Source of the DNA: Lytechinus pictus | Lineage: Eukaryota | Assembly: GCF_037042905.1 (NCBI RefSeq) | Contig: NC_087251.1 | Coordinates: 3,906,001-3,970,000, forward strand | Direction of reading: 5' to 3' | DNA length: 64,000 nucleotides | Shown: positions 1 through 64,000 of the stretch, piece by piece | Numbering within the stretch: position 1 is the first letter of the stretch | How the letters are laid out: each line of letters starts with the position of its first letter | The notes under the pieces: model-generated | The model's input: the letters and a program-made list of their open reading frames with translations, nothing else | Databases searched by the model: none | Told to the model about the DNA's origin: nothing | Translations under genes and position numbers: made by a program

Positions 1-1801
1 TAATAAATAAAAAAACATAAGTCCCATAAGTCCAAATAGATTTTTAAAAAGAAAAAAAACCTAGATAATATAAATCAAATAGCTTGCGCTTCGCGTTTGC
101 AGAATTTTTCAATTAAATACCCATCATGTTCTTGATCGCAAAATATGCTTAGAATGTCCAGGTTTCATGTCTAAAATAAAAAAAAAATCAGCTAGCGCTT
201 CGCACCAAGTGTTTAGATAGGCCTATAGTATTTATCCTGTTAATGGTAAAATTGCTTTGCCCTGTTTTAGATCTAAATCTCTGTATACAAGTCAGCTCGT
301 GCTTAATTCCATGTTCTTTGTAGAAAAAAAAATCGGGCCTGAACTGTTATGGTCTGTATATAAACGCTCGCATTAATTGTCTGTTAAATACCCATTATAA
401 TTACGATTGCAAAAAGTGGTTAACCTACTAAGTTTTCAGTCACAAACTTAAAGAAAATAAATTCGCGCTCGCATTATTTGTTTGGTGAGATAAATGTTCT
501 ATTCAAGAGTCACTGCAAACAGTCCCTTTACATGTCAGTATATTAATAATTTCAGCTCACGCTTCGTGCACACATGAATAATTTAGTTAGATACTCTTAT
601 TGTTTATGATGGCAAAAAGTGATTAGAATTAATGTCAAGGTTTCAGGTCGGAAAATCATAATTTCAGCTCGCGTTTCGCGCTTAAATCAATAGGTAATGC
701 CTATGTATCCATCCCATTCATGGTTATACACAATGTGCTTATAATATTCATGTTTAAGGTCGAGATATTAAAAAATTCAGCTCGCGCTTCGCGCTCGGAC
801 TATTTGATTTGTGAGATATGTATTTTTTAAACTATACATTCAACTGGATTCATGCTCAAATTTTTACCATGTTGTATTTGTGTTTTGTTTATTGATCATA
901 TGAATATTTATTAGGAGGCTGCAAGCTTCGCTTTTTAAGAGCTTCTTCAGTTTCTGACCTGATAGTATCTTGATTATTTAAATTATACATATAGTTTCCT
1001 TGTTTTATTGATTATATATCAAGATGTATGTAACAAGTTTCCTTGTTTTATTGATTATATATCAAGATGTATGTAACAAAACTTATTGTAAATGGAAAAT
1101 AAATGAAATGAACTAATGAAAATTTTATTCATGAGTCACTGCAAACGGTCATTAATAGGTCCCTTTACAGGTCAGTATAGTAATAATTTCAACTCACGCT
1201 TTGCGCACGCATGTTTAGTTTAGTTAAATACTCTTATAGGTTATGGTGACAACAAGTGATTAGAATGTCCAGATTTCAGGTCGGAAAAAATCAAAATTTC
1301 AGCTCGCGTTTCGCGCTGACATCAAGTTGTGCATGTATATCCATCCTATTCATGGTTACCTAATGTGCTTATAATATTCAGTTTTCAGGTCGAGATATTA
1401 AGAAACTTTCAGTTCGCGCTTCGCGCTCGAACTATTTGATTTGTGAGATAATTATTTTATTCATGAGTCACTGCAATCCTACTTTTGCAGGTCAGTATAT
1501 AACAATTTTAATAACGCACTGGCATGAATCATTTAGTTCTATAAGTATCTTGCTCATGATTTAATATACTCTTCCTAGAATATTCAATTTTCAGGTACGA
1601 ATAAAATTATATAACCAAAAAAAATAGCTCACGCTCGCATGATATATTAACCTCATGCGATACAGTATAATTTCTGTCTTTAATTAGGACTAAAGACGAA
1701 AAGAAAAATGATTTAAAGAAAACGAAAAACATATTTTTGCGGCAGATTGGGAGAAATGTGAATGAAAATATTACCCGCCCCTCCTATCTGGAACTGCCCT
1801 G
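1..1801. mobile_element. Non-autonomous DNA element(s) built of degenerate tandem units carrying GCTCGCGCTTCGCGCTCG; left end outside window
   Basis: Motif TTCAGCTCGCGCTTCGCGCTCG recurs through 80-1640 with internally duplicated blocks; the same units occur at 2500-3044 and 4300-4870. Confidence 0.65.
993..1078. repeat. Exact 43-bp tandem duplication
   Basis: AGTTTCCTTGTTTTATTGATTATATATCAAGATGTATGTAACA at 993-1035 and 1036-1078. Confidence 0.95.
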
Positions 1802-1920
1802 GGTATGACTTAAGAAAATAGGACCGATGAGAATGTGAAACACTTGAATCATGGTCGTCGGTCGTTGGTAATCGTTACCGATATGTCGGTAATCAAGGGC
1901 CGCCAACCCCCCCCCCCCCC

Positions 1921-2208
1921 CGACCAAAATCCAATCGAAACCAGTTGGATTCCCAATGGTTTTAATTGGTTTCAACTGGTTTCAATTTGTTTTAACTGGA
2001 ATGTTACAATTTCCAATTGAAACCAACTGGAACCAGTTGGCTAACTGGAAATCCTAACTGGAACCCGAAAATGACTTCTGACTGGAACCAGTTGGGTATA
2101 ACTGGAAATCCTAACTGGATCCAGTTGGATAACTGGAAATTACTTCCAATTGGTTTCCAATTGGAAATTTTTCCAGTTACCCAACCGGATCAAGTTGAAA
2201 CCGGTTGA
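1921..2208. repeat. Patch of short AACTGG/CCAGTT/CCAATTGG motifs in both orientations
   Basis: Dense interspersed direct and inverted copies following a poly-C run; probably subterminal repeats of a DNA transposon. Confidence 0.7.
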
Positions 2209-2499
2209 TTTGCATAATCTGCCAATGTGTACAGATTAATGTTTTATGTGATTCATCATCATTTACAATGTATCTATTCATTTCTTTTCATTTTCAAGTG
2301 CCACACTTGTTTAAGATAAATGTTGAGAATACTTAGCATTAAAAACCATGTTCATAAATGTAATAGATTATAATTACAACAGATTAAAAGATAATTAGAA
2401 CACCACTACCTGTTACCAAATTACATCAAATACAAATACTTTTATATTTAAATTTAATTATGGTATTAATAGACATAACAGTCTAATGTATCAATTTTC

Positions 2500-3044
2500 T
2501 TCCGCTCGCGCTTCGCGCTCGCATCAATTACCGTTTAGTTACATACCTATCCCTCTCATGATTACAAAATGTGCTTAGAATGACAAGTTCTTTATTGGTC
2601 GGAATGTCACAAATTTTTAGCTCGCGCTTCACGCTCGCATTATTTAATTGCTGAAATATGTATCGTCTTCATGGGTAACTGCAAACAGTCCTTAACAGAT
2701 CCCTTTTCGATCAGGCCAGAACATTAAAATATAAATTTCTGCTCGCACTTGGTGTTCGCGGTAATTATCTAGTTATATACGCATCTTGTTCAGGATCACA
2801 AATATTGCCCAGAATGTTAAATTTTCAGGACAAAATACATGAAAGTTAAAAAAAAAATATCTCGCACTTTTAATATAGGGCTATGAGATTATTTCATAAT
2901 TATGTTGTTTTATAAGAAAATAGCTAAGACGTGACTGTGAGGACTACCCCTAATTCAACGAAACAAAAATCAATTTTGAGCGACCGATCGGGGGAAATTA
3001 TTTCGGGCCTCACCCCCTATTGGCGAAAGCTGGATCCGCCCCTG
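2500..3044. mobile_element. Right part of a hAT-like MITE with GCTCGCGCTTCGCGCTCG units
   Basis: Ends in CTGGATCCGCCCCTG at 3030-3044; left end not defined. Confidence 0.6.
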
Positions 3045-3678
3045 TGACACTTTCACACACAGAAAAAATCGCCCCCCCCCCATTAAAAAGCTAGGACCCC
3101 CAGTGCACCCGGAAAAAAATCCTAGCTTCGCCACGATTCGATTTTCATTATTTTATTTCAGTGAGAAAGTAAGATACGCATCCTGTTCATTGTAACGAAA
3201 AAGTGGTAATTAAGAAAAAAAATTAACACGCAATCCTCGCTCTCATTATTTTACAAGCGAGATACGTATCCTCTCCCCAAATCCCAATAAACATTCTTTG
3301 AAATTACCCCCTTTTCAGGCAGGTCAATAGGCTTGTTTCAAATATTCTCAGCGAACTGAGTTTGCATATAGTTAGATACTATTTTGGGGGGAATAAACAA
3401 CAAGGTCTTAATTTTAAAAGAAAATATGCACAGTTTTGGATTGGAATGTCAGAATTTTTCTTAACACATTTTTTGCTCGCTTATAATACACCAATCTTGT
3501 TCAAAATAAATAAATAGATAACTTACTGCTTAGAAAATGACCCATTACCATTTAGGTCATACCTTTCAAAGCGCAATTGCCCCCCAAATAGAATGAAAAC
3601 AGAGTTTACAGGGGGCGCTATTTCACAGAAAGGTCGGTGTCGTATATGGTGCACTGATACATTTCTCATCTGCAAAAA

Positions 3679-4930
3679 CAGTGGCGTAACTACGAGGGGA
3701 GGGGGGGGGGGAGAAACGTAGTGGGGGGAAGAAAAAAATTATTGTACATTATATAGTGTTACATTATTATATATTTCATATTTTATTAAATAAGAAATAT
3801 TTTGTTCATAACTTTATGAAACAATTTGCTTAGGCCTACACTGTAAAAAATGAAGTACTAATTTAGCACTTACTGTGCTTGTATAGTGACTGCACTACGA
3901 GTGCTGATTTTCTAGTTTAAATTTGAACTAGAAAATCAGCACTCGTAGTGCAGTCACTATACAACCACTGTAAGTGCTAAATTAGCACTTCATTTCTTAC
4001 AGTGTATGTGTTCATCATTCCTGGTGCTCGCATAATACTCTTGTACTATAAAAAGATCCCATTTTCAAGTCAATATACACCAAATATATTTCATCACACT
4101 TCGAGTTATTATTGTTTTATGTAGTGACATATGCTTCTTTTTCATGACTACTTAAAGTGACTCCCCCCTTTTATGTCTAAACACACTTCCAGTCCGTGAT
4201 TACGTTCGTATTGGTGGATTGGGAGGGGGTGAGATATGTCTGCTCTTCATAAAAACAGTCCTTAAAATGTCCTTTTTTCTGGTCTGAATATCAAAATGTT
4301 AAGATCGCGCTCCCATCATTTGGTAAGTGAAATACGTATGGTCTTAGTAAATTCCTACAAACAAGCCTTAGAATACCCCTCTTCAGACCTGAATTTCAAA
4401 AAAATTCAGCTCGCGCTTCGCGCTCGCAATATTTGATTAGTGAGATATGTATCATGATGTTCATGTTCATGATTGCAATGACTACAAAATGTGCTTCATG
4501 TAATTATGTGTAAATTTAACAAAATCCGCAGCGGATTTATGAGATATGTATGCTCTTCATGAATTCCTTAAAAAATAGCCCTTAAAATGTCCCTGTTTGG
4601 GGTCAATACATAAAAAAAAAACCAGCTTGCGCTTCGCGCTCGTATTGTTTGTTTAGTCAGAAAGGTATGTATCATATTAGAAAATTTGCTTATAATGTCC
4701 CTTTTTTAGGTCTAAATATAAAAACAATGCAGCTCGCGCTTCGCGCTCGCATTATTTGACCAGTGAGATACATATCCGTTTAATGGCATGTTCTATTGGC
4801 ACATCAGTCCGTAAAATGTCTCTATTAGGTCAGTATACCTGACAATTGAGCGCGCTTCGCGCGCCCTCTAATTGACTCAAAATTTTTGCTGGTGCCCCCC
4901 CCCAATGCCTTGATTCACGGTACGCCACTA
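3679..4930. mobile_element. hAT-like MITE, 8-bp TSD
   Basis: TIRs CAGTGGCGTA / TACGCCACTA; TSD TGCAAAAA at 3671-3678 and 4931-4938; a second copy begins at 63651. Confidence 0.9.
3839..4004. mobile_element. Foldback MITE with CACTG termini and TA TSD (EnSpm/CACTA-like), nested in the hAT MITE
   Basis: Almost entirely palindromic 166 bp; TA on both sides; the host copy at 63651 has the empty site GGCCTA|CGTC. Confidence 0.9.
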
Positions 4931-6044
4931 TGCAAAAATAAGTAAAATCAGTGCATGGTATTTACAATAATACATTGTACATGTCTGTATGTCAGTCGCA
5001 TCCACCAAAATGGTAGCAGTCATTATAGATTTGAAGATTGGAAATGAAGGATAGGCCTGCCGAAAAATGAAGAGCTTGATTCCAAAAGGGGCTAAATCCA
5101 CTTTTGACCAAATTGATTTTTTATACAAATATATGTATCTTAGACGTGGGAATGCAACATATCGCATTTGATTTTTTTGGGAAAGGTTAGTAAAATTATA
5201 TTGCAAATTTGAGTTTTGTTCTAAAAGGAGCTAAATCCGCTATACGGTTATATCCACTATACAGTTATTCATTCATATATATTTTTTTCTTTTTCTAATT
5301 TTCAATGGATAAAGCATCAGAAAACATGTGAAATGTACTCTGCTAGCCATATTCATGTGTTTTATGTTCGATTTCCAATATCAAACATGTTTCAATCGGC
5401 AAAAATTGACGTTTTCAATCCATGAAAAATAGAATTTAAAAAATTCTTTAACAATTCATAATGATTTAAAAAAACATGATTTAATTAATCTTAGATAACT
5501 ATCATAAATAAAATAATGAAATCAAATGAAGAGTTTTCGCAAAATCTCAATTCACTCGGTTCTCTTTTTCTGATTTTGATCAAAATTAACTGGATAATTT
5601 CCTTTTCTTTTCTCCATTCCTATTTTCTCTGATTCACATCCCTCAATAGGGATCCCACCCGAGTGGAAAGTTTCTTAATAGAAAAAAGAGAAACCGATAA
5701 GTTGAAAGTTTGAATGAATCAGGATAAGCAATATGGCAGTATTGTCTATTTGACCTTTCACATGGGTGAATTCATAGTGGTGACAATTTCTCCATGAGAA
5801 ATGTCATTTTCCAAAGGTTATAACCAGAATTATATATTTTTCTTCTATACATGTGAGGACATAAATGGAACAATAAGACTTCGAGGGAATGTGGGCCCAG
5901 AAAAAAACCCTCATATTCCTGATTTTTAACTACATTCATGATTTGAGTTTTCTTGGCCACTTGTCACTATTATTATCTTTTTAGATCATAATTTCTTATT
6001 CCTGGTCCGATTTCATTCAAAATTTATCAATTCTGCTTCAACTC

Positions 6045-6430
6045 ATACATTATCACAAATGTTTGATTTCTCTTTGATATGTGACTAAAATTTTCTGCTT
6101 TTTATCTCTCTCCTTCAACACATTCATTTTATCACAAATGTTTGATTTCTCTTTGATGACTAAAATATTCTGTATTTCTTATCTCTCTCCTTCAACACAT
6201 ACATTATCACAAATGTTTGATTTCTCTTTGATATGTGACAAAAATGTTCTGCTTTTTATCTCTCCTTCAACACATTCATTTTATCACAAATGTTTGATTT
6301 CTCTTTGATGACTAAAATATTCTGTATTTCTTATCTCTCTCCTTCAACACATACATTATCACAAATGTTTGATTTCTCTTTGATGACTAAAATATTCTGT
6401 ATTTCTTATCTCTCTCCTTCAACACATAAC
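6045..6430. repeat. Minisatellite, five ~76-bp units
   Basis: ATCACAAATGTTTGATTTCTCTTTGAT at 6052, 6131, 6206, 6283, 6358; two variants ordered A-B-A-B-B. Confidence 0.95.
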
Positions 6431-7547
6431 TTCATTTTAGTTTTTTTTTACATGTTTTTTTTTTTCAACTACTCGTATTCACATCTTCCTCATACACACC
6501 ACTTCTGTCTCTCTCTTTATTTTGCACATGTGTATCTAATCCCCTGTCCATCTCACAAACTCACCCCCTCCCCTGAGCCGGTGACCCCCCCCCCTCCCTC
6601 CCGCCCTCTTTACATGTATACTTCTTTACCCCCCCCCCCATCTCCACTTCTATTTACTATCTTCCTAGCTATATTTATGAAGAGACACTTGGCTTAAATA
6701 AAGCATAATGCATTCAAAATAATGAGAACAGAATCAACTGATTAAACAGAATAAATTGATTATTAAAGTTTAATTTCCAAAGTTACTATCAATATACAGT
6801 AAGATGAAAAACAAAGTTACATATACATGTACAGTATCAATTTTGCTATGCATACATTGCAGTCAAAATATGTCAAAAGTGATGATGATACAAGCTTCCA
6901 AATGCAATAACAAGTGTCCAATGAAATCCAATCCGTATAGGTAAAGTATATAAGAAAAAAATAAGTTTTTATACCATTTGCAATCATTGCATGGTAAAAA
7001 TTCATTCAGATTTGTTACATTTGCTTCAAGCAAAATTTGATTTAATTATAACCAATGTTGAGGTAAAAATTTTGAAAATTTACAAGATCATTTAGTTTGC
7101 TTCAAGCAAAACTTGAATTCAGTAAAAAGTGCCCCAAATATATCTTATCTAAAATATATAATGCAATTTTTGCTTAAATATTTTGTTTAAAATGTTAAAA
7201 ACGCTTACAAGCAGGTGGTATAATTACCACAATTACTGCAATTGAAGACTTTAAATATAATAAAATGCATTCTTTGAATAATTATCAATCAAAACCACCA
7301 ATGAACTTGATGAATGCATGAGATGATCATATGACTAAAATTTGAATAGAAATAAATGAAGTGCTATAAGAAATAAAAAAATTGAAAATTATAAACTATG
7401 CTTGTTTCCAAGCAATTGCAATAAATACTGGTTATCAATTTTCACCCAGACTGGCTGTTGTAATTGGAAACAACATGGTCCTTGGACAGAGTCTCTTTCT
7501 CCAGATTGAATTGTCTTTAAAAAGTCAATGTTCATTGTTCAATGTCA

Positions 7548-8312
7548 TCACGAATTCTGTTCCTGCTCTTGCTGGTCAGCTAGATCACTCCATGATCTCC
7601 TATCATCATCCATCTCCTCCTCCCATTCTTCGTCTTCGTACTCATCATCGTCATCATCACTCTCCTCGCTCTCGTGAACTTCCGAAGCTGGGATGCGATC
7701 CCAGACATGGTACTTGTAGCGGTGGTAGAGACCATCTGGTTCCTCTGAAAGCCTCTCAGGAAGCGACCCTCTCATCCATGATTCGCTATCATCGGAGAGG
7801 TACCACACGTACTCAGGAGGAGGCTTGGTATGGACAACACCAACAATAGGACCTTGACCTTCTCTCACATGTTCCATGGCGCTGCCGTCACGACCTGGCT
7901 CAGGAAGGAAGCGGAGATCAGTTGCACTGTAGTGGATGCGACGGTCTCGTTCCTGGCGTGTGCGTTCAACAGACTCCTGGATCTCCCTCCAAAACTGTTC
8001 TTCGCCTTCACGATCCGCATCCGATATCCACTCTTCATCTGACTCGAACTCTGAAGAAGACACATCATCATCATCCTTCTTTCTTTCTGGCTCTGGTTCC
8101 TCCTCAACATCATCTTCCAAGTCTTCATCGTTCCATAATGGGTATCGGCCATGACCTCTGCAGGCGTGGTAGCAGGTGTGACCTTCTTTATTGCTGCACA
8201 TGAAGAGAGATTCCCCGGCTCTAGTAAGGGCTGAGAAAGGTGGATCAGCAGTGGTAACCTCAGGTGCTACATGTTGTGCAGTTCTGGAGGATGAACGCAA
8301 GATGGGTGCCAT
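7548..8312 (-). CDS. Orphan acidic Trp-rich protein, 254 aa, single coding exon (exon 2 starts at 8320)
   Basis: 765-nt open frame from ATG at 8312 (context ATTATGG) to TGA at 7548-7550. It is preceded by a strong acceptor ((CT)n...TTTTTACAG, AG at 8322-8321). The upstream part of the track ORF (8393-8321) is intron sequence. No recognisable family. Confidence 0.75.
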   Translation of the reverse strand: MAPILRSSSRTAQHVAPEVTTADPPFSALTRAGESLFMCSNKEGHTCYHACRGHGRYPLWNDEDLEDDVEEEPEPERKKDDDDVSSSEFESDEEWISDADREGEEQFWREIQESVERTRQERDRRIHYSATDLRFLPEPGRDGSAMEHVREGQGPIVGVVHTKPPPEYVWYLSDDSESWMRGSLPERLSEEPDGLYHRYKYHVWDRIPASEVHESEESDDDDDEYEDEEWEEEMDDDRRSWSDLADQQEQEQNS

Positions 8313-8825
8313 AATGGAAGCTGTAAAAAGACAAGAGAGAGAGAGAAAATATTTGTTAGCTTGAGGACAATTTGAAACTAAATACTGGTACAAAGTAAGC
8401 TTTCCATGATTTATAACAAAGGTATAGTCAAGACCACTTTGACATATTTCATGATCTGCCTGAAGGCTTGTATTATACTATTATTAGGCTCTATATTGAA
8501 AATTCAATGACCATCATTTATGATAAAATTACAGAATTCATAGATACATAATTGATTAATAATGGCATATAAATAAATAAACGCTCCTAATGTAATGACG
8601 GCTGACATGTGTGTTAACGGTTATACATTACAATGCAATGAATATGCATGGTACGGGTATCAACAGTGCAAGAAGATAAGATCGGGAAATAACAGCCGCC
8701 ATTATTTTTATACATTTTGTGGCATATAACTTATATTCTCTTGATCCGATCCCTCACTGAACTGTACTTCATCGCCATTAAGATGTCCTGTATGAAAAAT
8801 AAGTGTTGTAAAGTATGATACTCAC

Positions 8826-8890
8826 CTAATGATAATATCTTGTGAAGTAGCAATTCAACTGACAATGTTACTGCGTGTGTAGTATATATA
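8826..8890 (-). promoter_or_regulatory. TATA box + Inr + 35-nt non-coding exon 1 of the orphan gene
   Basis: TATATATA at 8890-8883; Inr TCAGTT with its A at 8860, 30 nt downstream; exon 8860-8826 has no ATG and ends in the consensus donor AG|GTGAGT; 505-nt intron to 8321. Confidence 0.7.
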
Positions 8891-11594
8891 TCTCCGTATG
8901 GCCTGGTCGGTGATACTACATCGACAGGAGAGTTTAGTGGAAGCGTCGAACAGTCACTGTATTCAGTTGTGTTGACTTTGGAACGAATGAAAATGTTCTT
9001 CTGCTTTTCCAGTTAAATAAGCTGAGAAATATGCCCTCATCAACAACACTTGACCAATCAGGGTCTGGTGTTGTGGCTAAACAATAACTAAGGTCTAAGG
9101 AGGGGTGCAATTATCACCCCTTTAATTAAGGTATCGATAATCGCGAGTTTATCCGCGTTTCTTCAACACGACGACGGACACACTACCCGTCCGTTGGAAT
9201 GTTGTGTGTATATCCGTGTGAGCATTATACAGCACGGCTTTATTTCGCGCGCTTTGTTATATTTATATGTGTGGGCGAGGGGTACTTTGTATACCCTTTG
9301 ACCCTTTTGTCTCGCCACCCCACCCCAGTGGTATATCGGAGGCGGGATCGGAGGATGGGGAAGGGGATACCAGGTACACCATAAAGGATACCAGAAGATA
9401 TCAGCTTTCTAAAAAAATCAATTGCACTAAATTAAGTGAAACTAAAAAATGACGAGCAATCATTGTGTAACTGAACCAGTTCAGAGTTTGATATATATAC
9501 ATGGACCCTACCATACATACATGATATCATGGAAACTGATCACCACATACACTTTTTTTCAATAATCAGTTTTAATTTTTGTACTATGTACATGCTCAGC
9601 TGCAATCAATTTGATGTTATTCTTCTGTAAGTATATTTTTTCGGATTATGTAGGCCTGTTTTTTTTTTTTTCTTTAACTGAACGGTCAATAAAGACAACA
9701 AACTAAAACAAACAAAAATGTGTGTACAGTGAAATGAAAAGTCGACTACAAAACAAAAATTATGTGTAAATTGGATTCCTCGCTATGAAGTATAAAATCA
9801 CCTTCACTACATGGACCTAACCGATGCATGCAAAATAGTTTCTCAGTTTGATTTGAAAGGTAGATTTAGAAGCCAGGATTTTCTAATAACTTTTCTTTAA
9901 TTCAGTAAAAATCAAATAAATACAAATACATGTGCCATTGAATTTGAACCAAACTTAATTAGAATAAAAAATAAATTACACGATTTTTTTTTTTTAAAGT
10001 TGTTAATCGAATAGCATCACTCTTATACGGGTAGATACAGAATTTGCCCTGAATAATCGAGGCAAATAGAGGAGATCAAAATAAAATGACTAGCGCCGAA
10101 CAGCAATATTTGTATACGAATGACAAGACAAATGCCAATTTGAATGGTTTATTGCTTGTGCATTTCCATTTCTTATGGGTCATATAAACCTATCAAAATA
10201 ATCTATTCGTTTTCAAGAAAATCCAACGTAAAATGAAAGAAAATTACGATAGAAATAACAGTAAATACATGAAATAAGGGTAATGATTCATTATAATGGC
10301 AAAAGGAAAAATGACTATTAATAATCATGATCCATTGATGTCTATCAACGAATATTAATGCATAATGCTCAATGTAAATTTAAAACATTAAGTATGTATA
10401 TATTGTGAGACAACGAATTGTTAGTTTTGGGATGCCGTTAAACCATATGGAAGTTTGAAATATGGTGTGGTATATCAAATTTGTGAATATTCATTTAGTT
10501 ATCAATCAAAGTTTCCACGGGTGATGACAGAAATTTCATGTAAACATACCAGCATTTTTGTTATTCCTGATGATTTACATATGACGGATAAAATGAGATA
10601 TCACTACATATACGGTCGTACAGCCTAACTGACAAATAATATAATTGTGAATTAAAACGATATTTTTTTTTTTGCATGGGAAGCCAAGACGTGATGCTAA
10701 GATCTAAACAGTTTCATGGTAAAGATAAAATCTTAAGAATATTGAGTTTGACGAAACATCCTACTTTTTGTTGATTGTTGGTTGCAGTCGAGAGAAAATA
10801 ATCGTCTACAGTTACGTGGTAAGATCAAGCTATATTTATTTTCGATACGGAATAACATAACTCGTGTATCCACCCATATGGAATAACACAAATCAGCAAT
10901 TTTGTGTTGGAGATGCTGTGTCCCCCTGTATTCGGGTAGTTATGTGATAGATGAATCTTGTTTTTCTTTTTAAGTTCATTGATAACTGATTCGTGTATTT
11001 TGTAAAATTTGATTTTATTCTTTTCGTATATAAGATTTATTGGACAATCTGATTTTGTTCTTCAACAGAGCATGTTGATCTATCACAATAAGGTTTAATG
11101 TAATTTTGTGGTTATAGGCATCGATTTACTTGTAAACAGGTCGTCTTTACTGGACTTTTACACATTTGTATATTTTCCGTCCTTGAAGAGTTGGTGACTA
11201 TTCACAGTATTAATATTCGGTAATGGGAAATTATAATTTAATCCATCCAAACTACAAGAATTTGAATTATTAAACTCAGACGAGAAAGTGGCGATTAGCG
11301 CAAGAAAAAAAATCCCCATGGGGTTTGAGTATTGGATATAGCGCACTATTTCGGAAATTTATTGTAAGTGAGCAAAGCGAACAAGTCAAAGAAAGATATA
11401 CTCCCAAATAAAATATTGATTTAAAGAGTTCGAGGTTTGACGTGGACATAATCATAACATATGACAAATATTTTAAGTAAAATCGAACTATCATGTTGAA
11501 AGCTACGTAATGATGAATCCCCCCTTCATTTTCTGGGACGGCAATGATGTTTCAGTTTAAGGTTCTCCTAATGCGCCAGTGTCTACCAATTATT

Positions 11595-11710
11595 ATAATC
11601 ATCATCAGACATCTCCTCCATCATCACTACCACCGCCGCCTCCATCATCATCATCATCATCACCATCACCATGCATCATCATAACTATCATCATCATCAT
11701 CATAATCATA
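11595..11710. repeat. Imperfect (CAT)n microsatellite
   Basis: CAT/CAC/CAT runs upstream of the protease start. Confidence 0.85.
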
Positions 11711-11899
11711 GCCTCATACCGTTTAGCAGTTCAGTGCACAAATGGCAGCATGTATATAGTTTATAAATAATCGCAGGGATTAATTTATTCCGGCATTAAA
11801 ATATTATTTTGGCAAAGATATCATATATGAAGTTTTGCTGCAATGACTGTGTTTATAATTCACCGTGATTTCGTACAGGGCAATCTGCGCGTTATCGTC

Positions 11900-12034
11900 A
11901 TGGAGAGCGCGGTCGTTCTACCGTGGATGATCATGATCATATCCGTGATCGTACCCGTGGTCGTAGCCGATACAGCACCACTTCATGTAGCAGATGAGAG
12001 GGAGAATGAAAACTATTACCTGGTTGGTTTGAAG
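11900..12034 (+). CDS. Subtilase exon 1 (signal peptide, start of I9 propeptide)
   Basis: MESAVVLPW...APLHVADERENENYYLVGLK, donor GTTTGT, phase 0. Confidence 0.85.
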
Positions 12035-15000
12035 GTTTGTTCTTGACAGATTTGTACAATCTGTACTTTAAACTGCTTTGTAATTGGATATTTAATTGGA
12101 CCATTACGAACTTAACAACATTGAAATTGGCAATACATAATGAAAAATCATCTCATAATGACTAATTCAAACGTTTCAGAAAAATGATATATCATGTACA
12201 TAAAAAAGGGTCATTCTATATTCGCTTTTATACTACTTGGCATGCTTGGTGTGTTCAGGGTGTTTGCTAGATGATGGGGCGTAATTTAATTGAGACTGTT
12301 ATGCGGGGGACAAAACACATTGTACAAAAATATGATATCTATAACGAAGGTGTTTTTTTTTTTACTGATGATTAAAGATGCTGAAAAATTTTCAAGCATA
12401 TACATTGTAGATTGAACTACTTTGGTTTATGGCCTACGTTGTAAAGATATGAGCTAGACACTCTAATGAGCAAGACAAACCTTTTATTGATCGGAGGAAC
12501 AATTAATGGACCAGAGTCTATTAAAAACTCTGCTTTTGTAGCGGGACAGGATGCGCGCGAATTCTTTTATTTCCAGATTAAAAGTTCCTCATTATTCCGC
12601 CTCAAAAGAAAAAAAACACAGTATGTCGTAATTAACCCATCTTAATTAAGACTTGCTTCGATCGACACAAAAGGACAATACTTAACAAGAATTAAGATGT
12701 TGATAAATATAAAAGATAATTGGAGGAGATAGGAGACACCTGGTACTATCATGAACCACTTTTTCAATGGAAAACAAGGTAATATGACGCCTCATTCAAT
12801 ACAAGAAAAAAAAAGATTTTTTCATCAGAAGGGTGGAAACGTGTGTGATGGGGCAGGCGGAGGTGGGGGGGGGAGGGGTCGTCTCTATATTTGGATGTCG
12901 CAATTACTGGTTGCATTTTTTTCAACCAGCAGATTTCATACAGACAACAATCGAATCACTTTTATAAACACCTTTTTGCACTTTCTTAGCAAAAGCTTGA
13001 ACAATTTGTGTATTTTTTTTTAAATACATTTCCAAGAACAAAAATAGTATAATCATTTTTCAACATTACATAACAATAAGCAACGCATCAAAATACATGC
13101 ATCATTGTGTAACATTATATAATTCAAATATATATACATNNNNNNNNNNNNNNNNNNNNNNNNNNNNNNNNNNNNNNNNNNNNNNNNNNNNNNNNNNNNN
13201 NNNNNNNNNNNNNNNNNNNNNNNNNNNNNNNNNNNNNNNNNNNNNNNNNNNNNNNNNNNNNNNNNNNNNNNNNNNNNNNNNNNNNNNNNNNNNNNNNNNN
13301 NNNNNNNNNNNNNNNTATAGGAGACCGCACAGTCTTAAGCTTGTAGCTTGAAATTGATGGAGACCTCGAAAGGGAATTAAGGGAAGAGAAAACCAGACTA
13401 CAGTGCAATGATAATAAGTTAATAATATATACATGTAGACCGCTTATTCATTCGTCATAATGGAGCAATATTTTTTTTTATTAAGTGTTTACTATTACCC
13501 AATTTATACAAATATAAATGCATTGTATTTTCATGAAAAGCAAGAAACGTTTTGTCTATTTATTCATTTATAATACTTTAGAGGATAGATTATTCAGATT
13601 ACAACACAATAATATTGTTCAGCTTCAAATCTTTTATTAAAGACTTACATAAAAATATTTAATGTGTGAAATGATTAAGACAATTACGTAAGCAAGTTTG
13701 AATATGAGCGTTGTGCGTGCAAATGAAAGTGCAATTACAGCGCAGGGACTTATGAGGTAATTAAAAAAAACGTTTTTTTTTAGTGTTTCAATGATAAAAG
13801 TAATTCGGTACTCTATCGAATGAAGACCAAGTTCACCATGCACACCGCAACAAAATTTGAATCAAATTAATTCAGGAAAATAAAACATGCCTAACATTGA
13901 AAATTGAATACACTGTATGTGAAATTTTAAAGCTATTCAAATTTAAAGTTTCGCTTGATTCCACAAATTGTATATCGCTACCCATGAAATCATTACATTT
14001 CTCACGTCATCCAAGGCAATACCCAGAAAGTTTTTCTGGGAGGCAGGACGCCTAAAAATTTATCGAAAAAACCTCAAAAGCAGGGGAGTGAAACGACCGA
14101 GTTTGTCAATTAGGCGCATTTCTAATAGTAAAATTGAACGATTTCTTTCACCCTTTTTGTGAATTTTGTGAAAATATTTGTAAAAAATGTAGGTTTTCTG
14201 GGGGTATGTTTTAAGTATGTTCAAGTATGTTTTTTATTGATCTTCTTACATTTGAATTTTAATGTTTTGTGTATAGCTTTTTAAATATGGAAATTGAATA
14301 AAGACTATGCACAAGGGCGATCAACAAATGACATTCTTTATCTATAGAGAATATGAAAATACTAATTTATCAATTAGTTCATTTTATTTTCAAAACAGGC
14401 AACTCCACGTGTTCGACGAACAATTTGATTATTTGTTTTTTTTTACAATTATATAGGAAGAAACTTCGAAATAAAAAAGTGCAGACTGAAGGCCTCTATA
14501 CATGTATAGCAAAAAAATGATATATAAATATTTCATCTTCCATCCGATTCGAATATACTTAATATGCTTGTTTGGATTGTATTATTTTGTTTGAATAAAT
14601 TTGTGGTCGAATAACAACGTGTATATAAGCATGCATCGAGTGTTATTATATTACAATTTCCAAGATTACAAGATTCTTATTTGTTATCGACAAGGTAGAT
14701 TCCAAACGTGCAAGTCCTAGCTTTTCTATTTCATTGACAGTATTAACATTTTGTAATAAAGAATAATTAATCAATCCAAACCAATTTGAATAATAGTGTT
14801 TAACTATGAGAAACTGACGACCCGGCACCCATATAATTATGAAGGGCGAATGTTCGAACTTTTAAGATTTTATTTCGCAAAGAAAGTCCTCTCTTTAATT
14901 TTAGGTTAAGATTTGTATCATAGTCATCGACAAGGTCAATTTCAATAGTGTTATATAGCTATCAATTTCTTCTTATCTTTTGTAAATATAAAGAATTAAA

Positions 15001-18000
15001 GTTCTATTAATAACAATAACACATTTTATGGCCTTGGGCAGTTGGGTGATAATGAGTTGCAGGTGGCCGGATTCAGGACCTTTTCATTTCGTCATAATAA
15101 AACCCGGGAATAAAACAAACCCATTTGAGCGGTTTGAGCCAGCAATAATATGCGCCAATATGCGATTCATCATGTGCTAATCCGGTATGTCCCAAACAAG
15201 ACAAAAGGGTAGATCCATGCAAACAAGGAGCTCCTTGATGCAAACGACGATTTTCTGATGATCCACGTTATTGCGAAAGGTTCTGTTTGAAAAGATTTCG
15301 GTGGGTATTTCGGGGGGGGGGGGCATATAATTCCAGGGGTATGTTCTCTCATTATTTGATTCTCAATCCTCTTTTTTTATCATTATATAAAGCATATAAA
15401 TGCATTTTTTTTATTGGTGAAATATAATTAGGGTTACAAAAATCTCGGCCCACTTTGTTGCAACACTGGGAAAGTTTGATTTTATATAAAAATGTATCTT
15501 AAAAATACCATGCTACAGTGTGTAACTTACATGTGACAGCGTTTTTTTTTTTTTTTTTTTTATAAAAGAAGTTTGACTAGTTTTGGGAATAGAAGGGTGT
15601 AATCATAAAACTGCAGAAACGGAGGAAACGCAGAATTTTAGAACAGTATACCTTAATCATGTCCATATTGATATACTGTAATCAATAATAAAAACGAAAA
15701 ATTAACATTGGGGATCGACGCTAATATAGGCCTATTTTATGTGTTGTCATTGAAAAAAAGTAAACCCTTGGATACACTCAACTCCTTGTTTCTCTTTTCT
15801 ATGTATGTTCTCACGTTTTTTCTCAGTAAACTCTGCCGTAATTCTTGATATGTTTGTTTCTAGGCTGACCATGATGTTGATAATTGGGTGGAGACCTTCC
15901 ATTCGCATGTCCGTGAATCTACATTCAATGGGAAAATAACAACAAAGAATGATCGAATTCTTACAGCAGAACTCGACCCAGAAGCTCTTTCGCATGTAAG
16001 GAACTATTTAAATACTTTTTTTGTAAACGAGAGAACTGAAATACTTCATTTAGAAAATTTACAAACTTCTGGGTGAGTAGGTTTATAGCCAAGTCCCTTC
16101 GTTCCATCCTGTTACATAGTTGACTGTATAATATGTTTGATCGCTTGTCCATTCGCAGATTTTTTTTGGCTGGGGGGGGGGGGGCAGCACGTGTAAACTT
16201 TTTCGAAAAAACTCGAAAGTTTTCCAAATTTCTGGGGGTGCTACTACCCCCCCCCCCCCGCTACGTACGGTCATGTTTGATTGCTGCACCTAACGATCAA
16301 TACAACCCCGTTACATCTGTACTCAGCAATCATGTACTATTTACTTACTTAATATGTTGCTATGTACGCCTATGCATATGACACTAAAATTATCAGTAAT
16401 AGTTAATAAATCATATGAAAAATAAATAATTAAATCATTTCTAAAGTGATCCATTAGATCATACAATACAAACCACAGAGTACATCTGGTAGAATAACTG
16501 TAAAAGTTACAATAGATAATTATGTGAGTAGTAATTCCCGGGCAAAACTATAAGACTATATTGAAAAGTAACATTTATAACTAATAAAACAAGGAGCTCA
16601 GTTCATACTAAACATGCCATGAAATCTTAATTTGTGCCAGTTTTGGTGTTGGGAAAGAGAATTAAGATCGCTCGGGATTTTCGGGAAAGTTAGAAAAAAC
16701 TGCTTTTTGACACATTGTTGTAAGCCCTTGAAATGTTCACATCGATTTAGAAAGGTATTATAATGGTAGTATAATTTTTTTCTTTATTGTTTGAACACAC
16801 TTGATTTTTTTAAAACATAATATGGGAAAAGGTACGTGAGATGGAAGGTGTACTATATGTGGAGGAGGATGGCGTTGTGTCTCTCTCGGATGTTTTAATC
16901 TATAAAGAAGAAATATATGAGGATGCCATTGAAAACTGGGGACTAGATCGAATAGACCAGGAAAAGCTACCCCTAGATGATCGCTTTGAGATATCAGGTG
17001 AGAGAAGCCTAGGAGAATTGTGTGTCATCACCATTATCACCATTATCATCATTAATATCATTATTATTGTAGCTATTTTAATCCTTTAAAATTCTATGCT
17101 TTGAATAGTACATTCTCGCATTTTTTCCCCCAAACGGTTCTGGTATCACTCGAACAATGAATGGCAACGCTTCTGAAATCGGTCGCCCACCAGTTTGATG
17201 AATTTCCGAAGCATACATTTTCTAAAACATAATTTGCATGACAAAGCCTAAAAATCAAATCATGTTCTAATTTTTCGCAAAAACGTTCGCATGCCCATGA
17301 ATGTTGAGATCAAGCCATCAAGGGCACAACAGCGAAAGATATATCATCACAAATCCCCCTCCACCTCTTCCTTATTTAGATATCGGGGCGGATGGGCACA
17401 TTTTCTCGATGAAAATTTGACAAGTAAAAAAAAAGTGGGGTCACCAAAAATTGAAGGTCATTTAGTCCACATTAAATTTGACAAGAACTTGGAAGAAAAA
17501 AGCCCTCACTTTGAAAAAAAAAGGGGGGGGCACATTAATTTGGGTAAGAACGGCATATCTACTCTAATTTTTTTATTATGGCTCTCAAAGGGCGGGGGAT
17601 GCACGGGCCGGATGTACACCCCCCCCCCCTCCTTGGATCCGCCACTGATTTAGATCATTATATCCATTTGACCATTCCCAATGTTATCATACCGAATCTC
17701 TCACAGGTACTGGAGAAGGAACACATGTTTATATTTTAGATTCTGGTATCCGAGCTACACATGAAGACATCAGAGGAAGAGCTGATGCTCCTTTTGATGC
17801 TTACGGTGGAAATGTAAGATTTACAAACATCAAGTTAAACGAACCTTTCTTCTTTATTCCCTTTTTTTTCTTCTTAATTTTGCCTATTATTTTACCCCTT
17901 TCTATAATGTAATCATAGGGGGGGGGGGGAGACCGCACTTCATTTTATTTCCTCATGTAGCCTAAAGCATATTACCAGGTGGCAGGTGAGCGAAAGCTTG

Positions 18001-21000
18001 TGACACTTGGAAATAGACGAAAATTAACAAAAGAGTGGTCTTTTGCACTGCGCGGGGGGGGGGGGGGGTAGATAGGGAAAAGAAGCCAAGAACCTCCCCA
18101 CCCCAATTAATTTTCAAACCTATACTTTACGTCTAGCAAAATCCCTGAAATTCTAAATAATATGTACCAAATGATGCAAATAATTATATTTAAAATGGAT
18201 ATAATCAACAAAAACTCTATTGATTAGCACGGTCACCTTGCTCACTCAATATAATCCTTAGTACTGCCATGATGCAAAACGAATAAAACATGTTATACTA
18301 TTGAGAATATAATAATTATGCAAGTTTTACTAAGGCATTTTCACTCTTTTACATCAGTTTTTATAGTTCCAAATGGAAAGTAATTCTTTTCCTCCTGTTA
18401 TTCAGTAAACTTATATTGTTTTGATAAGGACAATTGCATTGAAAACAATATATAATTGACAGATGTAAGGTTGTGGAACCCTAATGTTGTTTTTTGTTCT
18501 GTTTTTGTTGTTGTTGTTGACTTGATCTTTAATATTGAGAGCCAAAGTTAATGATAATCCAAAACCCAGAATACAAAGATCAATAGACTTTTTGGTGCAA
18601 TTTTTGTTTGTGATTTCAAATTGTTCTTTGCTAACGGACAGGGATCTGATATTGATGGGCATGGTACTCATTGTGCTGGGGTCATAGCAGGTACCAAGTA
18701 CGGTGTAGCAAAACGAGCTTATGTACATGGTATCAGGGTCATCAAAGAAAATCGAAAAGGATCCGTCTCTGCAGTTATTACTGGTAAGTAATGCGCAATA
18801 TTTGGTAATGTATGATCAGTGGTGGATCCAGGGACATTTCCGGCCCATGCTCTCCTTATGAGAGCCATGAACGATATTTGTAATTTCACTTTGGCGTTTA
18901 TACGCAAGTGTGGCCCTCTTTTTGAGAGTGACAACAAATATCTTTTTATGGAATGTATGTCGTTCATACACAAACGAGGACTTTTTTTGCTTTTCAAATT
19001 GTACTCTTCATTATACAACCTTTTTTGGGGGTCAAATTTTCCTTGTGAATATGTGCACCCCTTATGTGTATGACCCCCCAAAAAATAAATAGAAATAAAA
19101 TAAGATAATGAATAGATTATAGATAGATTAAAGATAGATAGATAGAAAGATAGATAGATAGATACTCTTCGTAGATAATAGAAGGTTCTAATAAACAAAA
19201 ACAATATTTAGGCCAAAAACAACATTAGCCGTCATATCTTCAAATGTTAACAATGAATTATTTAATGTAAAAAGGCATTCCTTTTGGAAGATTAGAATGT
19301 TAAAATATTGATGTCTATATATTTTCCGTCTTGACGCGTGCCGTATTGCCTCCAACAATTATTAACTGCAGAGGTCTTATTTAGATTTTTAGGGGAAATG
19401 ATCAGTTCCAATTTCCTTCAAATTATACGTTGTATATTTCGGATGGATCAAATTCTTATGTTTTCTATGTCAATAGCAATGAACTGGGTGGCAAAGAATG
19501 GATCCCGTCCTTGTATAGCATCAATGTCTTTCAGTGGAAAAGGTTCTAAATCACTGGACACCATGGCTAAAGCCCTCTACGACAGCGGATGTGTATTGTC
19601 AGTAGCAGCAAGCAATGAGAATAATGATTCTTGTGCTAAGTCCCCTGCTAGAATAGATGAAGTAAGTATACTAGGAATAAATGAGGTCTATCATTAATTC
19701 CCACCCTTGAATGATAGAGGGTTTGTGATTTTTAGTCTAGTATATCAACAGCGTTTCTGAAAAGCAGTAGTAGGCCTATATTGTTGAGCGGGCGATGAAA
19801 GTTGAAAATATCATAGTCTCTATAAATAATGGATAAATCTATGACGGCCTAGTTTTGTTAACTGCCTTGCTAAATGGTGAATTCTGATAAGTTTTCCAGA
19901 AGTCAGAATATTGTAAGGTTCCCGGTAAGGCCTCCGAAGGCTAGAACTATGCATCATAATCTTTGAAGCATTCAGAAGATATTCTAACTTTGACTGATCA
20001 GGGAAGTTCCCTGGACTGAAATTACCATGATAATTTCCCTAATAATTTTTTTTACAATACCATTATTTCTTATACATTCTAATGTTCTTCAGGTGATCAC
20101 TGTCGGGGCAACAGATATGGATGACCATCGAAGTTTCTTCTCTGATTTCGGACATTGTGTTGATATATTCGCACCTGGTCGAGATATACTTAGTCTTGAT
20201 TACCATGCCGATGACGGTGTTAAGAGCATGAGCGGCACGTCAATGGCCACGCCCTTTGTAACAGGTATTATATTGGTCGATACTCTTTTTGAAAAAAAGT
20301 TTCAAAACGGGGCCAGGTTCACCTAACAAAAAAAAAAGAAAAAAGGGTTAATACTTATAATACTGATTTATAGGATTAATACTATAATAATAATAATATT
20401 CAGAGGGCGCTGTATATAGATGTTTCACAGTTGGGCTAACTATGTAAACAATGAATCCATAGATTACTATGCTAGTACTAAGAAACGATTGGTCTTAAGC
20501 CAAGAATTTGAATGTTTCTGTGCAGGGAGCCAGTGGCGGGTCCAGTACCCTTCCCTTTTGAGCGCCATATAGTTTTTAGGGTAATATGCTATCGAAGATT
20601 AATTTAAAAAGTCCCCGTTTTTGTTGACAATCCTGGATCCGCCCCCTGGAGGGAGCATTTTGTATAATGGGTTGGGAGCTTGTTACAGCAAACGCACGAT
20701 CACCATCAGGTTTTCGTGCGAGGGAATTTGAGGAAAAATATGAGGGAAGCACTGCGGTTCGGGAAGGGGGGGGGGGCACAGCCGGCCCGTGCCCACCCCC
20801 CTTTGAGAGGCACAATGAAAATTTGTAATGTAAAAATGCCGTTAGAACACAAGTGTGCCCCCCTTTTAAAGTCGTGGACAAAATGTCCTTGATTTTTTGG
20901 TTGAAAACCTTTTTGTTCGTTAGTTTGTCAAATTTTCCTCGGGAAAATGTGCCCCCCTTGAAAAACCTTGGATCCGCCACTGGTGCGAAGGTATGGTCGC

Positions 21001-23175
21001 GGAAGCGGGGGGGGGGGGGGCGACTTCAGCCCCCCTTTTTTCCAAAACCGTGTACAAAAACGTAAAAATTACCATCTGATTGTGATATTTTGCATGGTCA
21101 GCGCCCCCCCCCCCACTTTCAAAACCGTTCCGCGGTTAGGAGAGGAAGAACGAAGGGAGATTCGGGTGCCATATTGATCATGTCGATTATTACTGAGTAA
21201 CGGAAGCCAGTGAGGAGATCGTAAAATAAGTTTTAGTTTATTTGTGGGAAGATGATTGAGAGGAATGTAATTTCATACAATGAATAAATGGGGGGGGGGG
21301 CAAAACAAATATATCAACAAATCGCACATCAAAACATTTAATGTGATACATCATTATTATTCTTTGCAGGCGCGGTTCTAGACTATAACGGGGGGGGGGG
21401 GGTTCTGGGGGCTTGAGAAATTTTTGACGTTGGTTTATTCTAATACAATGAAAATGGCCTGTTGTGGGTAGCTTTATATCCCCTTTATATACTGACCAAG
21501 CAGCTAAGGCCTCCCCCGTATATATTTTATTATAATATGCGAGAGAGCGTACTGAGCGAACAAAAAAAAATCACATTTTAAAATGCTTGAGAATTCTTCA
21601 TCTTTACCATGCTTCGGGGTCTGATGGGTGTATGTAGATGAGGGCATTGAGGGGGTAGGACTGGTGATCAGGAAATGGGTTTGTGTTCTTACTGTCTACT
21701 GGCGTTTACTTTAAAAAATAGAGAATTTGAACGTAAAAGGTTTGGTTTAAAACCAATAGACTTTTCATAAATAAAAAGAAGACTCATGATATTTTCTTTA
21801 CATAATATGTCTGATACTTATAACACATTGACTGATATTACTATTAACATTGATTCAATTCCGTTAAAGAGGGCAAATACTGTGAATGTTCTTGGAATTT
21901 ATATTGATAGTAATTTGAAATGAGTATAAACTATGTTATTGGTAAAGTATCCAGATATATTGGTATCTTATTTAAGCTCAAATAATATCTTTTGAATCGT
22001 GCTTTATTCTAATTATATAACGTTCTTGTATTACCATATATTTATCATACCGGGTAAGTGTTTGGGGTAATTGTGCCAAGTTGAAAATAAATACGTTATT
22101 TAAGTATATATATATATACACTGTAAAAATGAAGTGCTATTTTAGCACTTAAAGTGCTTGTATAGTGACTGCACTACGAGTGCTGATTTTCTAGTTTAAA
22201 TTCGAACTAAAAAATCAGCAATCGTATATATAATATATATATATATATACATATATATATAATATATATATCCTAAAGAATGAAAACAATATTCGCAGCG
22301 CTTTTGACAAAACACGGATATCTTTAGAGTTAAAACTTCAATGTTATGACAGTATTATTATATTCGTGGTGGGTAATGAAGGTTAATCTGAAAAAAATTG
22401 CAAGGCGTCTATACTATTGCAGGAGATTATAGACGATCTTATATACTCGCATTTAAAGAGAGCATTTTGTGAGGGAGCGTTTAGCGCGCGAGCGAGAACA
22501 TTTGAGTAGTAAAAACTTCGTTTTAGAGTACTTGACAACTTGAATGAAATACTGCATATATCAATACATACATGTATATACGCATATAGGATATATATTT
22601 TTTTTTTTTTTTGGGGGGGGGGGGGGGGGGCTTCTGTCCCCAAAGCGCCTGAATCCTCGGCTTGTCCAATTTGGGAAAATTTTCAGCGTTTATTCGTCTG
22701 ATTTTACACAATCTGTCCAAACCATTTTATTCTCTGTCTTTAATGTCGTAAAACTTTGCAGGGAACCGATCATGTCATTGCGTTGCTCTTTCGCTTTGTA
22801 TTTATATTGATCATTATTTTGAGTGACGTTGTAATCATTTGCCCCCTCCTATAAATATCATATATAAATCATATATAAATCATACCAAAATTAGCTTTGG
22901 GGCCCGATAATCATTAAATTCCTATTGATTTTTATTCAGGTGCAGCCGCCGTCCTCAGCGGGAGAGGCTACAAACACGACGAAATCAAAGCAAAATTGAT
23001 GGAATTATCATCCAAAGGTGTAGTCAAATCCAGAGGCAAAGATTCTCCCAATAAACTTCTTCATCTTGATATTGTCGACAGTCTCCATAATAATTACGTT
23101 AATAGCTATATGTTACATGAAGATGAAGATATGAAATCTTTTATCGAATCATTTAAGTTTACTGAAAATCACTAA
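11900..23175 (+). CDS. Secreted subtilisin-like serine protease, S8A proteinase K/aqualysin-type, with I9 propeptide (424 aa, 8 coding exons)
   Basis: join(11900..12034,15864..15995,16832..16997,17707..17813,18642..18783,19477..19661,20093..20264,22940..23175) = 1275 nt; all introns GT-AG with matching phases. Motifs: signal peptide MESAVVLPWMIMIISVIVPVVVA; I9 motifs YYLVGLK and VLYVEED; WGLDRIDQ; catalytic ILDSG, HGTHCAG and GTSMATP; oxyanion AASN; SPNKLL. Confidence 0.93.
13140..13315. other. Assembly gap (176 N)
   Basis: Run of N in protease intron 1. Confidence 1.
15864..15995 (+). CDS. Subtilase exon 2 (I9 propeptide)
   Basis: TTTCTAG acceptor; ADHDVDNWVETF...LTAELDPEALSH; donor GTAAGG, phase 0. 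Confidence 0.8.
16832..16997 (+). CDS. Subtilase exon 3 (end of propeptide, start of mature region)
   Basis: VREMEGVLYVEEDGVV...NWGLDRIDQEKLPLDDRFEIS; donor GTGAGA, phase 1; acceptor is purine-rich. Confidence 0.85.
17382..17647. mobile_element. hAT-like MITE, 8-bp TSD
   Basis: TSD ATTTAGAT at 17374-17381 and 17648-17655; right end TGGATCCGCCACTG; related inverted copy at about 20750-20982. Confidence 0.75.
17707..17813 (+). CDS. Subtilase exon 4 (catalytic Asp)
   Basis: GTGEGTHVYILDSGIRATHEDIRGRA; Asp codon 17739-17741; CACAG/GTAAGA. Confidence 0.93.
18642..18783 (+). CDS. Subtilase exon 5 (catalytic His)
   Basis: DIDGHGTHCAGVIAGTKYGVAK; His codon 18660-18662; CAG/GTAAGT. Confidence 0.95.
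19477..19661 (+). CDS. Subtilase exon 6 (S1 pocket, oxyanion Asn)
   Basis: MNWVAKN...ASMSFSG...VAASNENNDSCAKSPA; TAG/GTAAGT. Confidence 0.93.
20093..20264 (+). CDS. Subtilase exon 7 (catalytic Ser)
   Basis: VITVGATD...FSDFGHCVDIFAPG...SGTSMATPFVT; Ser codon 20240-20242. Confidence 0.95.
20531..20648. mobile_element. Short hAT-like MITE
   Basis: CAGTGGCGGGTCCAG / CTGGATCCGCCCCCTG termini; flanks CAGGGAGC and GAGGGAGC (7/8 match). Confidence 0.7.
21830..22080 (+). mobile_element. Decayed CR1/Crack-type LINE ORF2 fragment
   Basis: Translates with stops and frameshifts to ...NVLGIYIDSNLK...KVSRYIGILFKLK...LYNVLVLPYI...VWGNC, the post-RT signature of CR1-group LINEs. Confidence 0.75.
22119..22226. 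mobile_element. Truncated copy of the CACTG foldback MITE in a (TA)n tract
   Basis: Matches 3839-3950; most of the right arm is missing and replaced by (TA)n. Confidence 0.85.
22940..23175 (+). CDS. Subtilase exon 8 (C-terminus plus short extension)
   Basis: TTTTATTCAG acceptor; GAAAVL...SPNKLLHL...TENH then TAA at 23173-23175. Confidence 0.88.
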
Positions 23176-24172
23176 ATAGAAAAAAAACAACATATGAATC
23201 CTCACATCGAAAGGAGATATCACATTCCATGCGATTTTATTGATAGTGATTAGGCGAGTCATTCTAGCCTCTGTGTACTAGTAAAACAAATTCATCAGCT
23301 TATTCCCTTATAATAGTTTTTGTCTTTTAGGTTCATTCTCTATTTCCAATATAATTAATTGCAACTTCAATTCAATTACAGGTGACTTTAGTACAACTAT
23401 ATCACCACCAAAAAAATCATTTATAAGATCTAGAAAAATAATGTTGATACAATATTTTTCCTGTGATAGACTTCCAATAATTATCAATTTTTCTTTAGAA
23501 TTTTGCTTCAACAAACTCTTGATAGGGAAAAAAATTGAGTTCTGATTTTAAGATCTGAATAATGAAATAGAATATCAATTTATATTTATATTATTCTATC
23601 TAAAAAATAATAGGGTGCCCTTTATAAATGATAAAAGTATACAAAATAAATACATATATGTATTGGAAATACAATACGCATACAAATTTTGGAGTACTAG
23701 TTGAAACGCATGCAAGTACCATTGACAGTTCGATATTAGCAGGACATCATAATTTGAGCTCTTGAGGGTGGTTGGAGTTTAGTGAAGGGGTAAAATATTG
23801 ATGAGGAGATGACTCAGCATTAACATTTGCATATTGCATTTTGAGACATCAACCCACGTTGGCTGGTGATAAATCTTGTACTTTGTCTTTTTCGGGAACG
23901 ACTTTAAAGTTATAAAGAAATTAGAAGATAAATTATTTAGACTCTTAAATATAAATTTCATCTTATGAACAATTTCGACTGAATCAATCCGTCTGTATTC
24001 CTTTGGAATGAAGAATAATGAATTTGCAAGATATATAAAAAGGTTTTAATCCCTCGATATTTGTCTGATAGTGGTATCCGTGACTTTCAGTTTTTCAGCA
24101 GTTGGAATAATTGGTTTAGGTCAAGGGAATTCAAGCTAGCTTACAGCTAGTTAAATTATGTTGTTGTGTTTA

Positions 24173-25369
24173 AGGACAAGTCCACCCCAACAAAACGCTG
24201 ATTTGCATAAAAAGAGAATATTCCAACAAGCATAACACTGGAAATTTCATCAAAATCGGATGTAAAATAAGAAAGTTGTGACATTTTTAAGTTTCGCTTA
24301 AAGGGATGGTCCGGGCTGGAGATATTTATATCTCAATAAATAGAGTAAAATTCACAGAGAAAAATACTGAAAGTTTGATCTAAATCGGATAACAAATAAC
24401 AAAGTTATTGAATTTTAAAGATTTGCATTATTCCGGTGAAACAGTTCTAGGCATGTCTTCATGAATATTCAGTACGTTGGCTGATGATGTCATATCCCCA
24501 CTTGTTCTTTCGCCTCTTATCATATGAAATTAGGATTATTCAAATTTTTCTACCAAGAACTAAAACAATTGGATTGACAACTGATCAAGTGCATTAGTTA
24601 TTTATTGCCGCAACTTATTTCACCATAATGGAAACACATCATTATTTTACACATAATTTTATGTATGAAAAAATGAAACAATTATGATTTCATGTAATAA
24701 CATGAGAAAAAAAATGAAAGTGGGGATGTGACATCATCAGTCCACCTAATGAATATTCGTGACGATGGGCATATAACTGTTTTCACAAAATATTGATAAA
24801 CTTTAGAATTCATTAACTTCGTTATTTGTTATCCGATTTTGATGAAATTTTCAGCATTTTGTTATGTGAATTTTACTTTAAATATGATGAATATTTTCAG
24901 CCCTGACCATCCCTTTAATTTCACAAAATAGGTACTTTATGCACATCCCGGTCGGTATGTGAGAGAACCGATGTCATCACTCACTCACTATTTCTTGTGT
25001 ATTTTGATAAGTGATAGTTTTATTTTTCCCTGAACATGCTGAACATGTGGAAGTACCTGATTGTTCAACATTTTAATGGTTCAGTCAAGTTGGTCCTAAT
25101 TGCCGTCTGTCGAAATCCGTAAAAAATGAAATATTGTACAATTCAAACGATAAAAAACAAAAGAAATAGTGAGGGACATCATCGAGTTTCTCATTTGCAT
25201 GTGACTATAAATTGCATGTAAATTGTGCATAACTATTTTGAGAAAAATAAGCGAAACTTTAAAATGTCATAACTTTCTTATTTTACATTCGATGTAATTT
25301 TCAGCATTATGCTTGTCTAATTTTTCCTCTATTGATTTAAATCAACATTTTCTGAGGTGGACTTTACCT
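24173..25369. mobile_element. Kolobok-like non-autonomous element, family A copy 1
   Basis: AGGACAAGTCCACC...GGTGGACTTTACCT termini, TTAA on the right; aligns with 34171-34777 and 39913-41368. Confidence 0.8.
24302..24914. mobile_element. Kolobok-like non-autonomous element, family B, nested in A1
   Basis: TIR AGGGATGGTC(C/A)GGGCTG 16/17; TTAA at 24298-24301 and 24915-24918; empty site GCTTAATTTC seen in copy A3. Confidence 0.9.
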
Positions 25370-25542
25370 TTAACTATCATCTTAGAATGGCGATAGGAAT
25401 TTTGTTCACAAGAAAAAAAACACATACAGCAATCTTCTATAGGCCTACTAAATAAAATGCGAAAGATGCCCTCTTGAAATATAAATGTACCTATAATTTT
25501 ACAGGAACAATATTCAATATTAAGTGTTTTAAATTGTACTAA

Positions 25543-25852
25543 GGGACGCACCATTAGATACCCGGGGGGGGGGGGCTGGAAGTTTGGGTTAATGCAAATA
25601 AAAAATCTTTCTTCTTTGAGTAAAGATTTTTCTTCCATAAGTCCATTGAGAATTGAGACAATTATTTTGTGTTTTTTTTTTTTTTTTGGGGGGGGGGTTG
25701 CCCCTTTCGGATGATTTGTCAGTGTACCAAGTTTTTTTTACTTTGATGGTGAGTCGGCAATTTTTTTTCTTGTTGCTCATATAGCAAGTCAAGTTTTTTG
25801 TGTGAAAAACTTCCAGCCCCCCCCCCCCCCTGGATATCGAATGGTGCGTTCC
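25543..25852. mobile_element. PIF/Harbinger (Tourist)-like MITE
   Basis: TIRs GGGACGCACCATT / AATGGTGCGTTCC extending into poly-G/poly-C; TAA TSD at 25540-25542 and 25853-25855. Confidence 0.8.
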
Positions 25853-26320
25853 TAAATGTACTGCACATAGCGGGTTGAGCGATAGGTTGGGATTACAATG
25901 GAAAATAAAATTACAAAATATCACCCTATTATGACTTTTCAAGTTTTATTTGAGTTGGTTTATCATTCTGAGAACAAAGAATTTTAGTTTCATTGTGCTT
26001 GCATGATCTATTTCAATTTTCTTTTCTGCAATCACCAATGTATAATCGTTTTATGTAAATTTGCTTGTGATATGTTATATATTGTGTATCTGTATAATTA
26101 TTTTATAAGTCCTGTACTTCGTCCTAAAAAAACGAGTAACCTGGACTTATTTTCATTGTAATTTCCCTTTGTTTTGTTTTGAATAAAGAAAAAAAAAAGG
26201 AAACCCGGAAAGGAACCTCTGAACTCTTAGTCTTAGGAGAAAACTAGACAAAAGCTCGTATTATATATATATATATATTAATGAGGCAAAGTGGTAATGC
26301 ATTGTACTTAGTTCCAACAG

Positions 26321-26380
26321 TTTATTTTGAATTCCAAATTTTCGACGTTAAACATAGTACGTCTTCTTCAGGGATACAAT
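26321..26380 (-). ncRNA. Putative minimal type I hammerhead ribozyme motif (Penelope-like relic)
   Basis: Minus strand reads TCC-CTGAAGA-A-GACGT-(10 nt)-ACGTC-GAAA-AT-TT-GGA then AATAAA; one extra A before stem II; weak stem I. Confidence 0.45.
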
Positions 26381-26536
26381 AAAGCTCATTAATATCATTA
26401 ATGATATTAATTAATGTCATTAATATTGATATTGATTAATATTGATATTGATTAATCATTGATATTAATTAATATCATTAATATCATTAAGCTCATTAAT
26501 ATCTTCTATGTCCAACAAGCGGAACGTAATATCGTT

Positions 26537-26567
<31 letters not shown>

Positions 26568-26679
26568 TTACAGGCCTACTAAATGAGGCTTGGACGGTTT
26601 TTGCCATTCAGTGAGACTGCATGTGTGTTTCAAACTGTGAAAGCCAACAAGCTTCTCCCGAGAAACACAAACTGAGTGA

Positions 26680-26808
26680 CCAATGACTGACCAGTTCACC
26701 CCGCGTACCCGGCAGACCCTTATTTGCATATATCGAACGGCCTTTCGGAACATTTGCATTGCACGCTTGACTACCGGTCGCCCGGCGAGGTAGGGATTGG
26801 TATAAATA
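26680..26808 (+). promoter_or_regulatory. H2B promoter: CCAAT, two octamers, TATA
   Basis: CCAAT 26680-26684; ATTTGCAT at 26722-26729 (within CCTTATTTGCAT) and 26752-26759; ATTGG 26796-26800; TATAAATA 26801-26808. Confidence 0.9.
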
Positions 26809-26857
26809 CCGATTACATCGCATTGCCGATTCACAGTTGATCATATCGACAACCACC

Positions 26858-27229
26858 ATGCCTGCCAAAGCACAAACCGCTGGAAAGAAGGGATCCAAGA
26901 AGGCTAAGGCCCCCAGGCCTAGCGGAGACAAGAAGAGGAGAAGGCGCCGAAAGGAAAGCTACGGAATCTACATTTACAAGGTTCTGAAGCAGGTTCACCC
27001 CGACACTGGTATCTCAAGCCGTGCCATGTCCATCATGAACAGCTTCGTCAACGATGTCTTCGAACGTATTGCCGGTGAGGCTTCCCGTCTTGCCCAGTAC
27101 AACAAGAAGTCCACCATTAGCAGCCGTGAGGTCCAGACCGCTGTCCGTCTCCTCCTCCCCGGTGAATTGGCCAAGCACGCCGTCTCTGAGGGCACCAAGG
27201 CCGTCACCAAGTACACCACCTCCAAGTAA
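26858..27229 (+). CDS. H2B: Late (replication-dependent) histone H2B, 123 aa
   Basis: [51 protein letters not shown]...KYTTSK; intronless; true start is ACCATG at 26858 (the track ORF starts at an upstream TTG); N-tail resembles sea urchin late H2B. Confidence 0.99.
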
Positions 27230-27255
27230 ATTGGTCATACCATTTTACGACAAAC

Positions 27256-27290
27256 GGCTCTTTTCAGAGCCACCAAATATCCAAGAAAGA
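27256..27290 (+). terminator. Histone 3' stem-loop and U7 histone downstream element (H2B)
   Basis: GGCTCTTTTCAGAGCC 27256-27271, then ACCA, then CAAGAAAGA 27282-27290. Confidence 0.97.
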
Positions 27291-29356
27291 TACAAAATAG
27301 TTTCTTATCTCATAGCTATACATTGATTTAGAATAATAATAGAAAACAGGCTTGCTCACTGCTCAGTGTTCTTACACTTAGTTTCTTATAATTCCTACAC
27401 TTTCATTTTCAAACCACCTCTATACGCAATCAATGCAGTCAAATATCTTTCCGCAATTTAGTATTTGGCATGCTGGCTGCTTTCGTAAAACGAGTAAAAT
27501 CTTGTACAAGGGTCAATTCTTTCTAAACGGAATTACTACACAAGCCTGGGGTCTAACACGAAGAAGGTTGCACTAAAATGATTCTACAATGTGATATTCG
27601 ATGGATAGAATGTTACAGCATGGGGAAATCACATGCTCTCTGAGACTCTGATGAGAAACGTTCACTATCACTGCGTCTAAGCCCCACTGACGACCCATGC
27701 ACTCGATCCCAATTGAATTAATCGAGAAAAATGTAATTATACAATAAAACGATAAGAACCCACCCCCAAATGACTTAAGCCATAAGAATAATTTGTATTG
27801 GATTACCAGTAATTTATTAAAAAAATCATATAATTAATCAATACCGGTAATTAAGAAAAAAAACGTTTGAGCATTATACACCATCCAGTAATTAACAAGC
27901 CACTTGGTTTCTAACTTCTACATAATCATTTTTAGAAAAGTCTATATAGCATAGCTGAGGGATAAAATTCACAATTTTGCTTATCAAGACAAGAATGAAC
28001 AACAAAAATACTAAAAAACAATACAATCAAAATAAGTTACTATCGTGGCGGGAGCTGTTTTCCATGCAAAGGTCAATTTTAAAATAGACAAGTGGTATGT
28101 ATTCACAAAGAAAGATTTTTGTTCATTACCATCATAGTTCTTGAAAATTCAATAAAGGGTACGCACTATCCAGGCTACAAGAGGAAACAATGCAAAACAT
28201 ACATACATTTTATATTTGTGTTTCTTGGTTTAGTTTTGTACTTTGCGAATTGATTAATCAGAATTCAGAACCAATCAATATTTGGGCAACAACGATATCG
28301 AAATCGTGACGGAAAATTCAAATCATAATGTACTTGAAATTGGAGACTGTAATTTTTTTCCATATCAAGGCGCTATTCTAACTCATCTTTCAAAATATTT
28401 TTTTTACATAAAAAATACACACATTCTTTTACAACGCAATGTAAGAAAGAATGCGGCATATAGGATTCTATAGAAATTCAATATGCAGAAAAAGGGAAGA
28501 AAATGGCGAGATGACGAAAATGGACAAGGAATAAATGTGAAGATTTGAATAAACTCTAAAATTAAATTTGACCAATAATGAACAACAAGATGAGTGACGT
28601 TGTTCACTCGAAATAAGTCATGTATAAGCTTTTTATAATGTTCTGCCATCATCACTGTCTTGTGCAGAATGAATGCATGAGTAACATTAATATTCATCAT
28701 GTTAAAAAATAATTTATGGAAATTGCATTACTAGTACATGAAATATGGGGAAGCTGCTAGCATAAGAAGTATATAAAACTACATGTACATGTATGCACAA
28801 ACTTCACTTGAAAATTCAAAATTCTCTATTCAGGATAAATATCAAACCACAAATATTCTTCACATTTTTCTGCTAAAACCAACGCCAGGGTGAACTTCCT
28901 TCGGCATTTTCAGTAAGAAAATTTATATGAAAAACGAACTTGCGTATTTCGTATATAGTTCAGCGGAACACCCAATTTTACAGAGGCTGAAGCTTTTAGT
29001 TTCGATAATTATAGATAAAACGTAATTCTAATCCAGCAAATATACCATGCAGGTAACTATAAAGATATAAATTTTGTAGTTGACTTTAATCAATTATAAT
29101 TAACAAAAACAGAATGAAAAAAATATCGGGGAAATTCGATAACAATTAATATAAACATTTATGTAACCAAACTAGATGCCACAGGCAATGGACATTCTGT
29201 AATATTAAGATTTAACCATGTTTATGGCGTTTTTTATGGACGCGTGTTAAGTGAGACCATAATTATATAGAGCTATATGGTGAGACATTTCGATATATGC
29301 ACGGTCTTGACACAAAGCCAGACCACCGGACAACCAGGAAATAAAATTGGCGCTAA

Positions 29357-29501
29357 ATGCAAATAAGGCGGCCAACCAACCGCAACGGGGGCAAAAGGTG
29401 TGGCTACGCGTTTGGTATAGAAACACTCAGCGTCTATTGGTGTATCCTATTCATATCGATTGGTGTACGTGTCCAGCGGACTCGTCAAGGGGGTATAAAT
29501 A
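29357..29501 (+). promoter_or_regulatory. H2A promoter: inverted octamer, two inverted CCAAT boxes, TATA
   Basis: ATGCAAAT 29357-29364; ATTGGTGTA at 29436 and 29459; TATAAATA 29494-29501. Confidence 0.85.
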
Positions 29502-29506
29502 GCTAG

Positions 29507-29941
<435 letters not shown>

Positions 29942-29969
29942 GTCGGAATTCTTCCGTCTTCATGCAAAC

Positions 29970-30004
29970 GGCTCTTTTCAGAGCCACCAACTTTCCAAGA
30001 AAGA
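29970..30004 (+). terminator. Histone 3' stem-loop and U7 histone downstream element (H2A)
   Basis: GGCTCTTTTCAGAGCC 29970-29985, then ACCA, then CAAGAAAGA 29996-30004. Confidence 0.97.
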
Positions 30005-32494
30005 ATGAAATATTTTATCTCAACATTTTTGCGCGGTAATTTCAATAATTCGTAAGTCATATTAAAGAAATAATATATATACTACTAGTCTATAGCAGTC
30101 GATCTAGTCCTCCACATGTTAAAAAAAATTAGTACATGTATGATGTACTTTACAATTTTACATAGCCTACATCATTTACGTGTACTATCCATCTAATTCT
30201 ACTACTAGGCCTTTAGTAAAGTCTCTACTTCGTGTTAATGGTAATAACTTTTTTTTTCATTTGTATTTGAATTTACTGCCTGCATTTTCCTCAAACGGGA
30301 AGTATCTTGGGGGCATAATTATGTATCATTTTCCTAATTCACAAAAAATATTGACACCACTATAAAGAGTAAAAATAGTAATTTGTAGCAGTAATAATAA
30401 TACTGAGTTACGTGAGTAAAAACACCCACTTTTATACTCTGCTAATGAAAGAAATATTTAAAAAAAACTACTCACCCTGGAAAGTATTTTCTAGAGAAAT
30501 AAAATTTCAGTTTCCAATGGAAATAAAATTTCAGTTTCCAAAAAGAGTTGCACTTACTACTTTTTTCAAAACATCTTTTCAAGTGAATTAAAATGAGAAT
30601 TATTTGGTAAACACTTTTCAGTACAAGCTCTTAATTGTAAAGATGTTTTGTGATAAGTTTTACACAGCTCAAGTAGCACTATTACTTCATGAACATGGAA
30701 TTCTGGATTCATTCATCGTGCACATATACATGTACCTCACTCTGATACTTGAGATCAAATTTTACATTTATTATTACATATCACAATATTATCGAATTGT
30801 TCTTTTATAACAAGTCATATATTATATAGTAGTTTTGTGTTCATGATATAAGGACTTTCATTAAATTGTAATTTTTGTCAGTGTTATTTTTTTATACTTT
30901 GTATATTACAGAACTAGTAATAAAAAAGAAAAAAAAGAAAAAGCCAGTTAGGCCTAGAATGATCTTGTAAGATATGGAATGGTATCCCGTTTATTGCACA
31001 GGGTTTCATATCTGTTCTCCACATACATGACATACACTGCACTGCAATTTCAATACTTGATAATACACAGGTATGCCAATATGCTCCTTGGTAAATCATT
31101 AACACAAATAATAGAATACCACTGCTTTTCTTGAGATAGCAGTCAAAGTTTGTTCATTCACTAAATGTATGCCTATCTATACGTTAACATAATGTACATA
31201 AAACAAAATATATAAAATAAATTTTGATATAAGTGCAACTAATAGTATGATAGATGTATAATAGAAAAATAAGTGAAACAATAGGAGCATTTCAGTTTGT
31301 TGACATACCATCCTTTTTAATTTTTCATTTCTTGGGAAGCAAGAATCCTAATTATTTTTTTTTCATTTCTTAGGAAGCATAAAAAAAAACCCAGAGCAAT
31401 CAGGTTAAGAGCTAAGGTTGCTAAGAAATCTTTACAAATCTTATATTGCTAATGTTTTCACATTGCAGCACTATAAATACAGTGAATTAAAAGTTCCTGA
31501 AGTTCCAAGTTGCAAACATGGGAAAGAAGCATGATATGGTACTTCAGCACAGAGACATTTGTTGTTCATCAAACAATTTGAAGCATCTTCACTTTACAAA
31601 ACAAATAACCTGCTTATGTTTTTTTCTTTAATTAAAATCTTCACTGTTTTGCTTCAGTGGTCTTTCTGCCCTTGCTCTCTATAGAACAGGTAGCAGTTCT
31701 TAGGTTTACTTCTTACAGTCTGTTTGACAGCCTTAAAGCACTTCCCAATATATTTCAAACATATATATATTCTAGTATATTTACTGTATATTGGCGTAGA
31801 TGATCAATACATGCCTATGGGATATTAATGGATAAAGGCTTTGCCTTACATTTTGTACAACTGGAATAAAACAAAATTATTTGTATTAAAACATTTCCAA
31901 AACAAAATATTTTCTATTTAATTACTAAATTAGAGATCACAATAAAATACTGAATAGAATTTACAAAATATAATGAATTCCACAGCCATGGTCCTTGACT
32001 ACTAATTCAATACATTCTAGATAAAATGCAATCTGTCTTGCAAGTAATCACATTCACAATTTTTGAAAACAAATACTAATTATGTTTTCCCTTTAATGAG
32101 GCACAATAATTAATGATGCTATTTCCCAAAGCATCTATATCATATAATTAAAAGTGATATTTCTTGTAATATGAAATGAAAAATCATTCACACTCCTCCA
32201 CATAACTTGAATAGAAAAAAATGGTTTGAACAAGTTACAGTTTCAGATATATCATGCCTAAATAATAATTAAGTCAATTAACAGAATACACTTAGCTACT
32301 TTTAAAGTGTACGTAAGTGCATACTATTGCCATTTGAGCTGCATATACAATACAATACATGCAAACACACACTGAATATTTATATTTTCACTTGTTCACT
32401 TTCATTTACCGGTAAACAAGCATATCACTATAACCCCCTTTCATACATATACTTAATTTAATCATTTTTTTGTATTCTCTTGTCACTACTCTTT

Positions 32495-33039
32495 CCAGGG
32501 GGGGGGGGGGCACTTCCATTGACGAGTTGATACAATGCGTGACCATGGGGTTTTGAAAAGCACCCTAAACAAGTATTTTTCATGTTCTGAAAATGCACCC
32601 CTTAAGTATTGGAAACAAAACGGTACCCTTGACAAGTATTCCCTGAATTGACCCCTAAACGAATACGATATCTTAATTGTTATGTCACTGACCGTGTCAC
32701 GGACGTGATCAAGGACGTCTGCTTTACCTTTACTTTCATTGGGTTTTGTACCACCCCACACACCTCGCTCAAATCGGACCCTAAACACGTAGTGGTGGGG
32801 CAAAAAGTACATCCTTTATAAAGTATTTATCTTTTTATACCCTCGCAAATTGGGACCGTAAGCATGTAGTTTTCCTGGCGAAATATAAACCCTTTTTTCA
32901 TTATTTTAGTTTTTAAACACCCTTTTTACATAAGGTACGTAAATGTGCCCTATCTTGAAAATGTGATCCTTTTCACATGTTTTTTTAGACACGCATGGTA
33001 TCCACTCGTCAATGGAAGTGCCCCCCCCCCCCCCCCCGG
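32495..33039. mobile_element. Poly-G/poly-C-ended DNA element, 8-bp TSD
   Basis: Long TIRs (Gn-CACTTCCATTGACGAGT...); TSD TACTCTTT at 32487-32494 and 33040-33047; terminal fragment also at about 58311-58450. Confidence 0.85.
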
Positions 33040-33385
33040 TACTCTTTATCTCTCTTTCATTTTTCACACATCAATGTAATTAAAAAAACCACCACACACA
33101 CATACATTCATAAGCTAACTCACCCAATCTATCCCTGCAATTTATAAAATGACTGTAAAACCTATCAAATTCAAGATTTCCCATGCAAGGCAAAATTGCA
33201 TAAAAACATTCGACCTTCAATCAAGTACTTTTCTTAATTAACATCTTAGCTGCTGGCTAGCTCAAAGCACACTATGCATTTCTATCAAAAATCCAATCAA
33301 AAAGAAAAAAAACTAAATAGTGCAATTACATCCACTAAAAAATCAAAACCATAACACTGGGCCAAAAGCAATCAATGACCACTGG

Positions 33386-33843
33386 CAGAGCTGCCAAGTT
33401 GTATTTTGCATTATCAGTATTCTTATCCCCCAAAATCAGTATTTTGACCAAAAAAAATCAGTATTTTTACCGTGTGAGATAAATATTTTGTATTTTCCCC
33501 CAAAAAAGTGTATTTCATAATAAAATGCTTGGCGCACTCGCCCATCACGGCGCTCAAGCTGCATGCAAGCTAAAATGTGCACTGCTCTTGCAGATGAAAA
33601 AAAAAACATTGAAACTTGTGTATATCTCACCCTGGTTTTTACAAAATGATTGAAAAAAAACAAGTTACCTGAAATTACATTGTTCTAATAACCATATTTG
33701 TGTACGTTTTATGAAATAGAGATGATTTTTCTCAATAAATTTCGATTTTTTTTTTTTTTTTTTTAAATACAAAAAACGTACTGCTGTACTTTGGTTGCAA
33801 AAACGTACTAAATACGGAAAAATCATACTACTTGGCAGCTCTG
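33386..33843. mobile_element. hAT-like MITE with 6-bp TSD
   Basis: Perfect 14-bp TIR CAGAGCTGCCAAGT; TSD CACTGG at 33380-33385 and 33844-33849. Confidence 0.85.
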
Positions 33844-34170
33844 CACTGGTACTTTAAAAAAAAAAACCTTTTACAAGTCAATAACAACCTTCTAACATTG
33901 TTCTTTTCGTGTACTTAATATGTATATGACATCCTAGGCACATAACACATTTAATTCAATATTGGACATCATTTAATATGACCAGTGATGTTCCATCCAT
34001 TTGTATGTTTCTAAGTGTAAAAGCGAACCTAATGTAACCAAAATGGCCTAAGGTCCTTTACACTAAAAGTATCACTTCAGAAAATAATTAGAGTATTATC
34101 ACATCATATAAATACATGAAAATGAGCTACTTTATAATGTTTGTATCCCCATCATACAACTGATATTTGA

Positions 34171-34777
34171 AGGACAAGTCCATCCCAACAAAAAACGTGA
34201 TTTGAATGGAAAGAGAAAAATCCAACAAGCACAACACTGAAAATGTCATCAAAATCGGATTTAAAATAAGAAAGATATGACATTTTAAAGTTTTGCCTAA
34301 TTTCACAAAACGGTTATATCATGGACTTATTACATGGTTATATGCACATCCTGGTCGGTATGCAAATGAGGAGACTGATGACGTCATCCACTCACTATTT
34401 CTTTTGTATTTCATTACATGAAATATGAAATATTCTAATTTTCTCCCCATTGTCAAATCCTTGAACATGTGGAATTACCATAATTTCACACTATATGGTT
34501 CAGTCATGTTGGTCCGTATTGTCAAATATGTAAAAATGAAATATTGCATAATTCAAACAATAACAAACTAGTGAGTGAAGAACATCATCGACTGTCTCAT
34601 TTGCATGTAACTGAATTGTGCACATCACTGTTTTGTGAAAAAATAAGCCAAACTTTAAAATGTCATAGCTTTCATTAAATATTATTACATTAGATTTTGA
34701 TGAAATTTTCAGCGTTATGCTAGTTTTATTTTTCTCTATTTATTCAAATCAACATTTTTCTGGGGTGGACTTGACCT
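34171..34777. mobile_element. Kolobok-like element, family A copy 2 (uninterrupted, 607 bp)
   Basis: Same termini as A1 and A3; flanks TTGA and CTAA (decayed TTAA). Confidence 0.8.
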
Positions 34778-36320
34778 CTAAAGGTTACCCTTAAAGAAAG
34801 TTGATAGAGAAGAGTAAAGCAAGCATATCCTTGAAATTTTTTGCTTACATTTCACAGAATAGTTACATCACAAGGGATATGCAAAAGAACAGATCAAGTA
34901 TATATAATTAATAAAAAAATATATAAATGAGCCCTTTACTGATGGGCCAATCTACATTCAAAGAGCAGTCAAATGCTTTTGCATTACAATTCTTAAATTA
35001 CATGAAGAAAATTTTGATACATTTCATATTTTGTCTGATAAAATACAATAAAAATTAGTGATTGTGTGATATCACCACCTTTCCCATTTGCATATTTTTT
35101 ATGTATAAAACTGCTAAAGCAAAACATTCAAATTTTATAGATTTCTTACTTTACATCAGCTTTTGATGATTTGTTTAATTGTTTGGCTTGTTTGATTTTT
35201 CTCTTCATCTCTAACAAATTTATCATTCACATGGACTTTAACTTTCCATTTTGGGAAATCTTAACGTTCTTAAGTTTTTTTTATAGTTATATTACACACT
35301 TTCAAATATGTCACAAAACAAGACATACTAGCTTTGGTGAAAAGGCCACCAAGACAAAGTAGATTATTTCTGGGAGGATCCTGTTCAGCTATAAAGTGAA
35401 CAGAAGTGACTTTAAATTTTAAACAAATATCTTCATAACAGTTTTTACAAAATTTTGAATCACAAAAGTTGCAAGGAGTTAATAACAATAATATAAAAAA
35501 AATCAATATTATTACCAAAATACCTGTAGTATATAAATTATATGGAAATACCTTTACATGCATAGCACCATTCTTTTTTTTTCTTACAAAACATTTGTTT
35601 CTGACCTTTTAACACACACATCAATTCACATTGGTTAGACTCATTCCAAACTTTTCTCAAGCACTTTATTTATTCAAGATCTTTTTCTAGCTGGAAATTT
35701 ATTAATTTGAGGAGCAGTACATGTATATGAACTACATGTATTAACTATTCAACACAAGAATAATATATTAACTGAGTAAGTGACATACACACAATAATTC
35801 TTGCAATATAAGGATAAATATAAGAAGTTAGAAATACAAGAACATTTCGTCCATGTTAAGAATATGATTTCTACAACTGTATTTCCATAACACTGATGAA
35901 ATACAATGGAAAGAAATCCATAGTTCTTTCAGCTTTAAACTCCAAATTGCACAAGAATAAATTTAAAAGTGCAGCATGTTACCCATTAATTCTATGGGGA
36001 AGCCTAATAAAAGTAATAAAGAAAGTAGTTGCAGTAAACACTGATTTCACGAGAAAGTCTGTAAAACCAACCAACTGAAGGTAAATGGTCACTATAACAT
36101 CCTGTTCTAGCTCTGGTACAGCAACATATGTGAAATCATGAAATCTAAGCTGGACAAAAATTACCTTGAAGATCACCAACCCAGATAAGAACATGTGGGA
36201 CAGAGTATTATTGTTTGGAAAAAGACCTAACTATTTGATGTTAGGATGATGATGATGATGATGCTTCTTTTGCTAATTTCTAAGCATTTACAAATATCTC
36301 CTGGAATCCTTTGGCATAGA

Positions 36321-36902
36321 TTTTTTATGCCCCCGCAGACAAAGTCCGTCCGTCCCCCCACTTGGTTTCCGCGCAATAACTTAAAAAATATTTAATGGAT
36401 TTAAAAAAATGTTGGTGTGTAGGTACATGACACCAAAATGCAGGCTATGTTCGAATTTGGAGTCCGCAGGTCAAAGCTCATTAAATATGCGAGTTAGTGT
36501 CAGCGAAATAACTCCAAAAATATTTGATGGATTAAAAAAAATTTTGGTGAGTAGGTAGATGACACCAAAATACAGGCTAAGTTCGAATTCGGAGTCTGCA
36601 GGTCACAGCTCATTATATATGCGAGTTGTTTCCGCATGATAACTTAGGAAATATTCAACAGATTCAACAGATCTAAACAAATTTGGGTGTGTATGTAGAT
36701 GACACCAAAATACAGCTCGAATTCGGAGTCCGCAAATCAAAGGTCACAGCTCATTATATATGCGAGTTGGTTCAAAGGTCTAAATTTGTTCATTATATAT
36801 ATGCATATTGGTTTCTGCACGACAATAAGTTAAATCATATTGATTGAATTTCTGATCGCGTGAAGCGGGGGCATCTGTGTGTGGACACGTCAAATTTCTA
36901 GT
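36321..36902 (+). mobile_element. Helentron-associated non-autonomous element (HINE)
   Basis: T-run start; subTIRs ATGCCCCCGC (36327) and GCGGGGGCAT (36865); internal 130-140 bp tandem units; CTAGTT end; no TSD. Confidence 0.75.
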
Positions 36903-38200
36903 TTATTTATTCATACCAACACCTGGGTGGTCAATTTGTTGAATTCTGTAAAACCTTGTTCTAAAATCAGTACTACAACTGACATTTATCTTCAAGACTA
37001 ATAAAAAGAATGATGTTAAACATTCAGGGGTGGATCCAGGAGAGTTCATCAACCTTTTTGTCCGACAAGTTGTTGGATCTGACAACTTTTTTTATCTTGA
37101 TTGGCTGAGAATCACAGTTCCCATCATATCTGTGGGATAATTGTCAGATAAAATATCCAACAATTCCCTCCGTGAAATGCTCCCCGGAAGGGGTAGGGGT
37201 TGAGGAATACCAGCCCCATCTCCCCTTTCAGGATTTACAAAGCAATCTCTTGAAGATTCACCACACAACAGTCAGGGTACATCAAAGCCAATACAGAGAA
37301 GGCTGACACATCCGCATATGTAAAGCTCAAGTACATGCAATAAACATAAAGCTAAATAACAGAACAAAAACTTATTGAATTTAATTCTGCTATGATTGTG
37401 CCATACTTGTAAGCTTCCCTAATTAAAATACAAATGGTCTAAATCTTAAAACACATTAATCTCTAGACTTTTCAATCACAAAAATTGCAATAAACATGTT
37501 ATGTGTAACAGTTTTATGTACTTTAATTTATGGCAGGAATTCAGATATACTGCAAATGGCTCAACAATCAAAGAGAAATAGTCAGAAGTGTCTTCCATCC
37601 AAGACTGGATGACCCACTAACATAAATTATGAACCCTATTGGACCGATGTCATCATAAAGAGGCTCACTTACTCAATTTCAATTCAATTCTCAGTTTGAC
37701 ATTCATATACTTTTTTACATTTACAAATTTCAGAGAAGGAATTTTTGTGAAAGAATTAAATACATTGAAGAGCTTTTCATTATAATGTGATGTTTGTGAT
37801 GATTTATTGCCTGTACCAGTATCCTGTATATCATATGTCAGAAAATATGTGCATGACCTGCAAATTCCTTTGTGACATGCTATATGCATGTGTAATGTGT
37901 GCATTGATGGGAAATATTATATGTGTATTGCATGTAAATGTAGGTCTTTGGGCATATTCTCTATTCACTCTGAAAATCCTCTCTCATCAAGTAACTTCTT
38001 CAAACAGAAGGTAAAAAAGAGAGTCATTTTAAATGTAATGTATCAAATTTTAAATTATTCCTGCATTTTACCAAGCCATTTCTCTTTAACAGTCATTTGC
38101 AGCACATATGGAATCACTTCATACACATTTCAGATTATAATAAACTGTATTACAAAAGAATGATAAAGGAGAGTATTACCTCCTCCCCTTGGTACCTTCA

Positions 38201-38561
38201 TCATCTTTTCTCTAGTTGACTAGTGGCAGTTCTCCACAGTGATGCAACCGATGCTACCGCCGATGATACCAGACCACCAGGGGCTTGTGGCAAGTTGGAA
38301 GCACTCATCATTGAAGGACTAGGTTCTGGCGGTGAGGGGGTGTTCCCTTCCTCACTTACTCCACCGCATGCTTGAGGGAGAAGGGGTAGAGTCGTTGGAA
38401 CTGTTTCCCATTCCTCTTGGTCTGCTGATCCAATGCTAGCACCATCATCATCAGGAGAATCCTGTTGGCTCTCACTACCTGATCCACTCAGCATGCTGGT
38501 CATGTTTGGTGTGGTTAATGTGGCTAGGAGAAGGTCACTGTGAATCTCAAAATCACCCGTC
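38201..38561 (-). CDS. ATG14: ATG14 exon 11 (LIR-like motif and BATS domain)
   Basis: RTGDFEIH...QEEWETV...GGLVSSAVASVASLWRTATSQLEKR then TGA. Confidence 0.94.
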
Positions 38562-41500
38562 CTATCAAATACAAATACCGGTAGAGTATATCTTACTCAA
38601 GAAACAAAATTGAATTCAACATCAAAGAGATCACAAATGTAGAATGAATACATATGTGAATATTTTACTACACAGTGAAAAACTAGTGGAATAAACATCA
38701 GACAGTTGCTCAACTATTTTTATGTAAAGGTATACAACAAAATATCTACTTAAACTTATCCACTTTTTGCATACTCCCCCTGGAATTAAAGAAGAACCTA
38801 GTATAGGCTTGAATCATGTTATAAGGATAAATATCCAGAATAAAAAATCTCCTTAAAAAATAAAGAGAACAGATTTTGTTTTTAATCCACTTGAATACAA
38901 TTAAAATTTCTTTCGCATCATGATGTGTGCTGGGCATTATAAGAGACTTACCTTCCATAATGTTGGTGTTTGCTGTCTACCATAGTAATGAGATTTCTCA
39001 GCGTATAATGAGGGTGAAGCTTATCAGGTGGAATAGCCTAGGATAAATACAAGAATGTACATAACATCTGTAAACAAAATCAGTTAGGCTAAACTATTAT
39101 CAGATTATCTGCCCATACATCTTTAACCATTATTAAACTGGGGGGGGGGTCAATTTGACCCCCCCCTCAACAAATTTTGTCACTACACCGTCGCACAAAT
39201 TTTTTTGACTGCACCGCTCACTGACTTTTTACTTTCAAGTCTTGCGCATCTTTTGAGACCAAATTTGCGACGCCTGGGTACGTGATTCCAAAATTACGCT
39301 ACGTTTTGTAAGTGCATGTCTAACCAGAAATTGCTCAAAAACGTGATTCCGTGTAAAAAGTCAATGCAAATTGTGTTTTCAACCAAAAATCATAAATGTA
39401 TGATTATTTTTAGTTTTTTTGGTTTAAATGGATTTATTTTATGCTATTTATGATCGCAAAAGGGTCCTCGACAAAGTTCATCGGGAAAAACAATAAAAAC
39501 AAAGGTTTGAAAAAACAAAGAAATGCATAAGAATTTAAAAAACAATAAATACATAAGAAATTAATTATATTTTTGCTATTTTTTGTAGATATTTGTTAGA
39601 AATGTAATAATTGATACTCCCACCAAAAATTAGCATTCTACTAGCTATATAAATTGAGTTAAAGGCAAATACATACACAAAAACCAAATTTATGGCAAAT
39701 TTCATATGCTTATTTGTATAATTAATAATTTTTTTTTTTTTTTCAAATTGAAAGTTTTACTATACACTCTTGTACCGGTAGTTTAAATCCGGCTCTACGC
39801 GCTTGCAAATTTTCGCGGCGATTGCGCAATCAGCGGCCGAGATCTGAGGGGGGGTCAAAATGACCCCCCCAGTATATACTGGTCCGAAATAGCCCAGTTA
39901 AGATAGGGTTAAAGGACAAGTCCACCCCAACAAAAAGTTGATTTGAATCAAAAGAGAAAAATCCAACAAGCATAACACTAAAAATTTCATCAAAATCAGA
40001 TTTAAGATAAGAAAGTTGTGACATTTTTAAGTTTCGCTTAATTTCACAAAACAGTTATATGCATATCCCGGTCGGTATGCAAATGAGGGAACTGATGACA
40101 TCACTCACTATTTCTTTTGTATTTTATTGTATGAAATACAAATTTTCAAATTTTCTCCTCATTGTCCTGTGAAACAAAGTTTTATTCCTCCCTGAGCATG
40201 TGGAATTACCATTGTTTAACATTTTATGGTTCAGTCAAGTTGGTTCTTATTGTCAAATCTGTAAAAATTTAAATATTGTATAATTCAAACAATAAAAAAC
40301 AAAAGAATTAGTGAGTGAGGACATCATCGATTCTCTCATTTGCATGTGACTAAATTGTGCATATAACTATTTTGTGAAAAATAAGCGAAACTTTAAAATG
40401 TCAAAAATTTCTTATTTTACATCCAATTTTGATTAAATTTTCACCATTGGGTCATTCCATCTGGATTCACCCAGTATCTGTTTAGGCATTTTGATGTTCA
40501 GCAATATATATCATATATATATATATATATATATATTCTTGTTAGTAAAGTGTTTACTTTTATCATCAAATTGTTGAGTATATGCCTATTTACTAACAAG
40601 AATATATATATGATGTATATATATTGCTGAACATCAAACTGCCTAAACAGATACCTATTCATGAGCATAAATGTTTAATGTTTCATTTGTGAACTGATGA
40701 GCTTAATTTCTTTTCATGTGTTTGCATACTGTAACTTAAGATTGGAAGAAATCATGTAACTGGTAAACACTTTACTAACATGAATATCAGTATGTAGGAC
40801 TAGAGTGAAATTTCATGGTATCTTTGGAAGAGTTTTAAAAGGTGAAGAAATAAAATATCATCATTGGTTTTAACATATTTTGTCAATATCATACAAATAA
40901 TTAACATACATGAAAATCAAGTTAAAAAATTATTTGTCCGGGGGTCAAACTCAAGGTCAAAGTAAAGGTCAAAGGTCACGACCTTATAAATCGCTCCAAT
41001 ACATTATTTGATGCATGTTTTGGATTCCTCTCTGAATTTCCTAATAAATGGTACCAATTTCATGAAAATTGGTCAACACGTTACGACGCAATGGCCATTG
41101 AAAGTTGAAGGTCACGCCCATTTTTGTCAAAACAAGGAGAAAAGGGCGGGCCGTAGCGCAAGAACCGACGGACCAATTGGACTATTTTTTTTTGTTTTGT
41201 GCGTGGGCCATGGTGAATTTTATGTGTACCAATTTACAACGAATTCCGAGAGGGTCGGGTGCAAAATTGCATATTCACTGGGTGAATTGGCATGGAATGA
41301 CCCCATTATGCTTGTCTGATTTTTCTTTATTGATTCAAATCAACATTTCTCTAAGGTGGACTTGACCTTTAAGTAAATCAACAATACTGTTTCAATGACA
41401 TCTTTCTTCAGCCATTTTCCAAATTTAATGTTCATTTAAGATACCTGTTTAATTTACATTGCAAGATGACAGTGTTTTGAAGCATAAGAGACAATTTCTG

Positions 41501-44500
41501 ATGTAAACACCACTGCATGGCAAATTCATGCCCATCAATTTCTTCTTCAAGTGTTAAATTTATTAATTAGACTGACTTGGCATGAGATTTCTTTCAAAAG
41601 AAATACTGTGTCCTCCTTCTCATCATTATTAGTATTACTTTCATCATCACCCAACATCTGAATGTTTCCCTCAGTGAGGAATGGGGTCTTTTAGCCATTT
41701 TTTCCCTATGCTCTTGGATCCTTCAGCATGAAATTTACCTACCCCGTGCTGCCCCCAACCCAACTGAGGCGAAGGGGTATCTGGTAGGATTACTTGAATG
41801 AACTGAGCAATGGAAAAGGCAGCTAAAGCTATTAAAGTCAGGGTAATGATAATAGTCTATATCTATAACTACCTATTATGATTCCAAGGCCATATTTCAA
41901 ATCATCCTGAGTACAATCAACCCATTATTTCCTCCATTGTGTAAAAATATAATAAGTCTTAGAACAGACTATAACAGGCTTCAAATTATGCATAAAAACA
42001 AATAGAGAATGTCTTACTTGACTAAAGCACAGGAAGAGCACACTACTATTGAGCTTCTCAACTGCTGAAGAAAACTCCCGAAGACTGAGTTCAGATTTGC
42101 AGAATCGACTTTGGAGTAAAAGAAAATAAATGCTGATTATAACTTACTTTCTATTGAAATGCAGTTTGTCATTTTTATGGTGTTAAAATGTTTAAAAAGA
42201 AAATACATGGGAAAAGGTGCACACCATAATACCAAATAAGCTGCATGGTATGCTATTATCAACAGAAATAGATCATAAATATAAATAACAATGAAAATGT
42301 CTCAGTATTCAAATAAGTAGATGAATAAACAGATAAACAAATGCATACATAATAGGATGAGATAAGAAAATTAATAATAATAATAATAATATTCCGCATT
42401 TATATAGCGCTTAATACATCGGAACGACGTCTCTAAGCGCTTTACAGACATTATTTATAATATATATAAATATATATAAATATATCAATCCACCCATTGA
42501 TCAAACATGGATAACTATGTTACAAAGTATTTTTATTGAAAATGATTTTAAAAATATATATATATTAAACATGTGGAATGCCTCTGGCAGTCTCACCTGC
42601 ATCACGCGATTCAATATAGCAGCAGTGCTGACTTTGAAAACTACTATAAAATAATTATTCACAAAAAACTCCATTCATATAATGATACAATACTACGTTC
42701 ATTGACATTTGACCTTGATCATGTGACCTAAAAATTGTCAGTGATACTTGATTACCCCTATATCCACATTTTATACACTATATCTATAAACTTTGGAAGT
42801 TATGACAGCAATCTAACATTACCTCTAAAATGCAGGCATGAGAATGACTTTCTTGAAAAATATCTGAAAGGAAATTAAACCTACAGACAGAGTTCCAGGG
42901 GCAGCGCCCCTGGCAGGGTGCAGTGGCAGCGCCCTTGCTGGGGTTCAGGGGGCAACGCCCCCTGAAGCTCCTGGGTTTTAGCATTTAAAGGGGGTATAGG
43001 AAGCCATTCTGGAGTACCAATTGTGTTTGTCTCCAGTGGCATGCTGACGCAGTGTTTAAGACCTCCGTTGCCATACCTTATGCTGTCATTGCACCATGGC
43101 ATAAGCACCAAGCTTCACCGGGATTGTACAGCTTAAAAAAACAATCCCCGGCCAAATGTTGATCAGAAGTGCCTTCCAAAATTATATGGTCACACCACGA
43201 CCAGTTCCATCTATTTTTGACGGATTTATCTATCTCTTTCGGGTCCGCTTCTCCCCCATCGCGATCAACGTACTTCGGTGTGGATGCCGCCATTTTGATA
43301 CTAGAGACTGAATTAAAGCCACCGCATGATTTTCGCTCGCATCGTTCATGTCAGTGGTGCGACTGAAGTAGTGCGCGGTGCAGTCTCGCGCTCCGTGCGT
43401 GTTGCTGCTTGAGCTAGCAACGGATCGATCAGTGCGTTCCCCGTCGGCGCGGCCCGGTAAGGATTCAGCCTCGCGGTGACTCGCTACCCCCCAGACCCTA
43501 CCCCCCAAATATTATATCAAATTCACATCGAACTCGGCGACCACAGATTTTGATGAACAAAAATTGGAATTCCGATAAAAATCTGACAATTCTCATGCCT
43601 GAAAATGGCCAAAGTTCAATGACCTTAAATGACCTTTGACTTTGGTCATGTGACCTGAAACTCGCATGAGATGTTCAGTGATACTTGATGACTCTTATGT
43701 CCAGGTTTATGAACTAGACCAATGTACTTACAGAGTTATGATGGTAATTCAAAAAATACCCCCAACATAGCCACAGTCCACGGACCTTTGACCTTGATCA
43801 TGTGACCTGAAACTCGCACAAGATGTTCAGTAATACTTGGTTACTCTTATGTCCACGTTTTATGAACTAGACCAATATACTTACAGGGATATGATGGTAA
43901 TTTAACAAATACCCCCAACATGGCCAAAGTTCATTGACCTTAAATGACCTTTGACCTTGGTCATGTTACCTGAAACTCACACTGGATATTTAAAGATACT
44001 TGATTACTCTTATGTCCAAGTTTCATGAATCAGATCCATAAACTTTTGAAGTTATGATGGTAATTCAACAGATACCCCCATTATGGCCAAAATTCATTGA
44101 CCTTTGACGTTGGTCATGTGACCTGAAATTCGCACAGGATGTTCAGTGATACCTGATTACTATTATGTCCAAGTTTTATGAACTAGACCAATAAACTTTT
44201 AAAGTTATGATGGTATTTCAACAAATACCCCCAATTTGACCAAAGTTCATTGACCCTAAATGACCTTTGACCTTAATCATGTGACCTGAAACTTGCACAG
44301 GATGTTCAGTGATACTTGATTACTCTTATTATAACAGTTTCATGAACTAGGTCCATATATTTTTTAAGTTATGATGACATTTCAAAAACTTAACCTTAGG
44401 TTAAGATTTTGATGTTGATTCCCCCAACATGGTCTAAGTTCATTGACCCTTAATGACCTTTGACCTTGGTCATGCGACGTGAAACTCAGGCAGGATGTTC

Positions 44501-47500
44501 AGTAATACTTGATTAACCTTATGGCCAAGTTTCATGAACTAGGTCCATATGCTTTCTAAGTTATGCTGTCATTTCAAAAACTTAACCTTCAGTTAAGATT
44601 TGGTGTTGACGCCGCCGCCGTCGGAAAAGCGGCGCCTATAGTCTCACTCTGCTATGCAGGTGAGACAATAATAGTAAGTAAATAAATAAATAAGTAAGAA
44701 AGTAAGTACGTAAATAAATAAAATAAATAAATGAATAAATAAATTCATAATTATATGAAAAATAACGACTGCATAGGAAAGTTTGTTGAAATGTATCTTA
44801 CCTAAAATGAACCTTCCTAACTAGAGGAACATCTAATGTATTGGCAAGGTGAGCTATTAATTGAGCTGTATAACATAGAGCTGCTGATACTTGATGTCCA
44901 GGATTCTGAAGATCTAATTCAGCATCGGGATCAGGGACATCAGTCTCACCTGTCAGAGCTAGACAACACAGAGGAAAAAAAGAGGAATACACAAGATATT
45001 TATTATCTGTTTGTGAAATACAGTACTTACTGAATTATGATCAATGATCCAAGGTGATAACACCAAGTAGCTCAAATATGTATGAAAAATTGTCTAATTT
45101 TTCCATTGATATCTAGATAATAATCATTTAATCCCAACTCTTCATCTCCTACAACAGATCCATCTTTCCATATCATTATCAAAGGGAAAATCATGGGAGC
45201 CAAGTTTCACATATAACTTTTCTCGAAAATTCACCCTTTTATCTAGATACCTCGTCCCACTAACACAAAGGTTTGCAATCAATCAGACAAATCTGCTTGA
45301 TTTACATGCAACCCCCAAAATAAAGTACAAGTCCCTAATATGCATCTTACATTGCTTGAAAATCAGGTTGCAATTGATTTTTGGAGTTGCATATGATTGC
45401 AACAGGCCTTGGGTCATTAAAAAAAAGAAAAAAAGATTTTCCCAAAATTTGAGATACATGTATGAGGTTTTACCATCCAGGTCCAATTAACTATACTTAC
45501 TACATGCTATATAAGCAGAGTAATCTCCATTGGCTGGTACCCTGACATACGGATGGACGATACTATAATGTGCTTCTCCATTGTTGATAGTTTCTACCCA
45601 GCGACCTCTGACATATGATGTCCTTCTGGCTTCAGCTAATGCGGCGACTAGCTCATCTTCTGATGACTTCTCATCAGCTTCAGACTCAGACATCTGTCGT
45701 ACTTCCTCCTGCCAACTCTCCTCTCTAGGGCTCCTGTGGAAGGATCATTTCAATATCATCTACTTAGCCAGGCATGATTTCATCTTAATTCTATTTTGTT
45801 CTTTCTGTTGGAAATTGAGTAATTAATTCAATCATGAATTTTAGGTTTATGTCTGCTTACATTATATGCATCATGCATCTCAACTTCATATTCTGATATG
45901 GAATAATGATATTGACCACCAAAATATTCTTGGATATGCATAGAAAAACATCACATATCTTAAACTTTAATTCCAATTTGGTTATTATTATTATTTGTTT
46001 GGCGTCACCTGTGCCTGGGAGGCGAAAAGCGAACTGAATCACTATGACCCGCAGGTCTCTCCTCCCGATATAACTGATTGGGGGGAATGCAGGTGGACCA
46101 CTACACCGGGGTTTCCCCCTACTCTTATACTCGAATAGTGCAGTGGGTTCTTAATGATCAAACAATCTAAACAGAATCCAACAAAAATATTTTCCAAATT
46201 GCTTGTACGTATGTATTATAAAGAAAAAGTGTGTGAAATATCTTCGATAATAGCTGAGTAATTGATGACATAAGTAATAAGCAAAATAAGCATCGTAGAA
46301 GGGTCAATAGCTAGTGCACATAGTATCTTGGCAATTTTCATCCTAAATTGGTTTCAAACATATCAGAGTGTTTGGTTTATAATGTCATAACTTAATCATT
46401 CTATATATCTGTGATGTGATGGTAACATTCAATCATTGTAATAAAGCACTGTCTTAACTTGTGTTTACCTGTAAATTCAATGAGATATCTACCATAGACA
46501 AATTTACCATATGAATATTACTTACGTGTGCTGTATTTCAGTGATGGGGAATACATAATGTAATAGCTGCTCTACTTTTGCCTGCCTCTTTGTTCTCAGT
46601 TGCTCATTTTTCTCCTCCAGTGATTCCTTACGGCTGTCTATATTGGTTCTAATGTGCTCTGTTTTAATAAGCACATTTTAAGAAGAAAGGGATATCTTGA
46701 ACAGTTATTACACAGCAGAACAGTTATTACATAGCAGAACCATTGACTGGAATATTATTGCAAGATATTGGTAGCGACAGTAAATTGGAAATGCAAGATG
46801 TAGACCATTCATGAAGCAATGAAAACTTTGAAGTTTACCTTTCAAAAAGGAGCGAACTGTCTGTGCTTTGTTATTGACTGTGTGCATAAATAGCTGGTCT
46901 AAAAATGTCCTATAGCTTTCATATTTTGTTATTCATATTTCTTAATTTGTATACTTCTCATCGATATTCCGTATTTGTACTTCTTCAGTAGCTCTTACAT
47001 CCTTTCTCCCATCAAGAAAGGGTGAATAAATATACTATATCAGAACTTATAATCATCGCCTTATCGTCTCATGTTTCTTTGTTTGTAACACTAGCTTCCA
47101 TATAATTTTTGCTATGCATACTTGAAGCCCCCCCCCCCCCCATTACAAATTACCATAAAAAAGCCCCCAAACTGACTTGGTCTATTGTAGCATGGCTGAT
47201 AAAACAAAGGTCTCTTGCCTCTGCAACATTCAATATGCTTCATATCCCAAGACTTTGTACACAAAATGATGCTAAACGGTTATACCCCATGTCTGAATAA
47301 TCACAAAGTGTTGAGTTCTACATGTATACCAAACTGTACTGGTCACTAACAAACAACATAATGTTCCATTTCAACTTGTTATTTTTTTAGATTTAAGCAG
47401 GATGACGAAGGGCATAAAAAATTGTTATATGTTGAAACCACATATGACATTTACAATGGTGAAACAGGAAACACATTTTACCTAGATATTTCTGTATTTT

Positions 47501-50500
47501 GAGCACTTTCTTGTTATGTTCTTCTCTCTTTGCCTTTACAGCTCTTAGTTCATCCAGATGTTTAATTAATGATTGCTTATCTGATGGGATAAAAGGAATA
47601 TTTAGACTTCACTGTATGATAAATCACAGCAATTAATCAGAAAAAAATAAAGATTTCTTCTGAAGACATGTTGAAATGATATATAAGGAAATCATCAACA
47701 AAACTCCAATGTTAGTTTTGCAGGATTTTTTCATAAAGCGATTCCTTATGTTAAGCTTAACAATGACTGATATATATGGCATTGCTTAACAAGTGTCTTT
47801 GATAACTCTTAGAAGTTCTGTTTGAAATAAATATATGCAGATACTGATGGTTATCACTTTTACTGTTAAAACCATCTTCTTGGCAGTTGTTTACTTTAAT
47901 TTGAATTAGATTAATTTACATTTAGGAGCAAACTTCTGTGGAGCTTTGTGGCCCAGTGGATTAGTCTTCTGACTTTGAAACAGAGGGTCGTGGGTTCGAA
48001 CCCCAGCCATGGCGTAATTTCCTTCAGCAAGGAATTCATCCACGTTGTGCTGTACTCAACCCAGGTGAGATGAATGGGTACCTGGCAGGAATTTATTCCT
48101 TGAAATGCCACCGAGCTGTAAAAGGCTGCGGGGCTAAAGCCAGGGTAATAATATCCAAGTCCTTTGGAAGCGCATAGGGACATAATGACATAATGTGATG
48201 TGCGCTATACAAGAACTGCGTTATTATCAACTTCTAATTCTTACTCAAATTTTGGCATGTCATGCTATAGGCATTAATTGTTATGTATAACTTTTTTAAA
48301 CAGCTTTATGAAACATCTTCATCGAAATATTCCACTTATTATTAGTCTATGAATATAAAATACATTATCCTTAATAAAGTCACATTTCAAACCATAACAC
48401 AAGAAAAAAAATTACCTACCCTTTTCCATCATGATTCTTTCATCTTGTATTGCCATTCGAGTCCATTCTAACCTTCCTTTCATGAGTGATACCTCCCATT
48501 GCTGCATTAATAACAGCAACAACAAAAATAGCAAAAATTAAAATAACAAGTGGAGCGCCTCTGGCAGTCTCGCCTGCATTACGCCATTCAATATGGCAGC
48601 ACAGGCGCGTAGCCAGGGGGGGGGGGGGCGGTCGCCCCCCCCCAAAACGTCCCCAAAAAGAAAAAAAAAGAAGGGGAAAAAAGAGAGGAGAAAAGGAAAA
48701 GGGAAGGGAGGAAAGGGAAGAAAGGTAGCTTTGTGTGTTTTTTTTTTTTTATTCTTAATTTTTTTTCTCAAAATAGAAACTCCTTCACTCTTGCTCTAAA
48801 TTTATATATGAATTTTGCTTCCGCGCTGTGCGCGGTTAAATGACAAAATTCTGAAGTTCTCCATTGTTTCCCAACCCTGTTTTTCCACCTCAGCTATATG
48901 TGTTTCTTGCCAGTTAAAGTTCAAATGTATACATTAGGGCATATGTAATTAGAGTAAGGTTAGGCCGAAGTATATGAAGTTATCTTTTTTTTTAAATTGA
49001 TCGCGCAACTTCTGGTCGGGTCGGCTCCGGGCGGATAAAATCTTTATATCAATTTCTGCCGTCACCTCCATAAAGTCAACTTCTCCCGCTTTTCAGCTCA
49101 TAATTTTGGGGCAAACAGGTTCCTAATTTTAAAAGAGGAAGGTATAAAATTCGTGTCGTGTTAAATAAAAAAGTACAATATTTTTATCAAAGTCTATTAA
49201 ACTTCATGTCAATTCCCTGCACATTCATCTCCTGTCCTGTTTTGCGCCCTCAGTTTGAAATTTTGAATGACACTTAAGTTTCTTTATAATTCAAAATGAA
49301 GCGCTTCAGGATAAGTCAAAGAAATTAGGCATCCTTTTTTTATATAATTTAAATAAATCACAGAAGTTTTAACCCTTTTCGCACTATTTTCCTTGTAATG
49401 AAGTTCAATAATCTTAGAAAATCAATTGAATTAGAGCCGATGAGGTATGAGAGATATCTGCATTTGATGAAACGTCCGCTCTTTAAAATTCCAGAGTTTC
49501 ATTGCTCTGCGCGGGGAGGAATATCTTCCTCCCGGCATATACACTTCTTCTCCTCTGTTTTGCGACTTAAAGATATGCACTGTTGCTAAATTGTTTGTAA
49601 TCAAATCTGATCTTTCCAAGGGAAGTATTCAATATATCATTGAGAATACCCTTTCTCGGGACCCTTTTCATGGCAAAAAAAAATGATAAAACGCTTCAGC
49701 TTCCGCGCTTCGCGCGGGGTTATTATTATATTACTTTTCTCCATTGTATTCCTTTTTTGTGCGTTCACAATCACTTTTGAAAACAAGGTTCATGAAAAAA
49801 CAAGGTTCATAATCACAATATAGTCAACTGAATTGGAGCTGATATAGGTACTAGAATCAAGAGAGACGGCTCCTTTTCATTTTAATTTATGAAACACCAA
49901 AAGCTTCGCGAGGGAGGGGGAAACTCCCCCTCCCTGCACCCACCCCCTAGGGAGCGCGGTTCGCGCGCTCTGTAAGTGTTGGCACGCTTCGCGTGCATTT
50001 ACCGCCCCCTCCAAAATGAAATCCTGGCTATGCGGTTGTGGCAGCAGTGCTGACTTCCAAGGAAAAACAACTACGGAACAATTATCTTTTTAAAACACAA
50101 TTCATATAATAAAATATGTTCATTGACCCTAAATGACTTTTGACCTTGGTCATGTGACCTGAAACTTGCACAGGATGTTCACTGAAACTTGATTGCTCTT
50201 ATATCCAAGTTTCATTAACTAGATCTGTAAACATTCAAAGCTATGATGGCAATTCAACAAATACCCCCAACGTGGCCAAATTTCACTGACCCAAGATGGC
50301 CTTTGACCTGGTCATGTGACTTGAAATTCAGACAGGATGTTCAGTGTTAAACCATCACCCCAACTAATGTCCAAATGTCATTAACTAGATCCATAAACTC
50401 TCAGTTATGATGGCAATTCAACAAATTCCCCCAACATGGGCAAAGTTCATTGAGTTTGACCCAAGATGACCTTTTACCTTGGTCATGTGACTTGAAGCTC

Positions 50501-53500
50501 ACAACGGATTTTCAGTGTATACCATTACCCTCATTCATGAACTAAATCCACAAACTTTCCAAGTTATGATGACATTTCAAAAACCTAAACTTGGTTAAGA
50601 TTTTGATGTAGATTCCCCCAACATGGTCTAAGTTCATTGGCCATAAATGACCTTTAACCTTGGTCATATGACCTGAAACTCAAGCAGGATGTTCAGAAAT
50701 ACTTGATTACCCTTATGTTCAAGTTTCATCAACTGGGTCCATATATTTCCTAAGTTATTATGACATTTAAAAAACTTAATCTTGGTTAAGATTTCAATGT
50801 TGATGACGCCACAGTCGCCGCTGCCGTCGGAAAAGCGGCGCCTATAGTCTCGCTCTGCTATGCAGGCGAGACAAAAATGGCATTAAGACACATTTATAGA
50901 GGCTATAGTATAACTTGACAATCAATAGTGAAAAATAAAAAAACAAAGCAATACACAAATCTCACCGCCTTTTCAGAACTCTGCTAGTTTTTGTTAAGAT
51001 GGACCCTTAAATTCAACAAATGATTTCTATGTTCTCGTCACTTTGCATGCCAGCCAGCCTACAGTCACAGATGGATACATCTGTAGACCAGCAATGTTTT
51101 CTGAATCAGGTGTTCACTCAGGTTTCTGACATTTTATGTGCATCAATAATATGTGAGTGATCAATTCATCTTGACATACAATAAGGCCTACATAAGATTT
51201 TTTTATAATAAAATAAAACAGAGCATTTAAAAAAAAATTCTTAAATCTGAATGTGGCGAAATTACAATAAACAAAAATGTTATTGAATTGCTTTCATATT
51301 TTAAATATTTCAAAAAGAAAATCACATAATACTTCAAAAAATAAAAGATAATAGAAATTATTGGAAACTTGAAACAATTTTAAAGGAAATTGTTTATCTA
51401 GGAATTTAATACCACACATACCTTATCTGCAACTGAATTCCTCTCCTTAAGTCTATTGGCAAGTCTAGAAATAGATGAACAATAAAATTCACTCATTCAA
51501 TATAACATCCATCAATCAAACATTTTGAGAGGGGAACTTCAATTTACCCTGATGGTAAATTGAATGTAGGAAGAGCAACTGGCATACAGATAGGAGGGGG
51601 AGGCATGGCCCCCAAAAGTCCCCATTATAAAACCAAGAATAAAAAGAAAAATAAGGAGTGAAGAAAATAAAAGGAAAGAAAAAAGGTTTGTGAATATTAT
51701 GTCAAAATTTATCAGATAATTAAATCTTATTGAAAAGGCCAAAACTTTTGCACGCTAGCTGCGCTCGTGAATTAAAAACAAGTGGAGCGCCTCTGGCAGT
51801 CTCACTTGCATCACACGATTCAATATAGCAGCAGAACTAAGTACTATGAAATAATTATTCACAAAAAACACCATTCATATAATGATACAATACTACGTTC
51901 ATTGACAATAAATGACATTTGACCTTGATCAGTGACCTAAGACTTGTCAGTTATACTTGATTACCCCTATATCCACATTTTATAAACTGATCTATAAACT
52001 TTGAAAGTTATGACAGCAATCTAATAATCACCTCCAAAGTGGCCAAAGTTCAATGACCTTAAATGATCTTTGACCTTGGTCATGTGACCTGAAATTTGCA
52101 CAGGATGTTCAGTGATACTTGATTACTCTTATGTCCAAGTCTCATGAATCAGATCCATAAACATTCAAAGTTTTGATGGTAATTCAACAGATACCCCCAA
52201 CAGTGCCAAAGTTCATTGACCTTTGACGTTGGTCATGTGACTTGAAATTCACACAGGAAGTTCAGTGATACTTGATTACTCTTATGTCCAAGTGTTATGA
52301 ACTAGCTTAATAAACTTTTAAAGTTATGGTAATTCAACATGGCCAAAGTTCATTGACCTTAAATGACCTTTGCCCTTGGTCATGTGACCTGAAACTCAAG
52401 CAGGATGTTTAGTAATACTTGATTACCCTTATGTCCGAGTTTGATGAACTAGGTCCATATGCTTTCTAAGCTATGATGACATTTAAAAAACTTAACCTTA
52501 GGTTAGATTTTATGTTGACACTGCCGCCGTCGGAAAAGCGGTACCTAGATAGCCTCGCTATGCTATGCAGGCAAGACAAAAAAAATGAAAATCTGTAGTA
52601 TTCATATCCCATGGCAAATATGGAGCAACCATATGCCTGTGACATAAAACTCTAGAAATTCACAGCTTTCTTCTGTTTTAATGGATTTTCATCAAACCTT
52701 CAATAATGGTTTTCTCCCTTTTTCAAAATCAAAATCAACTTGATGTGTGGGTGGACTGCTGCTTTTAAAGCACATGAACAATTTCTGCCTTATACAGTGG
52801 AAACACATGGCAATAGTGATAATTATTCTGATCTTAGTTTCATTAATTTCTTCAGGCAAGAATTGAATAATAAAATGATTCTCATGCACAATCAACTTCA
52901 AGCTTGTTTTAAAATCAAATGAAATTACTTACTTTGACAACAACCTGTCTCTCTCACTTCTCAGCCTTAGAAGTCTGTCAAGTTTTTCACAATACCTGCA
53001 ACAAAATATTGAAATTGTCAAATTGTCAAATTGTCAAACAAATACAACACATTATGTATATGGATCTTGTCGCTGGTAAGGAAACAGTGATTTTTTATGA
53101 TCTAATCAATACATTTTTAAGACATCATATTTTGTAAAATATTTTTTTAATGAATACAAAACCCGAACTATTTTACATTTTTTCAATAATAAAAAACACA
53201 ATTCGTTGACCTCAAATGACCTTATATGATACATTATGAGTATTCTGCTTGCCTTTAATATAAAGTTTGTTACATCGTAAAAACTGAAGCGCTTTATAAA
53301 TAGGCCTACATGTCCCAGGGGGGGGGGGCACTCAGTATATAATGCATAGTGGGTATGTGCCGCAGAGGGGACCCCCATTTTTACACTCAAATTTCCGTTC
53401 CAGGGAATAGCATTTTTGTCTTATTGAGAAAAAGAACAAAGAAAGCCGCTCCAAAGCATAGCATTTTCTTCTTATCGAGAAAAAAGAAGAAATCCGCTCC

Positions 53501-56500
53501 AAAGCTTCGCATATTTTCCGCTCGCATTGATCTGCTACAATGAGCCGCAATTTTGTTGAAAAGCGGCCGCAGAGCGCTGTCCGACCATCGCCTCTGCGCT
53601 GGCGCATCCGGCGCCCGTGCCGTTGGGCTAGCTGCATGCACGTTCCATACAGTCAGTCCGCAAGCCCTGAAAAAGTAGCTTCTTTTATCCAAGTGATATT
53701 CATGACTAGAGGGTTTTTGCAAAACACCTCTTTTTATTCGGCCATTGCTGCTCTAAATATTGACCAAATTTCATGTTTTTGGTATCTTTGTAAAGAAGAA
53801 GAATCATTCTTTTAGGTCATGTGTTTGGATTTTTAAAAGAATGTTGTAATATAGGAAAAACTTTTGATCTAAAACATGAAACAAAATATTTTTTTTCATG
53901 CAACAAAAGTTGCTGTTTTCACACTTAATTTCTGTTTGGGCACAAATGATTTTTAGATCATGATAAAGCTGAAGATCTAAGCTTTAATATGATATAATTT
54001 TTATAAGAAGATGTATTTTAGATGGGTCAGCAGCCAGCTTTTCATAGGCCAAGTACATTTTGCAGCTCAGAAACTAGAATACTGCGCTCTGATTGGTCAT
54101 AGACCACACACCCACGCAAATTCCAATGTTCCCCACACTGGACCTCTGCACGGTCACACTCACCATGTGGTAATCTCTTCAAATTGCCCGCGCCTGTTTG
54201 TTTTGAAAACAGTATTCAGCCAATCAGAACTCTGGATTTTATGTTACTCAGAAATTTCAGAAATCTCGTCTTGCATCTTGATGGAAAAAGCTGGCTGCTG
54301 ACCCATCTAAAAGATGCCACATATCAAGAGTGACATTGTAAGAAAGTATAGAGTTTGAGCTTTCTGATGATATAAATAATGTTGGTGCCTAAAACACAAA
54401 ATGTTGCACAATTTGCAAGTGAAAACAGAGGAAGAAAATTCTGTTTGATGCATCTTTTCAGGTAAAAAATTCACTTATTTATCAAAATATTTCATTCAAA
54501 AGAAATAACCAATATAAAAGAGTAACATTTACTCTTGCCCATGGTACAAAAATAATTAATATTACTCAAGGAGAAAGTGGTTAAATTCTTTGAGAAAGAA
54601 AGTCTCACAATTCACGAGATTTTGCAGGGACATGAATTCAGCCACGAGAGGACTTGGATAAATCTTGCTCATTTGCTCATTAACACAGGGGCTTGCGGAC
54701 TGACTGCATAGGGATGCATACGCACTCACACGCAAGCGACCTGTTCCAAGGACCCCCATTTTCACAAACATTTGTAGTTCCGAAGCCCGTTCCGAGGACC
54801 CTCCTTTTTACAATAAGCCTGCTCCAAGGCCCCCGTTTTTTGTCTCGCCAGCGGCACATACCTACTACTTTTTTGGTCGAGTACCCCCCCCTGTGCTACA
54901 TGTATTACACTGGCTTCTGGCTTGCCTGCATATAATTCACAAACTTTCTCTACTCCTTGGAGAGCATTCCGACAAGAGTTTCCAAACTAAATTGCTAGGC
55001 ATTGGCTTTTGCATCATACCAGGTACCCATTTCAAGATTATAAAAAGTCAGATTTTTCTCTTTTTATCCAGATCAACTTTTTGGGGTTGACTTCCCTTTT
55101 ATACACTCTTGAAATAATGAAGAAAATACTCTTATCAAAGTTACTTTATGTGATATGTTTTTACAACTGCGTAGCCAGGATTTCATTTTGGAGGGGGTGG
55201 TAAATGCACGCGAAGCGTGCCAACACTTACAGAGCACGCGAAGCGCGCTCCCTAGGGTTGGGTGCAGGGAGGGTGAGTTTCCCCCTCCCGCGCGAAGCTT
55301 TCACCGTCTCTCTTGTCTCTAGTACCTATATCAGCTCCCTATCAGTTGACTATATTGTGATTTTGAACTTTGTTTTTAAAAGTGATTGTGAACGCACAAA
55401 AAGGGATAAAATGGAGGAAATTAAAATAAAATTTACCCTGCGCAAAGCGCGGAAGCTACAGCATTTTATCAAGTTTTTTTCTAAAGAAAAGGGTATTCCC
55501 TAAGTTATACTATATACTGAATGCTTCCCATGGAAAGATCAGATTTTATTACAAACAATTTAGTGACAGTGCATATTTTTAACTCGCAAAACAAGAAGGG
55601 TATATGCCGGAAGATATTCCTCCCCGTGCAGAGCAATTAAACTCTGAAATTTCAAAGGGCGGACGTTTCATCAAATGCAGAGATCTCTACCCCATCGGCT
55701 CTAATTCAATTGATTTTCTAAGATTATTAAACTTCATTACAAGGAAAATAGTACGCAATTATATAAATTATATAAAAAAGGATGATGTATAATTTCTTTG
55801 ACATATCCTGAAGTGCTTAATTTTGAATGATTAAGAAATCTAAGTGTCATTCAAAATTTCAAACTGAGGGCGCAAAACAGCACAGGAGATGAATGTGCAG
55901 GGAAATTTTAATAGAATTTGGTTTTAAAATGTTGTACTTTTTTTATCTAATACAACACAAATTTTATACCTTCCTCTTTTTAAATTAGGAACCTGTTTGC
56001 CCCCAATGATGGTTGTTTAGTAGGGTAGACCAGGGTTAGTTGGAACGCGGCGTAAGTTGAAACATTGTAATTTTCTTTAACGTCTTTAAATAAATTTCTG
56101 CAATACTGCCCTCAATTATCAACAGCCATCCACCATATTACAGACAAAACATGTGCAACAAGCCTGGTGAAGTTAGAAAAGAATTTTTGTTTTTTGACCT
56201 TCTGAGTAATTTTTTTCTCTTTCAGAAATGTTTTATTATTTCAGAGAAGTTTATTAATCAATGTAAGCTTATAAACGTCAAATGGGCCTCCGGGGTTAGT
56301 TGGAACAAAATTGAAGGGGCTAGTTGGAACATGTTCCAACTTATCCTAAACATAATTATGAATAAAAATATATAAAGTATTTCACACTCTTCTGAACATG
56401 TATTGTATACCATGCTTGTTTTGTTTATCAGTTCGGTCTGAGTGTGCATTTAAGGCTTACTGTAGGCCCCTAAAAAGGCCCTAATGCAATATTTTAACCC

Positions 56501-59500
56501 TTATCAAACTGGGGGGGATCAATTTGAGCCCCCCCCCCCTCGAGAAATTTGGTCACTACGCCGTTGCGCGAATTTTATTTACTACACTGTTCGCTTACTT
56601 GTTACTTTCAAGTCTTGCGCATCATTTAACACCAAATTTGCGATGCCTGTGTGCGCGGTTTCGAAATTACGCAACATTTTGTACGTGCATGTCGGACCCA
56701 AAATTGCTCAAAAACGTGATTTGATGTACAAGGTCAATGCAAATTGTGTTTTTCAACCAAAAGTCATAAATGTATGACTATTTTTTACTTTTGTTGGTTC
56801 AAATAGATTTATTTTATGCTATTTATGATCGCAAAAGAGTCCCGACAAAGTTCATTGGAAAAAACAAAGGTTCGAAAAAACAAAGAAATACAAAAAAAAA
56901 AAAAAATAAGAAATTATATTTTTTGCAATTTTTGTTGGATATTTGTTATGTGAAAATTGATACTCTCACCAAAAATTAGCATTCTACTAGCTTAATAAAT
57001 AGAGTTAAAGGCACAAACATACCAAAAAAAAACAAATTTAGGGCAAATTTCATATGCTTATTTGCATAATTAATGAAAAAATATAAACAATTAATTTTTG
57101 TCTAGTAAATTTGATGCAGAAGTACATGAAATTGCTGAAAGTACACTTAATTGCATGTAAAATCAAACGCACCCAAATATGCGGAATTCTACTACACAGT
57201 CTGCTTGCGTGAGTGGCTGTATAATAGAAAACATAAAGTTCAACAAATCCACACTTCAAATAAATAATGCAAATAGGCTAAAACCATGTAATATTACAGT
57301 TTTAAGTAGTTTTAGTATAATTCTTAATTGACCATGCAGTGTTCCAACTTACCCCATACCATGTTCCAATTTACCCCGTATTGGGGTAAGTTGGAACGTT
57401 TGCGATGGTCTTTTTCAAGGTGGATTTTTTTCAGTAACCATAATAGAGTTAAAAATTTTATGGGGTACATTTGAAGACCTTAGATATATGCTTCAAGCTG
57501 ATATATTGATTGTTTCTCGAATAAAATCTATTTGGATTTTACAGCAATTTTTGTCAAAAATGTTCCAACTAACCCCGGTCTCCCCTACTGAGCTGAAGAG
57601 TGGGAGAAGTTGCCTATATGGAGGTGACAGCAGATATTGATATAAAGATTTTACCCGCCCGGAGTCAACCTGACCAGAAGTTGCGCGATCAATTTGAAAA
57701 AAAAAAAAACTTCATATACTTCGGCCTCTTATTCCATGCCCTACATGTAATGTATACATTTAACCCTAATCGGCAAGAAACACATAGCTGAGGTGGAAAA
57801 ACAGGGTTAGGGAAACAAAGGAGAATTGTAATTTTGTTATTTAACCGCGCACAGCGCGGAAGCAAAATTCATATATATAAATTTAGAGCAAGAGTGAATG
57901 AGTTTCTCTTTCGAGAAAAAGAAAAACCCACAAAGCTACCTTTCTTCCCTTTCCTCCATTCGCTTCTCCTCTCTTTTTTCTTTTTTTTTTCTTTTTGGGG
58001 ACGTTTTGGGAGGGGCGAACGCCCCCCCCCCTGGCTACGTGCCTGTGTTTTTACATGATACTACATCTGATATGGCAATCAGTCGCTGCCTACATAAGTT
58101 AACACTCCCGTCTTTCTCAAGTAGGTTTGTTTCAATTGATGAATGTCGGGTGGTAGTTTTTCATACAAAGAAATCTGCACCGGCTTAAAAGGAAACAAGA
58201 AAGCAAGATTTGAGGGTATACATGTAGTTAGTAGTGGCTTTGCACCACATACTAGCTATAGTCTTGCCGTATCACTTTCACAGGCACTTTTTTGTAGGTG
58301 TGAGCCCCGGCCCGGGGGGGGGGGGGCTCTTCCATTGATGAGTGGATACCATGCGTAAAAAACAAGTAAAAATGATCTCTTTTTCAAAATAGGGCACGTT
58401 TCGTACGTAACATAAGGGTGCCAAAAACCCTAAAATAATGAAACAAGGGTGTCGCTAAGGCTAGACAGCTGGCAGCTGTCTGTTTCGAGGAGTTTTTAAA
58501 CTTTTTTTATATTTCTCCTCGTACACAGACGGCTCGCTATCGTGCAGCCACCATTAGGGGGTTACCGGTTAACAATGCAAAATTTCCCAGACGAGGCTCA
58601 TCGATTTATGTCTTTATTTCATAAAAATATATAAAAAGAACTGTACCAAAATAAAGATTGTTATTCCATTATGGCCTGAAATGCACCAAAACGGGGAAAA
58701 ATAAACTCAAAAGGGGAAAAAACAGTGATTTACTTCGGCTATCGCGCAACTTCACTTCCCTGTTTTATCCGAACTTAATACATAAACATATGGCCATTGG
58801 GTCACTGTACAGATTGAGCTAGAACTTCGGTCTCTGTATTACTATTTGGTGAGTGGAGTCAACATAGTTCAGCGGAACAACCAACATAACAGAGACCAAA
58901 GCTTTTGGTCTACGCAAAGGCGAGCACATAATACGCCCTCCTGAAAGGTGGAAAATTGAGTTATTGGTCAAGCAAGAAAAGTGGAAGGTGGCCACTTTCC
59001 CTTTGACCATCTGACCTCAAAATCAAAAGAATTGCTGAGATCCATGCTAGTATCATACACACCAAATTATATGAGCCTAGATTAAGTTTAAACTAAAGTT
59101 ATCGCGTTTACAAGGACTTCAGAAGGGTACGATGAAAACATGTCAGTGTGACCTTGACCTTTGACCTTTTGATCTAAAAATCAATCAGTCAGACGGCAGG
59201 TCCCAAGAAAGTGGCTTCTTTCATCCAAGTGATATTCATGACTTGAGATGTTTTGCATATTTAATGAGCTTGATGCGGACCAAAACACCTCTTTTCATTC
59301 GGTCATTGCTGCTCTAATTGTGCATCGAATTTCATGAATTTGGTATCATTGTAAAGAAGAAGAATCATTCTTTCAGGTCATGTGTTTGAATTTATTCAAA
59401 GATTTTGTAACATAGGTTAAAATTTTGATCTAAAATATGCTACAAAACAATTATTTTCACCTGACAAAAGCTGCTATTTTCACACTTTATTTTTGTTTGA

Positions 59501-62500
59501 GCCCTAATGATTTTTAAATCATGATAAAGCTGAATATGTATGCTTTAAAATGATATAGGTTTCAAAATAAGAATTGGTTTAATCGGGTCAAGATCACACT
59601 TTTCATTTGCCAAGTACATAAAGCAGCTTGAAAACAAGAATACTGCACTCTGATTGGTCAAAGAGACCACACACTGCCAAATTCCAACAGTTTCAGTGCC
59701 TGGGTTCATGGGAAGGTCACACTTCCCATGTGGTAATCTCCTCAAATACCCCGCGCCTGTTGTTCTGTGAACCTTATCCAGCCAATCAGAACTCTGGATT
59801 TCATGCAAGTACAAAATTTCAGAAATCTCGTCTTGTACCTTGGTGGGAAAAGTGTGATCTTGACCCGATTAAAAGGTGCCGCATATCAAGAGTGGCATTG
59901 TGGGAAAGTACAGAAGTTTAGCTTTATGGTGATATAGATATCATTGAGTCTCAAAATAAAAAGTTTTGCACAATTTGCAAAAGAAAACAGAGAAAGAAAA
60001 TTCAATTTTGAGGCACATTTTCAGGCCAGAAATTTACTTATTTAACAATATATTGTATACAAAATAAATGACCAATATGAAAGAGTAACATTTACTCTAT
60101 CTGATGGTGCAACAATATTTCATTTAACTTGAGGTTAAAACAGGTAAATTCTTAGAGAAAGAAAATCTCACAAATCACGAGATTTTGCAAGGAGGATTCA
60201 GCCACGAGATGATTTGGATGAATCTGGCCTTTTTGCTCATTAGCATAGGGACCTGCGGTCTGACTGCAATAGGCTTCCTGGGATCCATGCTAGTACCATA
60301 GTGATGTTATTAAGAGTCTCTAGGGTGTCTGGAGAAAAAAGTTAGGCCTATATTTCTTTTATGAAGAAAATATCACATTTTCTCTGTGAATTTGAATAGA
60401 AATAACTTTCAGACTGACAGAAATGTAAAATTTTATGGAAAAAAATCCAATAATGGCTGCAAAAAAGAAGAATAAAATCAGGTCAATTTTCAGCATTTTC
60501 CTGCCATAGACTGTGTAGTTAAGAAATAGACACACACAAATCCAAATTTTCATCATCATCATCTGCTGTAATCTTCAAAGGGCTCTGCAGCCTATCTCAA
60601 AGATGCACCAAAATTTGTAGCTCCCCAATCTACCCCAGTCCTGTGTCTCCCTTGTTTTGCACGGTCGACTCCTGGGCAAAGTGGGCCGGAGCTCCCTGGG
60701 TTAGACAATCAGCGCCTAACAGGGGTCGGTGGCCAGGGGGGGGCAAGAGCCAAAAATTTCCCGATCATATCATGGTATGAACAGGCGCATAATGGTGTAA
60801 TGAGGCGACAATTTTGAGAGAGCCACATATTGCGTATCGGGCAGAATTTATCTTTTAAACAAAAGTTGCGGGCGAGCAAAAATGTTGACATTTTTAATAC
60901 AAAAATCAAATTTTGTGATATCCAGAGAATAATATATTTCTCCCTTTTCTCTTTCCATTCCTTTTTTGTGGTCTGTACGTCACTGTAAACAGGATTCTTT
61001 GCGGCAGGAGCGTGAATAGTAAAACAAAAAAAAAGAGGGGCGCAGTATGGTGCATGCGCTAAAAAAGCTGCTTCATATAAGTCCCGAGCGAGCGAAGCGA
61101 GCAAGAAAAAATCACCTTTTCATGAGAATCTAACTTTGAGATATGTTTTGACATTATATTCAGTAAAAAATCATATCCTACACTTTTCCTTTGCTTTCCT
61201 TTCCTCCTTGTTTTTTGTTCTTGGTTGTAGAACTTTTAAGGGCCATGGCCCAACGCTACCATACTCATATATACGACAGTGCTATGTGGTTGGGGTCCAG
61301 GGCAGAGCCCCCGGAACTTGATATCCAAGCCATTTAAATCTCGCAGATTGCCGCTATTTTAATCAATACAGAATATAGCTTTTATACAACACATTCTCAC
61401 ATAGATGAAGAGCCCCTACTGCGTGGGGTCTGGGGCAAAGCCCCGGTAGCTTATTTGCATAAAATTTAGCAAGCTAATAGTACAATGTTGTATGCAGTCT
61501 ATCTTTTTTCCCGCTCTTTATTTTTAATCCTCGGCAGCCCGGTCGTGTTATGAAGTTTGTTTTTTTCTTGTCCCTTTTCTTTAATTGTTTTCCAATTTAG
61601 CTTTTGACTAATTCTATTTTAACTTCATTTCCCGCTATTGTTTGCCATTTTGTCATCTTTTAATTTATTTCCCATCATGCTATTGCATTACAGAGGCTTA
61701 TTACGGAATGATTTGTTCTTTTTCAAATGTTCTTCTTTCGTTCCTTTTCCCGCTTTCCTCCCTTCTTTTTCTGTTTAAAATTTTTTTTATCGTTTTCTTT
61801 TCACTTTTATCTTACCTTTTCCGCTTTCCTTCCCCTTTCCCTTTTTTTCTCCCTCCCTTTTCTCTTTTTCCCATTAAAAAAAATATTTTCCCGGTGAAAT
61901 CCGCCGGGGGGGGGGGGGCTGCTTGCCCCCCCCCCCCCCCCCCGCCTGTTACGCCACTGAGCTGATGGCAATCTCAACAGTCAACACACAAATAAGGGTT
62001 TGCAATTTATCTCTAAATCCTTATTTGAAATGATCATAATAGATTAAACTTGTCCTTACTGTCAAAAGAAGTCCCTGAATTTTCTCTTTAAATACATCCC
62101 AAACAGTCATTAGTTAGAAATCAATTCAGATCACATTTTTTTAGCAGCCTGAATTTTCTGAAAAAATGTGTCATATTTTCCCCCTTATTGGCCTTAATCA
62201 GCCTGTTTTATGCTGACACTTTTCACTCAGTGTGGCTTCAGACACCCTATTAAGACAGTTCTGAAACTAATTATATCAGCATAATCAAAACTTCTGTTAT
62301 AATTACTAATCATGCTATTTTTTGCCTTGCAAAGACGGGGCAGGCTCGTCATCATTAGATTAGTCATCAGCTCAACACAGCCACAGGCAAACACATCGCG
62401 ACATTCGCTTTATATAGTAACGTTGCAGCCTGTGCAGGCGCAGCACGCAGACAGACAGCTGATCAAGCCAGGTTTTTGTTTTGTTTACCTCTCCTCCGGG

Positions 62501-62715
62501 TGCGGGTCAGTCTCCGACTCGGTGGAACTTTTGCTTGATGAATGACTGAAATCCCCATTCTCCAAACATCTTTCACATGTAAACGGCCTTCTTGCAGTGA
62601 AACACAATGGGCACTTCTCAAATGCAATACACATCCCTCCAATACCAAAATGAGGAATAAAACGTCCATTTTCGTCGTCCGGAAAATTTTCTTCGCCGTC
62701 TATGTAAGTCGCCAT
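38201..62715 (-). CDS. ATG14: Beclin 1-associated autophagy-related key regulator (ATG14/Barkor), 524 aa, 11 coding exons
   Basis: complement(join(38201..38561,38952..39037,42018..42108,44802..44958,45501..45733,46526..46658,47482..47580,48420..48501,51422..51464,52933..52995,62489..62715)) = 1575 nt; all introns GT-AG with matching phases. Motifs: N-terminal CPLC...TCERC cysteine repeats followed by GDF; coiled coil; VFPITE; ALAEARRTSYVRGRWV; ISAALCY-like VSAALCYTAQL; LCFSQ; TLRNL; C-terminal BATS helix GGLVSSAVASVASLWR. Confidence 0.96.
38952..39037 (-). CDS. ATG14: ATG14 exon 10
   Basis: 86 nt, AIPPDKLHPHYTLRNLITMVDSKHQHYG; TAG/GTAAGT. Confidence 0.93.
39127..39908. mobile_element. piggyBac-like MITE
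   Basis: TTAA at 39123-39126 and 39909-39912; CC.../...GGG termini with a shared AACTGGG; partial second copy from 56498. Confidence 0.8.
39913..41368. mobile_element. Kolobok-like element, family A copy 3
   Basis: TTAA on both sides (39909-39912 and 41369-41372); interrupted by 40449-41303. Confidence 0.88.
40449..41303. mobile_element. 4-bp-TSD DNA element (Sola2-like GGG termini) nested in A3
   Basis: TIR GGGTCATTCCAT....ATTCACCCAGT 23/27; TSD CATT at 40445-40448 and 41304-41307; host continuity matches copy A1. Confidence 0.85.
42018..42108 (-). CDS. ATG14: ATG14 exon 9
   Basis: 91 nt, SRFCKSELSLREFSSAVEKLNSSVLFLCFSQ; AAG/GTAAGA. Confidence 0.93.
42374..42446 (-). mobile_element. L2-type LINE/SINE 3' tail
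   Basis: Minus strand reads TGTAAAGCGCTTAGAG...AAGCGCTATATAAATG...(TAT)n. Confidence 0.7.
42568..44668 (-). mobile_element. HINE (Helentron-type) family D copy 1
   Basis: subTIR GTCTCACCTGC / GCAGGTGAGAC with terminal hairpin; about seven 152-193 bp tandem units rich in TGACCT; A-rich flanks; no TSD. Confidence 0.82.
42833..43601 (-). mobile_element. Internally deleted hAT-like element, 6-bp TSD, with a frameshifted transposase N-terminus
   Basis: Perfect 13-bp TIR CAGGCATGAGAAT; TSD AAAATG at 42827-42832 and 43602-43607; ORF from 43293 continues across frameshifts into a C2H2-type zinc finger. Confidence 0.82.
44802..44958 (-). CDS. ATG14: ATG14 exon 8
   Basis: 157 nt, ...NPGHQVSAALCYTAQLIAHLANTLDVPL; TAG/GTAAGA. 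Confidence 0.93.
45501..45733 (-). CDS. ATG14: ATG14 exon 7
   Basis: 233 nt, ...ALAEARRTSYVRGRWV...VPANGDYSAY; CAG/GTAAGT. Confidence 0.95.
45983..46152 (-). mobile_element. 5'-truncated Deu/Nin-domain SINE
   Basis: Minus strand reads AAGAACCCACTGCACTATTCGA...AAGAGTAGGGGG...CCCCGGTG, with an (AAT)n tail. Confidence 0.7.
46526..46658 (-). CDS. ATG14: ATG14 exon 6
   Basis: 133 nt, EHIRTNID...LLHYVFPITEIQH; CAG/GTAAGT. Confidence 0.92.
47482..47580 (-). CDS. ATG14: ATG14 exon 5
   Basis: 99 nt, DKQSLIKHLDELRAVKAKREEHNKKVLKIQKYL; CAG/GTAAAA. Confidence 0.85.
47938..48228 (+). mobile_element. Full-length tRNA-derived SINE (Meta-like core, L2-like tail)
   Basis: A box TGGCCCAGTGG 47949-47959; B box GGTTCGAACCC 47993-48003; CAACCCAGGTG..AATGGGTACC core; AAGCGC...GCGCTATA tail; TSD AACTTCT at 47931-47937 and 48229-48235. 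Confidence 0.88.
48420..48501 (-). CDS. ATG14: ATG14 exon 4
   Basis: 82 nt, QWEVSLMKGRLEWTRMAIQDERIMMEK; CAG/GTAGGT. Confidence 0.88.
48545..50874 (-). mobile_element. HINE family D copy 2
   Basis: Same termini as D1 (G variant GTCTCGCCTGC); interrupted by 48602-50038. Confidence 0.82.
48602..50038. mobile_element. hAT-like MITE, 8-bp TSD, nested in D2
   Basis: CAGGCGCGTAGCCAGG / CCTGGCTATGCGGTTG; TSD TGGCAGCA at 48594-48601 and 50039-50046. Confidence 0.88.
51422..51464 (-). CDS. ATG14: ATG14 exon 3
   Basis: 43 nt, KLANRLKERNSVADK; TTCTAG/GTATGT. Confidence 0.85.
51777..52579 (-). mobile_element. HINE family D copy 3
   Basis: Same termini as D1; four tandem units; uninterrupted. Confidence 0.8.
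52933..52995 (-). CDS. ATG14: ATG14 exon 2
   Basis: 63 nt, RYCEKLDRLLRLRSERDRLLS; TTGCAG/GTAAGT. Confidence 0.9.
53314..54895. mobile_element. Poly-G/poly-C-ended DNA element, 8-bp TSD
   Basis: TSD CTACATGT at 53306-53313 and 54896-54903; internal inverted GTATGTGCCGC. Confidence 0.8.
53650..54706. mobile_element. 4-bp-TSD DNA element, family E copy 1
   Basis: Perfect 18-bp TIR CAGTCAGTCCGCAAGCCC; TSD CATA at 53646-53649 and 54707-54710. Confidence 0.9.
55164..58045. mobile_element. hAT-like MITE (inverted relative of 48602-50038) with nested insertions
   Basis: TSD TGTTTTTA at 55156-55163 and 58046-58053; body matches the reverse complement of 48602-50038. Confidence 0.88.
56020..57588. 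mobile_element. TIR element (possibly Tc1/pogo-like) nested in the hAT MITE, itself holding a truncated piggyBac-like MITE from 56498
   Basis: TIR GTAGGG(T/G)AGACC(A/G)GGGTTAGTTGGAAC 25/27; internal GGGGTTAGTTGGAAC repeats; TSD unclear. Confidence 0.75.
59186..60266. mobile_element. 4-bp-TSD DNA element, family E copy 2
   Basis: TIR CAGTCAGAC(G/C)GCAGGTCCC; TSD CAAT at 59182-59185 and 60267-60270; colinear with E1; a left-end fragment lies at 63154-63212. Confidence 0.9.
62489..62715 (-). CDS. ATG14: ATG14 exon 1
   Basis: MATYIDG...EKCPLCFTARRPFTCERCLENGDF...PEE; donor GTAAAC, phase 2. Confidence 0.93.
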
Positions 62716-63650
62716 CTTTAACGCTAATTTATCACAATCAAATGACACTTTAAAAAAATTAAAACAAAATTTAAAATTAATGTTTCCTTTGAGGAGCATT
62801 TAAGTAGTTTTAAATATTAAAAAAATAATATTATCATTACATAGGATATTATTTAAACCTATATTTGTGTATTATGATACCGGTATTTTGACAATTGTAA
62901 AACTTGGCAACGCATGAGGCGACGAGCTGTTCTTGATCACAAACTTCAGTTATGGCAGATGATGTCATTATGCACTAACACGGTAATTCGCTGTAAACAT
63001 GGCCTTATATGGATCAGCGAATAAAAATTATTCCAGAGTATACCGGTCTGCCGAAAAGTAGTTAATTAGATTTTATCCAGTGTTCATGGACTTCACTTTT
63101 TTTTAGAGGGGGGGGGGGGGGGTGGATTGGTTAAAAGATCTAGTTAAAGAACTCAGTCAGTCGGCAAGCCCTCAAAAAGTAGCTTCTTTTAAAGTGATAT
63201 TCATGACTAGAGCTATAGTAGTCACACTGGCGTAAATCGATCCCGGGAGGGGGGGGGGATGGGGGAATATATCCCCCCCCCCACTTTTCGAGGAGGGGGG
63301 ATGGCCTGTACAAACATCCCCCCCCCCACACTTTTTACGAAAGAAATGAAAAAAAAATCACAAGAGATAATTGTTTTATTGGTGAAAACTCTTCCTAAAA
63401 TACCGCTTAACAAATAAAACAATAAAATGCAAATAAAGAGCCAGTTCACCATTTCCAAACAAAATACTTATGTCCTTATTATAACATTGAAGACAAACCC
63501 CGTTTCTTCCAATTCATCAATGTAGGGTCTTTGGGAAGGGATTAAGATGGAATGTCAAAAAAATATGAATGTAATCTCTAATAAAACCATTATAGACCAT
63601 CAGGGTAAACAAGATAATAATATTGGAGGGGTATTTGCCATATGGACATA

Positions 63651-64000
63651 CAGTGGCGTAACTACGGGGGGCATGGGGGGCACATCCCCCCATCGGCTGA
63701 CCAAAAAAAAAAAAATACGGGGAAAGGGGGAAAAGAGGGAGAAAGGAAGAAAAATATAGTGAAAGAAGAAAATATTATTCATTATAATATATTATATCAT
63801 AATTATGTTATGTTACATTACATAAGAAGCATTTTTATCATAACTTTATGATTTGCCCAGGGCCTACGTCTTCATTAATTGTTCCTGGTGCTCGCACTGT
63901 CTGTTTAACGAGATATATAATCCTGTTGTACTAAAACATCCCGTTTTCAAGTCAATACAAACCAAATATATTTCCTAGCACTTGAGTTATCATTGTTTTA
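63651..64000. mobile_element. hAT-like MITE of the 3679 family, running off the window end
   Basis: CAGTGGCGTAACTACG start; shares blocks TTCCTGGTGCTCGCA and TTTTCAAGTCAATA with 3679-4930. Confidence 0.8.

Follow-up and report, generated by a model that had tools for sequence, protein, structure and literature searches.

Positions 7548–8890 of the DNA analysed here carry, on the minus strand, the signals of a complete gene whose product resembles no family. Is this a real gene, where does its transcript begin, where did it come from and what might its protein do? We refer to the whole stretch of Lytechinus pictus DNA, 64,000 nucleotides in length, as the window. A reading made from the letters of the window (the sequence-only reading) had proposed a real, lineage-restricted gene of two exons with a TATA box and an initiator, encoding an acidic protein with a cluster of Cys and His residues.

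The locus is, with little room for doubt, a two-exon, single-copy protein-coding gene on the minus strand of a Lytechinus sea urchin, and it is transcribed, spliced and conserved. The explanation as a whole, which combines this gene model with the promoter described below and with a reading of the function of the protein, is in our judgement probable. The gene is not new as an object, because it is already publicly annotated in RefSeq as an "uncharacterized protein" in several sea urchins. What the analysis adds is a corrected start site with a compact conserved promoter, the demonstration that the transcript is spliced and that expression is on in some samples and off in another, strong purifying selection centred on an unclassified Cys/His block, and the exposure of an automatic FK506-binding name as an artefact of acidic composition. 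The locus offers a clean case of an old, constrained and apparently clade-restricted gene lacking an assigned function. Knockout and localization tools exist for Lytechinus, and the gene is a reasonable candidate for such a study.

Gene model and transcript

The coordinates of the features are collected in Table 1. The open frame of 254 amino acids is borne out by the sequence and its translation; on the minus strand it opens with the ATG at 8312 and closes with the TGA at 7550–7548. The good start context (A at −3, G at +4), the donor (AG/GTGAGT at 8826/8825) and the strong acceptor noted earlier are all present in the sequence. The acceptor is pyrimidine-rich (...tttttacag/c at 8321/8320) and lies eight bases 5′ of the ATG, with exon 2 beginning at 8320. 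The coding sequence itself is without introns. In alignments the donor is kept in S. purpuratus and L. variegatus (AG/GTGAGTA), the acceptor lies 8–15 nt 5′ of the ATG in five of five species, and the position of the intron just 5′ of the ATG is the same in the RefSeq orthologues.

Table 1. Features of the gene and its flanks in window coordinates
Feature	Positions	Strand	Basis or remark
Conserved proximal promoter/cis-regulatory block	8986..9332	-	blastn to S. purpuratus; directly upstream of start
E2F-like site TTTCGCGC in conserved run AACAAAGCGCGCGAAAT	9243..9250	+	Alignment
Inverted CCAAT box CCCTGATTGG	9054..9063	-	Cross-species identity
TATA box TATTTAA	9013..9019	-	Conserved in alignments
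Initiator-like TCATTC, A at 8988, probable transcription start	8985..8990	-	Conservation, RNA-seq ends
Exon 1, non-coding, ~150–163 nt	8826..8988	-	RNA-seq depth, conserved donor
ATG-TAG start-stop mini-uORF in exon 1	8916..8921	-	Read from sequence
TATATATA (8890–8883) and TCAGTT (8862–8857)	8857..8890	-	Transcribed 5′UTR, not promoter
Intron, 505 nt, GT..AG, 5′UTR	8321..8825	-	Depth contrast, loose end at 8826
CDS, 254 aa + TGA	7548..8312	-	Frame intact in five other sequences
Block A, residues 27–60, Cys3His3 cluster in predicted β-hairpin	8133..8234	-	Most constrained part
Block C, residues 154–208, predicted β-rich, invariant PPPEY (PPxY)	7689..7853	-	Conservation, AF2 strands
Proximal 3′UTR, main form in two expressing samples	7364..7547	-	Depth fall, fragment ends
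Distal 3′UTR extension, probable minor form	6752..7363	-	Reads, contig L008, ATTAAA

To follow the transcript, we mapped RNA-seq reads from three runs of this species (X19, X20 and X21), all stranded and depleted of rRNA, at equal sampling on 6450–10400. In X19 and X21 the depth is about 100 over 7506–8297 in exon 2, as against 3.6–34 in the intron, and the mean depth of the bin at 8826–8957 in exon 1 is 55 and 90 in the two expressing runs. All exon 1 reads map to the strand that, in the majority of stranded libraries, denotes minus-strand RNA, and no antisense reads were found on the gene body (7374–8957) in the stranded runs X19 and X21. The X19/X21 pair gave 707 and 943 reads and X20 gave one. 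This is a difference in expression of more than 700-fold: the gene is expressed to a fair degree in some samples and is virtually silent in another, and this strong dependence on the sample agrees with the inducible or tissue-specific expression that had been suspected.

The mapping of reads gave no joints; the CT-repeat at 8322–8358 was skipped, and reads there `seem cut'. Because of this skipped repeat, the splice in the same species rests on the consensus of loose ends and on the contrast in depth. Eight X21 reads that end at 8826 run on as GTGCCATAATGGAAG, which is the reverse complement of 8320–8306, the start of exon 2. Since these loose ends match the start of exon 2, the 8826/8320 junction, which had been predicted from the sequence, is read directly. 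Independent support for the splice comes from another species: a Logan contig of 1,895 nt from a Strongylocentrotid run (L008) joins CACGATAAG to GTTCCACTATCTACAATGG, which at the S. purpuratus locus are the donor and acceptor homologous to those of the window. The reads also carry a polymorphic 6-nt insertion, CTCCGC, at 8891 (30 of 55 X19 reads) and a coding polymorphism, 7668 G>A, that is synonymous.

Exon 1 departs from its earlier description as a 35-nt exon free of ATG. It is several times longer, reads covering 8826–8976, and it contains an ATG-TAG mini-uORF. This element is missing from L. variegatus and S. purpuratus in the alignment and for that reason is probably functionless.

At the 3′ end, the depth is about 95 near 7540 and has dropped to about 6 by 7373, and fragments end at 7364 in X19 and X21; no AATAAA or ATTAAA hexamer was found just upstream of 7364. 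A longer 3′UTR form, ending after the ATTAAA at 6774–6769, probably exists as well. Same-strand reads at a depth of 1–6 go on to about 6850, and L008 extends some 830 nt beyond the stop codon, through a block that is conserved with window 6927–6839. The contigs of a second organism (X5) are very deep at 6752–6993.

Transcription start and promoter

The start of transcription had been placed at about 8860, in a TCAGTT initiator with a TATA box 30 nt before it. The spacing is as described (TATATATA at 8890 and A at 8860); the promoter role does not hold, the elements being transcribed and unconserved. S. purpuratus has GCCAACCAGC and CCGGCT where the window has TATATATA and TCAGTT. The depth at 8891 is 55 and 95 in the two expressing runs, and the ends of molecules pile up at 8969 (X19) and 8976 (X21), with no pile-up listed near 8860. 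Further upstream, the depth is 3.6–6.6 in 8958–9089 and zero in 9090–9221. Transcripts begin at about 8976–8990, approximately 125 bases upstream of the earlier placement, so that the TATA at 8890 and the initiator at 8860 lie inside exon 1; with reads extending over 8891 to 8969/8976, this exon is about 150–163 nt long. The exact start is predicted at the A of 8988. The read ends at 8976 and 8969 are 12–19 nt inside this position, and RNA-seq under-covers the last 10–20 nt of a transcript.

The region directly upstream of the relocated start is conserved. Window 9327–8986 aligns with positions 8834–9181 of the S. purpuratus sequence (L005) at 67% over 377 columns with blastn, and this 340-bp block is the sole non-coding blastn match to S. 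purpuratus in the 2.5 kb or so that precede the ATG. In the alignment with L. variegatus and S. purpuratus the block contains long invariant runs, though synonymous sites are near saturation (dS of 0.98), and a 44-nt block at 9332–9289 (ACCACTGGGGTGGGGTGGCGAGACAAAAGGGTCA...) differs from S. purpuratus at two bases. The inverted CCAAT box CCCTGATTGG is unique in the window, where 0.12 occurrences are expected, is identical in L. variegatus, S. purpuratus and D. antillarum, and lies about 35–45 nt upstream of the TATA box in every species. The TATA box is TATATAA in S. purpuratus and TATTTAA in Diadema. Its first T in the window is 31 nt upstream of the A of TCATTC, in which TCATT is invariant in three species, and the pair of CCCTGATTGG and TATTTAA recurs upstream of the Diadema antillarum gene. 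As judged from these alignments, the promoter is conserved between Lytechinus and Strongylocentrotus, with the CCAAT/TATA core also present in Diadema. Upstream of this core, the run AACAAAGCGCGCGAAAT, which is invariant in the window, L. variegatus and S. purpuratus, holds an E2F-like site, TTTCGCGC. Because the count of this motif in the window is not above chance (three found versus 1.7 expected), we treat the site as a lead only and claim no control by the cell cycle.

Orthologues, genomic neighbourhood and selection

The gene is present in a single copy in the 811.7-Mb assembly, which answers the question of copy number left by the sequence-only reading, and the protein of the window is itself present in NCBI and UniRef. 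Orthologues that align over their full length are found in L. variegatus (RefSeq XP_041469710.1, LOC121419353; 98% identical), S. purpuratus (RefSeq XP_800107.1; 79% identical), D. antillarum (XP_071499060.1 and XP_071506480.1) and D. setosum (XP_072165192.1), the Diadema proteins being 54–55% identical. A search of the literature by accession and by automatic name returned no relevant paper, and the orthologues are without experimental description. The earlier label of `orphan' holds to the extent that no known family was found, and fails in that annotated orthologues exist.

The gene order Peptidase_S8, gene, nidogen-like is common to Lytechinus, Strongylocentrotus and Diadema. The Peptidase_S8 gene is upstream and divergent in S. 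purpuratus and in the window (window exons 11837–20326). The nidogen-like gene (NIDO/G2F/EGF/LDL-receptor-B) is downstream and on the same strand in all four of the other assemblies, namely those of L. variegatus, S. purpuratus, D. antillarum and D. setosum. Genes for the histones H2A and H2B are located 18–21 kb away.

Selection was assessed from dN/dS by the method of Nei and Gojobori. The ratio is 0.08 for the window against L. variegatus (dS of 0.08), 0.14 for the window against S. purpuratus (dS of 0.98) and 0.12 for D. antillarum against D. setosum (dS of 0.12), and none of the six sequences compared has a disrupted frame. The 98% identity and the dS of 0.08 to L. variegatus mark the window as DNA of another Lytechinus species, in keeping with L. 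pictus. By this comparison of coding sequences the gene is under purifying selection (dN/dS of 0.08–0.15). Expressed, spliced and constrained to this degree, the locus is the real gene that it had been taken for. The constraint varies along the protein. For block A, comparison with S. purpuratus gives a pN/pS of 0.06 and comparison with Diadema one of 0.085; for block C and the acidic tracts, compared with S. purpuratus, the values are 0.09 and 0.26–0.50, respectively.

Protein features and predicted structure

The protein has a mass of 29.8 kDa and a pI of 4.3, with 72 Asp and Glu, eight Trp, three Cys and ten His residues. The translation confirms the Cys/His cluster (C39-x5-H45-x-C47-x-H49-x-C51-x2-H54), the two D/E tracts and the eight Trp residues that had been noted. 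In an alignment of nine sequences, all three Cys residues and six His residues are invariant, as are 28 of the 34 residues of block A, and in block C the motif TKPPPEYVW is invariant in nine of nine sequences from three genera. Every Cys, together with the majority of the invariant His residues, falls within these two most constrained blocks. Constraint is weak in the acidic tracts, whose length and sequence vary; they keep Ser-x-x-Asp/Glu sites of the CK2 type and embedded aromatic residues (DEEW, FW-x-x-I, EEW and SWS).

Two AF2 models, built from alignments of three and nine rows, are both of low confidence (pLDDT of 44.5 and 39.6). Both contain hairpin strands at 35–40 and 46–52, a helix at 98–122, strands at 167–172, 178–182 and 196/202–208 (at low confidence) and a helix at 241–253. 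The structure of the Cys/His segment had been singled out for prediction; the hairpin recurs in both models. A prediction of the complex of residues 25–62 and 150–212 with Zn gave an ipSAE of 0.02, which counts neither for nor against a packing of block A on block C.

Inspection by eye revealed no N-terminal hydrophobic signal and no membrane segment. The protein is for this reason probably intracellular, and a secreted or biomineralization role was rejected because no N-terminal hydrophobic signal was seen. Diadema has a basic cluster resembling a nuclear localization signal, KRKRPRK; the other species have no more than RKK or SKK in its place, which leaves a nuclear location unassured.

Searches for family, fold and origin

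A search of Pfam-A with hmmscan at E values of up to 10 returned zero families for the window protein and noise only for nine members of the family. An exhaustive phmmer search of 1.84 billion cluster representatives found nothing beyond the cluster of the protein itself, and word-indexed searches queried with the protein, with the profile and with block C by itself found only three echinoid clusters. Among approximately 15 billion proteins the relatives found are exclusively echinoid, in line with the lineage restriction that had been proposed. There was no relative in the ESM Atlas, and sequence searches of the PDB with the family profile, with pieces and with residues 22–64 gave no match. 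Fold searches with the better AF2 model gave a TM score of at most 0.20 among AFDB clusters, which is noise, and a best Z score of 4.4 in the PDB, which is below the usual background; we claim no fold. Searches with Rfam over 6400–9400 returned nothing meaningful, the viral contigs of IMG/VR contained no relative, and no terminal direct or inverted repeats frame the gene. On these comparisons the gene appears to be restricted to sea urchins in the databases searched, whose cover of other echinoderm classes is uncertain.

Alternative explanations for the locus

That the product has no known domain and contains acidic, low-complexity sequence would also suit an ORF present by chance, a transcript that does not code for protein or a pseudogene in decay; there is, besides, a 155-amino-acid ORF on the antisense strand at 7382–7849. 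Such an explanation has a negligible chance of being correct when dN/dS is 0.08–0.15 with saturated synonymous change, the frame is intact in six of six sequences and the antisense strand has no reads; the antisense ORF was itself rejected because its strand has no reads. Another suggestion of the sequence-only reading was that a virus-like or transposable element carried the gene in; the ORF would then be either domesticated or a passenger. Its intronless coding sequence and its want of homologues outside one animal class could be understood in this way, and tandem repeats lie nearby at 6032–6428. Yet there is one genomic copy, no terminal repeats frame it, no relative occurs in IMG/VR and the gene has kept its neighbours in L. 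variegatus, S. purpuratus, D. antillarum and D. setosum. A mobile origin is therefore highly improbable, and because the neighbours are shared any capture would be older than the divergence of these orders, with no trace of it left. The remaining alternative concerns the promoter: the TATA at 8890 and the initiator at 8860 might drive a 35-nt exon 1 or, in a weaker form, a minor second promoter inside exon 1. The layout of TATATATA, 30 nt and TCAGTT does exist, and the depth climbs somewhat from 8891 (55 and 95) to 8851 (78 and 113), but such a rise is expected near any transcript end. Reads span 8891–8976 and pile up at 8969/8976 and not near 8860, the downstream elements are unconserved in S. 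purpuratus, unlike the upstream TATTTAA/TCATT pair, and the 6-nt indel polymorphism touches the supposed TATA at 8890. We consider a start at 8860 improbable, and retain the conserved protein-coding gene transcribed from about 8976–8990.

Proposed function

What the product of this gene does can be suggested only tentatively. It is possible that the protein is a non-enzymatic binding adaptor or chaperone, made up of a small, possibly metal-stabilized core and acidic arms. The Cys3His3 hairpin (residues 35–54) and the PPxY block (154–208) would probably form the small folded core, which may be held by a metal ion such as zinc. On a strand, H45, C47, H49 and C51 would face one side, an arrangement that would be suited to binding a metal or to tight packing. 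The acidic tracts have the look of disordered arms, which might hold basic or WW-domain partners. The Cys3/His3 arrangement matches no named zinc-finger spacing, and the searches described above found no family, fold or partner that supports the functional reading.

This adaptor or chaperone reading can be extended, with a low probability, to one in which the hairpin and the PPxY β block make up an undescribed metal-binding fold that originated in the echinoid lineage. The protein would then be a sea-urchin-specific acidic chaperone or adaptor regulator, expressed from a CCAAT/TATA/E2F-like promoter in particular tissues or stages. The echinoid origin of the putative fold is suggested by the sharing of the gene among Lytechinus, Strongylocentrotus and Diadema. 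The same gene model would also accommodate a WW-domain ligand, in which PPPEY recruits NEDD4-type ubiquitin ligases or YAP-type WW proteins and the remaining sequence serves as a cargo or regulator surface. The invariance of TKPPPEYVW speaks for this, but the motif is inside the predicted β block and not in a disordered tail, which makes its accessibility doubtful, and the adjoining residues are just as invariant, a pattern that points to a structural constraint. On balance a WW-ligand role is decidedly unlikely, and the adaptor or chaperone with a small core and acidic arms is the reading that we favour.

Comparison with known systems

Like zinc knuckles, ribbons and treble clefs, the protein presents invariant Cys and His residues (C39, H45, C47, H49, C51 and H54) on a predicted β-hairpin. 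It differs from these modules in its spacing, C-x5-H-x-C-x-H-x-C-x2-H, which fits no Pfam zinc-finger model and no solved chain by sequence.

The S. purpuratus orthologue carries the automatic name `FK506-binding nuclear protein-like'. The likeness to FK506-binding nuclear proteins (yeast Fpr3/Fpr4 and nucleoplasmin-like FKBPs) is one of composition only, namely the D/E tracts and the low pI. Unlike the FKBPs, the protein is without an FKBP_C peptidyl-prolyl isomerase domain or a nucleoplasmin-like domain (Pfam, E = 10), and Pfam gave no FKBP match in nine family members. We therefore reject the name as a low-complexity artefact that has no domain basis.

YL1, Chz1, ANP32E and nucleoplasmin are acidic chaperones of histones and other basic proteins, with aromatic anchors in their acidic tracts. 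No homology to chaperones of the YL1 type was found (the best Pfam match to YL1, with an E value of 1.5, came from a single member), and the acidic-chaperone families contain nothing equivalent to the Cys/His and PPxY blocks. What the sea urchin protein has in common with YL1, Chz1, ANP32E and nucleoplasmin is a set of acidic, apparently disordered tracts that carry conserved Trp and Phe residues and Ser-x-x-Asp/Glu sites.

Short deep contigs at the probable distal 3′ end

The region 6752-6993, within the probable distal extension of the 3′ UTR, is covered in the second-organism run X5 by contigs of 31-60 nt at depths of up to ~12,800. Contigs from runs X6-X14 of the same organism were also assigned to this region by word share. 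The very high depth of X5 here stands against zero coverage of the coding region of the acidic-protein gene. The region is single-copy in the genome to which the window belongs, part of it is conserved with Strongylocentrotus purpuratus and an Rfam search returned no match for it. Our best guess is that the contigs are 3′-end-tag reads at the distal poly(A) site of the gene, with ATTAAA at 6774-6769 as its signal, although they may instead derive from a separate, abundant small transcript.

Read coverage of the intron and variant sites

The 5′ half of the 5′ UTR intron (8562-8825) is covered to a depth of 20-34×, approximately one quarter to one third of that of the exons, and the middle of the intron (8430-8561) to 3.6-13×. 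The coverage of the 5′ half could result from pre-mRNA in a total-RNA library, from partial retention of the intron or from the use of an alternative downstream donor; these readings are drawn from depth, the RNA-read alignment having listed no joints.

Variant sites were observed in the RNA reads at positions 8891, 8851, 7381, 7513 and 7668. An insertion of six nucleotides (CTCCGC) after 8891 is present in 30 of 55 reads from X19 and in two of 95 from X21, both stranded runs from the same species as the window. The X19 reads are fixed for C>A at 8851, a change carried by about half of the X21 reads. A>T at 7381 is almost fixed in both runs; G>A at 7668 is synonymous. Taken from the RNA reads alone, the variants could be alleles rather than products of editing.

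A further difference was seen between the orthologous loci of two Diadema species. When positions are counted from the ATG, the upstream regions of the D. setosum (L006) and D. antillarum (L003) loci are shifted against each other by several hundred bases, which implies an indel between the two species in either the 5′ UTR intron or the promoter flank.

Genomic neighbourhood

The other features located in the window are collected in the table. One part of the tandem array is also present in L. variegatus, and the two histone genes lie 18-21 kb upstream of the acidic-protein gene.

Features of the window surrounding the acidic-protein gene
Feature	Coordinates	Strand	Basis
Tandem array: 75-77-nt unit repeated ~5 times, with a higher-order period of 152	6032-6428		86-93% matches
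Subtilase gene exons	11837-12043, 15859-16003, 16821-17007, 17705-17817, 19338-19697, 20027-20326	+	Alignment to S. purpuratus Peptidase_S8 locus, plus ORFs
N run (gap or masked)	~13130-13400		X-runs in two ORF translations
Histone H2B gene, intact, 130 aa	26837-27229	+	Pfam
Histone H2A gene, intact, 124 aa	29567-29941	+	Pfam

The exons of the subtilase gene were assigned from the blocks aligned with S. purpuratus together with plus-strand ORFs at 19338-19697 and 20027-20326, the latter of which contains a Pfam Peptidase_S8 match. The subtilase gene is divergent to the acidic-protein gene: ~2.9 kb separates its 5′ end from the start of the latter, and the same divergent layout is found in S. 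purpuratus.

Follow-up and report, generated by a model that had tools for sequence, protein, structure and literature searches.

In Tc1-like transposons with an IR/DR organisation (the Sleeping Beauty type and Tc3) and in the P element, which has internal 11-bp inverted repeats, each arm contains a second cis-acting site, i.e. there is a second pair of sites inside the ends. These inner sites are located far from the termini, and an unconserved spacer separates the outer from the inner site. The inner sites of IR/DR elements are copies of the outer site, and these elements generate TA duplications.

Galileo/Foldback-like elements of Drosophila, which belong to the P superfamily, carry several internal binding sites for a THAP transposase in long inverted repeats, and binding to the THAP domain of a given subfamily differs between the repeats of the subfamilies (PMC3688188). 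The arms of Galileo have an internally repetitive structure, with 98-100% identity between the two arms of a copy, and the target duplications comprise 7 bp (PMC3573991). Short non-coding derivatives with two repeats are common, and one arm can be copied onto the other during repair (PMC3688188, PMC3573991). Outside the transposon field, template-switch mutations (Loytynoja and Goldman 2017; Monttinen and Loytynoja 2022) have been found to create or repair perfect inverted repeats (PMC8794818, PMC5453318). Echinoderms, including sea urchins, and bivalves harbour the composite-like KolobokP transposons, which have ~450-bp long terminal repeats with short inverted ends (PMC9587614). Their long repeats are direct, the termini are 5'-RR and YY-3', and solo repeats are surrounded by 3-5-bp duplications (PMC9587614).

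Two copies of an abundant non-coding transposon

The window, i.e. the whole 64,000-nucleotide stretch of Lytechinus pictus DNA that was analysed, carries two inert copies (E1 and E2, ~80% alike) of one abundant, recently active non-coding transposon. They represent two deep, old lineages, A and B, respectively. The parts of both copies, and of a further fragment, are as follows (window positions).

53646-53649, unstranded: E1 left target-site duplication CATA, repeated at 54707-54710
53650-54706, forward: E1 element, A lineage (middle-aged A layer), 1057 bp, 96.4% identity to the A-burst consensus
53650-53667, forward: E1 left terminal inverted repeat, CAGTCAGTCCGCAAGCCC (inverted-repeat search)
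54016-54042, forward: E1 inner left arm, TTTTAGAT-GGGTCA-GCAGCCAG-CTTTT, 27 nt, 100% inverted repeat (lineage table)
54043-54285, forward: E1 core enclosed by the arms, with CTGATTGG (54089-54096), a central GGTCA and CAGCCAATCAGAACTCTGGATTT
54217-54239, forward: E1 core block CAGCCAATCAGAACTCTGGATTT, the best-kept of the whole family (copy comparison)
54286-54312, reverse: E1 inner right arm, exact reverse complement of 54016-54042 (inverted-repeat search)
54689-54706, reverse: E1 right terminal inverted repeat (inverted-repeat search)
54707-54710, unstranded: E1 right target-site duplication CATA
59182-59185, unstranded: E2 left target-site duplication CAAT, repeated at 60267-60270
59186-60266, forward: E2 element, B lineage, 1081 bp; sampled B copies are 95-97% identical to it
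59186-59204, forward: E2 left terminal inverted repeat, CAGTCAGACGGCAGGTCCC, with a single mismatch against the right end
59578-59604, forward: E2 inner left arm, TTTAATC-GGGTCA-AGATCACA-CTTTTC, 27 nt, 100% inverted repeat
59605-59846, forward: E2 core, including a 9-bp hairpin at 59707-59730
59847-59873, reverse: E2 inner right arm, exact reverse complement of 59578-59604 (inverted-repeat search)
60248-60266, reverse: E2 right terminal inverted repeat
60267-60270, unstranded: E2 right target-site duplication CAAT
63154-63212, forward: truncated left-end fragment of the same family with an older A-type end, CAGTCAGTCGGCAAGCCCTC...

The family is a non-autonomous cut-and-paste (TIR) DNA transposon of 1.08 kb without coding capacity. 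Terminal inverted repeats of 18-19 nt that start with CAGTCAG were seen in ~80 copies, the element termini being CA...TG. Identical 4-bp flanks were found in 66 of the 77 copies that have both canonical ends; these target duplications are constant in length, AT-rich and varied in sequence, with no fixed motif. A piggyBac/Kolobok assignment was rejected on the grounds of these termini and of the target duplications, only 3 of 66 being TTAA. The longest ORF measures 54-96 aa and is not conserved between the groups. Neither a transposase nor an autonomous partner was present among the 40 best-scoring genome matches, all of which are short copies. Compared with the 1082-bp consensus, the alignment shows that E1 lacks ~25 bp near position 80.

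A 23-nt core motif gave 1,448 matches spread over many contigs, and the copy number in the genome is at least 1,400, with a probable total of roughly 1,500-2,500. Divergence from the respective group consensus ranges from 0.6% (A burst) to 3.1% (oldest A layer), while the A and B consensus sequences are 80-81% alike. The family has thus been active very recently, with two lineages active in parallel. Sequencing reads under three other organism labels, aligned to 54000-59900, also contain the family. Apparent E1-E2 joints in the aligned reads are an artefact, caused by homologous copies that run off the ends of this region. For genome annotation, the locus contributes two ordinary copies of a repeat; it contains no switch, gene or RNA.

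A decayed palindrome with matched inner arms

Over its whole length the element is a decayed palindrome, the two halves being 45-63% identical throughout, with the exception of the termini (85-90%) and the inner arms (27/27). In the 80 nt that adjoin the arms on the outside, left-right identity is only 59-63%, and in the 80 nt on the inside 45-46%, so that the pairing of the arms is far beyond chance. The element has within it a short module with sharp boundaries, the symmetry of which exceeds that of the transposon termini. The motif GGTCA/TGACC occurs seven times (1.2 expected), with symmetric pairs at 191/883 and 401/676, and all seven occurrences are conserved between A and B.

Our analysis bears out the initial annotation in that both copies have perfect 27-nt inner inverted repeats (100% complementary, 243 nt apart in E1 and 242 nt apart in E2), which differ between the copies at nine positions. 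Counted from the GGGTCA anchor, these are -3, -2, -1, +1, +2, +4, +6, +7 and +8; all nine changes are mirrored, and TTTA, GGGTCA and CTTTT are common to both arm types. The core is alignable, as described, and contains inverted CCAAT-type boxes, in E1 CTGATTGG (54089-54096) and CCAATCAG (54220-54227). The CCAAT-box regions resemble the terminal repeat at 10/15 positions, a match that was discarded because, on a rough estimate, about three of this quality are expected by chance. The hairpin at 59707-59730 is perfect in E2, has one mismatch in the B consensus and is without counterpart in A.

Mirrored A-B differences are confined to the ends and the arms: five of the 14 are located in the terminal 40 nt and nine in the arms, and there are none at ~240 other comparable left-right positions. 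It is important to note that the arms are not slowly evolving. They rank in the top 7-12% of 27-nt windows for A-B change (33% compared with a background of 19%), and five of the nine changes are transversions. Mirrored differences in such fast-changing arms imply that both arms were under selection or that one was copied onto the other in the master copies. The terminal repeats had been reported to co-vary by copy as well; this holds for positions 8, 14 and 16, which are mirrored between the A and B consensus, but not for positions 8-10 within several sublineages, where the two ends are unmatched.

As the 27-nt repeats enclose a core with inverted CCAAT-type boxes, they had been proposed to act as recombination sites of an invertible promoter-like cassette. 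This idea is virtually eliminated: genome-wide, junctions of the inverted form number zero for B and zero for A, against 669 normal B junctions, and the shared core orientation of E1 and E2 extends to ~90 aligned copies, all colinear. Moreover, RNA-seq covers both strands equally, with no discrete ends. Alternatively, a short non-coding segment bounded by perfect inverted repeats could be an old nested MITE with its own ends, a case that the initial annotation had itself named as contradicting its view. For the inner 297 bp this is highly improbable. The arms are not flanked by a target duplication (GATGTA/GATGCC in E1, ATTGG/AGGTG in E2), left-right similarity runs outward for ~80 nt and more, and none of the 40 copies sampled by the core motif is a solo inner segment; all carry sequence of the outer element. 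A 27-bp perfect duplex would also be a substrate of Dicer size, and RNA-seq reads (under a related organism label) map to both strands of the elements, so that the paired arms might serve to form dsRNA, a small-RNA precursor, from read-through transcripts. We regard this function as very unlikely, since 75% of the aligned RNA reads continue into unlike flanks without end clusters at the arms, and Rfam covariance models gave no match (E up to 1) over 53600-60400. Furthermore, selection for an RNA useful to the host cannot account for a trait of the amplifying master of a selfish element.

Timing of the arm changes and origin of the symmetry

The ~90 copies fall into two arm types only, A in one deep lineage and B in the other, plus one old intermediate. 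The A-B contrast is based on two deep lineages and single old copies. A genome-wide search for a third type (C or T at the first variable position) yielded 14 matches, all single-base variants of A or B. Thirteen of them have one common change, and nine of these 13 cluster on one contig; the 13 copies do not match the paired-arm pattern at all and are therefore silent on mirroring. A/B hybrid arms at the right spacing numbered zero in a search that required exact 14-mers and is blind to old, decayed copies. The intermediate, L047, is an old right-half fragment whose left arm is missing. Read from the right arm alone, it has the A state at six and the B state at three of the nine variable positions, with no third state, and its terminal repeat is likewise intermediate. 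Mirrored arms of the L047 type gave no exact match genome-wide, a search of low power for old copies. Other copies of this third lineage lie at C3:40972526-40973023(-), C2:37329594-37330080(-), C4:6723553-6724041(+), C5:26017250-26017726(-) and C2:8538317-8538749(+). The mosaic arm excludes a simple swap model, in which the old left arm would have survived in A and the old right arm in B.

When the branch points are ordered by right-half sites (A 0, L070 7, L034 26, L047 38, L052 49, B 91), every arm change maps to the interval from 26 to 49. On the B side no arm change occurred after 49, although ~4.8 would be expected. Within the A lineage, the edges of the arms underwent one-sided changes only. 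The 27-nt pairing of E1 characterises a middle-aged A sublineage; in the older A layer 25 nt are paired, and in the youngest burst 22, with two unpaired positions at the inner edge of the arm. Since this 22-nt form was amplified most, full 27-nt symmetry is not required.

After insertion, nothing keeps the arms matched. Not one of 51 private arm mutations is mirrored, and the arms decay neutrally, no faster and no slower than the remainder of the element. The perfection of the arms in E1 and E2 has thus been inherited by young copies of two subfamilies. Such an ordinary origin had been anticipated as a possible objection in the initial annotation. Of the mechanism that was supposed to keep fast-diverging arms identical, the evolutionary pattern stands (lineage-specific arms that were paired in the founders and whose mirrored A-B differences lie among the faster-changing windows). 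An active correcting mechanism in inserted copies finds no support, given the lack of mirrored mutations, the background rate of decay and the presence of only two arm types and one old intermediate among at least 1,400 copies.

How, then, did the founders acquire matched arms? On balance, we lean towards the view that the inner arms are a second pair of cis-acting sites, the symmetry of which is maintained by selection on master copies, perhaps helped by arm-to-arm copying. The ancestral element would have been a palindrome whose halves have since drifted apart, while two modules, the termini and a 22-27-nt GGGTCA-based site ~390 bp in from each end, would have been kept two-fold symmetric in founder or master copies. 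A putative transposase or synaptic complex may use the inner arms together with the ends as sites of binding or synapsis. If masters need two matching sites, a variant would have been amplified only when both arms carried the same change, and template switching in palindromic DNA possibly eased the matched change. Among the three candidates proposed initially, subfamily-specific transposase binding sites, albeit putative, fit best. The limits of the arm are almost the same in A and B. However, A and B differ at nine of the 11 positions adjacent to GGGTCA, which nevertheless stay mirrored, so that either all of them matter or copying was involved; were recognition limited to GGGTCA and the T-rich edges, there would be no need for these positions to be mirrored, and this counts against a protein site. 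The two unpaired positions in the most prolific burst and the lack of significant similarity between the inner arm and the terminal repeat likewise weigh against a second site pair.

Arm conversion in a hairpin, another of the initial candidates, did not occur in inserted copies, and it could have operated in masters. In its full form, this alternative attributes the symmetry to arm-to-arm copying in masters, through template switching or hairpin/cruciform repair in single multi-base events, base pairing being selected if anything. Several observations suit it. The changes form blocks beside GGGTCA (on the B side -2, -1, +1 and +6 to +8) within a short early interval, the transversions exclude G-U-type stepping, and arms that change no more slowly than the background are what conversion predicts, in contrast to ordinary compensatory evolution. 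Switching could have taken place at the TTTA and CTTTT edges, which both arm types share; folding of the single strand is much stronger than that of shuffled sequences (z = -6.0 and -8.3), and there are documented cases of perfect stems created and repaired by template switching (PMC8794818, PMC5453318). We nevertheless consider it rather unlikely that copying was the cause. The arms have nearly the same limits in both lineages and later ceased to change on the B side, which requires constraint in addition; A sublineages fixed one-sided changes at the arm edges, L047 contradicts the simple swap, and the remainder of the long palindrome was not homogenised. A further option, to which we assign a still lower probability, is that the arms act as structure and not as a read sequence, i.e. 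that an internal DNA hairpin or cruciform closing the 243-nt core is needed for transposition and was kept perfect by template switching in masters. If so, conservation would apply to the pairing and leave the sequence free to jump, and a eukaryotic cut-and-paste family would depend on an internal DNA stem.

In any case, an abundant and very young family (burst copies 0.6% from their consensus) with two parallel lineages represents a clean natural test case. It allows one to address the use of internal cis sites in DNA transposons, and how two-ended sites change specificity without loss of symmetry.

Relation to known systems

The candidate cis-site pair, if the arms are indeed used in this way, places the family next to several described systems. 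Like KolobokP it is found in a sea urchin, but the element is palindromic with CA...TG ends, and identity with KolobokP, which has direct long repeats and RR/YY termini, was rejected. As in Galileo, paired internal sites, the binding role of which is putative here, lie within inverted halves and differ by subfamily. In contrast to Galileo, the present family has 4-bp duplications, the arms are 45-63% alike outside two short modules, and neither a THAP nor any other protein is known. Membership of the Galileo/Foldback-like group was therefore rejected, as the duplications are not 7 bp long and the halves are not near-identical.

As in template switching, one event could put several mirrored changes into both arms of a stem, which fits the block-wise early burst. 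The published cases concern the human genome and RNA genes, whereas the present pattern would concern transposon subfamilies that re-specify internal sites. With the IR/DR elements the family shares a second candidate site pair well inside the ends, here ~390 bp in. A Tc1-like TA target duplication was not found, the 4-bp duplications being varied in sequence. In local alignments tested against shuffled sequences, the inner arm and the terminal repeat are not significantly alike (P = 0.06 for A and 0.30 for B), and the inner arm is thus no obvious second copy of the end site.

The transposon family and its two copies in the window

E1 and E2 are copies of a non-autonomous cut-and-paste DNA transposon of ~1,082 bp. 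With E1 as query, the corresponding 812-Mb genome yielded about 2,000 first-look candidates, and the 40 that were scored were all full-length copies (40/40), mostly with 96% identity; a core motif of 23 nt matches at 1,448 places in the genome. The termini are 18-19-nt inverted repeats beginning with CAGTCAG, and no conserved ORF was found in the family copies. Among copies with both canonical ends, 66 of 77 have identical 4-bp flanks, which are AT-rich and of no fixed sequence. This 4-bp, non-TTAA duplication is presumably compatible with Sola, Ginger or Chapaev-type elements.

Copies of the family in the window
E1: 53650-54706, same orientation as E2, CATA at both flanks
E2: 59186-60266, same orientation as E1, CAAT at both flanks

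Both contain a perfect 27-nt inner inverted repeat where the initial annotation had placed it, with an arm spacing of 243 or 242 nt. Between E1 and E2 lies a ~1.57-kb element (56019-57589) whose terminal inverted repeats are 28 nt long (93% match, AGTAGGGTAGACCAGGGTTAGTTGGAAC) and which contains several GGGTTAGTTGGAAC copies internally, in both orientations. E2 itself lies within another repeat: positions 60267-60300, directly to its right, match 59024-59057, 160 bp to its left, at 82% over 34 nt. Contigs of other runs have joints of 117-138 nt that go back at 59035-59185, an indication of a tandem repeat whose copy number varies. A 59-bp left-end fragment of the family (63154-63212) is located between long G and C runs (63100-63300); runs of 10-14 G or C also occur at 56526, 58020 and 58313.

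A sample unbiased by type comprised 40 copies on one contig, picked by the core motif, to which 30 loci closest to E1 and 30 closest to an old copy were added. Every copy in the sample belongs to one of two deep lineages, A and B, whose consensus sequences are 80-81% alike, and arm type matches lineage without exception. Lineage A is layered by age: copies of its three layers differ from the consensus of their layer by 3.1%, 2.8% and 0.6%, and for B the corresponding distance is 1.6%. E1 is a copy of the middle A layer, E2 a B copy. Old diverged copies are A-like (L034, L070) or B-like (L052), and the contrast between the lineages is drawn from the two deep lineages plus such single old copies. 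A third arm type was sought with an exclusion pattern for one of the variable positions, and every hit proved to be a single-base variant; an exact-word search of low power for old copies found no A arm combined with a B arm at the correct spacing.

Several loci are noteworthy in their own right. Two A-burst copies stand head to tail 14 bp apart (C15:26726406-26728583, locus L016), and at C20:9238799-9240944 a 96% copy adjoins a 77% copy head to tail with a 1-bp gap, which may reflect a tendency of the family to insert next to its own copies. Thirteen A copies share a left-arm G-to-C change (C8:39.9-42.3 Mb, C8:26767482, C37, C62). Nine of them are on the same strand of one contig within 2.4 Mb, which looks like segmental duplication of a single insertion; none of the thirteen fits the paired-arm pattern, so that the right arm or the spacing is altered. 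L052 (C1:26450076-26451106) has a 100% identical twin (C21:13933745-13934775) and no other close relative, pointing to a segmental or assembly duplicate.

A decayed palindrome

The left half aligns to the reverse complement of the right half over the entire element, which is therefore a decayed palindrome. Region by region, the inner arms are its most symmetric part, and the 27-nt repeat forms the innermost end of a longer, degenerate one.

Left-right identity by region
Core side of the arms (80 nt): 45-46%
Positions 21-100: 46-47%
Outer side of the arms (80-200 nt): 55-63%
Terminal 20 nt: 85-90%
Inner arms: 27/27

GGTCA/TGACC is enriched (7 observed, 1.2 expected), all occurrences being conserved between A and B; the symmetric pairs are 191/883 and 401/676, the latter being the arms. 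A discrete nested MITE was rejected, as the inner segment lacks its own target duplication and solo inner segments were found in 0 of 40 sampled copies.

The centre of the E2 core (59707-59730, consensus ~515-540) forms a perfect 9-bp hairpin, CATGGGAAG GTCACA CTTCCCATG, which has one mismatch in the B consensus and no counterpart in A. A 4-bp hairpin near consensus position 585 shows one compensated A/B change. When read outward, the CCAAT-type boxes (54089-54103, 54220-54235) bear a loose likeness to the terminal repeat (CAATCAGAGCGCAGT vs CAGTCAGTCCGCAAG, 10/15). If this likeness were real, each half would resemble a ~480-bp unit with its own ends; by a rough estimate, about three matches as good are expected by chance. 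L034 (C1:743669-745291) combines A-type arms with ancestral-looking, B-type terminal repeats, and carries at its core centre a 106-bp insertion (L034:636-743) with inverted ends GTAATAATAATAAT...ATTATTATTAC, probably a nested small MITE.

Inheritance of matched arms

The founders of A and B each had perfect arms, 9 mirrored positions apart. Anchored on the common GGGTCA, these are 3 positions directly upstream and 6 within the 8 downstream bases, and, just as initially described, every one is repeated in the partner arm. Comparison of left-right partners gave 14 positions that are paired in both consensus sequences and differ between A and B: 3 in the terminal repeat, 2 directly inside it and 9 in the arms, with none among the other comparable positions. 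In this respect the arms evolve like transposon ends. By divergence between A and B, the windows covering the arms rank in the top 7-12%, which is high without being extreme.

The initial annotation also proposed a mechanism that keeps the arms identical; in inserted copies no such process is at work today. None of 51 private arm substitutions in 89 copies is mirrored, and in all four groups the arms decay at the rate of the rest of the element (singleton non-CpG sites). Changes at A arm edges are one-sided: the oldest layer has TCTT vs TTTT at the edge (25 paired), the middle layer has 27 paired bases, and in the youngest burst, where the right arm alone went from CTTTT to TTATT, 22 bases pair. 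The youngest burst nonetheless comprises the most uniform and most numerous A copies. E1 and E2 have perfect arms simply because their founders did.

The suggested invertible promoter-like cassette was rejected: genome-wide pattern searches for the post-inversion core junction gave 0 matches for B and 0 for A, against 669 for the normal B junction, and aligned copies are colinear throughout. RNA-seq reads labelled as from a related organism map evenly to the two strands; three quarters of the reads continue into unlike flanks, and no clustering of read ends at the arms was seen. Rfam returned no match.

Timing and possible role of the arm change

L047, an old right-half fragment without left arm, is intermediate. 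Of the right-half sites that separate A from B, 45 agree with A in this fragment, 38 with B and 15 with neither; at the 9 variable right-arm positions the counts are 6, 3 and 0, and its terminal repeat is likewise intermediate. Right-half sites also order the branch points of the old copies along the A-B path.

Branch points, in right-half sites from A
A: 0
L070: 7
L034: 26
L047: 38
L052: 49
B: 91

All 9 arm changes (9/9) fall between points 26 and 49, whereas the B side beyond 49 has 0 against about 4.8 expected over both arms. This indicates an early burst, partly in blocks, followed by stasis, and excludes a simple swap, with an old left arm surviving in A and an old right arm in B.

The arms held their symmetry in both lineages while their neighbours fell to ~60% left-right identity, their limits are almost identical in A and B, and mirrored change is confined to the ends and the arms. 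These features argue for a cis-acting module used in pairs, which would be under selection in amplifying master copies. As the most likely reading, we moderately favour the arms as putative additional sites, again two in number, for the transposase or the synaptic complex that it forms. A rather unlikely alternative is that template switching copied one arm onto the other; a single such event is known to introduce several mirrored changes (PMC8794818, PMC5453318). It could have acted alone, with pairing selected, or could have supplied the mutations while selection favoured two equal sites. Three observations count against a simple protein site and suit such copying: similarity between arm and terminal repeat is not significant; almost every position beside GGGTCA was replaced with mirroring kept; and arm divergence is no slower than background. 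For the arms as putative transposase sites, Galileo provides a precedent: its long inverted arms contain internal binding sites, and binding varies by subfamily (PMC3688188).
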